Source: Candidatus Saccharimonadota bacterium (lineage in GTDB: Bacteria; Patescibacteriota; Saccharimonadia; Saccharimonadales; Saccharimonadaceae). From it: a stretch of DNA of 32,000 nt. How positions within the stretch are numbered: position 1 is the first letter of the stretch; each line of letters begins with the position of its first letter. The position numbers were made by a program, and so were the translations under genes. The notes under the pieces are model-generated. The model was not told the DNA's origin. It made no database searches and saw only the letters and a program-made list of their open reading frames with translations. Shown here piece by piece: positions 1 to 32,000 of the stretch. The stretch lies in the NCBI GenBank assembly GCA_023898645.1, contig CP060232.1, positions 390,001-422,000 on the forward strand, in the 5' to 3' direction.

Positions 1-72
1 ACGGTGCTCGACAAGCTGACCAACTTCTTTAATAAATTCTTTGATATATCTAGCGGCAAAATGGAGGACTAG
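1..72 (+). CDS. 3' end of an upstream gene entering the window (last 23 codons, ...TVLDKLTNFFNKFFDISSGKMED*); product unknown
   Basis: Frame 1 is open from nt 1 to TAG at 70-72. GGAGGA at 63-68 inside its last codons sits 9 nt before the ATG at 78, a layout typical of operon coupling. The fragment is too short for a functional call. Confidence 0.3.
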   Translation, partial: TVLDKLTNFFNKFFDISSGKMED

Positions 73-77
73 CAAAT

Positions 78-680
78 ATGTCAAAAGGAATAATCTACTT
101 AATGTCCACCGCCGTATCTGGCCTGGTGAAGATTGGCAAAACTGGCACGGTCAATTATCCAGAACGAATGCGCTTCCTGGAGGCTAATGGATACTACAAC
201 GTTGCGGGCTTACGACGCTATTTCGCTATCGAGCTTGAAGATTATGACGATAAAGAAAGTCTACTGCACGAAATTTTTAGCAAACACCAAGTTGGTACCA
301 GCGAGCTTTTTGCGTTAGACCAAGACCTAGTACGTCAATTGTTGCTATCATTTGATGGTAAAGTTATCTATCCTGAAAAAATCAACAAGGAAAAAGAGTT
401 CGACGAAGTGGCGACCGCCCGCAAGCAAGGTGCGTTATTCAGCTTTTACCGTAAAGGTTTGCAAGACGGTGACGAAATCAACTTTATATCTGATAAATCT
501 ATTATCGCAACCGTCAGCGGAGAGCGAGAAGTTGAGTACGGCGGTCAAGTATGGAAGTTGTCACCACTAACATACAAGATTTTCGAGGATAAGGGGCAGC
601 TAAACAGTAGCGGCGCCTATCAGGGTGCAAACTATTGGCAATTCAATAATCACAAACTAAAAGATTTGCCTGATAAGTAG
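78..680 (+). CDS. GIY-YIG nuclease family protein, T5orf172/MUG113 type, with an extra C-terminal domain
   Basis: The N-terminus reads GIIYLM...GLVKIGKT...ERMRFLE...ESLLHEIFSKHQVGTSELFAL. This matches the T5orf172 pattern (IY..., KIGxT, R, E..lH..f, EwF/ELF). A Shine-Dalgarno GGAGGA lies upstream. Confidence 0.7.
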   Translation: MSKGIIYLMSTAVSGLVKIGKTGTVNYPERMRFLEANGYYNVAGLRRYFAIELEDYDDKESLLHEIFSKHQVGTSELFALDQDLVRQLLLSFDGKVIYPEKINKEKEFDEVATARKQGALFSFYRKGLQDGDEINFISDKSIIATVSGEREVEYGGQVWKLSPLTYKIFEDKGQLNSSGAYQGANYWQFNNHKLKDLPDK

Positions 681-931
681 TCGGTTCTAACCTATATTTC
701 AAATTTTCCGAAAAATTTTTGGCAACGACATATCGACACATGTGGTGAGGGTGTCACTGCCTACCCCCCCGCCCCTTGTCAACTATGTAGGCAACGGTGG
801 TGGGAGTGCGCGAACCGCCACGCCGGAGGCCAGTTACCTCTGTTCAGTCTATTGATGTAATCTGTTTTAAGCTATAGAATAAGTGAGTAGCGCGGTTCTG
901 ACTTCTGCCAGAACGGTGCACCAATTAAAAT

Positions 932-956
932 ATCGAGGCTTGCCCTCGGTTTTTTA
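932..956 (+). terminator. Rho-independent terminator closing the noncoding stretch 681-931
   Basis: The stem is cgagg(934-938)/cctcg(944-948) with loop cttgc, followed by gTTTTTT (949-955). Confidence 0.6.
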
Positions 957-1049
957 ATTGGTTTGTGTCTATGTGTTCTAACTCTCGACCTCGACCCGAA
1001 AACTATAGTCGAGCATTTTGGGCTTATGCACTTACAAATATACGAATGT

Positions 1050-1078
1050 TTGCATTTTTGCGAATGGTTGTGTATACT
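1050..1078 (+). promoter_or_regulatory. sigma70-like promoter placed to give a leaderless transcript of the HTH regulator gene
   Basis: TTGCAT (1050-1055), a 17-nt spacer, then TATACT (1073-1078). The ATG at 1086 lies 7 nt after the -10 box and there is no Shine-Dalgarno between them. Confidence 0.45.
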
Positions 1079-1085
1079 CAAAAAT

Positions 1086-1631
1086 ATGAAAATGACAGAC
1101 TTGCTACTTCACCCCGTACGAATCCGTATCCTCCAAGCTTTTTTAGGGGAGCGTGAGCTAACGACTGCTCAGCTTGCGGCAGAAATGGGTGATATTCCTC
1201 CGGGCAGGATTTATCGACATGTAACTTTGCTAGCCGATGCGGGAGTTTTGGAAGTTAAGTCCGAACGGCGAGTGCGTGGCGCAGTTGAGCGTTCATATGG
1301 CTTGGGGATCAAGACCAAACCTGATGTAGCAGAAATAAAAAAAATGACCCGTGATGAACATCTGCAGGCTTTTACGGCATATGTAACCGGACTGCTAGCA
1401 AGTTATGAACGGTATCTTGATAGTGACAAGCCGGATCTGGTACGTGATGGCGTTGGTTATTCTATGAATGCATTGTGGCTGAGTGATGACGAGTATGCTG
1501 ATTTCGTAAAAGATATCGCAGCCGTCGTAACGAAACGGACAAAAAATAAACCAACAGCAGAGCGAAAGCGTCGCCTGATAGCGAGCGCATTTATGCCACT
1601 GCTTAACAACAAGGAGGGATCGAATGACTGA
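1086..1631 (+). CDS. ArsR/PadR-like winged-helix transcriptional regulator
   Basis: MKMTDLLLHPVRIRILQAFLGERELTTAQLAAEMGDIPPGRIYRHVTLLADAGVLEV is a typical ArsR-family HTH. I chose the in-frame ATG at 1086 over the ORF-track start at 963, because the N-terminal 41 codons look noncoding and overlap the promoter. The stop overlaps the next gene by 8 nt. Confidence 0.75.
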   Translation: MKMTDLLLHPVRIRILQAFLGERELTTAQLAAEMGDIPPGRIYRHVTLLADAGVLEVKSERRVRGAVERSYGLGIKTKPDVAEIKKMTRDEHLQAFTAYVTGLLASYERYLDSDKPDLVRDGVGYSMNALWLSDDEYADFVKDIAAVVTKRTKNKPTAERKRRLIASAFMPLLNNKEGSND

Positions 1632-2544
1632 GCGTCAGATCGAATTTACGTCAGACAACTACAAATTAGCGGGTACTTTCGTGACACCGGATGAATCCAA
1701 GCCTCTACCAGCAGTGTTGATGCTACCGGGGTCGGGCCAGACGGACCGCGACGATAATGCCAAGAAGCTTGCCATAAATGTATTTCCGCAGGTGGCGGAG
1801 GCGATGAGCAGCATTGGCGTTGCTAGTTTACGATATGATAAGCGTGGCGTCGGTGAGAGCGAAGGTGATTATTGGCGCAGTGATTTAGATGATCGCATAG
1901 CCGATGCGGGCGCGGCGATCGAATGGCTAAAGGCTCAAGATGACGTAGACTCTGATAACGTATATGTTCTTGGCCATAGCGAGGGTGCGCTTGTAGCTAC
2001 AAGTCTTGCTGCGGGACGTGCGGCGGTTGCGGGTGCAATTCTGCTGGCCGGATCGGCAAAGACAGGCGAAGAGACGCTAATCTGGCAAGGCGAACAAATT
2101 GTTGGCAGTCTGACGGGATTTTCAAAATGGCTTGTTGACCATCTGCATATTGATGCTAAGAAAAAGCAGCAACAAGCCATTGATAAGATAAAGAAAAGCA
2201 CCAAAGACACGTATAAAGTTCAGTTCATACAGAGGATAAATGCCAAGTGGATGCGTGAATTGCTCGCTTACGAACCAGAACAAGATTTGGCGAAGATTAA
2301 TGTCCCAGTTCTTGCGATTACCGGTTCGAAGGATATACAGGTTGACCCTGCGGATCTTGAGCGTATGAAGCAGCTGGTCAAGGGTCCATTTGAGGCGCAC
2401 TGTGTGCCAGACGTAACGCACCTATTGCGCGCAGACGCAGGCGCTCCTGGTATCAAAACATACAAGGAGCAGGCGCGGCGGCCAGTTGACGAGCGCGTTA
2501 TAAATTACATAGAAAACTGGTTGAAGGATAAAATAAAACGGTAA
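1624..2544 (+). CDS. alpha/beta hydrolase (S33/dienelactone-hydrolase-like serine hydrolase)
   Basis: It has the nucleophile elbow GHSEGA and a length and layout typical of the alpha/beta fold, with a C-terminal ...DVTHLL histidine region. It is translationally coupled to the regulator through an ATGACTGA overlap. Confidence 0.8.
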   Translation: MTERQIEFTSDNYKLAGTFVTPDESKPLPAVLMLPGSGQTDRDDNAKKLAINVFPQVAEAMSSIGVASLRYDKRGVGESEGDYWRSDLDDRIADAGAAIEWLKAQDDVDSDNVYVLGHSEGALVATSLAAGRAAVAGAILLAGSAKTGEETLIWQGEQIVGSLTGFSKWLVDHLHIDAKKKQQQAIDKIKKSTKDTYKVQFIQRINAKWMRELLAYEPEQDLAKINVPVLAITGSKDIQVDPADLERMKQLVKGPFEAHCVPDVTHLLRADAGAPGIKTYKEQARRPVDERVINYIENWLKDKIKR

Positions 2545-2617
2545 ATAGTACTAGGCGTGGAGCACTGCTCGGTAGGTCTATAAGAGCGCATGATTAGCTT
2601 GCGATCAATGATGAAAA

Positions 2618-2644
2618 AATCCAGTCCCAGCGGCTGGATTTTCA
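2618..2644 (+). terminator. putative terminator hairpin after the hydrolase gene
   Basis: The stem is aatccag/ctggatt (7 bp) around a 9-nt loop. It has an A-run upstream and a short T-run (tttt) downstream. Confidence 0.45.
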
Positions 2645-2796
2645 TAACATGACTGACGAGATTCTAATCTTCAATATCTTTATGGAAAATCTAGTCGGCT
2701 ATCTAAACGATATCCACGTATGCTTTTAATTTTATAAAATATGTGGTATTATATGCAAATCGCTCCTATGTTATCTACACAAGGAGGTGGTGAGCG

Positions 2797-3168
2797 ATGT
2801 CAGACACAGAGAAGTTCATCTGCAGCTTGATCGTAACCCAAGCACCGATGCTGCAAGACGTGATTGACTCCAAGAAATGGGGCGTCATTACACTCTCGGT
2901 CGCGACATTCAGTGCTTCGCTCGACGATGATTTATCTGTCGTGCCGACGTGCAAGTTGAGCGAATTACAACTTCGCAACATCAGAAACATCCAGCTCGAT
3001 GACAACGACCAACAGTTTTCATTCGAAGGCGACTATCGGTTTAGCTACGAGCATAACTCGCACAGCCAGTCGTATGTACGAACTGAAACAACTAGCTATC
3101 GAGTAATCGTACGCTGGTCTAGTCGGTTCGAGCAAGATCTAACTGCGTACCTTTTGCAACTCGATTAG
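2797..3168 (+). CDS. hypothetical protein (123 aa), monocistronic
   Basis: A strong Shine-Dalgarno AAGGAGGTGG lies 5-6 nt upstream of the ATG. An extended -10 box TGgTATTAT sits at 2744-2752, and the gene has its own terminator at 3186-3216. I recognised no motif. Confidence 0.6.
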   Translation: MSDTEKFICSLIVTQAPMLQDVIDSKKWGVITLSVATFSASLDDDLSVVPTCKLSELQLRNIRNIQLDDNDQQFSFEGDYRFSYEHNSHSQSYVRTETTSYRVIVRWSSRFEQDLTAYLLQLD

Positions 3169-3185
3169 CCCGTTTGGGGTCGAGC

Positions 3186-3216
3186 AAATGCCCGTTCTTT
3201 TGGACGGGCATTTTAC
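3186..3216 (+). terminator. Rho-independent terminator
   Basis: The stem is atgcccgt(3188-3195)/acgggcat(3204-3211), followed by TTTT. Confidence 0.7.
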
Positions 3217-3617
3217 ATTTAAAACACCTTTAATGACAGGGTTTCTGGAAGCCTGTTATTTCAGTGATGTGTGATGGATTAGTACTCGCATGCTTTGTGA
3301 AAGCCGTCTATTTAAAGGTCTATTTTAGTGAAACGTAATGTCATCATTTACCTCTGTTAAGCAAACTCTAAAATGTACTTGATGCATTGTAAATTAAACA
3401 ATGTAATATATTTATCTTATATGACGAAGTATATTGTGGTACTTTCCGTTATTTCGTTGACCCATGGTGCTGCAAATTGATACGATTGTACGCGTGTTCT
3501 GCGCAAAGCATGACACACAACCCTCCGTGTCAACACAGACATTCCGAAAATTCAATAAATTGAATCAAACGCGACACGGAGTAAAGATCCTGTTCCAGAT
3601 CTATAAGGAGAAATTTC

Positions 3618-4247
3618 ATGACAATCAAACCATATATAGCGGCGGTTGCCGCAGTCTCTTCGCTTGCGCTTTTTTTCGGCCAGACCGCTCATGCGCAGGC
3701 GCCTAACTTCATTGGTAGTCCGTCTAACTTTAATCCTGGCAATCAGTTGCCTGCGCCCGGTTCGAGAGTTCAGCCACGAGGCGGGTTTCCGCCGCAGCAG
3801 GTTCAATATCGAGTTAGGGTCAATGAAAGGATTCAGTACAGCGAAAGGCATAGCTGGACATATAGCGAACGTCGTACGGACGACACTCAGCGTCAGCACA
3901 GGGCGGCTAGGCCGGCGGCTCCTAGGTCTAGTAATTTGTATATAAATGGCCAGTGTACTTGGTACGCAAAAAAGCGTCGACCTGATTTGCCGAATGGGCT
4001 CGGAAATGCAAATACTTGGTATGCGCGGGCGGCAGCCAAAGGCTATAAAGTCGGTTCGTCTCCTCGTGTAGGTGCAATAGGGGCGACGTCACAAGGAGCA
4101 CTTGGACATGTCGTATATGTCGAGTCGGTCCATAGAAACGGTACGATTACTGTTTCTGAAATGAATTACAACGGAGGCGTTGGCAAGGTCCACACACGCA
4201 CCGTCGCGGCAACTCAGTTTAAGTATATCTACAGAAGCGTCGCCTAG
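3618..4247 (+). CDS. secreted CHAP-domain peptidoglycan hydrolase (amidase/endopeptidase)
   Basis: A signal peptide MTIKPYIAAVAAVSSLALFFGQTAHAQA is followed by a low-complexity P/Q/R linker. The CHAP domain carries catalytic Cys (NGQCTWYAKK) and His (GHVVYVESV) motifs. Shine-Dalgarno TAAGGAG lies upstream. Confidence 0.8.
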   Translation: MTIKPYIAAVAAVSSLALFFGQTAHAQAPNFIGSPSNFNPGNQLPAPGSRVQPRGGFPPQQVQYRVRVNERIQYSERHSWTYSERRTDDTQRQHRAARPAAPRSSNLYINGQCTWYAKKRRPDLPNGLGNANTWYARAAAKGYKVGSSPRVGAIGATSQGALGHVVYVESVHRNGTITVSEMNYNGGVGKVHTRTVAATQFKYIYRSVA

Positions 4248-4249
4248 AG

Positions 4250-5614
4250 TTATAATACCAACCCTGTGTGCTCCGCAGGATTCCTCAGAATGTTTGTCTG
4301 TTGGTGTGTTTTTTCGGATAAGTTTTCCGTGCCCAGCACGTGATCAACGACGAGCTCTGCTATGCCTTGACCGCCCATGACGCCGGAATGGTGAGAGCCA
4401 GCTGCTAAAGTGACGTTTGTGTCGCCGATTTTGCCGACAATCGGCAAGTCATCGCGATAGGCTGAGTAGTATCCGGCGCTATGGCCGAATGGTTCGATGG
4501 CTAGATTGTGCCGAGCAGGGTCACGATAGTCGGCGTCCCAACGTGACGAACATTCGCTAAACATTGCATAGGTGCGGCCAACGAATAGGCTTTTGTGGTC
4601 GATTTGTAAGTCGGCCTCGTAGGAATTATTAGGGCGTGGATCTGTACTGGGTTCGGTAATTAACAAATCATCCGTAGCGGCATAGCCGTAGCTAGCGTGA
4701 CCTTCGCGGGTAGATATACGGCCAATCGCCATGTCCGGAGTAATGACAAAAAAGTTTGTGTTGTCTGGTACTCCAGGTGTGTTAGCAAAAAACAGTTCGC
4801 GCTGCGTGATGGTAAAGTTGCGTGCTAGTCGTTCGGATTCGTCGCCCGATAGTAGCTGCGGTAGCTTGATGGCAAATGCACCGAGCGCCAGGATGATTTT
4901 GTCGCTATATATTTTTTCGTTGCCAAAATCGACGCCTATTGCTTCGCCGTTTTTTCCGAGCAAGATTTTCCGCGCGATAGTCCTGGTGCGGTAAGTGACG
5001 CCGTGACCGTTGCTATCTGCCCGACTGCAATCCATAAGCCAGCTTCGCATTACGTCGAAATGTAGTCGGCCGGCGTTATCAACAATCATAGCCCCCTCTA
5101 TGCCGTCACCGTCTAGCAGTGGAAATTGCTGTCGTAATTCTTCTGCACTAACTTCCCGAGCTTGGGGATTAAACCCCCATGCTTCAGTGTCATTTTTGAT
5201 ACTTCGGTAATAGTCCATATCCGGCCTACCAAGTGTGCCCGGAGGAAGCAATTCCTGAATATGACTTGGTCGCTCTTTTGCTCCGACGGTAAAGATATAC
5301 GGAAATTGTTCATATGCTCGCTCGGTAGCGTTGCTGTTTTTGTCACGTTCGCGTAGTTCTTCGTCAACACGGCTATACAGTTTCATGCCCTTGTCGACTA
5401 TTTCTGCTAAAGCAAATGAGTCGTTAAACATGCGATATTGCTCAAGTGAACGCCCAGCAATGCCGCCCCATTCACTTTCTTGAGTTACGGCTAGAATGTT
5501 CGAATTCTTGCCCATGGCATCGTACATGGCGTTTGCCGTGTGTAGCCCGACTGCTCCACCACCAACAATTATCGCGTCGGCTGTGTTTTTAGAGTTCTCC
5601 ATACTATGAGCCAA
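4250..5614 (-). CDS. FAD-dependent oxidoreductase (DAO / glycine-D-amino-acid-oxidase-like family)
   Basis: The N-terminal dinucleotide fold is AIIVGGGAVGLHTA (GxGxxG), and the length of about 450 aa fits the family. The start is ambiguous between TTG at 5614 (AAGGA 3-4 nt upstream) and ATG at 5602. Confidence 0.8.
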   Translation of the reverse strand: MAHSMENSKNTADAIIVGGGAVGLHTANAMYDAMGKNSNILAVTQESEWGGIAGRSLEQYRMFNDSFALAEIVDKGMKLYSRVDEELRERDKNSNATERAYEQFPYIFTVGAKERPSHIQELLPPGTLGRPDMDYYRSIKNDTEAWGFNPQAREVSAEELRQQFPLLDGDGIEGAMIVDNAGRLHFDVMRSWLMDCSRADSNGHGVTYRTRTIARKILLGKNGEAIGVDFGNEKIYSDKIILALGAFAIKLPQLLSGDESERLARNFTITQRELFFANTPGVPDNTNFFVITPDMAIGRISTREGHASYGYAATDDLLITEPSTDPRPNNSYEADLQIDHKSLFVGRTYAMFSECSSRWDADYRDPARHNLAIEPFGHSAGYYSAYRDDLPIVGKIGDTNVTLAAGSHHSGVMGGQGIAELVVDHVLGTENLSEKTHQQTNILRNPAEHTGLVL

Positions 5615-5750
5615 TATCCTTCTTGTTTTTATAACTATATGCTGTTATTGGCTTTTGTCAAATACTTGAAAATGGTAGTCGTCATTTTTGTAGTTTAAGT
5701 ACAGACAGTTGGAGTCTCGTTGCGCTATAGCTGTTATACTATGAACAACT

Positions 5751-6329
5751 ATGAACAAATACATTGAATCTACGAAGGCCTTTATTTCGGATAATCAAAA
5801 AACTATAAAGACCGTTTCGGGAATTGCGTTCGGGTTGTTAGCTCTTGCAGTTCTTGTTGCGCTATTTATATATAACGTTAATGAGGGCAAGCCAAACATC
5901 GTGTATCAGCCCGTCAAAGCGTGTGAGTTGCTGACACCAGTGAAGGCAGAAGACTTGCTGGGTGACAAGGTATATAGCACTGACGCAAACAAGCCTGTTA
6001 TTTCGGGCAATACTGCTACTAGCAAGTGTGGCTATACTGACAGGAACCCTGATCAGACGAAAATGCTGCTTGCGGCTGTATCGGTACGCTCGGCTATAAA
6101 CAATAAGGGCACAAAGCAAAATAAAACTGATTTTGAAGCGTATAAAAAGGGTAGTTCTAGTGAAGCGGTGAAAGACGTAGGGGACAGTGCGTATTTCGAT
6201 AAGTCAGTTGGTCAGCTCAATGTTCTTAGTGGTCGGATGTGGCTTAAATTCTTCTACGGCGTCGGTTCGGCACCCGAAGCAAATACGCTGGAAAATGCCG
6301 TAAAACTTGCGCAAAAAGTCTTGCAATAG
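5751..6329 (+). CDS. hypothetical membrane-anchored extracytoplasmic protein
   Basis: A single N-terminal TM helix (GIAFGLLALAVLVALFIY) precedes a soluble domain with two Cys residues (KACELLTP..., SKCGY). I could not assign a family with confidence. Confidence 0.6.
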   Translation: MNKYIESTKAFISDNQKTIKTVSGIAFGLLALAVLVALFIYNVNEGKPNIVYQPVKACELLTPVKAEDLLGDKVYSTDANKPVISGNTATSKCGYTDRNPDQTKMLLAAVSVRSAINNKGTKQNKTDFEAYKKGSSSEAVKDVGDSAYFDKSVGQLNVLSGRMWLKFFYGVGSAPEANTLENAVKLAQKVLQ

Positions 6330-6374
6330 TTGCCTACACACAAAGCTCTTGGCCTTGTCATGACGCGCGTGTGA

Positions 6375-6905
6375 TTATTTTTTCTCCGTAGTCTGCATAT
6401 TGCGCAAGTTACGATTGACGAGAAGCTGTGTTTTTAAGTGGGTTTCGAATTGCTCAGGGAAGGGTACGCCTCGTAGTTTGACGGGCTTGGTTGTTGATTG
6501 CAAACGAAGTGTAACTGTGCCATATTCGAACAAGTGACCGGCGAAAGTTTGACGCACTTCAGTCGTTTTTATGTCGCGTAGATCAATCTGTTTGTTAGAT
6601 CGCTTCATGAGACATTTTATAGAAATTTTATGAGATGACAACTTGTATTCCAGAGAGCGCCATGCGAAAAAAACAATGAATGATACGATGAAATTTAAAA
6701 TTACTCCAAGCAAGATTATGTCTATGACATACGTTCCTATGTGAAGTCCTAATTGTAGACGTTCACCTCGTCTCGTTGGTCCTGTCAAAATTACGAATGC
6801 ACTAAAAAACAATATGAAAATTCGGAACACTAAAAGGCGAGCAAATATATATCCGGCGCTTTGCTTGATCGTACGATCTTGTTCTGAGAGGTAGCTGGCA
6901 TACAT
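6375..6905 (-). CDS. bPH2 (YdbS/YdbT-like bacterial pleckstrin-homology) membrane protein, paralog 1
   Basis: It has two TM helices, then a C-terminal segment ...IDLRDIKTTEVRQTFAGHLFEYGTVTLRL...KPVKLRGVPFPEQF typical of the DUF304/bPH2 family. It is clearly paralogous to the adjacent gene. Confidence 0.65.
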   Translation of the reverse strand: MYASYLSEQDRTIKQSAGYIFARLLVFRIFILFFSAFVILTGPTRRGERLQLGLHIGTYVIDIILLGVILNFIVSFIVFFAWRSLEYKLSSHKISIKCLMKRSNKQIDLRDIKTTEVRQTFAGHLFEYGTVTLRLQSTTKPVKLRGVPFPEQFETHLKTQLLVNRNLRNMQTTEKK

Positions 6906-6965
6906 TTATGACTGTACACCCATAAAAAATTTTACGTCGTAATCTTTGCTACAAATATAAGATTA

Positions 6966-7508
6966 TTACTTGCTAGTCTTAGCAATATGAAGCTTTCGGT
7001 TTGCTAGCATTCTCGTTTCTAGTTGTGTTTTGAATTGTTTGGGGTGAGTAATACCTTTTAGGCTTACTGGTTTTTCACCATGTTGTAATGTAACTTTTAT
7101 GGTTGCGTAATTAAAGTAATTTCCTAAGATATTGCGGTTAATCTTGCAGCCCTCGATGTCTGCGAGATTAATGTATTTATCTCTTGATGCCGTAAACCCT
7201 CGCCTAATGATAAGGCTATGGATGGATATTCGATATTCAACTGATTGCCATGCTGCAAAAATTAACAAGAATAGTATGAAATTACTTGGTATGCAGACAA
7301 GTATTATTTTAATGTCTAACGTGCTTATGTGAAAACCCGGAATCGTAGGTATTGACGATGCTTCGTCGCCAATAAATGCTAAGAAAGAATAAAAAGTCAT
7401 GAAAACAACTTCCGCTATAAGGAGTCGGGCAAACATGAATCCGGCGCTTTGATTAGCTATGTAATCGATATCGATTAGCGCATCAGTCCTCATATATATA
7501 TTGTACAT
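6966..7508 (-). CDS. bPH2 (YdbS/YdbT-like) membrane protein, paralog 2
   Basis: The architecture matches 6375-6905. Shared motifs are QSAG[YF]xFARLL, AWxSxEY, I[DN]LxDI, KPVxLxG and PxQFxTxL. Confidence 0.65.
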   Translation of the reverse strand: MYNIYMRTDALIDIDYIANQSAGFMFARLLIAEVVFMTFYSFLAFIGDEASSIPTIPGFHISTLDIKIILVCIPSNFILFLLIFAAWQSVEYRISIHSLIIRRGFTASRDKYINLADIEGCKINRNILGNYFNYATIKVTLQHGEKPVSLKGITHPKQFKTQLETRMLANRKLHIAKTSK

Positions 7509-7589
7509 TGTTGGTGTTAATTAATCTGTGAGGGCGAGATTCGCAATTTACTTGCTCGTCGTGCTACAATCGGCGCACAAGGAGTATCT

Positions 7590-9653
7590 GTGGAGAGACC
7601 AACTGCGCCCGACAGCGACAAGATACCGAACGGCTGGAATGAACAGGCGGCGAATGACTATGACCTGTATAGGCCGCGGGATTACTCTGAATTTCACTAC
7701 GATACCATTACTGCCGCCGACGTAAAATTTATCGTCAATGACGGGCTACAGCGAGTCAAAGACTATTACGAACGCGTCATCGAGACCGACGAGCTGACAT
7801 GGAATACCGTAATGGCTCCGCTTGATGACGCCGCTGATCAGATGGCGCATGTACACGGAAGGGCTTTGATACTTGGTGAAGTGCACCCGGATCAAGAAGT
7901 CCGAGATGTCGTAGCGGAGCTCGAGACAGACTTTATGCTGGAGGCGTCTGCCGTATGGTATCGAAAAGATTTATTGTCAAAAATTAAGGCATATTCAAAG
8001 ACTCGTGAAGCAAAGAAGTTAAAGGGCGAAAAGGCTAGGTGTCTAGAAGCGACACTCTATATGTATAGTCAGCTCGGTTTTAACCTGCCCCCGAAAAAGC
8101 AGGCTCGATTGAGGGAGATTGATGAAAAGTTGACCGTATATGCGGCTGAATTTGCGTTGAACTTAAAAAACGATAATACGGTCGTGATGTTGACTCAGGA
8201 AGAGCTGGCAGGTATGCCGGAGCGCTATATAAATGACCTGGAGCGAACTGATGACGGGGAATATGTGGTAACTATGAAGTATCCACATGTTGATCCTATT
8301 TTCATGCAGGCCGAAAATCGCGAAACGAGGCGAAAAATAAGTGAGGCATTTCATTCTGTTGGCGTGGAAGGAAATCGACAAATCTTAGAGGAATCGCTTT
8401 CACTGCGTCATGAATATGCGAAGATTTTAGGATATTCCTCGTGGATGCACTACAGTACGGATACTCATATGGTAGAAACGCCAGAGAAATTGATTGAGTT
8501 TTATAACGAACTATATGATCCGCTCATGGAGCGTGCCGCGCCAGAGTATGCAATCATGCAGGAGATGCTGGAAATTGACGGCCACGAGGGTCCGCTCATG
8601 ATTTATGACCGTGATTATTACGTGGCGAGATTGCAAGAATACAAGTATAAGATTGACCACGGAAAAATAAACGAATATTTGCCAGTCGAAGCCTGCTTAG
8701 ATGGGCTTCACGAGCTGTCGGGGGAACTGTTTGGCATAAAGATTAAGCAGGTTGATTTGCCGGTTTGGCACGAAGACGTAATGGCATATTCGGTTGAGGA
8801 CGCCAAGACGGGTGAGCTCAAAGCTACATTTTATTTGGACTTGTTTTCAAGGCCGGGTAAGTACACGCACGCAGCGACTATACCACTGCAACATGGTCGT
8901 AGGCTTGCGGATGGTACTTACCAAAAGCCTAGTGCAGTTATAGTTGCGAACTATTCACGACCTTGCTTTACGTACGAAGATTTAATTACACAGGCACATG
9001 AGGATGGGCATTTGTGGCAAATGCTTTTGACCAAGGCTGAGCTTATGGACTTTTCTGGCTGTAGTGTTGAGCATGACATTTGCGAAGCGCCGTCGCAAAT
9101 GATGGAGAACTTTATAAAGGAACCGGAAATACTGCGGCGCATTATGAAACATTATCAAACAGGTGAGCAGCTTGATGATGAATCTATAAAAGCTTTGGTG
9201 GAGTCGCAGCAGATTTATGATCTGTTTGAGTATTTGCGGCGGATGCATCTGGGTGACATAGACCTGACGCTGCATGGCGATTCGGAACAGTGGGATATCG
9301 CACAGGTTAATCACAATAGCTCATCGATTGCTATGTTTTTACAGCCAGAAGGTACTTTTTTACCAGGAAAGTTTGGACATATCATGGGCGGCTATGAGGG
9401 CGGTTACCATACGTATGCGTATTCGAAAGTAAAGGCCGATGATCACTATAGTGTGTTTGAGCAAAGCTCATCGGCTTATCGTGAAATCGGTATGAGGTAC
9501 CGGCGAATATTTCAAGAGCGCGGTGGTACGATTTCGTCTGCCGAAAACGAGTTGGAATTTTTAGGTCGTGAGCCAAATCACGAAGCATTTCTGCGGCGTA
9601 TGGGTATCGTAGCTACAAAAGCTACGCTACAAACGCCCGAACCAGGCTCTTAA
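7590..9653 (+). CDS. M3-family zinc metallopeptidase (oligopeptidase / thimet-Dcp-like)
   Basis: The HEXXH zinc motif (AHEDGHLW) sits at the position expected for M3, and the size of about 690 aa fits. The start is GTG at 7590, with AAGGAG 5 nt upstream. Confidence 0.85.
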   Translation: MERPTAPDSDKIPNGWNEQAANDYDLYRPRDYSEFHYDTITAADVKFIVNDGLQRVKDYYERVIETDELTWNTVMAPLDDAADQMAHVHGRALILGEVHPDQEVRDVVAELETDFMLEASAVWYRKDLLSKIKAYSKTREAKKLKGEKARCLEATLYMYSQLGFNLPPKKQARLREIDEKLTVYAAEFALNLKNDNTVVMLTQEELAGMPERYINDLERTDDGEYVVTMKYPHVDPIFMQAENRETRRKISEAFHSVGVEGNRQILEESLSLRHEYAKILGYSSWMHYSTDTHMVETPEKLIEFYNELYDPLMERAAPEYAIMQEMLEIDGHEGPLMIYDRDYYVARLQEYKYKIDHGKINEYLPVEACLDGLHELSGELFGIKIKQVDLPVWHEDVMAYSVEDAKTGELKATFYLDLFSRPGKYTHAATIPLQHGRRLADGTYQKPSAVIVANYSRPCFTYEDLITQAHEDGHLWQMLLTKAELMDFSGCSVEHDICEAPSQMMENFIKEPEILRRIMKHYQTGEQLDDESIKALVESQQIYDLFEYLRRMHLGDIDLTLHGDSEQWDIAQVNHNSSSIAMFLQPEGTFLPGKFGHIMGGYEGGYHTYAYSKVKADDHYSVFEQSSSAYREIGMRYRRIFQERGGTISSAENELEFLGREPNHEAFLRRMGIVATKATLQTPEPGS

Positions 9654-10045
9654 GCTGCGTCGTCGTTTTTAGGATTGGCGTGTCGAGGTGATTGATTGAG
9701 ATTGTCACGAATAAGTGTGTGAATCTTGCGGCAGGTGTTTTCTCGTTTCTCCGCTTCCGCCCTTGAGTGGGTCGGCTCTATGCCTTTGCATAGAAGTCGT
9801 ATGACAGGTTTACCGTCTCGGTCATTTTCAATTTGTTGCCGTAGTGCGCATTTGCCCATTTCACCTAACATGTTACAGCCATAAGCAATTTTAGGAGCGT
9901 CGTCATGTTGCGGTCTTTCTTCGACCGAAGTAGGGTCGTCTTCATCAGAGCAGTCGGTTTGACTATAGGTACTACGTTCATGATCTGATATGGGTGTCCT
10001 AGATTCGTACGAGACGTAATATATAGGTTCCCTATGTATAGCCAT
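9650..10045 (-). CDS. hypothetical acidic, Cys-containing protein (131 aa)
   Basis: It has an ATG start with AAGGA about 9 nt upstream and fills an otherwise empty 400-bp gap. Its stop shares the TTAA of a CTTAAG palindrome with the convergent peptidase gene. I recognised no motif. Confidence 0.45.
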   Translation of the reverse strand: MAIHREPIYYVSYESRTPISDHERSTYSQTDCSDEDDPTSVEERPQHDDAPKIAYGCNMLGEMGKCALRQQIENDRDGKPVIRLLCKGIEPTHSRAEAEKRENTCRKIHTLIRDNLNQSPRHANPKNDDAA

Positions 10046-10208
10046 GTTGAAGGTTCCTTTGTAGCTCCATTATACATAATGTTTACGGTTTTAAATTTTA
10101 CTTAGTATATTTTCTTTGGTTTAAGCTTACGGTGTACATAAAATGCCTGATTATGCCGAAACATAAATCAAACGAAACATAAAAGCAACCTTTTTTTGCG
10201 TATAACGC

Positions 10209-10236
10209 TTGCGCTTCATGCAATTTCGATTATACT
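10209..10236 (+). promoter_or_regulatory. sigma70-like promoter for the pilin-like gene (predicts a leaderless mRNA)
   Basis: TTGCGC (10209-10214), a 16-nt spacer, then TATACT (10231-10236). The ATG at 10244 lies 7 nt downstream and no Shine-Dalgarno is present. Confidence 0.4.
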
Positions 10237-10243
10237 TATGCTC

Positions 10244-11329
10244 ATGAAGAAACATATCCTTGGATTCACATTAGTCGAAATTATATTAGCAATATCCGTT
10301 TTAGGAATTTTGGGCGCTATTGCTGCCGTAAACTTATCTGGCTTTGAGACATCATCAAGCAACAAAGTTCGTTCCACGGAGGTCAAGCAATGGGCTTCTA
10401 CCTTTGATTTGTACAAGAGTCGATTTGGGGTTTGGCCAGTGTTGCCTAAAAGTGACGGCACTTCAACTGTCTGTCTGGGCGACTTTACGACAGTTGGAGG
10501 CAAGTGCGGTAACTTAGCTACGCAGTCGTATAGTGGTGCAGTAGACAATAGCTTGCTAAAGGCTGTAGAGACGGTCGGCAATCAACCTAAAGACACTGCA
10601 CCAGCGGTTGGCGATAAGATTGCCGGGCCGGTTGCATATATGACACAGACGACCGATCAAAATACTGGCATCGCTACTGTAACGATTAAGTACGTAGGTT
10701 TCTTTAAAGGCAATACTTGCCCAGAAGGCTTTGATCCATACAGCACGAACATACCCCAGGAACTTAATGCAGTTTCATGTTCACTCCATGATGGTGGCAG
10801 TAGCTTTGCGTATGATTCTGGAAACCCACCAGTGCCACCTACGTCTACAACCGCGACACCAGTACCGACTCCAGTCGCGACTCCAATTGCAACTCCAGTC
10901 GCAACACCAACTCCTACTCCAAGACCAACTCCTACTCCAAGACCAGCTGCTACTCCTATTGCGTTACCGATCCCCGTGCCAAGTACTTCAACAACCGCTC
11001 AGCAGAAATGCCCTAACAATACAAATACTTTCACAAAAGGTTTCAGCGTCGGATTCTGCACAGGCCTCTTCCTGACTGGCGTGGCAACGGCAACGACTCT
11101 AGCGGTCGGCGGTACCCTTGCAGTAGCTGCAACGTTAGTGGGTGGTCCTCTTGCAGGTGCCGCAGTGATTGGAGCTACTTTGGCTGTCGCAGCAGTTGGT
11201 GTCGTAGCGGGTGTGGCACAAAGTGTGGTTGCTGGTGTGGTTACCGGTACGATTGCCGTAGTAGTTGAAGCGACAGTCAATGTAGTGACATCGATATTCA
11301 AGGGCATCGGCCATCTGTTCGGCTTCTAA
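10244..11329 (+). CDS. type IV pilin-like (prepilin N-terminal cleavage/methylation domain) protein with a Pro/Thr linker and a hydrophobic Gly/Ala/Val C-terminal tail
   Basis: MKKHILG|FTLVEIILAISVLGILGAIAAVNL is a class III signal with Glu at +5. Two Cys pairs lie in the globular part. I preferred the ATG at 10244 (alternative 10238) over the track's TTG at 10196. Confidence 0.75.
   Translation: MKKHILGFTLVEIILAISVLGILGAIAAVNLSGFETSSSNKVRSTEVKQWASTFDLYKSRFGVWPVLPKSDGTSTVCLGDFTTVGGKCGNLATQSYSGAVDNSLLKAVETVGNQPKDTAPAVGDKIAGPVAYMTQTTDQNTGIATVTIKYVGFFKGNTCPEGFDPYSTNIPQELNAVSCSLHDGGSSFAYDSGNPPVPPTSTTATPVPTPVATPIATPVATPTPTPRPTPTPRPAATPIALPIPVPSTSTTAQQKCPNNTNTFTKGFSVGFCTGLFLTGVATATTLAVGGTLAVAATLVGGPLAGAAVIGATLAVAAVGVVAGVAQSVVAGVVTGTIAVVVEATVNVVTSIFKGIGHLFGF
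10909..10944 (+). repeat. perfect 18-nt tandem duplication (aactcctactccaagacc x2) inside the pilin Pro/Thr linker
   Basis: I read it directly: 10909-10926 is identical to 10927-10944. It encodes (T)PTPRP twice. Related 24-nt-period copies of actccagtcgc lie just upstream. Confidence 0.9.
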
Positions 11330-11370
11330 ATACGTACCTACTACCACTTGATCTTACCTTCGAGTAATAA

Positions 11371-11402
11371 ATAACACACGACGACTGTCGTGTGTTATTT
11401 TG
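11371..11402. terminator. strong bidirectional terminator between the convergent pilin-like and FMN reductase genes
   Basis: A perfect 12-bp stem ataacacacgac/gtcgtgtgttat has a 4-nt loop (gact). It is flanked by an A-rich run on the left and TTTTGT on the right. Confidence 0.8.
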
Positions 11403-11419
11403 TCGGGGAATTATGATTA

Positions 11420-11998
11420 TTAACGGGCGTCTTTAAGAGCACTCGTGTACCACAGGAGACTTTCAAGTTGTGTTTCTAAGGCAGCTTGAGGGCCGTGGGG
11501 ACGTTCTGCAATCTCTTTCTTTAGTTTGCCGGTATCATCAAGGGATTCAGACAGACGATCGCTAAAAAATAGTGCTTGCGGGATGGTAACCGCACCCACG
11601 CCTGGCAATATCATACGTAGTGTTGCGATGGCTTGCGCACCTCCGCTACTGCCGTGTCCGACTAGTGCGACAGGTTTATCATCAATCTCGTGCCCTATGA
11701 CATCGATGGCATTTTTAAGAACCGCCGATGTCGCTCGATTGTATTCGGGCGTTACAATGACGTAGCTGTCAAACTCGGCAATTTTACTAAGCCATTTTGC
11801 GGTTTCGGTGTCTGGTTTTCGGTTTGGGTCATAGCGCGGACTTGTCGGTTCATTGAGAAACGGCATCGGGTAGTCGCGCAAATCAAGCAGCTCAGCATCC
11901 GCCATGTTGTCTAGGTTGCTTGCAACCCATTTTGCTAGTTTGTCTGTATGTCGACCTTGGCGCGTGCTGCCTATGATCACTGCAATTTTTAGGCTCAT
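11420..11998 (-). CDS. NAD(P)H-dependent FMN reductase family oxidoreductase
   Basis: MSLKIAVIIGSTRQGRHTDKLAKWV is the typical N-terminus of the FMN_red family, and the size is about 190 aa. Shine-Dalgarno AAAGGAGGGA lies upstream. Confidence 0.85.
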   Translation of the reverse strand: MSLKIAVIIGSTRQGRHTDKLAKWVASNLDNMADAELLDLRDYPMPFLNEPTSPRYDPNRKPDTETAKWLSKIAEFDSYVIVTPEYNRATSAVLKNAIDVIGHEIDDKPVALVGHGSSGGAQAIATLRMILPGVGAVTIPQALFFSDRLSESLDDTGKLKKEIAERPHGPQAALETQLESLLWYTSALKDAR

Positions 11999-12139
11999 AT
12001 ATCCCTCCTTTGAGACGTGTTTCGTTACTTTCGAGTATAGACGTGTTGCTATACTTTGTAAAGCATATATATGAAATCATGTATGAAAAGCGGCAACTAG
12101 TCACTTGTTATAAGATGCTTGCGATGATAGCATAAGCGA

Positions 12140-12712
12140 ATGGAATTCATTAAGAAACATGCTAAATTTATACCACTTGTAGGCGTAGTAATGGTGATAG
12201 GCATTATGTTCGTCACCCTGTATGTTACTGCTCAGCAGGTGTTGCGAACGAATGCAAATTGGCCGCAGATACAGATAGCCGAGGATGTTGCTGCGCAGCT
12301 AAATAATAATAATCTTACGCCTCAATCTCTCATTGGTAATTCAGTGGATATGTCTAAGAGCTTGGCATCTTTTACAAGTATCTATGATGTAACTGGACGT
12401 ACTGTTACCGGCTCGGGGTACCTAGATGGGCAAGTAGCAGTGCCGCCAAAAGGAATTCTGACATCTGCTGAGGGCCAGCCATATAACGCCGTTACGTGGC
12501 AGCCAAAGTCTGGAGTGCGTATAGCTGCAGTTGTAGTAAAGGCAAAAAATTACTATGTACTCAGTGGCCGTTCTCTGGTGGAAGTAGAAAAAAATGAAGG
12601 TCAAATTCTTACTATCACACTCGTTGGCGGGCTATTGAGTTTAGTGATAGTTGGCGGAATTGTGTGGTTAAAACTGCGCATCGGTCTGTTGGACCATAGT
12701 TCACGCAAGTAG
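12140..12712 (+). CDS. hypothetical two-TM membrane protein with an extracytoplasmic domain of about 130 aa
   Basis: An N-terminal TM helix (FIPLVGVVMVIGIMFVTLYV) and a C-terminal TM helix (ILTITLVGGLLSLVIVGGIVWL) bracket a soluble domain. The topology resembles a sensor input module, but no output domain is present. Confidence 0.6.
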   Translation: MEFIKKHAKFIPLVGVVMVIGIMFVTLYVTAQQVLRTNANWPQIQIAEDVAAQLNNNNLTPQSLIGNSVDMSKSLASFTSIYDVTGRTVTGSGYLDGQVAVPPKGILTSAEGQPYNAVTWQPKSGVRIAAVVVKAKNYYVLSGRSLVEVEKNEGQILTITLVGGLLSLVIVGGIVWLKLRIGLLDHSSRK

Positions 12713-12771
12713 ATGATTACATAACGGTGTGATTGATTAGTGTAGGCTAGTGTGGTTTAATCAAGCCCACT

Positions 12772-13719
12772 ATGGGCTATACAGTTGAAGACAATGGCAA
12801 TCGCCGTTACAAAATTAATAAAAATAGAGAAATAGTTAGGCCATCTACTGGTCAGGATTTTTGCGTTGATCGTGTAAAGGCAGGGCTTGGTCGAACGGCT
12901 GTCATGCGAGGTCGTATTTTTCATCCGGAAGGCGGAGCTGACGAACCGCTTAATGTTGTAGCTATGAACGGCTGGTCTGCTCCAGCAGCGTCATACTATG
13001 AAGGTGCTGGCAAAATGGCAAGTATGGGTATCGCCACTGCGGTTTATGACACTATACATCTACCTAGCATCAAAGATTTTAAGGATTCACTTCGTGCTGC
13101 CGAGATGGGTGGCATAGCTATGATTGACATTATGGGAGAAGTTGTCGGCGACAATGAGACTGCGCTAATTGGGCATTCTACGGGAGCGATTACTGCATGG
13201 AGGGTCGCGCAAAATGACGATAGGCCTAGTTATGTTGTAGGTGAAGCTCCCGCCGGGATTGAGCACCGTAACATGGGAAGAGTCTATCTGAAAGAAAACC
13301 TGAAAGACATAGTGCAAAATGAGTTTATGAAGTATTTCAAACATTTGTTTACTGATAAATTCGGCTTGCAGGTAGCGGGTGAATTTTTAGTACTTAATAC
13401 GACTGAACCAACTCGACTTATACGACAAGCCTGGATGCTTTCTAAGGGGCCGGACTTGGCGCCAATGATGGCAACAGCTCATGAAAAGGGTATGCTGAAC
13501 GGCGTTATCCTTCATGGAAACGATAAATTTTTCCATATGGACAAGCAGATCGAAATCATTGATCGTAAAAAACACCTTTTTGATCTAGTGCGAATAGAAG
13601 AAGACTCCACGCATCTTCACCCAAATATGTACCCTACTAGAAACGCGGAAATAAGGGTGGAGGTTCTAAATACGCTACGGGGTATCAGAAAGCTTGGTAG
13701 CCAAGCTTTGTCTAGTTAG
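12772..13719 (+). CDS. alpha/beta hydrolase
   Basis: It has the nucleophile elbow GHSTGA and a late His (DSTHLHP). The size fits the fold. Confidence 0.7.
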   Translation: MGYTVEDNGNRRYKINKNREIVRPSTGQDFCVDRVKAGLGRTAVMRGRIFHPEGGADEPLNVVAMNGWSAPAASYYEGAGKMASMGIATAVYDTIHLPSIKDFKDSLRAAEMGGIAMIDIMGEVVGDNETALIGHSTGAITAWRVAQNDDRPSYVVGEAPAGIEHRNMGRVYLKENLKDIVQNEFMKYFKHLFTDKFGLQVAGEFLVLNTTEPTRLIRQAWMLSKGPDLAPMMATAHEKGMLNGVILHGNDKFFHMDKQIEIIDRKKHLFDLVRIEEDSTHLHPNMYPTRNAEIRVEVLNTLRGIRKLGSQALSS

Positions 13720-14233
13720 CGTTAGTTTCGTTGCTGAAAAGAAGCGTCTCAAATAGGTCGTCAGCTTCTTCAGAATCTGGACGGGCGTATACCGCCATTT
13801 TCATAACAGATGGTATTAGTTTGTAGGCTACAAAGTCTCCTGCGAACAGCTTTTCTGCAGGTGGCAGTTCTTCGTGGCTTAATTCGGCGCTCTTACTGTA
13901 CATACTGTTGAGGATTTTGCGCTGGGCGTCTGGGTCGTTTATTTTTACAACATGACCACTGACTTGTAGTTGGCTTTGGGCGGCTTCATCGTAGATGACG
14001 TACTCAGCTCGATTATTTTCTTCGAGGTTTTTGTTTTTTTGAGTTTCGGACTTCGTTGCGAATAATAAGCAGAAGCCGTCGTCGACAGCATAATATATAA
14101 CAGCGCCATGTGGATTTGCCGAGCTGTCGCTTGTGGCGAGTACTCCACTGTTATGAGATGCCAAGAAGTCGCGTATAAGGTATTCGCTGTTTGATGACGA
14201 GGTTGATTCGATAGTGAGCGGCATAACTGTCAA
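13712..14233 (-). CDS. pyridoxamine 5'-phosphate oxidase-like FMN-binding split-barrel protein
   Basis: IRDFLASHNSGVLATSDSSANPHGAVIYYAVDDGFCLLFATKSETQKNKNLEEN is the typical PNPOx-like pattern. Its end overlaps the convergent hydrolase gene by 8 nt. Confidence 0.75.
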   Translation of the reverse strand: MTVMPLTIESTSSSNSEYLIRDFLASHNSGVLATSDSSANPHGAVIYYAVDDGFCLLFATKSETQKNKNLEENNRAEYVIYDEAAQSQLQVSGHVVKINDPDAQRKILNSMYSKSAELSHEELPPAEKLFAGDFVAYKLIPSVMKMAVYARPDSEEADDLFETLLFSNETNAN

Positions 14234-14310
14234 TTCTCCTTATGATTTGTCTAATGCTCCTATAGTAGCATTACTTTGCTATAATGTCTCAAGACCTAGT
14301 AGGTTTACGT

Positions 14311-14384
14311 GGCGCGTTGGCGGAGCGGTTACGCAGAGGTCTGCAAAACCTCGTAGATGGGTTCGACTCCCATACGTGCCTCCA
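14311..14384 (+). tRNA. tRNA-Cys (anticodon GCA), CCA encoded
   Basis: I folded it by hand. The acceptor is GGCGCGT/ACGTGCC (one G-U pair), the anticodon stem-loop is GAGGT-CTGCAAA-ACCTC, the T arm is ATGGG-TTCGACT-CCCAT, and the 3' end is TCCA. An extended -10 box TGcTATAAT lies at 14277-14285. Confidence 0.9.
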
Positions 14385-14400
14385 CGTCGAAATTCATTCC

Positions 14401-14447
14401 GGCCTCAGGGCAGGCAAAGACGGAACTCTTTGTCTGCCGTTGAGGCC
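14401..14447. other. long imperfect hairpin 17 nt downstream of tRNA-Cys (probable processing or termination structure)
   Basis: ggcctca-gg-gcaggcaaaga ... tctttgtctgc-cg-tgaggcc gives 7 + 11 bp (one G-U pair) separated by a 2x2 internal loop. No clear T-run follows on either strand. Confidence 0.5.
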
Positions 14448-14511
14448 TTCATAGTTCCTCCTCTAAATTTCACAAACAGTAATCTTGGTTTGTAAAATTT
14501 GGAAACAGCAG

Positions 14512-14544
14512 AATTTAAAATAATCTCGATGATGCGAGATTATT
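14512..14544 (-). terminator. Rho-independent terminator of the serine hydrolase gene, overlapping its stop codon
   Basis: The 10-bp stem aataatctcg/cgagattatt (14519-14544) is followed on the minus strand by TTTTAAATT. Confidence 0.6.
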
Positions 14545-15130
14545 TTTGATTGATGGTTGCAAGAAGTTCGGGAAATGTCGGATCAAGGAAATGTCCCATG
14601 TCGTCAAAGCTATGCACGATTGCTGAGGGCAGATCTCGTTGGAACTTGGCAAGTTCCGTATATGATACGACAGGATCGTCTTTGCTATGGAATAGATGAA
14701 TCGTCTCGGCACTTTCGAAAAGCCGGTCAGCTGAAGATAGAGAGAAGCTCCCGAGGTCTTCTGAAGAATCGTCATCATAGCCGCCTGCAACGAGAATGAG
14801 CTGGTGAACTTTTTTGTTTAACGGATACTCTTGTAGGTATTTTGCGAGGAACATAGCGCCGAGGCTGTGGCCGACAATACTGACGTCATCGTCGAAAAAC
14901 GGAATGAGTTTTTCGAAAAGAATTTTCCACTCTTCAAATACTGCGTTATCGCTGTTCGGAAACGACGGCAACAACACATCTACTTCTGGAAGTTGCTCTG
15001 CAAGCCATTGCTTCCAACTGCGTTTTGGTAGTAGACGATTGTAATCCACGGATCTCCCTTGGAGATCTTTGAAATAAGCTTCGTATGAGGAAAAACTATC
15101 TCCGCCATGAATTATGAGTATTTGCTTCAT
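14540..15130 (-). CDS. YdeN/RBBP9-type serine hydrolase (alpha/beta fold)
   Basis: MKQILIIHGG... is followed by the nucleophile elbow GHSLGA, a late Asp (SKDDPVV) and a late His (DMGHF). The size of about 195 aa is typical of the family. Confidence 0.75.
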   Translation of the reverse strand: MKQILIIHGGDSFSSYEAYFKDLQGRSVDYNRLLPKRSWKQWLAEQLPEVDVLLPSFPNSDNAVFEEWKILFEKLIPFFDDDVSIVGHSLGAMFLAKYLQEYPLNKKVHQLILVAGGYDDDSSEDLGSFSLSSADRLFESAETIHLFHSKDDPVVSYTELAKFQRDLPSAIVHSFDDMGHFLDPTFPELLATINQK

Positions 15131-15153
15131 ATTTTTAGTATACTAGAGACTAA

Positions 15154-15240
15154 GCGCGGGTGGTGGAATCGGTAGACACGAGAGACTTAAAATCTCTTGG
15201 CCGCAAGGCCGTGCGGGTTCAAGTCCCGCCCCGCGCACCA
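15154..15240 (+). tRNA. tRNA-Leu (anticodon UAA), type II long variable arm, CCA encoded
   Basis: The acceptor is GCGCGGG/CCCGCGC, the anticodon stem-loop is AGAGA-CTTAAAA-TCTCT, the long variable arm is GGCCGCAAGGCC, the T arm is GCGGG-TTCAAGT-CCCGC, and the 3' end is ACCA. Confidence 0.92.
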
Positions 15241-15250
15241 AATTGATATA

Positions 15251-15273
15251 ACGACCCTTGAGGTCGTTTTATT
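15251..15273 (+). terminator. Rho-independent terminator after tRNA-Leu
   Basis: The stem is acgacc/ggtcgt with loop cttga, followed by TTTTATT. Confidence 0.7.
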
Positions 15274-15355
15274 GTGTTCAACATTGTCGATTTATAAGGT
15301 TACGTTTGTTATACTATATATACACATCAAATAGATACGAAGGGAATTTGAAATT

Positions 15356-15925
15356 ATGACTGCACTCTGGGTTATTGTCGGTATTATCGTTGTTGTTCTA
15401 CTGTTTTTATGGGCTACGTATAACGGCCTCGTTACATTAAAGGTTCGCGTTGACGAAGCTTGGAGCGACATCACCGTTCAGCTTAAGCGTCGCGCTGACT
15501 TGATTCCTAATCTTGTTAATACTGTTAAGGGCTATGCTAAGCATGAAAAGACCGTCTTTGAGGACGTCACAGAAGCACGCTCGGCTGTTGTGAGTGCTGG
15601 CTCACCCAAGGAAGCGGCGAAGGCTGACAACATGCTGACAGACGCTCTGAAGAGCGTATTCGCCGTTGCTGAAGCGTATCCGGATTTGAAAGCTAGTCAA
15701 AACTTTTCTGAACTACAGCAGGAACTTGTCGATACAGAAGATAAAATTCAGGCTGCTCGCCGTTTTTACAACTCGGGCGTGCGTGATTTTAATACGAAGG
15801 TTCAGGTATTCCCTAACAATGTATTTGCTGGCATGCTTGGCTTTACTCCACGAGAATTTTTCGAGCTAGATGACAAAGAAAAAGAAAAGGCCGAGAAGCC
15901 TGTCGATGTTAATTTCGACAAGTAG
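15356..15925 (+). CDS. lemA: LemA family membrane protein
   Basis: An N-terminal TM helix is followed by YNGLVTLKVRVDEAWSDITVQLKRRADLIPNLV...ARRFYN, the canonical LemA sequence pattern. Confidence 0.9.
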   Translation: MTALWVIVGIIVVVLLFLWATYNGLVTLKVRVDEAWSDITVQLKRRADLIPNLVNTVKGYAKHEKTVFEDVTEARSAVVSAGSPKEAAKADNMLTDALKSVFAVAEAYPDLKASQNFSELQQELVDTEDKIQAARRFYNSGVRDFNTKVQVFPNNVFAGMLGFTPREFFELDDKEKEKAEKPVDVNFDK

Positions 15926-15943
15926 ACATTCTAGGAGCTGCTG

Positions 15944-16821
15944 ATGTACGGAGCAATTGCCGCCAATAAGCGAAACACTGTCATTATCATGGCAGCGTTT
16001 GTTGGTTTGATCAGCGCTTTGGGCTATGCGGTCAGTTTATATTACGGCCAAACATCAATCACGTATTGGGTAATTGCAGGCGCTGCCGTCTATGCATTGA
16101 TACAGTACTTTGCTGCCAGTAAATTAGCCATCATGTCGACCGGAGCACGTGAAATAGAGAAGCGCGATAACCCGCGTCTGTACCGAATTGTTGAAAATCT
16201 GGCCATTACCATCGGTATACCAACGCCGAAAGTATATATTATCGATGACCCGGCGCCCAACGCTTTTGCAACAGGCCGCGATCCGAAGCACTCAGTCGTC
16301 GCAGCGACGACGGGTATTTTGGATATTATGAACGATCGTGAACTCGAAGCTGTTATGGCGCACGAAATGGGACATGTACAAAACTATGACATTCGCGTTA
16401 GCATGATTGCCTTTGGGCTGGTCAGCGCGATTGGCTTTTTATCAGACATTGCGCTGAGGATGTTTTTTTTCGGTGGTAATGACCGTGATCGACAAGTAAG
16501 TCCTATTGTTTTAGCAGTTGGTATAGTTGTAATCATATTGGCGCCAATTATGGCCGCATTGATTCAAATGGCAGTAAGTCGTCAGCGTGAATATCTAGCA
16601 GACGCCACCGGAGCATTGACCACGCGCGACCCAGAGGGACTTGCTAGTGCACTAGAAAAGCTTGAGAAAAATAGCCGGCCTATGCAGCGTCAAAGTACGG
16701 CGACAGCCCATCTATTTTTTAATAATCCATTAAAACCCGGTGCGATTGCGGGACTATTCAGTACTCATCCGCCACTTGCAGACAGGGTGGCTCGGTTGCG
16801 AAATACGAAAGGCAAGTTCTA

Positions 16822-16822
<1 letters not shown>
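15944..16822 (+). CDS. htpX: M48-family zinc metalloprotease HtpX
   Basis: It has four TM segments, the HEMGH zinc motif (AVMAHEMGHVQNYD), the downstream REYLAD glutamate region and a C-terminal STHPPLADRV. Shine-Dalgarno AGGAG lies upstream. Confidence 0.9.
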
Positions 16823-19939
<3,117 letters not shown>

Positions 19940-19952
19940 GCCGTGATACAAT

Positions 19953-20681
19953 ATGCTTATGGATAAGCATATAGCAATTACTGCAGACGGTTTAATCGTA
20001 CAGAAAGACAGAAAAACCATACTCGACAAATTAACCTTTGAAGTACCCCGAGGTTCAATTACGGGCTTGATCGGTCCAAGCGGAAGCGGTAAAACAACAT
20101 TGATGCGAACGATTGTTGGCGTACAAAAATCAACCAAAGGTGACCTGATGGTACTTGGTCAGGACGCCGGTAGCCGTAAATTACGCAGTTCCATCGGTTA
20201 CGTCACACAGAGTCCAGCCGTGTACGGCGATTTAACGGTGTTGCAAAACCTTTATTATTTCGGTGCACTAGCGCACGCGAGTCATAAGCAAATAGATCAG
20301 ATTATTAAGAACGTACGATTGAAAGATCAACGCAATCAGATTGTCGATAGTTTGTCTGGCGGACAGCGCGCGCGCGTAAGTCTGGCGGTCGCTCTCCTTG
20401 GTGACCCTGACCTATATATATTTGACGAACCGACTGTAGGTTTGGACCCGGTTTTGCGCAACGAGCTATGGAACATGTTTAAGCAGATGGCGGTTGCGGG
20501 TAAGACGTTACTTATTTCGAGTCATGTCATGGACGAAGCCGACCGATGTGAAAATTTAATGTTGCTTCGTGACGGCAAGCTCCTTTGGAATGATACCCGC
20601 GAGGCTTTGCTTCATAAAACCAAGAAAGACTCTGTCGGAGATGCGTTTATTGCCATGATTGAGCGAAGGGAGAACGACTGA
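19953..20681 (+). CDS. ABC transporter ATP-binding protein (ABC-2/DrrA-like exporter subunit)
   Basis: It has Walker A GPSGSGKTT, the signature LSGGQRARV and Walker B LYIFDEPTVGLD. Confidence 0.9.
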   Translation: MLMDKHIAITADGLIVQKDRKTILDKLTFEVPRGSITGLIGPSGSGKTTLMRTIVGVQKSTKGDLMVLGQDAGSRKLRSSIGYVTQSPAVYGDLTVLQNLYYFGALAHASHKQIDQIIKNVRLKDQRNQIVDSLSGGQRARVSLAVALLGDPDLYIFDEPTVGLDPVLRNELWNMFKQMAVAGKTLLISSHVMDEADRCENLMLLRDGKLLWNDTREALLHKTKKDSVGDAFIAMIERREND

Positions 20682-21421
20682 TGTACCACGTTAAAGCGAC
20701 ATTTGCGACAACGTTACGAATTTTACGCCAGCTTTCTCATGATCGTCGGACAATAGCGCTCATATTCCTCGTTCCTTGTATTTTGTTGGGGATATTGCGC
20801 TGGCTATACGATGGCAACCTAATGATATTTGATCAAATTGCACCTGCGCTATTGGGCATTTTCCCATTTGTCATCATGTTTATTATCACGTCGATTACGA
20901 CATTACGTGAGCGAACAGGTGGTACCATGGAGCGCTTGATGGTTTCGTCTATTGGCAAGTTGGATCTCGTGCTTGGTTACGTGTTTGCGTTTGGTCTTCT
21001 TGCTGCCGTCCAGGCGCTACTTGCAAGTACGTTAGTATTGTATGGTCTTGGGCTGGACATTGCTGGTCCGCACTGGTTCTTAATCGTAATGGCTATGGTT
21101 GACGCACTACTTGGGACTGCGCTCGGTGTATTTGTCAGCGCATTTGCAAAGACAGAATTTCAGGCAATTCAGTTCATGCCAGCATTGATACTCCCTCAGT
21201 TCCTTATATGCGGGCTACTTATGCCTCTGGATAAGATGCCAAGCTTACTCGAGACTATTGCTTACTTTTTGCCACTGACGTACGCAGTTGATGCGCTCAA
21301 CACGGTCGTTCATAATGTCGATATTACTAATGACGCCTGGCGTGACCTTTGGGTCGTCGCGGCCTTTGCTGTTGGTGCGATTTTGCTTGGCGCGTTGACT
21401 CTTCGTCGTCGGACGAAATAG
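20681..21421 (+). CDS. ABC-2 type transporter permease
   Basis: A TGATG overlap couples it to the ATPase gene. It has six TM helices and the size and position typical of ABC-2 permeases. Confidence 0.8.
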   Translation: MYHVKATFATTLRILRQLSHDRRTIALIFLVPCILLGILRWLYDGNLMIFDQIAPALLGIFPFVIMFIITSITTLRERTGGTMERLMVSSIGKLDLVLGYVFAFGLLAAVQALLASTLVLYGLGLDIAGPHWFLIVMAMVDALLGTALGVFVSAFAKTEFQAIQFMPALILPQFLICGLLMPLDKMPSLLETIAYFLPLTYAVDALNTVVHNVDITNDAWRDLWVVAAFAVGAILLGALTLRRRTK

Positions 21422-21438
21422 TTTAGTATACTAGGACT

Positions 21439-21795
21439 ATGCGCAGGCGTATAAAGAAAACCTTTGTTGGGATAATAGGCGGTCTTGTTGTAATCGTAGG
21501 TATTATTTTGATTCCTTATCCGGGTCCCGGCTGGTTAGTGGTGTTTACTGGTCTCGGAATATTATCGACAGAATATGATTTTGCTAGACGATGGTTGACG
21601 TATGGTCGTGCGAAATATGATGCCTGGAATGTCTGGACGGGAAAACAGAGTTTCATAGTCAAGGCGCTCATATGGTTGTCGACTGCCGCCGTCGTTGTTG
21701 CGACTATATGGCTAGTAAATGGCTACGGTATACTCAATCATTTGCTAGGGTTGGGCTGGAACTGGCTAAACTCACCACTGCTGATTTTTCGATAA
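21439..21795 (+). CDS. PGPGW-motif small membrane protein (TIGR02611-like)
   Basis: ILIPYPGPGWLVVFTGLGILSTEYDFARRWL carries the eponymous PGPGW motif. It has 3-4 TM helices. Confidence 0.7.
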   Translation: MRRRIKKTFVGIIGGLVVIVGIILIPYPGPGWLVVFTGLGILSTEYDFARRWLTYGRAKYDAWNVWTGKQSFIVKALIWLSTAAVVVATIWLVNGYGILNHLLGLGWNWLNSPLLIFR

Positions 21796-21813
21796 TAACT
21801 GTAGTAATGAAAA

Positions 21814-21845
21814 ATGGCCTAGGTGAGTTTCCTCGCCTAGGCCAT
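21814..21845. terminator. 14-bp hairpin between convergent genes (bidirectional terminator candidate)
   Basis: The stem is atggcctaggtgag/ctcgcctaggccat (one G-U pair) with loop tttc. An A-run on the left gives a T-run for the minus-strand monooxygenase transcript. Confidence 0.7.
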
Positions 21846-21857
21846 CCTGCTGTGAAG

Positions 21858-23369
21858 TTATTTGGTGGTTGCGACTTTTTTGCCGCGTCCGAAGAAGATG
21901 TACTCCCTCGAATCCAGTTTGCGCACAGCGCGTCGATACGCACCGGTGTGGCCAGGCCACAACACGCGGTTTTTGCCATGTTCGTCGAAGTACCAGCTTG
22001 TACAACCGCCAGTATTCTGAACGGTATGGTCAAGCTCGTGCTGCACCCAGTCGTTGTAAGCGGCTTGCGCATTTTTGGTGGGTGACAGTGCCGCTGCTTT
22101 TCGCTTGTCGACCGCTCTAATTGCCTGGACGACGTAATCGATCTGAGCTTCGATCATGATGACGACCGAGTTGTGCCCCAGACCAGTGTTCGGGCCGAGT
22201 AGGAAAAACAGATTAGGCATATCCGCAACGGTGATACCCCGATGCGCGTCCATGCCAGTCTTATTCCACATATCGACCAGATTATTACCGCCGCCGCCGA
22301 CAATCGTCCCCATGTAGCGGTATGAATCCGCAACGTGGAATCCGGTAGCCCAGACGATGATGTCGACCTCGTGCAACGTTTCTTTGCCGGCATTGTCTTT
22401 GGTGATGATGCCGTTTTCGGTAACGCTGACGATTGAATCAGTGGTTACATCCGCCTTCGGACTGTTGAGGGCCTCATAGAAGCCAACGGCAAATCCGATT
22501 CGTTTGCATCCGGCTGAGTAGCTCGGCGTAAGCTTGCGACGTAATTCTGGGTCGGAAATTTTCCGATTGATGTCGCGTTTCCCTAGGAACTCGATAACCT
22601 TTAGCAACTGCAGATGCTTGGTCATGCCTTCACCGATGGACTCTTGCCACAGGTGAATGCCGAGACGGGTTGCCATGCGAGTGCCGGGAATCCATTTGAA
22701 ACCAAGTTGCGCCAGTCGCGGAATCTTCCAGTCGGGTCGAGTGACGACCCAGGCGGGAGTACGCTGGAACAATGTAAGCTTATCGACTTTGTCGATGATG
22801 CCCGGTACCACTTGAATTGCACTTGCGCCAGTACCGACAACAGCGACACGCTTACCTTCGAGGCTAACGCTACTGTCCCATTCCGCAGTATGAAACTGGG
22901 CTCCCTGGAACGATTGACGTCCAGGAATGTCAGGAACTGACGGAACATGCAGAGCGCCTACGCCCGAAACGACGAACTGTGCGACATACTCACGGTCATC
23001 TTCGGTAGAGACGTGCCAGCGGAACTCGGCCTCATTCCACACGACTTGTACGACCTTCGATCCAAACACAGTATGTTCACGCAGGCGGTGCTTGTCGGCT
23101 ACGGATACCAGATACTTCTGGATTTCCGCGCCAGGAGCCCACATGCGAGACCAGTTGGGATTCGGTTCGAAGGAAAACGAGTAGAGGTGGGCGGGAACGT
23201 CGCAGGCGATGCCCGGGTAGACGTTGTCTCGCCAGGTACCTCCGAATTCGTGTGCTTTCTCAAGAATTACGAAATCGTTGATGCCGGCTTTTTGCAGCTT
23301 GATGCCCATACCGATACCAGAAAACCCGGTGCCAATGATTAGCACACGTGTTTCGACTATTGTTGACAT
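21858..23369 (-). CDS. type I Baeyer-Villiger / flavin-containing monooxygenase (EthA-like, class B flavoprotein)
   Basis: The FAD fold is IIGTGFSGIG, followed by FGGTW. The BVMO fingerprint FxGxxxHxxxW[PD] is present as FQGAQFHTAEWD. A second dinucleotide fold is VAVVGTGASAIQ. Confidence 0.85.
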   Translation of the reverse strand: MSTIVETRVLIIGTGFSGIGMGIKLQKAGINDFVILEKAHEFGGTWRDNVYPGIACDVPAHLYSFSFEPNPNWSRMWAPGAEIQKYLVSVADKHRLREHTVFGSKVVQVVWNEAEFRWHVSTEDDREYVAQFVVSGVGALHVPSVPDIPGRQSFQGAQFHTAEWDSSVSLEGKRVAVVGTGASAIQVVPGIIDKVDKLTLFQRTPAWVVTRPDWKIPRLAQLGFKWIPGTRMATRLGIHLWQESIGEGMTKHLQLLKVIEFLGKRDINRKISDPELRRKLTPSYSAGCKRIGFAVGFYEALNSPKADVTTDSIVSVTENGIITKDNAGKETLHEVDIIVWATGFHVADSYRYMGTIVGGGGNNLVDMWNKTGMDAHRGITVADMPNLFFLLGPNTGLGHNSVVIMIEAQIDYVVQAIRAVDKRKAAALSPTKNAQAAYNDWVQHELDHTVQNTGGCTSWYFDEHGKNRVLWPGHTGAYRRAVRKLDSREYIFFGRGKKVATTK

Positions 23370-23456
23370 TAGGAACTCCTCACATTGGGCATGCTGTTAA
23401 GCGCGCCAGAAACAGGATGTGGGAATTATGACATCTTTTATGAGTAATTGTCAATT

Positions 23457-23490
23457 AAAATATCCCGCCAAATTGACGGGATATTTTTTT
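23457..23490. terminator. hairpin terminator downstream of the RRM gene (usable on both strands)
   Basis: The stem is atatcccg/cgggatat (8 bp) with a 9-nt loop. It is flanked by AAAA on the left and TTTTTTT on the right. Confidence 0.7.
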
Positions 23491-23502
23491 AGTGTGAACG
23501 AT

Positions 23503-23757
23503 TTAGTTCTTTGGGCGCGCGATACTTACGTTAATCGGGCGGCCATCGAGTTCTTTACCGTTTAGTTGGTCGACTGCCTTTTGGTTGTCATCGTCGTTTT
23601 CAAATTCGACGAATCCAAATCCTCGGCTGCGGCCTGATTCGCGGTCCATGATGACACGGGCGCTGACAACTGCACCGATTTGCTCAAAATGAGCTTTCAG
23701 GCTGTCATCAGTCGTTGCGAATGCAAGGCTACCAACAAACAAATTCTGTGATGCCAT
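23503..23757 (-). CDS. RRM-type RNA-binding protein (84 aa)
   Basis: RNP-2 is NLFVGSL and RNP-1 is RGFGFVEF, with canonical RRM spacing. There is no Gly-rich tail. Confidence 0.9.
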   Translation of the reverse strand: MASQNLFVGSLAFATTDDSLKAHFEQIGAVVSARVIMDRESGRSRGFGFVEFENDDDNQKAVDQLNGKELDGRPINVSIARPKN

Positions 23758-24002
23758 GTAACTGTGATTCTCTTCTATGTACTAATAATTTCAGATCGAC
23801 CGATTGCTACTACCAGAGTTCCATAGGAATCACTATTAGACGCATGCTTCTGAACAACTTTATTAAAGCATACTTAGAAAGGAAATACTAGTAAATAATT
23901 AATGATCTAAGCAATCTTCGGGGGTTGTCGTAGTCAGTGGTGCCGGGCTAGATTAGCGACAGTGTCTCCTTGATTGGCATAACCGAAGTAAAAGATCATC
24001 GG

Positions 24003-27000
24003 CTAGAAGTAGGTGGTGATGACAACACAGCCATCTGCGCCTTTGCCGCCCGCACCAGAGTTGTATCCGTTGTCAGACGCCCCACCGCCACCGCCACCTG
24101 CGTTGTGGTTGGTTGCGTCACCTCCGTTGCCGCCGTTAGTCGCGGTCTTATACGCCCCACCGCCACCGCCAATCCCTGGCAGGCCAGGTATGACCGGATA
24201 GTAAGAGGTGTTGGTAGTAGCATCCATTGTCGAGGTGCCGTTGCCTGGGGAGACGAAAGTGCCAGACAGGCTGCGTACAGCGAAGATCGACGCTGCACCG
24301 CCTCCAGCCGCCGATGATGTAGAGCTCGCCGCCGCCCCGCCACCGCCGCCGCCGCCACCGCCAACGTAGGTCGCGTTCGAGCCTATGCTCCCGTTGCTAT
24401 TGTTACCCGCTCCACCGGCACCGCCTGCAAACTGGGTGTTGACGGCACCTCCGCCACCTGCGACAGTTGTTCCAGTACTACCACCCAGCCCGCCGTAACC
24501 CGGATTGGCGTTAAAGTTGAGCGTGGATATATACGAAATTTCGAGGTTGCTAACGCGAGTTGAGTGATAACTTCTTCCACCGACCATTCCGTCCGTGTCA
24601 TCCGTAGTGACGGGCAGACCACCGTAGGCTCCGGCGGGGACACTGACGAACATCGCGGTGTCGGGCACATCCGACGCAGGAACAGTGACTTCTTGCCACC
24701 CCCCGCCACCGCCACCACCGCCGCCGGTACGGTTTGACGTGGTGGCTCGCCTCGCACCAGAACCGCCACCACCGCCTGGACCGCATAATGTGAACTTCAC
24801 TGAAACAGCGCCAGACGGCTTCGTCCACGTCTGGAGTTTAAATACGTTTCCGTAGGGCCGCACGGTTGCAGGAGCTATATCAGCGGTGCTTCTGGCAAAA
24901 GTAAACGTGGTGGCTGTTGGAATCGAGGTGATAGTCACCGAGGTAACTAGGTTTAACTCGATTGCAGAATCAATGCCGTTAATCCAAACCTTGTCGCCAA
25001 CCTGATAGCCGTGTGCCGTGAGCGTAGTAAGAGTCACTACGTTTGAGGACACTTGCTTATCGGTGACGTAGTTCGCGCCCAGCGGGGTGAATACATCGAC
25101 CTGGGCTTGCTTAGCAATCCCAGCGGGGGTGCCCGTAATCGTAGGACTCACCAACGTCTTGTTCGATAGTGACTGTGTGCCGGTGGTGGTTACTACATCT
25201 ACGCCGTTGGCCTGTACAGTGCCAGTACCCTTCGTCTTCAGGTTTAAACTAACGTTATCGTCACCAACCCCCGTCGAGGAAGTAGCAGTAATATATGGAG
25301 CCTGTCCTAGCGCAGCAGATGCTCCGATTAAATAATTGGGGCCGAGAGGATAGATTGTCATTCCCGGCGTACCAGCTGTGTTCGACAAACCAATCGGACT
25401 GCTGCCCTTTGATTTTAGACCCAGCGAAACATCGGTTGCACCAAATAGGCTATTCGCAAAAAGATTGGTCGCACTGGCCGTTCGATTAATCTGCAAATGG
25501 GCGAGAGACGCTCCGTTTGACTCTAAGTATATGGCCGTGCCCCCATCCTCTGCTGCAATCTGCCGAACCTTCGGAGTGGTGAGCGTCTTATTAGTAAGGG
25601 TCTGAGCGCCACTTGTTGTAACTACCTCAACACCGTTAGCCTGAACAACTCCGGTACCTTTGGGGAGTAGATTGAGATTGTGATTTGCATCTTGACCGTC
25701 TGCTTTGATTGTTGGTGTTTGGCCGGTGGTTACATAGAACATCAGACTGCCCGAACCTTTGGGGTTGATCTGCAAGTCGATATTAGAATCTGCTCCGTCA
25801 ACTAGCAGATATGGATTAAGTCCCGTTCCCCTATTGGCGAGGCGTAAGTAGTTGACCGCACTAGGATAAGTGGCAAGAGACAGTAGCGTGTTGCCACTGG
25901 TATCAAGAATTGAGGTTCCGATTTTTGGACTAACGAGAGTTTTGTTGGTAAAGGTTTGAGAATCACTGATAGTTGCCGCATCGACACTATTAATTTTTAC
26001 AGTACCAGTGCCTTTGGTAGTTATATTGAGGTTTTTATTGGTATCATCCCCAATCGCAGCAATGGTTGGTGTACCGCCAGTTGTAGCATATACCGATAGT
26101 TTGCCAGTTGCAGATACGACACCGTCGGAAGAGACGTTATTTACCGTTCCGGTAGGAGTTGCTGATTGCCAAGTTGCACCGTCATTGTAGACCGGCAATG
26201 AAGCGCCGTTGCCACAAAATCGGCTTAATTCGTATATAGCATATTGGCCATAGTTTGTTGGCTTTCGCATCCAGAGCTCTGCGTCTGACGTCCATCCTCC
26301 GGAGATCACTTTGAACGCATCTGCGGGGAAGTTGTACTGAGGCGCCATAGAGTCGGTGCAAGATAGTATCTTTACTCCAACTGCAGGGTTAGTGCCGGAA
26401 TGTGAGCGCAAGAATGCTAGAATTGTCGCCGAAGCACCGTACGCGCCGTATCCAGCAACGACTTGCAGTACAACCTGAACATCGCGATATACTCCGCTAC
26501 CCGTTGAAAATGTAGCAATCTTTGTCCATGTATTCGGTCCATCTTCTGGGCCTGTAGAGCCGTATACTGTAGTAACCACAAGTCGAGACGCGTCTGGGAG
26601 GGACGAGGCGGGAATATTAGTAATGGTGTTGTTTGACCCAGAAATTGTCTTATTTGTGAGGGTTTGTGTGCCCGAAACAGTCAGGACGTCTACTCCATTG
26701 GCCCTTACAGTACCTGTGCCTTGCGTCGTGAGGTTTAGGTTTGTATTTGGCGCCGTAGAAGTAGCACTAATAGCCATTTCGGTCTGTCCGGTCTCGCCGT
26801 ACAGACGCAGAGGGCCCGAGCCCTTTGGAATAAGCGTTACACCAATATTGGCATCGGCGCCAACGGTTTGAATCAACGGATACGCTCCAGTATATCTATT
26901 TGTTATCTGCAAATAATTGACGGCGTTCGCAGCAGGAGACAGCGACAGGATTGTGTTATTATTTGTATCTTTGATTGTACTTACTTTGGGATCGGTCAAC

Positions 27001-27350
27001 GTCTTATTCGTCAACGTCGCCGTCGCCGCGTTCTTCGTCGCATCACTGGTGTTGTCGACCTGATCAAGACCGACATCGGTCTTGGTGAGGGAGACAGCAC
27101 CTGTTTTGGCGGCAACGCTCGTGACAGGGGCGGTGGCATTGAGCTTGGTTTGAACAGCTGTATCGAGCAATGTTTCGGTGATAGATCCGTCGGCAATAGA
27201 AATAGAGTCGATGGCATTAGGTGCAATAGCGTCGCTCGTGACACTGTCTGTTTTTAGCTTGCCGTCGGGGGCGTGAATCTGCTCCAAGAAGTTATTGAGG
27301 ATACTACCCCAATTGCCCGTGTCGCCGCCCGGTGTTGGGAGCCGAGCCAT
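24003..27350 (-). CDS. 1115-aa phage-tail-fibre-like protein: fibre-type N-terminus, TLTNKT-delimited repeat modules, inserted globular domain, C-terminal glycine-rich domain
   Basis: This is a single uninterrupted ORF. The N-terminus reads MARLPTPGGDTGNWGSILNNFL...KTGAVSLTKTDVGLDQVDNTSDATK. The motif [TS][LF][TS]NKT[LI] occurs five times. The C-terminal part reads WTKPSGAVSVKFTLCGPGGGGGSG, followed by several poly-Gly runs. No signal peptide is present. The CDS call is firm and the function is inferred. Confidence 0.85.
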   Translation of the reverse strand: MARLPTPGGDTGNWGSILNNFLEQIHAPDGKLKTDSVTSDAIAPNAIDSISIADGSITETLLDTAVQTKLNATAPVTSVAAKTGAVSLTKTDVGLDQVDNTSDATKNAATATLTNKTLTDPKVSTIKDTNNNTILSLSPAANAVNYLQITNRYTGAYPLIQTVGADANIGVTLIPKGSGPLRLYGETGQTEMAISATSTAPNTNLNLTTQGTGTVRANGVDVLTVSGTQTLTNKTISGSNNTITNIPASSLPDASRLVVTTVYGSTGPEDGPNTWTKIATFSTGSGVYRDVQVVLQVVAGYGAYGASATILAFLRSHSGTNPAVGVKILSCTDSMAPQYNFPADAFKVISGGWTSDAELWMRKPTNYGQYAIYELSRFCGNGASLPVYNDGATWQSATPTGTVNNVSSDGVVSATGKLSVYATTGGTPTIAAIGDDTNKNLNITTKGTGTVKINSVDAATISDSQTFTNKTLVSPKIGTSILDTSGNTLLSLATYPSAVNYLRLANRGTGLNPYLLVDGADSNIDLQINPKGSGSLMFYVTTGQTPTIKADGQDANHNLNLLPKGTGVVQANGVEVVTTSGAQTLTNKTLTTPKVRQIAAEDGGTAIYLESNGASLAHLQINRTASATNLFANSLFGATDVSLGLKSKGSSPIGLSNTAGTPGMTIYPLGPNYLIGASAALGQAPYITATSSTGVGDDNVSLNLKTKGTGTVQANGVDVVTTTGTQSLSNKTLVSPTITGTPAGIAKQAQVDVFTPLGANYVTDKQVSSNVVTLTTLTAHGYQVGDKVWINGIDSAIELNLVTSVTITSIPTATTFTFARSTADIAPATVRPYGNVFKLQTWTKPSGAVSVKFTLCGPGGGGGSGARRATTSNRTGGGGGGGGGWQEVTVPASDVPDTAMFVSVPAGAYGGLPVTTDDTDGMVGGRSYHSTRVSNLEISYISTLNFNANPGYGGLGGSTGTTVAGGGGAVNTQFAGGAGGAGNNSNGSIGSNATYVGGGGGGGGGAAASSTSSAAGGGAASIFAVRSLSGTFVSPGNGTSTMDATTNTSYYPVIPGLPGIGGGGGAYKTATNGGNGGDATNHNAGGGGGGASDNGYNSGAGGKGADGCVVITTYF
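25146..26099 (-). repeat. fibre repeat half-module plus modules B and C (aa 418-735) of the large protein
   Basis: The half-module spans aa 418-472. Module B spans aa 466-590 (125 aa). Module C is degenerate and longer, spanning aa 584-735. All end in xTxxxSxTFTNKTL / TLTNKTL / SLSNKTL. Confidence 0.75.
26643..27017 (-). repeat. fibre repeat module A (aa 112-236, 125 aa) of the large protein
   Basis: It is bounded by TLTNKTL and TLTNKTI. It aligns without gaps to module B, sharing AVNYLxxxNR, GADxNIxxxxxPKGSG, NLNL and KGTGxVxANGV. Confidence 0.8.
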
Positions 27351-27577
27351 TTACATAGTCCCTCTCGGGGCGTCACGAGAAACAGCATCCGCTGCACCGG
27401 TCGCCAGGTTTTTCAGAATTATGTCCATCCTTACTCTTAAAACCATATACCCCAACAAAACTATTGAACGTTGTAAATTCTCCCTACATTGTAATATGTT
27501 TATGGTATATATTGCAATTCATAAACTGGGTGTCAAATGCTGGTAAGCATCTATGGGTTTTTGGATTGAAAATAAAC

Positions 27578-27603
27578 AAACCCGCGCATCGGGGCGCGGG
27601 TTT
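27578..27603. terminator. hairpin terminator immediately 3' of tRNA-Ala (minus strand)
   Basis: The stem is aaacccgcgc/gcgcgggttt with loop atcggg. On the minus strand it is followed by TTTGTTTATTTT. Confidence 0.7.
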
Positions 27604-27617
27604 GGAATTGATGATTT

Positions 27618-27694
27618 TGGTGGAGCATATCGGATTCGAACCGATGACCTCTTCCATGCCATGGAAGCGCGCTAGCCAACTGCGCCAATGCCCC
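27618..27694 (-). tRNA. tRNA-Ala (anticodon GGC), CCA encoded
   Basis: I folded the reverse complement. The acceptor is GGGGCAT/ATGCTCC and carries the G3:U70 alanine identity pair. The anticodon stem-loop is CTTCC-ATGGCAT-GGAAG, the T arm is ATCGG-TTCGAAT-CCGAT, and the 3' end is ACCA. Confidence 0.9.
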
Positions 27695-27761
27695 TTATTC
27701 AGGCGTTCTGTTCTACACCAAATGTGTAACGTCTGAGCCTTATGATACCAATAAAAACACC

Positions 27762-27795
27762 TGTCGCCAAGGCAACGACAGGTGTTTCAGATTAA
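27762..27795 (-). terminator. Rho-independent terminator of the DUF308 gene
   Basis: The stem is acacctgtcg/cgacaggtgt (10 bp). On the minus strand it is followed by TTTTTATT. Confidence 0.7.
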
Positions 27796-27833
27796 ACTTA
27801 TTTTGTTAAATGATCGATCTTGAATTTAACAAA

Positions 27834-28376
27834 CTAGTCACGTAGTCGAGTTGCGTGTGCTAGGTTTACCGAGCCCAAGAAGAGCGCGTAAAGACCGAGC
27901 AACCAAACGAAGTCCATGACTCCTACTACTGGGTAACGCCAGAGCCATATACCGGCGACAACGCCGACTACGCCTGATACTACCCACATGAGCCGATGTT
28001 CGCTCGAGACGCTGTGAAACGCCGATACGAACAAGTCGCCCACACCACGAGCAAGAGCTAGCGCACCTACTGTGACGAGGAACGTTGCTTGACTCATGTC
28101 TGGGTTACGAACCAGATACACGCCGACACCCAGCATTACAACACCGACCAGTAGTGAAAACCACCAGGAAGTGTTTATGCCGAGATCACGGAAACCGTGC
28201 ACCAGCTCTACGACGCCGACTACAACTACGTAGACGGCAAACCATGATACGAGGCTCGCTAGTGTGAGCCCTGGGAAGAACAATGCAATAACCCCGAACG
28301 CTACGGTTGCGAGACCTTGCAAAACGAACAGTCCAAAAACGTGACTGTCCACATACTCATTAACGTTAGTACTCAT
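27834..28376 (-). CDS. HdeD/DUF308 family membrane protein
   Basis: It has six TM helices with the repeated pattern GLATVAFGVIALFFPG...VGVVELVHGF...LLVGVVMLGVGVYLV, typical of DUF308. Confidence 0.8.
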   Translation of the reverse strand: MSTNVNEYVDSHVFGLFVLQGLATVAFGVIALFFPGLTLASLVSWFAVYVVVVGVVELVHGFRDLGINTSWWFSLLVGVVMLGVGVYLVRNPDMSQATFLVTVGALALARGVGDLFVSAFHSVSSEHRLMWVVSGVVGVVAGIWLWRYPVVGVMDFVWLLGLYALFLGSVNLAHATRLRD

Positions 28377-28485
28377 TTTCCCTCCATTTGCCTTGTAATT
28401 ACAGGTATACTCCTAATGTTTAAAAAATACAACAAAAAAATTTAGAAAATATGTTATACAGCGTGGCGAAAAGATGCCGTAAATA

Positions 28486-28517
28486 AAAACCGCTCAGATA
28501 TGAGCGGGTTTTATTTT
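28486..28517 (+). terminator. orphan Rho-independent terminator with no annotated gene upstream on the plus strand
   Basis: The stem is aaaaccgctc/gagcgg(g)tttt (a 6-bp GC core with an A:T extension and one bulge), followed by TTTTATTTT. The only thing upstream on this strand is about 100 nt of intergenic DNA. Confidence 0.6.
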
Positions 28518-28831
28518 GCTGTTGCGCGCCCACCCGGGGCAGGGTTTTACGTGGTTGTGTTTGTTTTTGCCGCGCAAACGGGTTGCCCCAAATTGCGCAC
28601 CAGCACTATATGCAGTATGACTCATTTTTCAAGGAAGCGCAAGCATCTTAAGCCATTACTCATGTTTAGTGTGTTGCTGCTTTAACGTACTAAACAAACA
28701 TAAAAAATAAGAGAGATATGACATGTGCAATTTTATAGCACAGTACGTTTATGTAAGTGGTTCACGGCTGTCTCTTTGTCGTGCTGGATGTTATAATTAA
28801 GTCGAATATATATCTAAGCCAGGGGAAGACA

Positions 28832-29239
28832 ATGGAATCTCATTTTGAGTGGCAACAAGCTACCGATGCCATTACTGAATTCGATGACGTGTTAGACGAT
28901 GGTTTTGATTTGGTCGAAGACCGCAAAGTTCGGCATCTCATTGAAGATGCTCTCAAGAAAGGCGAACACTACAAGGCTGCGCGAATTGCCAAAGATATGC
29001 GCGAGGCGTTGATGGAGCATACTATCAGAAAGCGTATATTCTCAGTCGCGGAGGCAGCTGGCGGCAAAATAGGAATCGAGCGTCTCATGAATAGTGTCTG
29101 TGAAACCGAGGGCGAGTCCGCCATGAATGCTACGCTATGCTTGGTGTATATCATGCAAGCCGAGGGCAAGATGTCTATCTATGCAGCGGAAACAAGTGAT
29201 GAAATTATTGTTGAACTTCTCCGACGACGCCGTCGATAA
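28832..29239 (+). CDS. hypothetical acidic protein (135 aa) ending in RRRRR
   Basis: The ATG at 28832 is preceded by GGGGAAG about 5 nt upstream. I preferred it to the track's GTG at 28757, whose first 25 codons are AT-rich and noncoding in appearance. I recognised no motif. Confidence 0.55.
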   Translation: MESHFEWQQATDAITEFDDVLDDGFDLVEDRKVRHLIEDALKKGEHYKAARIAKDMREALMEHTIRKRIFSVAEAAGGKIGIERLMNSVCETEGESAMNATLCLVYIMQAEGKMSIYAAETSDEIIVELLRRRRR

Positions 29240-29257
29240 AATGGTATAATCACCCTA

Positions 29258-30565
29258 ATGTTTAAATCGCTACAGCAACGATATAAAGCCGGCGTACAAA
29301 AGAAGCTTGAGCAAGCTGTCGTAGCGTATTTTGAGGCGCATCCTGAAGTGAAGTTGGTCGTTGTGACTGGTAGCGTCGGAAAGACGAGCACTAAGACGGC
29401 TATTGCTACGATGTTGGCGCAGGGGTATCGCGTGCGGCTTCACGAAGGTAATCACAATACCCCTATGAGCGTGCCGCTTGCTATCTTGGGCGTGCCATAC
29501 CCTGACAACGTCCATAGCTTTACTGCGTGGAGCGACGCCGTCAAGGCGGCGCGAGCTAGAATCCTAGCTCCGACTGATGTTGACGTAATCGTACAAGAGC
29601 TTGGTGCCGATCATCCTGGAGACATTACTGCGTTTGGTCGCTACCTAAAACCATACATATCGGTCGTGACCGCCGTGACTCCTGAGCACATGGAGTTCTT
29701 TAAGACTATCGACGCAGTTGCCCGGGAAGAGCTTGCGGCGGCGAACTTCGGTCAACTGGCACTCATCAATCGCGACGATATTGATGGCAAATATGCCGAG
29801 TTCATCAGCAATGCAAATCTCAGTACCTATGGCACAAGTGCTGCTGCTGAATACCATTTTGACCAACAAGATTTTTCTGTAGAAAAAGGCCATAGCGGCA
29901 CTTTAGTCGCGCCCGGATTGCCGTCCGGAATTGCTGCGATTGTAAATGTATTAGGTGATCATAATTTGCGCCCAGCGATTGCGGCGGCGGCTGTGGGCAT
30001 GAAGTTTAATATGCAGCCGGATGTTATTAAATCAGGTCTTGAAAAAATTCGACCAATTCCCGGTCGCATGAACATGTTGCGTGGACTCAACGGCAGCATG
30101 ATTATAGACGACTCGTATAATTCTAGTCCCGCTGCCGCTGTAAGTGCTATTCAGACCTTTTATAGTATCGATGCGCCACAGCGCATTGCCATAATGGGTA
30201 GTATGAATGAGCTAGGTGACTCGTCGCCGGCTGAACATAAAATGATAGGTGAAATGTTTCATCCGGATGTCGTCGAATGGGTGATTACCATCGGCGATGA
30301 CGCTGAAAAGTACCTAGCGCCGGCTGCACACTCGCAGGGATGCCAGATAAAATCGTTTAAAAATGCCGTCCAAGCTGGAGCGTTTGCCCATAGTGTCATG
30401 GCAAAAGGAGCGCTCGTGCTAGTAAAAGGCTCGCAGGGTAATGTTTACGCCGAAGAAGCCGTGAAAATATTGTTGCTTGATCAAAACGATGCCGACAAGC
30501 TTGTCCGCCAGTCGCCTGCTTGGGTCGCTCATAAAGAAGAATTTTTTGAGCGGAATCTTGTTTGA
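29258..30565 (+). CDS. murF: UDP-N-acetylmuramoyl-tripeptide--D-alanyl-D-alanine ligase (MurF), short N-terminal form
   Basis: The Mur ligase P-loop is VTGSVGKTSTKT. The remaining motifs are MurF-like: NHNTPMSVPLAILG, TPEHMEFF, DDSYNSSPAA and MGSMNELGDSS. Confidence 0.85.
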   Translation: MFKSLQQRYKAGVQKKLEQAVVAYFEAHPEVKLVVVTGSVGKTSTKTAIATMLAQGYRVRLHEGNHNTPMSVPLAILGVPYPDNVHSFTAWSDAVKAARARILAPTDVDVIVQELGADHPGDITAFGRYLKPYISVVTAVTPEHMEFFKTIDAVAREELAAANFGQLALINRDDIDGKYAEFISNANLSTYGTSAAAEYHFDQQDFSVEKGHSGTLVAPGLPSGIAAIVNVLGDHNLRPAIAAAAVGMKFNMQPDVIKSGLEKIRPIPGRMNMLRGLNGSMIIDDSYNSSPAAAVSAIQTFYSIDAPQRIAIMGSMNELGDSSPAEHKMIGEMFHPDVVEWVITIGDDAEKYLAPAAHSQGCQIKSFKNAVQAGAFAHSVMAKGALVLVKGSQGNVYAEEAVKILLLDQNDADKLVRQSPAWVAHKEEFFERNLV

Positions 30566-31494
30566 TGTACCCCGAGCCGCCGATTATTAACGAAGGGGAA
30601 TACAAACCTTGGTATCGGCGGCGCTGGGCTCGATTATCGGCGGTTGTTTTTGTGGGCATTGCTGTAGTTGCCGTTGTCATGTCGATCGTCATGGCTATCA
30701 CCTGGAATGCTAGTGCTGAAAAGGCGCTACTTGACGCTACTGATTATGCGTTAAAAACGCCTGGGACGTACCACGTGCAGTATGGCAATTTGACGAATTT
30801 GACGGCGAGAGTAGACGGCAAGAAATACGCGTTTGATGGTACATTCGACAAGACGCCAGTAAGTATCGTTATAGCCGACGGCATGCTGTATGCTAAGTCA
30901 TCCGATCCGCAAAAGCTTTACGAAACATTTGTAAACCCCTCTAAATCGTCGAGTGCGATGTCGGCGCTATTGGAAAGTATATTGCCGAATCTCAAAAACC
31001 ATTGGATCAGTATTAACTTGCGAACTACGTCGTCATCTTCAAACATTGGAGGCATTAATTGCCCTCTTGATATCCGCGATGCTCTGACTGTCGACAGTTC
31101 ACGTCAGCAGCTAATCGAAGTGTACGCTGCGAATCCATTTCTGACTGTCACGCGGTTAAATGGGTCGGACTACAGAGTTGCAATTCGTAGTAAAAAATTC
31201 TCGGCGTTCGACAAGGAATTAGTTAAATCGAACGTGTATCAATCGCTTACAAGTTGTCCTCAAGAAAACAATCTCATTAAAGATAATTTGTTAATCGGTG
31301 GAAGCGTCGTGTTAAAGCTTTCTCAGGATCATAAGCTGCAATCTATGACAGCAACGAGTAAATCCGTTACCGCAAAGGTCACTGCAGATTACGGTGCTGT
31401 CGCTAAAATCATTACCCCGTCAGACTCCGTTGACGTTGGTCAGATCATAGGTAGTGTCATCCAGTCGCTTTTTAGTTCACACGCTATCAAATAA
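30565..31494 (+). CDS. hypothetical membrane-anchored extracytoplasmic protein, translationally coupled to murF
   Basis: A TGATG stop/start overlap links it to murF. It has one N-terminal TM helix (LSAVVFVGIAVVAVVMSIVMAI) and a soluble domain of about 260 aa. Confidence 0.6.
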   Translation: MYPEPPIINEGEYKPWYRRRWARLSAVVFVGIAVVAVVMSIVMAITWNASAEKALLDATDYALKTPGTYHVQYGNLTNLTARVDGKKYAFDGTFDKTPVSIVIADGMLYAKSSDPQKLYETFVNPSKSSSAMSALLESILPNLKNHWISINLRTTSSSSNIGGINCPLDIRDALTVDSSRQQLIEVYAANPFLTVTRLNGSDYRVAIRSKKFSAFDKELVKSNVYQSLTSCPQENNLIKDNLLIGGSVVLKLSQDHKLQSMTATSKSVTAKVTADYGAVAKIITPSDSVDVGQIIGSVIQSLFSSHAIK

Positions 31495-31534
31495 AAGCTA
31501 CGCCCACATACACAAAACTGATATACTGTAACAG

Positions 31535-32000
31535 ATGAAGCGATACAATCCGACAGAGATAGAACCCAAGTGGCAACAATTTTGGGATGAAAAAGGCACG
31601 TACGTGGCTGATCTTGCTAGTGACAAGACCAAATATTACGCCTTGAGTATGTTTAATTACCCGAGCGGTGCCGGAATTCATATCGGGCATGCTATGAACT
31701 ACACCATCAGTGACGTTATGGCACGATTTAAGCGACAGCAGGGCTACGAAAGCTACCATCCGGTTGGTTGGGACGCTTTTGGATTGCCGGCCGAGAACTA
31801 CGCTATCAAAACTGGCGTATCGCCGCAGCAAAGCATGAAATCCATCATCCCTGGCTACCATAAACAGTACAAAGCCATGGGCTGGAGTAACGATTGGACC
31901 AAAGAAATCGCCACTCATGAGCCCGAGTATTATAAGTGGACACAATGGATCTTTGCGCAGATGTACAAAGAGGGTTTGGCTTATCAAGACAGCCGTATGC
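31535..32000 (+). CDS. leuS: leucyl-tRNA synthetase, N-terminal part (continues beyond the window)
   Basis: I translated it by hand from the ATG at 31535: MKRYNPTEIEPKWQQFWDEKGTYVADLASDKTKYYALSMFNYPSGAGIHIGHAMNYTISDVMARFKRQQGYESYHPVGWDAFGLPAENYAIKTG... It carries the class I HIGH motif and the canonical LeuS N-terminus. It is absent from the ORF track because there is no stop within the window. Confidence 0.92.
   Translation, partial: MKRYNPTEIEPKWQQFWDEKGTYVADLASDKTKYYALSMFNYPSGAGIHIGHAMNYTISDVMARFKRQQGYESYHPVGWDAFGLPAENYAIKTGVSPQQSMKSIIPGYHKQYKAMGWSNDWTKEIATHEPEYYKWTQWIFAQMYKEGLAYQDSRM

Follow-up and report, generated by a model that had tools for sequence, protein, structure and literature searches.

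The window, the whole 32-kb stretch of DNA analysed here, carries at positions 10244..11329 a gene of 361 codons plus a stop codon, the translation of which is a bimodular type IV pilin (all coordinates are on the + strand unless stated otherwise). The parts of the 361-aa product follow one another in the order class III signal, pilin head, Pro/Thr spacer, third Cys pair and an 87-aa G/A/V/T-rich tail. The original prediction for this locus, a protein like a type IV pilin that is extended by a long Pro/Thr spacer and ends in a hydrophobic module, was borne out.

We assigned the true start to the ATG at 10244, as the orthologs all open with MKKNI... and an in-frame stop lies six codons upstream in L002. 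Other gene-caller starts for the same gene are an ATG two codons upstream (363 aa) and a TTG (377 aa). The AT-rich intergenic region upstream contains a weak and tentative sigma-70-like promoter match (10082..10111; 9/12 matches), and the number of sigma-70-like sites upstream of the gene was no greater than in shuffles. The upstream neighbour encodes a hydrophilic 131-aa protein; downstream, 90 nt separate the stop codon from a convergent FMN reductase gene. Two shadow ORFs of 102 and 70 aa overlap the tail on the - strand (10999..11347). They are a by-product of the GCN/GTN/GGN-rich coding strand and were ruled out as genes, since the substitutions peak at the third positions of the + frame.

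Three independent assemblies yielded an identical in-frame protein. The lineage is present in sequencing runs SRR14234121, SRR12358676 and SRR28385529. The three full-length orthologs (P0001-P0003; 50-66% identity) are syntenic and keep every part of the architecture, and in the four lineages the gene is a single ORF of 354-362 aa. Tail mismatches relative to the orthologs are dominated by third codon positions of the + frame, with a dN/dS of ~0.2-0.3. Purifying selection acts on 10244-11329 in this frame. An assembly or sequencing frameshift joining a pilin gene to a downstream hydrophobic gene, against which the original prediction had itself cautioned, was excluded by the orthologs, all of which keep the fusion without a stop after the pilin domain, by the in-frame agreement of the independent assemblies and by the codon-position pattern. 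We concluded that the fusion gene is genuine, conserved and vertically inherited in an ultrasmall Saccharibacteria-type (CPR) bacterium, and this conclusion is well supported.

The pilin head, its relatives and the spacer

The prepilin leader MKKHILG (7 aa; 10244..10264) is short and basic and ends with Gly; the profiles and the ortholog-fixed start place the predicted prepilin-peptidase cleavage after G7. The mature N-terminus FTLVE... and the long alpha-1 helix, including the hydrophobic alpha-1N, occupy residues 8-60 (10265..10423), as judged from N_methyl, TIGR02532 and AF2. The class III signal (IPR012902) has F at +1 and E at +5, and scores exceeded the cut-offs of both Pfam N_methyl (PF07963; 22.2 bits, cut-off 21.2) and TIGR02532 (17.8 bits, cut-off 16.3). 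E12, which is E+5, is kept in at least 90% of the 15 homologs; residues 3-65 align with solved pilins and pseudopilins, and the Hessa sum for this N-terminal part is about -1 to 0. The globular pilin head (residues 61-190; 10424..10813), delimited by alignment, AF2 and the stand-alone homologs, closes with F-x-Y. Its Cys pairs, C77/C88 and C159/C179, are invariant across the 15 homologs. The prepilin signal and the globular head with two Cys pairs were thus read correctly in the first instance.

An AF2 model built on 15 sequences gave a helix at residues 10-60 (pLDDT 74-81 at residues 11-30) and a beta-sheet at residues 125-191 (~70-77), with an overall pLDDT of 51.8; on a four-sequence alignment the pLDDT was 38. 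We trusted the 15-sequence model for secondary structure and the head core only. A Foldseek search of the AF2 model against the PDB returned nothing at E <= 0.001. Given this result and the low AF2 confidence, we make no claim based on the fold.

Other relatives of the head come in two forms. Stand-alone orphan pilins of ~205 aa from related CPR genomes (P0005-P0015, L011, L013) have heads 35-42% identical to that of the window protein, with the same Cys pairs and the F-x-Y end. These stand-alone homologs (194-210 aa) stop exactly where the head ends and the spacer starts. Therefore, the additional parts represent a clean graft at the natural C-terminus of the pilin. That the head is a complete pilin, from a family of otherwise stand-alone ~205-aa proteins, appears well supported by these alignments. 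The second form is found in a Saccharibacteria MAG (L004), where a head 50-53% identical is followed by a Pro/Thr spacer and RCC1 repeats. L004 was rejected as a positional ortholog, that is, as a cargo swap at one locus, because the flanking genes differ. Scans of metagenomes and reference genomes contributed no more than plain pilins and a single RCC1 variant. The hydrophobic tail on the one hand and the RCC1 relative on the other indicate that one CPR pilin head carries interchangeable cargoes. A Kelch protein (P0004) was discarded as a relative, its match being a spurious one to the Pro/Thr linker.

Type IV pili are well conserved in the Saccharibacteria group according to the literature. 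The window itself and ~10 kb of additional flanking sequence of that strain contain no pilB, pilC or pilD. The gene was rightly called an orphan within this range, a status shared by the entire head family. The stand-alone orphan pilins have a conserved partner that is absent from the window, a secreted protein of ~530 aa with a C-terminal membrane anchor. That a ~530-aa partner gene is conserved on the downstream side of the pilin gene was considered and rejected, as the neighbours in L001/L002 and in L005/L013 are mutually unrelated. The former is a polytopic membrane protein and the latter is secreted and C-terminally anchored; each is conserved within its own group and neither occurs in the window. 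Neither Pfam, NCBIfam nor the PDB supported the polytopic neighbour as a recognisable glycosyltransferase for the spacer. No immunity-like gene, chaperone or dedicated export system lies adjacent to the gene at the window locus, in L003 or in L014-L016.

The Pro/Thr spacer runs from the head end to C256 (10814..11008) and is predicted to be disordered. It comprises 65 aa, among them 20 Pro and 20 Ser/Thr; the linker was correctly noticed before, with its extent of 57 aa (nt 10826-10996) now corrected. Its core is encoded by imperfect DNA tandem repeats with periods of 6 to 36 (10852..10962). The length of the spacer is 64 aa in all three orthologs, and is thus constant although the repeats encoding it are prone to slippage. 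In the RCC1-bearing relative the spacer is about half as long (~32-35 aa), which ties the 64-65-aa length to the hydrophobic cargo.

This layout places the protein among the modular pilins, a published class of >1,200 proteins in 264 architectures that includes CPR members (PMC8179133): it has a complete pilin, a linker, and an extra C-terminal module that recurs without a pilin. Known examples are Streptococcus sanguinis PilB, a pilin with a vWA domain, and PilC, a pilin with a lectin (Raynaud et al. 2021, PMC8179133); the cargo of such proteins is believed to be displayed by the filament (PMC8179133). They occur in monoderms and CPR phyla and share with the window protein the class III signal, the small pilin module, the linker and the C-terminal graft. 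However, their cargoes are soluble and recognisable (adhesins, lectins, peptidases) and their linkers short, whereas the window protein has an uncharged, hydrophobic, three-segment cargo without a database signature on a spacer of 64-65 aa. PilX1 and PilX2 are modular pilins of Saccharibacteria (PMC11623550). PilX2 of Nanosynbacter lyticus TM7x, a pilin with a seven-bladed RCC1 beta-propeller and a candidate host-binding tip pilin (PMC11623550), comes from the same phylum and has the same design. It lies in a pilus locus and bears a propeller, while the window gene, like its whole family, is an orphan and has a hydrophobic tail; the two are likened by design. The stand-alone ~205-aa pilins have the homologous head but lack spacer and tail. 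The statement that the architecture had not been described is therefore too broad for a pilin with linker and cargo, because modular pilins are published and widespread, and it holds for the hydrophobic cargo. The modular pilin design is known; the hydrophobic cargo is new.

The C-terminal module

The portable module opens with a Cys loop, C256/C272 (C-x15-C; 11009..11059), the first half of which is polar and Asn-rich and the second half hydrophobic. The two loop Cys residues and N261 do not vary among the four pilin fusions and P0016, a metagenomic protein described below. This third conserved Cys pair, enclosing a 15-residue loop directly before the tail, was absent from the original prediction. 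Hydrophobic segment 1 (residues 273-299; 11060..11140), predicted as a helix with low confidence, has G274, L275, T278, G289 and A293 as invariant residues. An invariant GGP hinge (residues 300-302; 11141..11149), which breaks the helix in both AF2 models, separates it from segment 2 (residues 303-324; 11150..11215), the most hydrophobic of the three, with a Hessa sum of ~+0.3 to +0.9. A polar break, A-Q-S with the invariant S327, then leads to segment 3 (residues 328-350; break and segment 11216..11293). The C-terminal end, SIFKGIGHLFGF (11294..11326), is the sole site in the module with basic residues in 4/5 family members.

We observed the following from the composition of the tail. The 87 aa include V20, A18, G14, T11 and L8 and only three ionisable residues, with at most two basic residues; the P0001 tail has zero charged residues. 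Beta-branched residues make up 40%, and Kyte-Doolittle means are 1.5-2.3. The three segments have 22-27 residues each, with invariant breaks (GGP, Ser) between them. By their Hessa sums only segment 2 is near the threshold of translocon insertion, segments 1 and 3 being at +2 to +5 kcal/mol. Small residues recur with a periodicity near 3.8, and none was seen near 2. The invariant positions are mostly G/A/S/T, as tight helix packing would predict, and AF2 gave tail helices in both runs, at low confidence (pLDDT ~40). The tail is as conserved as the globular head. It differs from the 33 predicted TM segments of the genome, with 18% LIFMW against 47% (per-segment range 21-68%) and 52% GAST against 28%; the K/R flanks of most native TM segments are missing from the tail helices.

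The tail had been described as a G/A/V/T/L segment rich in small-xxx-small motifs and likened to a glycine zipper. The richness stands, over a measured length of 87 aa, but there is no excess beyond composition: the count of [GAS]xxx[GAS]xxx[GAS] in the window tail was reached by 34% of shuffles. The strict patterns of Kim et al. 2005, (G,A,S)xxxGxxxG or GxxxGxxx(G,S,T), occur one to two times per tail, and ~25-100% of shuffles reach that count across the four pilin tails. Longer [GAST] ladders (i, i+4, i+8, i+12) are enriched in 4/5 family members (2-5% of shuffles). The sole conserved instance of the strict patterns, S-x3-G-x3-G at residues 327-335, is kept in 3/4 pilin tails. As the motif counts are about those of chance and no Gly-zipper family was matched, the glycine-zipper label is weak, and we rejected it as a statistically supported motif.

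Searches of the tail against Pfam, NCBIfam, PHROGs and PADLOC matched no Gly-zipper, bacteriocin, holin, toxin or other family, and the PDB gave no match at E <= 10. One PHROG match, weak and non-significant (E 0.049), pointed to phage tape-measure proteins, in their hydrophobic part. C-terminal sorting or anchor signals (LPXTG, PEP-CTERM, GlyGly-CTERM etc.) were likewise missing, with no NCBIfam or Pfam sorting-domain match for the tail, and three segments over 87 residues with at most two basic residues are unlike such signals. An ordinary C-terminal anchor family, the possibility raised against the idea at the outset, was hence not found, and the composition is unlike that of the genome's own TM helices.

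The module has one further carrier. An exhaustive HMM search of 1.84 billion representatives returned nothing beyond P0001-P0003 and P0016, and a wider profile, run as a word-indexed search over 5.8 billion proteins, found the tail only in these same proteins; it was not found in viral contigs. P0016, a 162-aa metagenomic protein (E 6e-6), is the only result of the proposed search for free or re-fused forms of the tail. Its module is 42-49% identical to the P0002/P0003 tails and shares with the pilin tails the C-x15-C loop, GL, the GGP hinge, the invariant Ser and the segment lengths. In place of pilin and spacer, P0016 begins with an apparent signal peptide of the Sec type and a small N-terminal segment with four Cys, and its gene adjoins a secreted vWA adhesin-type gene. 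Since the module is present in P0016 without a pilin, it is an independent portable domain and not pilus-specific. From these comparisons, the ~105-residue module, the C-x15-C loop with three hydrophobic, small-residue-rich segments, appears to be rare, portable and new, and this is well supported. It would constitute a portable membrane module, a C-x15-C loop with a G/A/V/T three-helix unit, without a database signature. Lacking an InterPro/Pfam signature, it would escape the published modular-pilin census. The family comprises four pilin lineages and P0016, a very small size that limits generality.

Where the tail may reside

Type IV pilins must leave the membrane to polymerise. A second hydrophobic module, of three segments, in such a protein is therefore a topological puzzle. 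The reading that we prefer, with a probability of roughly 40%, is that the tail sits in the membrane of the producer itself and tethers the pilin there; we infer the topology, the membrane in which the tail resides, the polymerisation of the head and the tether role. The Sec pathway would insert the prepilin with its N-terminal helix in the membrane, leaving head, spacer and Cys loop on the outer side. From there the three tail segments would re-enter the producer's cytoplasmic membrane and pack tightly into a helical bundle, with a predicted topology of out-in, in-out, out-in and a weakly basic cytoplasmic C-terminus. After cleavage of the leader, the head could join a type IV filament at its base while the bundle would remain in the bilayer, with the fixed-length spacer (at most ~20 nm extended) as a leash across the wall zone. 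The protein might thus serve as a membrane-tethered basal, anchoring or length-limiting subunit.

An 87-residue stretch almost without charge is insoluble, and after Sec export it partitions into the nearest bilayer; by default, a Sec-exported hydrophobic segment settles in the producer's own membrane. The segments of 22-27 residues with invariant breaks favour a membrane-spanning geometry, and as basic residues occur only in the last ~12 residues (4/5 members), the C-terminus is placed inside. The constant spacer length, tied to the cargo, favours a tether, and a self-toxic pore-former is disfavoured because no immunity-like or export genes adjoin. Several observations argue against the tether. 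The tail is unlike the genome's own TM segments in composition and K/R flanks, only segment 2 comes near the insertion threshold (the other two score +2 to +5 kcal/mol), and its structure models are of low confidence (pLDDT ~40). The same type of head and spacer bears a soluble RCC1 propeller in a relative; as the propeller pilin PilX2 is a candidate host-binding tip, the position of the cargo is by analogy one of display outside the cell. Pilus machinery was not seen in ~42 kb of sequence from this genome, and a search for the remainder of the genome yielded only contigs of up to 31 kb. Literature searches on type IV filaments found no precedent for a membrane-tethered pilin, be it a basal, anchoring or length-setting subunit; if the tail is a tether, this subunit type has no counterpart in them.

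The opposite arrangement is that pilus growth extracts the tail, which, held by the spacer, inserts into the lipid layer of a host bacterium, either its cytoplasmic membrane or, in mycolata hosts, the outer layer of mycolic acids. The tail would then be a hydrophobic grappling hook or a pore- or fusion-like insertion element for an epibiont. This reading, although the strongest competitor of the tether, is on the unlikely side, and we hold the same view of the mechanism originally proposed, action on another cell's membrane. In its favour, the same head and Pro/Thr spacer present an RCC1 propeller in the Saccharibacteria MAG, and the RCC1-bearing PilX2 is a candidate tip pilin (PMC11623550). 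The tail is unlike native TM anchors, without positive-inside flanks and with marginal insertion energies, it is as conserved as the globular head, and in P0016, encoded beside a secreted vWA adhesin-type gene, an apparent Sec signal precedes the module. A wastewater Saccharibacterium is known from the literature to attack mycolic-acid-coated Gordonia.

Physicochemical analogues point the same way, as does, weakly, the non-significant tape-measure match. Caulobacter CdzC/CdzD, which are surface-held and ~75% G/A/V/I (PMC5380434), and the filament-delivered CdiA-CT ionophores (PMC11630599) share the extreme G/A/V-type composition of the window tail, and in both a surface- or filament-held hydrophobic domain acts on the neighbour's membrane. 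However, no sequence similarity to them was detected, the tail has three helices rather than five, and the window gene lacks an adjacent small TM immunity gene, a T1SS or a CdiB partner. More generally, the gene has no neighbouring immunity gene, chaperone or dedicated export system at any locus of the family, the strict glycine-zipper motifs show no enrichment, and the searches matched neither a toxin nor a bacteriocin family. Display would leave 87 uncharged residues unshielded in water, and the Sec route brings the tail first to the producer's membrane. A constant spacer length is also not obviously needed, the spacer of the RCC1 relative being half as long.

A more specific version, slightly less likely still, is that an epibiotic CPR bacterium would plant a lipid-inserting, fusion-peptide-like three-helix module by means of a pilin and a ~20-nm glycosylatable stalk, as an anchor, pore or conduit in the host envelope. 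If the tail is displayed, the protein carries a lipid-seeking filament module, which bears on how Saccharibacteria/CPR epibionts physically engage their hosts; membrane insertion delivered by a pilus, if true, would be an undescribed way for a type IV filament to engage a host. As the family is restricted to four lineages and P0016, this would not be a general strategy of epibionts.

Self-association of the tail outside the cell, amyloid-like or Cdz-like and without spanning a bilayer, is improbable. It would result in bundled pili or in a sticky hydrophobic surface for attachment to hydrophobic surfaces, flocs or foams. The G/A/V/T-rich sequence with 40% beta-branched residues, the resemblance in composition to the aggregating CdzC/D and the lack of topogenic charges are consistent with it, whereas the periodicity near 3.8 without a period-2 signal, the three bilayer-length segments with invariant breaks and the helices in both AF2 runs, though of low confidence, are not.

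We attach a similarly small likelihood to a protein outside any filament, in which the class III signal is only an anchor or export signal. The product would then sit in the envelope with an anchor at either end, or its tail would form a small membrane channel or scaffold and the pilin-like part an ectodomain. Membrane-resident pilin-like proteins are known, e.g. the archaeal FlaF/FlaG; in addition, the gene and all its relatives are encoded apart from pilus genes, and P0016 carries the module without any pilin. However, the protein shares with assembling pilins the conservation of E+5, of the Gly-ended leader and of the long alpha-1 helix. Two anchors in one membrane have no evident need of an extended 64-aa spacer between them, and the RCC1-bearing relative resembles a display pilin.

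Finally, that the protein is an artefact, with two genes fused by a frameshift or the tail left untranslated, has next to no chance of being true: the low-complexity, repeat-encoded spacer DNA is of the kind where assemblers and polymerases slip, but the in-frame sequence was identical in three independent runs, the four lineages at 50-66% identity each have one ORF of 354-362 aa, and the tail shows a codon-position pattern of substitution with dN/dS < 1.

Pilin head and single-frame fusion

Translation of positions 10244–11329 (+) of the window gave a 361-aa protein starting MKKHILG|FTLVE, in agreement with the original prediction. It scored 22.2 bits against Pfam N_methyl (curated cut-off 21.2) and 17.8 bits against TIGR02532 (curated cut-off 16.3), and the solved pilins and pseudopilins geopilin, PilA, MshA and GspG aligned with its residues 3–65. 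These are the sequence characteristics of a type IV pilin, with predicted fold and processing, and the architecture is that of a modular pilin. The ATG at 10244 is the true start, because all orthologs start MKKNI... and an in-frame stop lies six codons upstream in one ortholog locus (L002). Both the longer 377-aa TTG ORF and the 363-aa call in another assembly are gene-caller variants.

Two Cys pairs in the head (residues 1–190) were invariant across 15 homologs. A third pair, C256/C272, absent from the earlier description, lies after the Pro/Thr spacer and closes a 15-residue loop. The tail that follows has 87 residues (V20, A18, G14, T11, L8), of which only E343, K353 and H357 are ionisable. 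With a head-only profile we obtained 11 proteins of 199–242 aa (mostly 199–210 aa; 35–42% identity), and metagenome contigs contained 2 further stand-alone pilins of 194 and 204 aa. All these relatives end at an F-x-Y(-x-P) motif, the exact point where the spacer of the window protein starts; spacer and tail have therefore been added cleanly to the C-terminus of a complete pilin.

An identical protein was assembled from three independent sequencing runs, at loci fully syntenic with the window, which in effect amounts to the resequencing proposed earlier to exclude a frameshift fusion. Three orthologs from other samples (P0001–P0003; 354–362 aa; 50–66% identity) also encode all four parts (head, spacer, Cys loop, tail) in a single ORF. 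Their neighbourhoods share with the window an FMN reductase, a 190-aa gene, a ∼315-aa gene, PNPOx and a Ser hydrolase. Between orthologs, mismatches in the tail were 0.42–0.68 at third codon positions versus 0.12–0.35 elsewhere, and its dN/dS was ∼0.2–0.3, with dS near saturation. Therefore, purifying selection acts on the tail, and this is the frame in which it is translated. Reverse-strand ORFs overlapping the tail were dismissed as shadow ORFs. That the fusion is an artefact is extremely improbable; the original observation is confirmed, and its interpretation is partly supported.

Cargo of the head family and carriers of the tail

Pilus machinery was found neither near the window gene, which bears out its predicted orphan status, nor near any stand-alone head relative at the loci examined; orphan status is therefore a trait of the head family and nothing special to the window member. 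The only match among 185,579 reference species was a Candidatus Saccharibacteria MAG (L004). Its head, 50–53% identical to that of the window, is followed by a Pro/Thr spacer of ∼32–35 aa and by RCC1 repeats (Pfam E 5.7e-19), within which the contig ends. The cultivated Saccharibacterium TM7x has a protein of exactly this architecture, PilX2, a pilin with an RCC1 beta-propeller and a candidate host-binding tip pilin (PMC11623550). L004 and the tail-bearing loci are not syntenic, and a cargo swap at a single locus cannot be claimed.

The architecture had been called undescribed, which was too broad, since modular pilins, carrying a C-terminal module via a linker, are a published class of >1,200 proteins in 264 architectures, CPR examples included; their cargo is regarded by the authors as tip-exposed or, where the linker is flexible, shaft-exposed (PMC8179133). 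What is new here is the cargo module, the modular-pilin design itself being already known.

The tail had no match in Pfam, NCBIfam, PHROGs, PADLOC or viral contigs, nor in the PDB at E <= 10. When 1.84 billion representative proteins were searched exhaustively by HMM, the hits were one representative of the orthologs and just one outsider, the 162-aa metagenomic protein P0016 (E 6e-6); a wider tail profile run against 5.8 billion proteins added nothing. P0016 has no pilin head. It begins with an apparent Sec signal peptide (basic n-region, hydrophobic core, ...SAA|DY), followed by a small four-Cys segment and then the same C-x15-C loop and tail, the latter 42–49% identical to those of P0002 and P0003. 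The positions invariant between P0016 and the family tails are C, N, C, G-L, T, G, A, G-G-P, A, G, T, V, G, S, A, V, S and F. The tail does occur on another carrier, once, and it is a new, portable module.

The P0016 gene (L009, 401–889, +), the only free-standing carrier of the module, shares its two source metagenomes with the stand-alone pilin P0005. Directly after it lies a gene for a secreted vWA-domain protein (1119–1697, +; PF00092, E 1.3e-7); such domains are typical as adhesin modules in pilus tip proteins.

Tail anatomy, spacer length and proposed membrane placement

The tail consists of three hydrophobic segments of 22–27 residues. An invariant GGP hinge divides the first from the second, and a short polar break, at a Ser that is likewise invariant, the second from the third; both AF2 runs predicted three helices, at low confidence. 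Its conserved positions are mostly small residues. Small-residue occupancy showed a period of about 3.8 residues and no signal near 2, for which support is modest (66 of 2000 shuffles reached the observed power). Strict glycine-zipper motifs were no more frequent than expected from composition; only longer [GAST] ladders (i, i+4, i+8, i+12) were enriched, in 4 of 5 sequences. Therefore, the proposed label of glycine zipper is weak, and 'small-residue helix-packing module' describes the tail better. A glycine-zipper toxin or bacteriocin was rejected, there being no motif enrichment, family match or immunity gene; nor was the tail assigned to a known C-terminal sorting signal or ordinary anchor.

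The tail stands apart from the 33 TM segments predicted in membrane proteins of the window itself. Its LIFMW content was 18% versus 47% (per-segment range 21–68%) and its GAST content 52% versus 28%, and its helices are missing the K/R flanks present on most native segments. By simple Hessa sums, segment 2 came close to the threshold for insertion (+0.3 to +0.9 kcal/mol), and the values for segments 1 and 3 were +2 to +5. Identity to the three orthologs was 70/53/45% for the tail versus 68/59/56% for the head, an equal conservation that would not be expected of a mere greasy anchor.

The spacer DNA is made up of imperfect tandem repeats (window 10852–10962, +; periods 6/12/18/24/36), and its length would therefore be expected to be unstable. 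However, the stretch between the end of the head and the first Cys of the loop was 65, 64, 64 and 64 residues long in four lineages diverged to 50–66% identity, and the spacer of the RCC1-bearing relative was about half as long. Spacer length thus appears to be selected, specifically for the tail cargo. About 64 extended residues span at most ∼20 nm, as in polyproline-II-like linkers. A merely flexible linker would leave the constant length unexplained.

The protein is a bimodular pilin whose cargo must reside in hydrophobic surroundings, because a stretch of 87 residues with almost no charge cannot stay in solution. We tentatively favour, at a probability of roughly 0.4, that the tail resides in the producer's own membrane. 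Sec export would deliver it there by default, its three segments are of bilayer-spanning length with fixed break points, and it is without an immunity or export partner. The path would run out-in-out-in, consistent with basic residues being confined to the last dozen residues of the tail in 4 of 5 family members, solely at the C-terminus. The spacer of conserved length would then be a leash between two fixed structures, running from the membrane to the base of a filament that crosses the wall, and the protein a membrane-tethered pilin, for which literature searches on type IV filaments gave no precedent.

The main rival, put forward in the original prediction, is that the filament carries the tail outward, to bury itself in the lipid envelope of the host. 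On the same carrier, a soluble RCC1 propeller like that of PilX2 is displayed, and the composition unlike a native anchor, the missing flanking charges and the marginal insertion energy also point this way. By analogy only, so do the surface-held CdzC/D, the filament-delivered CdiA-CT ionophores and a match, weak and not significant (E 0.049), to the hydrophobic portion of phage tape-measure proteins; presumably, the composition also resembles that of viral class I fusion peptides. However, there is no immunity gene, the tail would be unshielded in water and the family is tiny, and we consider host insertion rather unlikely. Less probable still, and about equally so, are a tail acting as surface aggregator and a non-polymerising protein anchored at both ends. 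The tail family is very rare and the functional readings are proposals; the topological puzzle and the link to epibiont–host contact are real.

Neighbouring genes and other window features

Two of the three ortholog loci carry, convergent and right after the tail-bearing pilin, a gene for a ∼544-aa polytopic membrane protein (L001 3102–4736 and L002 2231–3694, both −; 58% identity), which is missing from the window and L003. It had no Pfam, NCBIfam or PDB match, and nothing there supported a role as glycosylator of the Pro/Thr spacer. After the stand-alone pilin relatives there is always a convergent gene for a conserved ∼520–540-aa protein (L005 10618–12192, L007 10622–12181 and L013 1902–3518, all −; 62% identity), which begins with a signal peptide and ends in a TM helix and a Pro-rich cytoplasmic tail. 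It may be a partner in the function of the head family and is absent from the tail-bearing loci.

Upstream of the pilin, on the opposite strand, an acidic, hydrophilic protein of 129–131 aa without family match is encoded in the window (9650–10045, −), L002 (634–1023, −), L003 (723–1112, −) and the same-strain loci L014/L015. We infer its conservation across loci from position and length only; L001 has a 354-aa HODM_asu-like gene in its place.

The gene content of the window (LemA, HtpX, LigA, an ABC transporter, a CHAP hydrolase) is unremarkable for a small-genome bacterium, and the taxonomic placement of the window is therefore inferred. The secreted CHAP-domain protein (3618–4247, +; PF05257, E 3.6e-19) has an N-terminal region rich in Pro and Gln. 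As a candidate peptidoglycan hydrolase, it is possibly relevant to an epibiont attacking host walls. Two tandem paralogous membrane proteins (6375–6905 and 6966–7508, both −) each have a bPH_2 (bacterial PH) domain and two N-terminal TM helices. Rfam returned no families in the window besides three tRNA genes, tRNA-Cys-GCA (14311–14384, +), tRNA-Leu-TAA (15154–15240, +) and tRNA-Ala-GGC (27618–27694, −). A 1115-aa protein (24003–27350, −) with many T(L/F)TNKT(L/I) repeats and a C-terminal Gly_rich_2 domain (PF21722, E 2.5e-13) may be a fibre-like surface or phage-tail-like protein; its gene coincides with the GC peak of the window (0.597 at 24001–25000). At the window edge, 78–680 (+) encodes a protein with a match to the T5orf172/MUG113 (GIY-YIG-like) domain, which is frequent in mobile or phage-derived contexts.

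Follow-up and report, generated by a model that had tools for sequence, protein, structure and literature searches.

The 1115-aa protein described here is, judging from its sequence and predicted structure, a strong candidate for a host-recognition device. In the explanation that we favour, which has about an even chance of being correct, it is a long, probably trimeric fibre deployed by the Saccharimonadia cell itself and not by a virion, and it would recognise and bind the Actinobacterial host of that cell. This reading draws on the modular architecture of the protein, its homologies, its position outside any prophage, the multi-copy family to which it belongs, and the presence or absence of the gene in different genomes.

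The gene and its surroundings

The gene (24003..27350, minus strand) is an intact open reading frame of 1115 codons with an ATG start. As had been claimed, it is the largest among the open reading frames of the window, that is, the whole 32-kb stretch of DNA that was analysed. It sits just downstream of tRNA-Ala(ggc) (27618-27694, minus strand), which lies outside the gene and forms the upstream boundary of a variable spot; the gap between this tRNA and the start codon is 267 nt (27351..27617, minus strand). A strong terminator (27604-27577, minus strand) follows the tRNA, so the upstream region is the gene's own. The signals in this region are consensus matches only: a TTGACA hexamer (27531-27536, minus strand), the promoter-like TTGCAA-18-TACAAT (27517-27488, minus strand), which was the best site of the promoter scan, and a Shine-Dalgarno-like GAGAGGG about 10 nt before the ATG. 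The original prediction had described an upstream region of about 260 nt with TTGACA as its -35 box. Both the region and the hexamer are present, but TTGACA is not commoner in the window than chance would give (13 found against 19 expected), and the best promoter-like site is a different one.

The neighbours in the window are housekeeping genes: RRM, FMO-like monooxygenase, PGPGW, ABC transporter, ligA, DUF308 and Mur ligase. No capsid, portal, terminase, tape-measure or integrase gene was found in the rest of the 32-kb window, nor any tail, sheath or baseplate gene. Direct repeats occur only inside the gene, and no att-like pair brackets it. The loci of the homologues likewise lie among housekeeping genes, and no family of tail, capsid or integrase genes recurs within 10 kb on either side of 78 genome loci. 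The gene is cellular and lies outside any prophage; the earlier statement that nothing nearby is phage-like holds.

Genes are syntenic with those of Ca. Microsaccharimonas at 53-77% amino-acid identity. By this synteny the genome is of the Saccharimonadia type, in line with the earlier assumption that it belongs to an episymbiont of Actinobacteria. It should be added that the NCBI name of the genome reads 'Nomurabacteria'. The comparison with relatives that had been suggested revealed variation in presence and absence. In the syntenic relative L063, some 400 nt separate the same tRNA-Ala, inverted relative to the backbone, from the RRM gene, and the fibre gene is absent between them, whereas L023 has a different family member that adjoins tRNA-Cys.

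That the gene is just a prophage tail gene, or a decaying remnant that no longer serves the cell, might be suspected from the phage-type modules throughout the protein, from the adjoining tRNA, from the modestly elevated GC3 of the N-terminal module (N-module) and the tip, and from one paralogue that seems to be frameshifted. The reading frame is intact over its 1115 codons and has its own upstream region, however, and phage genes and att repeats are absent within 32 kb. Adjacency to a tRNA was found at about 4 of 46 family loci against roughly 1.6 expected, and is not a family trait. Furthermore, the family is large, N-terminally conserved and multi-copy across the class, which points to selection. 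A prophage gene or remnant is thus largely refuted, and we regard it as highly improbable.

Modules of the protein and their phage counterparts

All modules are encoded on the minus strand. The N-module (aa 1-118; 26997..27350) consists of a head (aa 1-30), short repeats and a 'KTGAVSLTKTDVGLDQVDNTSDATKNAATATLTNKTL' box. The head, M-RLP-PG-D-G-WG-ILN--L, is near-invariant and contains the motif PTPGGDTGNWGSILNNFL at aa 5-22 of the "MARLPxPGxDxGxWGxILN" module; it is followed by short 'AIAPNAV/IADGSIT' repeats, and a VDNTSD-type motif, KTGAVSLTKTDVGLDQVDNTSDATK, lies at aa 81-105. Junctions of the form T[LF]TNKT[LI] occur at aa 112, 230, 466 and 584, and SLSNKTL at aa 728. A repeat period of 354 nt (118 aa) in the DNA is in step with these NKT junctions. 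The first shaft repeat unit (aa 119-236; 26643..26996; core pLDDT ~80-85) ends with TLTNKTI. Next comes an inserted beta-sandwich domain (aa 237-405, 'RLVVTTVYGSTGPEDGPNTWTKIATFS...'; 26136..26642; pLDDT ~90), which is common to the homologues P0003, P0004, P0005 and P0006. Further shaft units (aa 406-734; 25149..26135) carry the junctions TFTNKTL (aa 466), TLTNKTL (aa 584) and SLSNKTL (aa 728); in the AF2 model, aa 475-570 have a pLDDT of 85-92 and aa 610-735 are of low confidence. The tip cassette begins with a small beta-barrel head (aa 735-845, 'QAQVDVFTPLGANYVTDKQV...HGYQVGDKVWINGI'; 24816..25148), which gave a weak E1_FCCH-like barrel match, and ends with a polyglycine-rich 'brush' domain (aa 846-1115; 24006..24815), the candidate receptor-binding tip. 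Glycine makes up 27-30% of the final ~270 aa. The N-terminal, VDNTSD, TLTNKTL and glycine-rich features of the original prediction are thus all present in the protein.

The pLDDT of the N-module is just 50-72, and the best PDB matches of this poorly predicted N-terminal model are tailspikes, fibres and T4 gp9. A role in anchoring or docking is proposed for it. The N-module head was found on 22 viral contigs (IMG/VR), and on one of them (L094) the gene directly follows a tape-measure gene and matches the PHROG 'tail spike' (E 3e-13); Streptomyces phages gave weak matches to the N-module. For the VDNTSD box, 383 phage records gave matches, ~92% of them from actinophages, in accordance with the earlier view that this signature is widespread in tail fibres. 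In 'minor tail proteins' of Mycobacterium, Gordonia, Arthrobacter and Curtobacterium phages, the ...TKxDVGLxxVDNTSD... box shows 73-82% identity over 30 aa, but the similarity is limited to this box.

The position of the N-module at the head of viral tail proteins, together with the tailspike and fibre matches, is what would be seen if a locus elsewhere in the genome encoded a particle derived from a phage (tailocin, GTA-like particle or defective prophage) and the family proteins served it as interchangeable fibres. The N-module would then dock on the baseplate, the paralogues would provide alternative target specificities, and the missing signal peptide would be normal, as it is for virion proteins. 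Tailocins and R-/F-type pyocins are phage-derived and carry receptor-binding fibres with swappable tips that are encoded in bacterial chromosomes, and the present protein resembles these fibres. However, they sit in a complete tail gene cluster, whereas the loci inspected here have no tail genes: the 32-kb window holds no tail, sheath, baseplate or capsid gene, and none recurs around the 78 genome loci. Moreover, the genomes are only ~1 Mb in size, yet as many as 8 or more genes of the family are dispersed in them between housekeeping genes, and the literature searched describes no such particle. A particle of this kind is therefore considered to be unlikely.

For the brush domain, the search with Pfam matched PF21722 Gly_rich_2 at aa 840-1113 with 51 bits, against a curated gathering threshold of 24.3 (E 2.5e-13), and PHROG 754 'minor tail protein' was matched with E 4e-13. 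The AF2 model of the domain (pLDDT 83.6, pTM 0.81) is mostly neither helix nor strand by DSSP, as would be predicted for a brush domain. Its best match among solved structures in Foldseek was the tail tip of mycobacteriophage Bxb1 (9D93), on whose chains Qa and Qb the model superposes (E 5.6e-10 and 1.3e-8, TM 0.65 on the target, 26% identity). In addition, 218 predicted viral structures, many of them 'minor tail proteins', match at E<=1e-3. The profile and structure searches that had been suggested thus agree, the latter with monomer models. As in the mycobacteriophage proteins (Bxb1; gp33 'tail wing brush'), the domain is in a distal position; unlike them, it terminates a 1115-aa protein that is encoded in a Saccharibacterium chromosome and not within a phage tail gene module. 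The literature describes brush domains as anti-receptors of the tail tip that presumably contact lipid-rich envelopes (PMC13243795, PMC13252515, PMC12646305, PMC13243192). The adhesin gp38 of Salmonella phage S16, linked to the Bxb1 brush domains in the literature (PMC13243192), shares the design idea of a glycine-rich tip domain (polyglycine-II sandwich) for receptor recognition; it is absent from the best 50 PDB matches, and this likeness rests on the literature.

Bixzunavirus is a group of Mycobacterium phages. The C-terminal cassette (last ~370 aa) shares 69% identity over 375 aa with the free-standing protein P0124, whose gene belongs to a fibre-gene block beside a capsid gene 91% identical to that of Bixzunavirus, on a contig with a GC content of 0.67. 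Free-standing homologues of the cassette (P0121-P0125) are at 69-71% identity, and the contigs that carry the other copies have a GC content of 0.59-0.66. Sipho_Gp37, Gp77, Gp80 and HNH genes lie on one of them (L111); no phage-diagnostic annotation was found on two others, L006 and L112. The block lies on the metagenomic contig ERZ15185856 NODE_41 (L005), from a Mycobacterium phage that is Bixzunavirus-like (Cluster C-type), and three of its proteins share modules with the three paralogues of this genome. These modules are the tip cassette (69%), the repeat unit, for which shaft unit 1 aligns with aa 83-228 of a 418-aa fibre protein at 47-48% identity, and a proximal region of ~320 aa in the paralogues, which is 43-47% identical to another protein of the block. 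The phage modules differ in being split over several shorter genes with other N-termini ('MARTEVTG...', 'MSSKWVDANG...'), and cultured Bixzunaviruses are without this accessory fibre block. The full-length protein gave no match at E<=1e-5 in tblastn against cultured phages. All three module types have counterparts in actinophage tail proteins, by Pfam, PHROG, Foldseek and sequence matches, and the description of the protein as tail-fibre-like and of actinophage type was correct. The GC3 of the tip is 0.57-0.62 (~0.6) against 0.92 in the phage copy, which means that the sequence is largely at host-genome composition; a one-off recent domestication of a phage protein is not supported.

The 69% identity of the tip to a phage-borne protein suggests that both may share a receptor. 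The protein might accordingly be secreted or released as a decoy or competitor at the actinophage receptor, where it would alter phage adsorption, shield the food source or compete for attachment sites, instead of anchoring the cell. Such a role would fit with PMC13578794 and Zhong et al. 2024, in which Saccharibacteria are reported to alter the phage susceptibility of their hosts and to act as phage sinks. The protection reported works otherwise, however: by receptor down-regulation and by binding of phage to the episymbiont's own surface. Secretion would also have to be assumed for a protein that carries no signal peptide, and a soluble blocker would need neither a long shaft nor a conserved N-module. 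A decoy thus seems quite improbable.

A family of the Saccharimonadia

The protein had been called an orphan. This is right in that no prophage surrounds the gene, but relatives exist. Two paralogues are present in the same genome, giving three family copies in all, and the N-module was matched in at least 567 genome stretches, almost all of them from Saccharibacteria and including complete chromosomes. Some MAGs have 8 or more family loci, and tandem copies occur at 19 of the 78 loci. The family was defined in this analysis by the box M-x-R-L-P-x-P-G-x-D-x-G-x-W-G-x-[IV]-L-N-x-x-L at residue 1, which is found in the window protein; an alignment of this protein and 20 other members has 13 invariant N-terminal columns. 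The C-termini are very diverse, with lectin-like, beta-helix and SGNH-like ends among them. No description of the family was found in the literature searched.

Among the matches listed, fusion of the N-module chassis to the brush cassette occurs only in this genome (P0001 and P0002), and it may therefore serve a function that is lineage-specific or recent. The paralogue P0002 looks frameshifted. Both observations count against the explanation of a cell-borne fibre.

Export and host recognition

No signal peptide was detected in the protein, as had been stated: no stretch of 19 residues within the first 30 aa has a Kyte-Doolittle mean above -0.17. Over the whole protein the maximum is 1.44, and there is no TM-like segment. 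The C-terminus, ...GADGCVVITTYF, has no LPXTG sorting signal, and the N-terminus, MARLPTPGGD, has no twin-arginine motif, with a single Arg and no hydrophobic region. These negative results speak against the favoured explanation. Furthermore, the N-module belongs to tail proteins in phages, and therefore it may need a phage-type partner.

The Tat pathway exports folded proteins. As an addition to the favoured explanation that concerns the export route only, the folded family proteins might be exported by Tat via a small ~50-aa twin-arginine partner (RR-ORF). This partner has the motif M-[DN]-R-[RK]-x-F-L-[KRQ], a hydrophobic stretch and a GYGGSAYGG tail, and may remain as a membrane anchor. 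In 1.23 Mb of loci, all six TatA motifs and all seven RR-ORFs are on the same strand as an N-module gene and at most 2.5 kb upstream of it; the identity of TatA and TatC was confirmed with Pfam. The order tatA, tatC, RR-ORF, N-module was found in L021, L031 and L070, L045 has tatC upstream beyond an opposite-strand ORF, and RR-ORF/N-module pairs occur in further contexts (L009, L019, L074, L080); adjacency of an RR-ORF or tat gene to an N-module gene amounts to 8 loci. This count is biased, however, because the loci were picked around N-module genes. In the reciprocal test, tatA, tatC and RR-ORF are followed directly by hrcA in L108-L110, without an N-module gene, and the lepA-hrcA interval of L084 carries an N-module gene even without tatAC; the adjacency may therefore only reflect insertion at one common hot spot. 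Near the window gene there is neither an RR-ORF nor a tat gene, and Tat is reported to be patchy across Saccharibacteria (PMC6031116). The idea is largely weakened, and Tat-linked export appears doubtful.

Cultivated Saccharibacteria grow on Actinobacteria and require adhesins (PMC10633639). Their known essential adhesins are type IV pili, together with VCBS, dockerin and FN3 envelope proteins (PMC10633639, PMC11623550), a further point against the favoured explanation. The presumed job, binding of the actinobacterial host, is the same, but those proteins are unrelated and have recognised export signals or machinery; the N-module family is not mentioned in the two papers.

If the fibre is indeed mounted on the cell surface, the conserved N-module would dock to a cell-envelope or export partner. 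Joined to it via the 'NKT' junctions are a variable number of shaft repeats and exchangeable C-terminal tips. The tip of the present protein, a brush domain of the kind borne on mycobacteriophage tail tips, would presumably touch a lipid-rich actinobacterial envelope, probably of the mycolic-acid type. The modules may be drawn from a pool shared with the phages of the host and exchanged by recombination at the conserved junctions. A host actinophage is able to bind a Saccharibacterium (PMC13578794), which provides a route for gene exchange. The wider proposal is that Saccharibacteria take their receptor-binding modules (anchor, shaft and tip) from one common pool of exchangeable parts, on which phages infecting their Actinobacterial hosts draw as well, and that the episymbiont finds its host by a cell-mounted tail fibre of phage type; this is possible, with the balance leaning against it.

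Beyond type IV pili, host recognition by ultrasmall episymbionts is largely unexplained, and the hosts of almost all uncultured Saccharibacteria are not known. A large, hypervariable chromosomal family built from actinophage tail-fibre modules provides concrete and testable candidates for recognition devices. It also sharpens the question of how a folded fibre without a signal peptide could leave a cell with a minimal secretion repertoire. If the proposal is true, gene flow would be documented between phages and an episymbiont that share one host surface. The tips could be read like phage receptor-binding proteins, and hosts of uncultured Saccharibacteria would be predicted by matching with phages of known host; for this MAG, the prediction would be an actinobacterium of activated sludge that contains mycolic acids.

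Architecture and surroundings of the fibre-like gene

The largest open reading frame of the window starts with ATG, lies at 24003..27350 on the minus strand and encodes 1115 aa (P0001, H6797_02000). Its product comprises an N-terminal module (N-module; aa 1-118), shaft repeats with NKT junctions, an inserted beta-sandwich and a polyglycine-rich "brush" tip (aa 846-1115). Every motif quoted in the original prediction was present at the position given for it. The T[LF]TNKT[LI] junctions are found at aa 112, 230, 466 and 584, followed by SLSNKTL at 728, and the DNA repeat period of 354 nt (118 aa) corresponds to the spacing of these junctions.

The tRNA-Ala(ggc) gene (27618-27694) is on the same strand (-), with a strong terminator behind it (27604-27577). 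The 267 nt between the tRNA gene and the start codon are private to the fibre gene, in agreement with the upstream region of about 260 nt claimed for it. A promoter-like site was found by sequence match at 27517-27488, and a GAGAGGG box precedes the ATG. The TTGACA hexamer claimed on the minus strand is present at 27531-27536; its frequency in the window is not above chance (13 found, 19 expected). The N-terminus is not hydrophobic and a TM-like segment is absent by hydropathy, as expected for a protein said to lack a signal peptide.

The neighbouring genes have housekeeping roles and encode an RRM protein, an FMO-like monooxygenase, PGPGW, an ABC transporter, LigA, DUF308 and a Mur ligase; the claim that nothing phage-like is nearby thus stands. 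In the remaining 18 kb of the window, no genes for phage structure, packaging or integration were found. A tRNA-linked island was rejected: an att-like repeat is absent around the gene, and family members do not generally lie next to a tRNA gene (about 4 of 46 loci, with roughly 1.6 expected). The sole mobile-element-flavoured match in the window lies 23 kb away from the fibre gene, in a 200-aa protein (78-680 (+)) with a weak match to T5orf172 (E 4e-5, just above threshold), a domain that phages and mobile elements often carry. It should also be mentioned that a 209-aa protein encoded at 3618-4247 (+) combines a CHAP peptidoglycan-hydrolase domain (E 4e-19) with a clear signal peptide at its N-terminus (MTIKPYIAAVAAVSSLALFFGQTAHAQ). 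This protein, with homologues in L056 and L063, could be an enzyme that is secreted to act on the wall of the host.

The fibre gene varies in presence and absence between relatives. In L063, a syntenic contig of Ca. Microsaccharimonas, ligA, PGPGW, RRM, tRNA-Ala(ggc) and murF are conserved at 53-77% aa identity to the window. About 400 nt separate RRM from tRNA-Ala in L063, with no fibre gene in this gap, and the tRNA is reversed with respect to the backbone. L023 has the ligA...tRNA-Leu...tRNA-Cys stretch of the window, with another member of the family next to tRNA-Cys, a position at which the window lacks one. The ABC-transporter pair (19953-21421), the FMO-like monooxygenase gene (21858-23369) and DUF308 with a hypothetical gene (27834-29239) are also absent from the syntenic stretch of L063. 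Therefore, not the fibre gene alone but its surroundings as a whole are variable. Gene order and the 53-77% aa identity to Ca. Microsaccharimonas and Saccharimonadales MAGs (L063, L023) place this MAG in Saccharimonadia; its NCBI label, "Candidatus Nomurabacteria bacterium", is at odds with this placement.

Tip and shaft modules shared with actinophages

The C-terminal 270 aa match Pfam PF21722 Gly_rich_2 (51 bits; threshold, 24.3) and PHROG 754 "minor tail protein" (E 4e-13). The AlphaFold2 model of aa 736-1115, calculated from a 40-sequence alignment, was confident (pLDDT 83.6, pTM 0.81). Among solved structures, it came closest to the tail tip of mycobacteriophage Bxb1 (9D93 chains Qa/Qb; E 5.6e-10, TM 0.65 on the target); a cyanophage fibre ranked next. 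In a viral predicted-structure library, 218 proteins match the tip at E<=1e-3, Mycobacterium phage minor tail proteins among them. Such domains, termed polyglycine-rich or brush domains in the literature, occur on mycobacteriophage tail tips, as in the "tail wing brush" of Bxb1 gp33, and are presumed to touch the lipid-rich envelope (PMC13243192, PMC13243795, PMC13252515, PMC12646305).

The model of aa 1-745 was of moderate quality (pLDDT 71, pTM 0.38): the repeat cores and the inserted beta-sandwich (aa 255-405) are confident, and the N-module is poorly defined. Its PDB matches were weak and partial (E 3e-4 to 0.1), and were uniformly to tailspike or fibre proteins, the tailspike-like enzyme WceF and T4 gp9. 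A sequence search of the PDB gave only chance-level beta-trefoil matches.

With the last 368 aa as the query, free-standing proteins of 375-410 aa (P0121-P0125) were found to be 65-71% identical over their whole length. P0124 is encoded on a 121-kb contig with a GC content of 0.67 (0.47 in the window), within a fibre-gene block just downstream of the genes for the cement protein and the major capsid protein. The latter is 91% identical to the capsid protein of Bixzunavirus, a phage of about 155 kb that infects Mycobacterium smegmatis. Other genes of this block match PHROG "head decoration", "tail fiber" and "minor tail protein". In addition, a 418-aa protein of the block is 47-48% identical to the repeat units of the window protein, and a region of about 320 aa in the two paralogues described below (P0005 and P0002) shares 43-47% identity with another protein of the block (1315 aa). 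Cultured Bixzunaviruses have neither the fibre block nor the tip cassette (aa 735-1115). The other contigs with free-standing tip copies have GC contents of 0.59-0.66; one of them (L111) carries Sipho_Gp37, Gp77, Gp80 and HNH genes, and phage-diagnostic annotation is absent from L006 and L112.

The 30-aa VDNTSD box was matched, at 73-82% identity, by 383 records from cultured phages. Actinophages account for about 92% of these (Mycobacterium 201, Gordonia 73, Arthrobacter 72, and others), and the annotated matches read "minor tail protein". No match at E<=1e-5 was obtained when the full-length protein was compared with cultured phages by tblastn, whereas the shorter module queries do match; this is consistent with the scaling of E-values with query length. 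Because the module tests, namely the Bixzunavirus-like block and the VDNTSD box, match actinophages, as do the fold and profile of the tip, the actinophage character described in the original prediction was borne out. Together with the lack of phage genes in the window, these module matches support its description as a phage-fibre-like protein of actinophage type outside a prophage.

The GC3 of the window gene is 0.62 in the N-module, 0.57-0.62 in the tip and 0.44 in the shaft, compared with 0.50 in housekeeping genes and 0.92 in the phage copy of the tip. The values of the N-module and the tip are modestly above those of the shaft and the housekeeping genes. Recent import from a high-GC phage is not supported, since all these values are far from that of the phage; any transfer was therefore not recent. 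The FMO-like monooxygenase gene has a GC3 of 0.605, above the housekeeping average.

A modular family in Saccharibacteria

The window protein had been described as an orphan. This is not the case: H6797_00830 (P0002) and H6797_03785 (P0005) are encoded on the same 1.13-Mb contig. P0002 is 80% identical to it in the N-module and 71% over aa 530-975; P0005 is 57% identical in the N-module. The close match of P0002 extends up to "...GGGGAVNTQFA", after which another reading frame (VPVERATLATGA) leads to a stop. P0002 is either a real frameshifted pseudogene or the result of a long-read indel in the run of Gly codons. The same out-of-frame peptide also corresponds to an ORF inside the window gene (compare 24383-24772 (-)). 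That the ATG-started window gene is itself a functionless remnant seems extremely improbable.

The top 120 homologues combine a few alternative N-termini with a recurring palette of C-termini in many ways. Fusion of the N-module and shaft to the brush cassette was seen only in P0001 and P0002 among the matches listed. When the first 72 aa were used to scan a single genome of each species, at least 567 confirmed stretches were obtained, the best 80 of which are almost all from Saccharibacteria/Saccharimonadia, complete chromosomes included. Up to eight or more loci occur per MAG among the matches listed, and tandem copies were found in 19 of 78 loci. The lengths of the proteins vary between 173 and 1278 aa, and their C-terminal ends are very diverse; NKT repeats are present in a minority only. 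Several of them (from L012, L048, L081 and L085) end, as judged by eye, in "DGxHPxxxGH", a motif typical of SGNH/GDSL esterases. Such an end would replace a binding tip by an enzymatic one, which might modify the receptor.

A profile of the N-module gave 21,833 matches among 1.84 billion representatives, which is not a family size, because most are to a short repeat at profile positions 29-72. This repeat ("..AVT..A.IADGSIT..", at residues of about 29-72) occurs in up to 64 copies in metagenome proteins of 1,000-5,600 aa (P0241-P0388). These giant proteins look like a separate, very large repeat-protein class. N-module genes were also observed on three high-GC (0.61-0.67) contigs assigned to Actinobacteria: L019 (NZ_PDCP01000104.1, Mycolicibacterium agri CCUG37673), L074 (a Pseudonocardiales MAG) and L085 (a Solirubrobacteraceae MAG). 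They may represent mobile elements or prophages of the hosts; alternatively, the contigs may be mis-binned or contaminants.

The N-terminal 33 aa or so also start proteins on 22 IMG/VR viral contigs (GC 0.34-0.70). On L094, the N-module gene directly follows a tape-measure gene and matches PHROG "tail spike". Matches to the N-module in cultured phages were weak, and were from Streptomyces phages throughout. Around the 78 family loci, none of the gene families for secretion, chaperones or tails was found repeatedly. The window protein might form the fibres of a putative, undetected phage-derived particle, a reading that we consider unlikely. The exception among recurring neighbours is a gene for a 158-aa protein without a Pfam match ("MPF[ST]GTG...SKWNN..."), immediately downstream of short (320-430 aa) family members in at least 10 loci (L021 9508-9984; L070 10973-11443; also L022, L023, L024, L032, L033, L050, L059, L060 and L083). 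This protein, which is not encoded beside the window gene, could serve as a chaperone of the fibre or as its second subunit.

Proposed export and host recognition

Motifs of Tat components were searched for in all six frames of 1.23 Mb of loci selected around N-module genes, and the identities of TatA and TatC were confirmed with Pfam. All six TatA motifs and all seven copies of a twin-arginine ORF of about 50 aa (RR-ORF) were on the same strand as an N-module gene and within 2.5 kb upstream of it. The order is tatA, tatC, RR-ORF and N-module in L021, L031 and L070. In L045, tatC lies upstream of an opposite-strand ORF, which is followed by tatA, RR-ORF and two N-module genes. A variant order in L074 consists of genes for a large serine recombinase, TatA, the RR-ORF, a pilin-like protein and a 910-aa N-module protein.

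The RR-ORF (L021 7704-7916; L031 9621-9854; L074 8971-9210; L108 6001-6234; also L009, L019, L080 and L045) has no Pfam match. It shows M-[DN]-R-[RK]-x-F-L-[KRQ], a hydrophobic stretch of about 20 aa and a conserved GYGGSAYGG-like tail. Wherever tatC/tatA are present, it follows them directly, and it often immediately precedes an N-module gene. A divergently transcribed ORF of 72-91 aa with a "...YNCNAYGAGGY..." motif is located just upstream of tatA (L021 6131-6349(-), L031 8011-8244(-), L045 8189-8437(-), L070 7774-8049(-), L108 4380-4598(-)). Its C-terminus, L[AT]NTG plus a hydrophobic stretch and a basic tail, resembles a sortase sorting signal.

Because of the adjacency of TatA and RR-ORF to N-module genes, Tat export of the folded fibre, carried by the RR-ORF, might be proposed; it would be a low-probability route. 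In a reciprocal test, L108-L110 showed murJ, lepA, tatA, tatC, RR-ORF and hrcA with no N-module gene, and L084 has an N-module gene in the lepA-hrcA interval without tatAC. Therefore, the adjacency may reflect a shared insertion hot spot alone, and the Tat idea was downgraded. Neither tat genes nor the RR-ORF are present beside the window gene, and the occurrence of Tat in Saccharibacteria is reported to be patchy (PMC6031116). When L021, L045, L070 and L084 were compared with L108-L110, the interval bounded by lepA (plus tatAC) on one side and hrcA-grpE-dnaK on the other was empty in some Saccharimonadia and elsewhere held one to several N-module genes and a GDPD-domain protein. It thus seems to be a preferred site of insertion for the family.

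A literature search gave no paper connecting Saccharibacteria or Patescibacteria with tail-fibre-like proteins. In a Tn-seq study of Southlakia, the essential adhesins named were other proteins: type IV pili, and proteins with VCBS, dockerin and FN3. In 2026, a host prophage was reported to bind TM7x and to infect it to a limited extent (PMC13578794), which offers a physical route by which actinophages and Saccharibacteria could exchange genes. A putative role of the window protein as a decoy or competitor for phage receptors seems very doubtful. Its most likely function, to which we would give about an even chance, is that of a candidate cell-deployed fibre, by which Saccharimonadia would recognise their host and which would belong to a large modular family having parts in common with the phages of that host.
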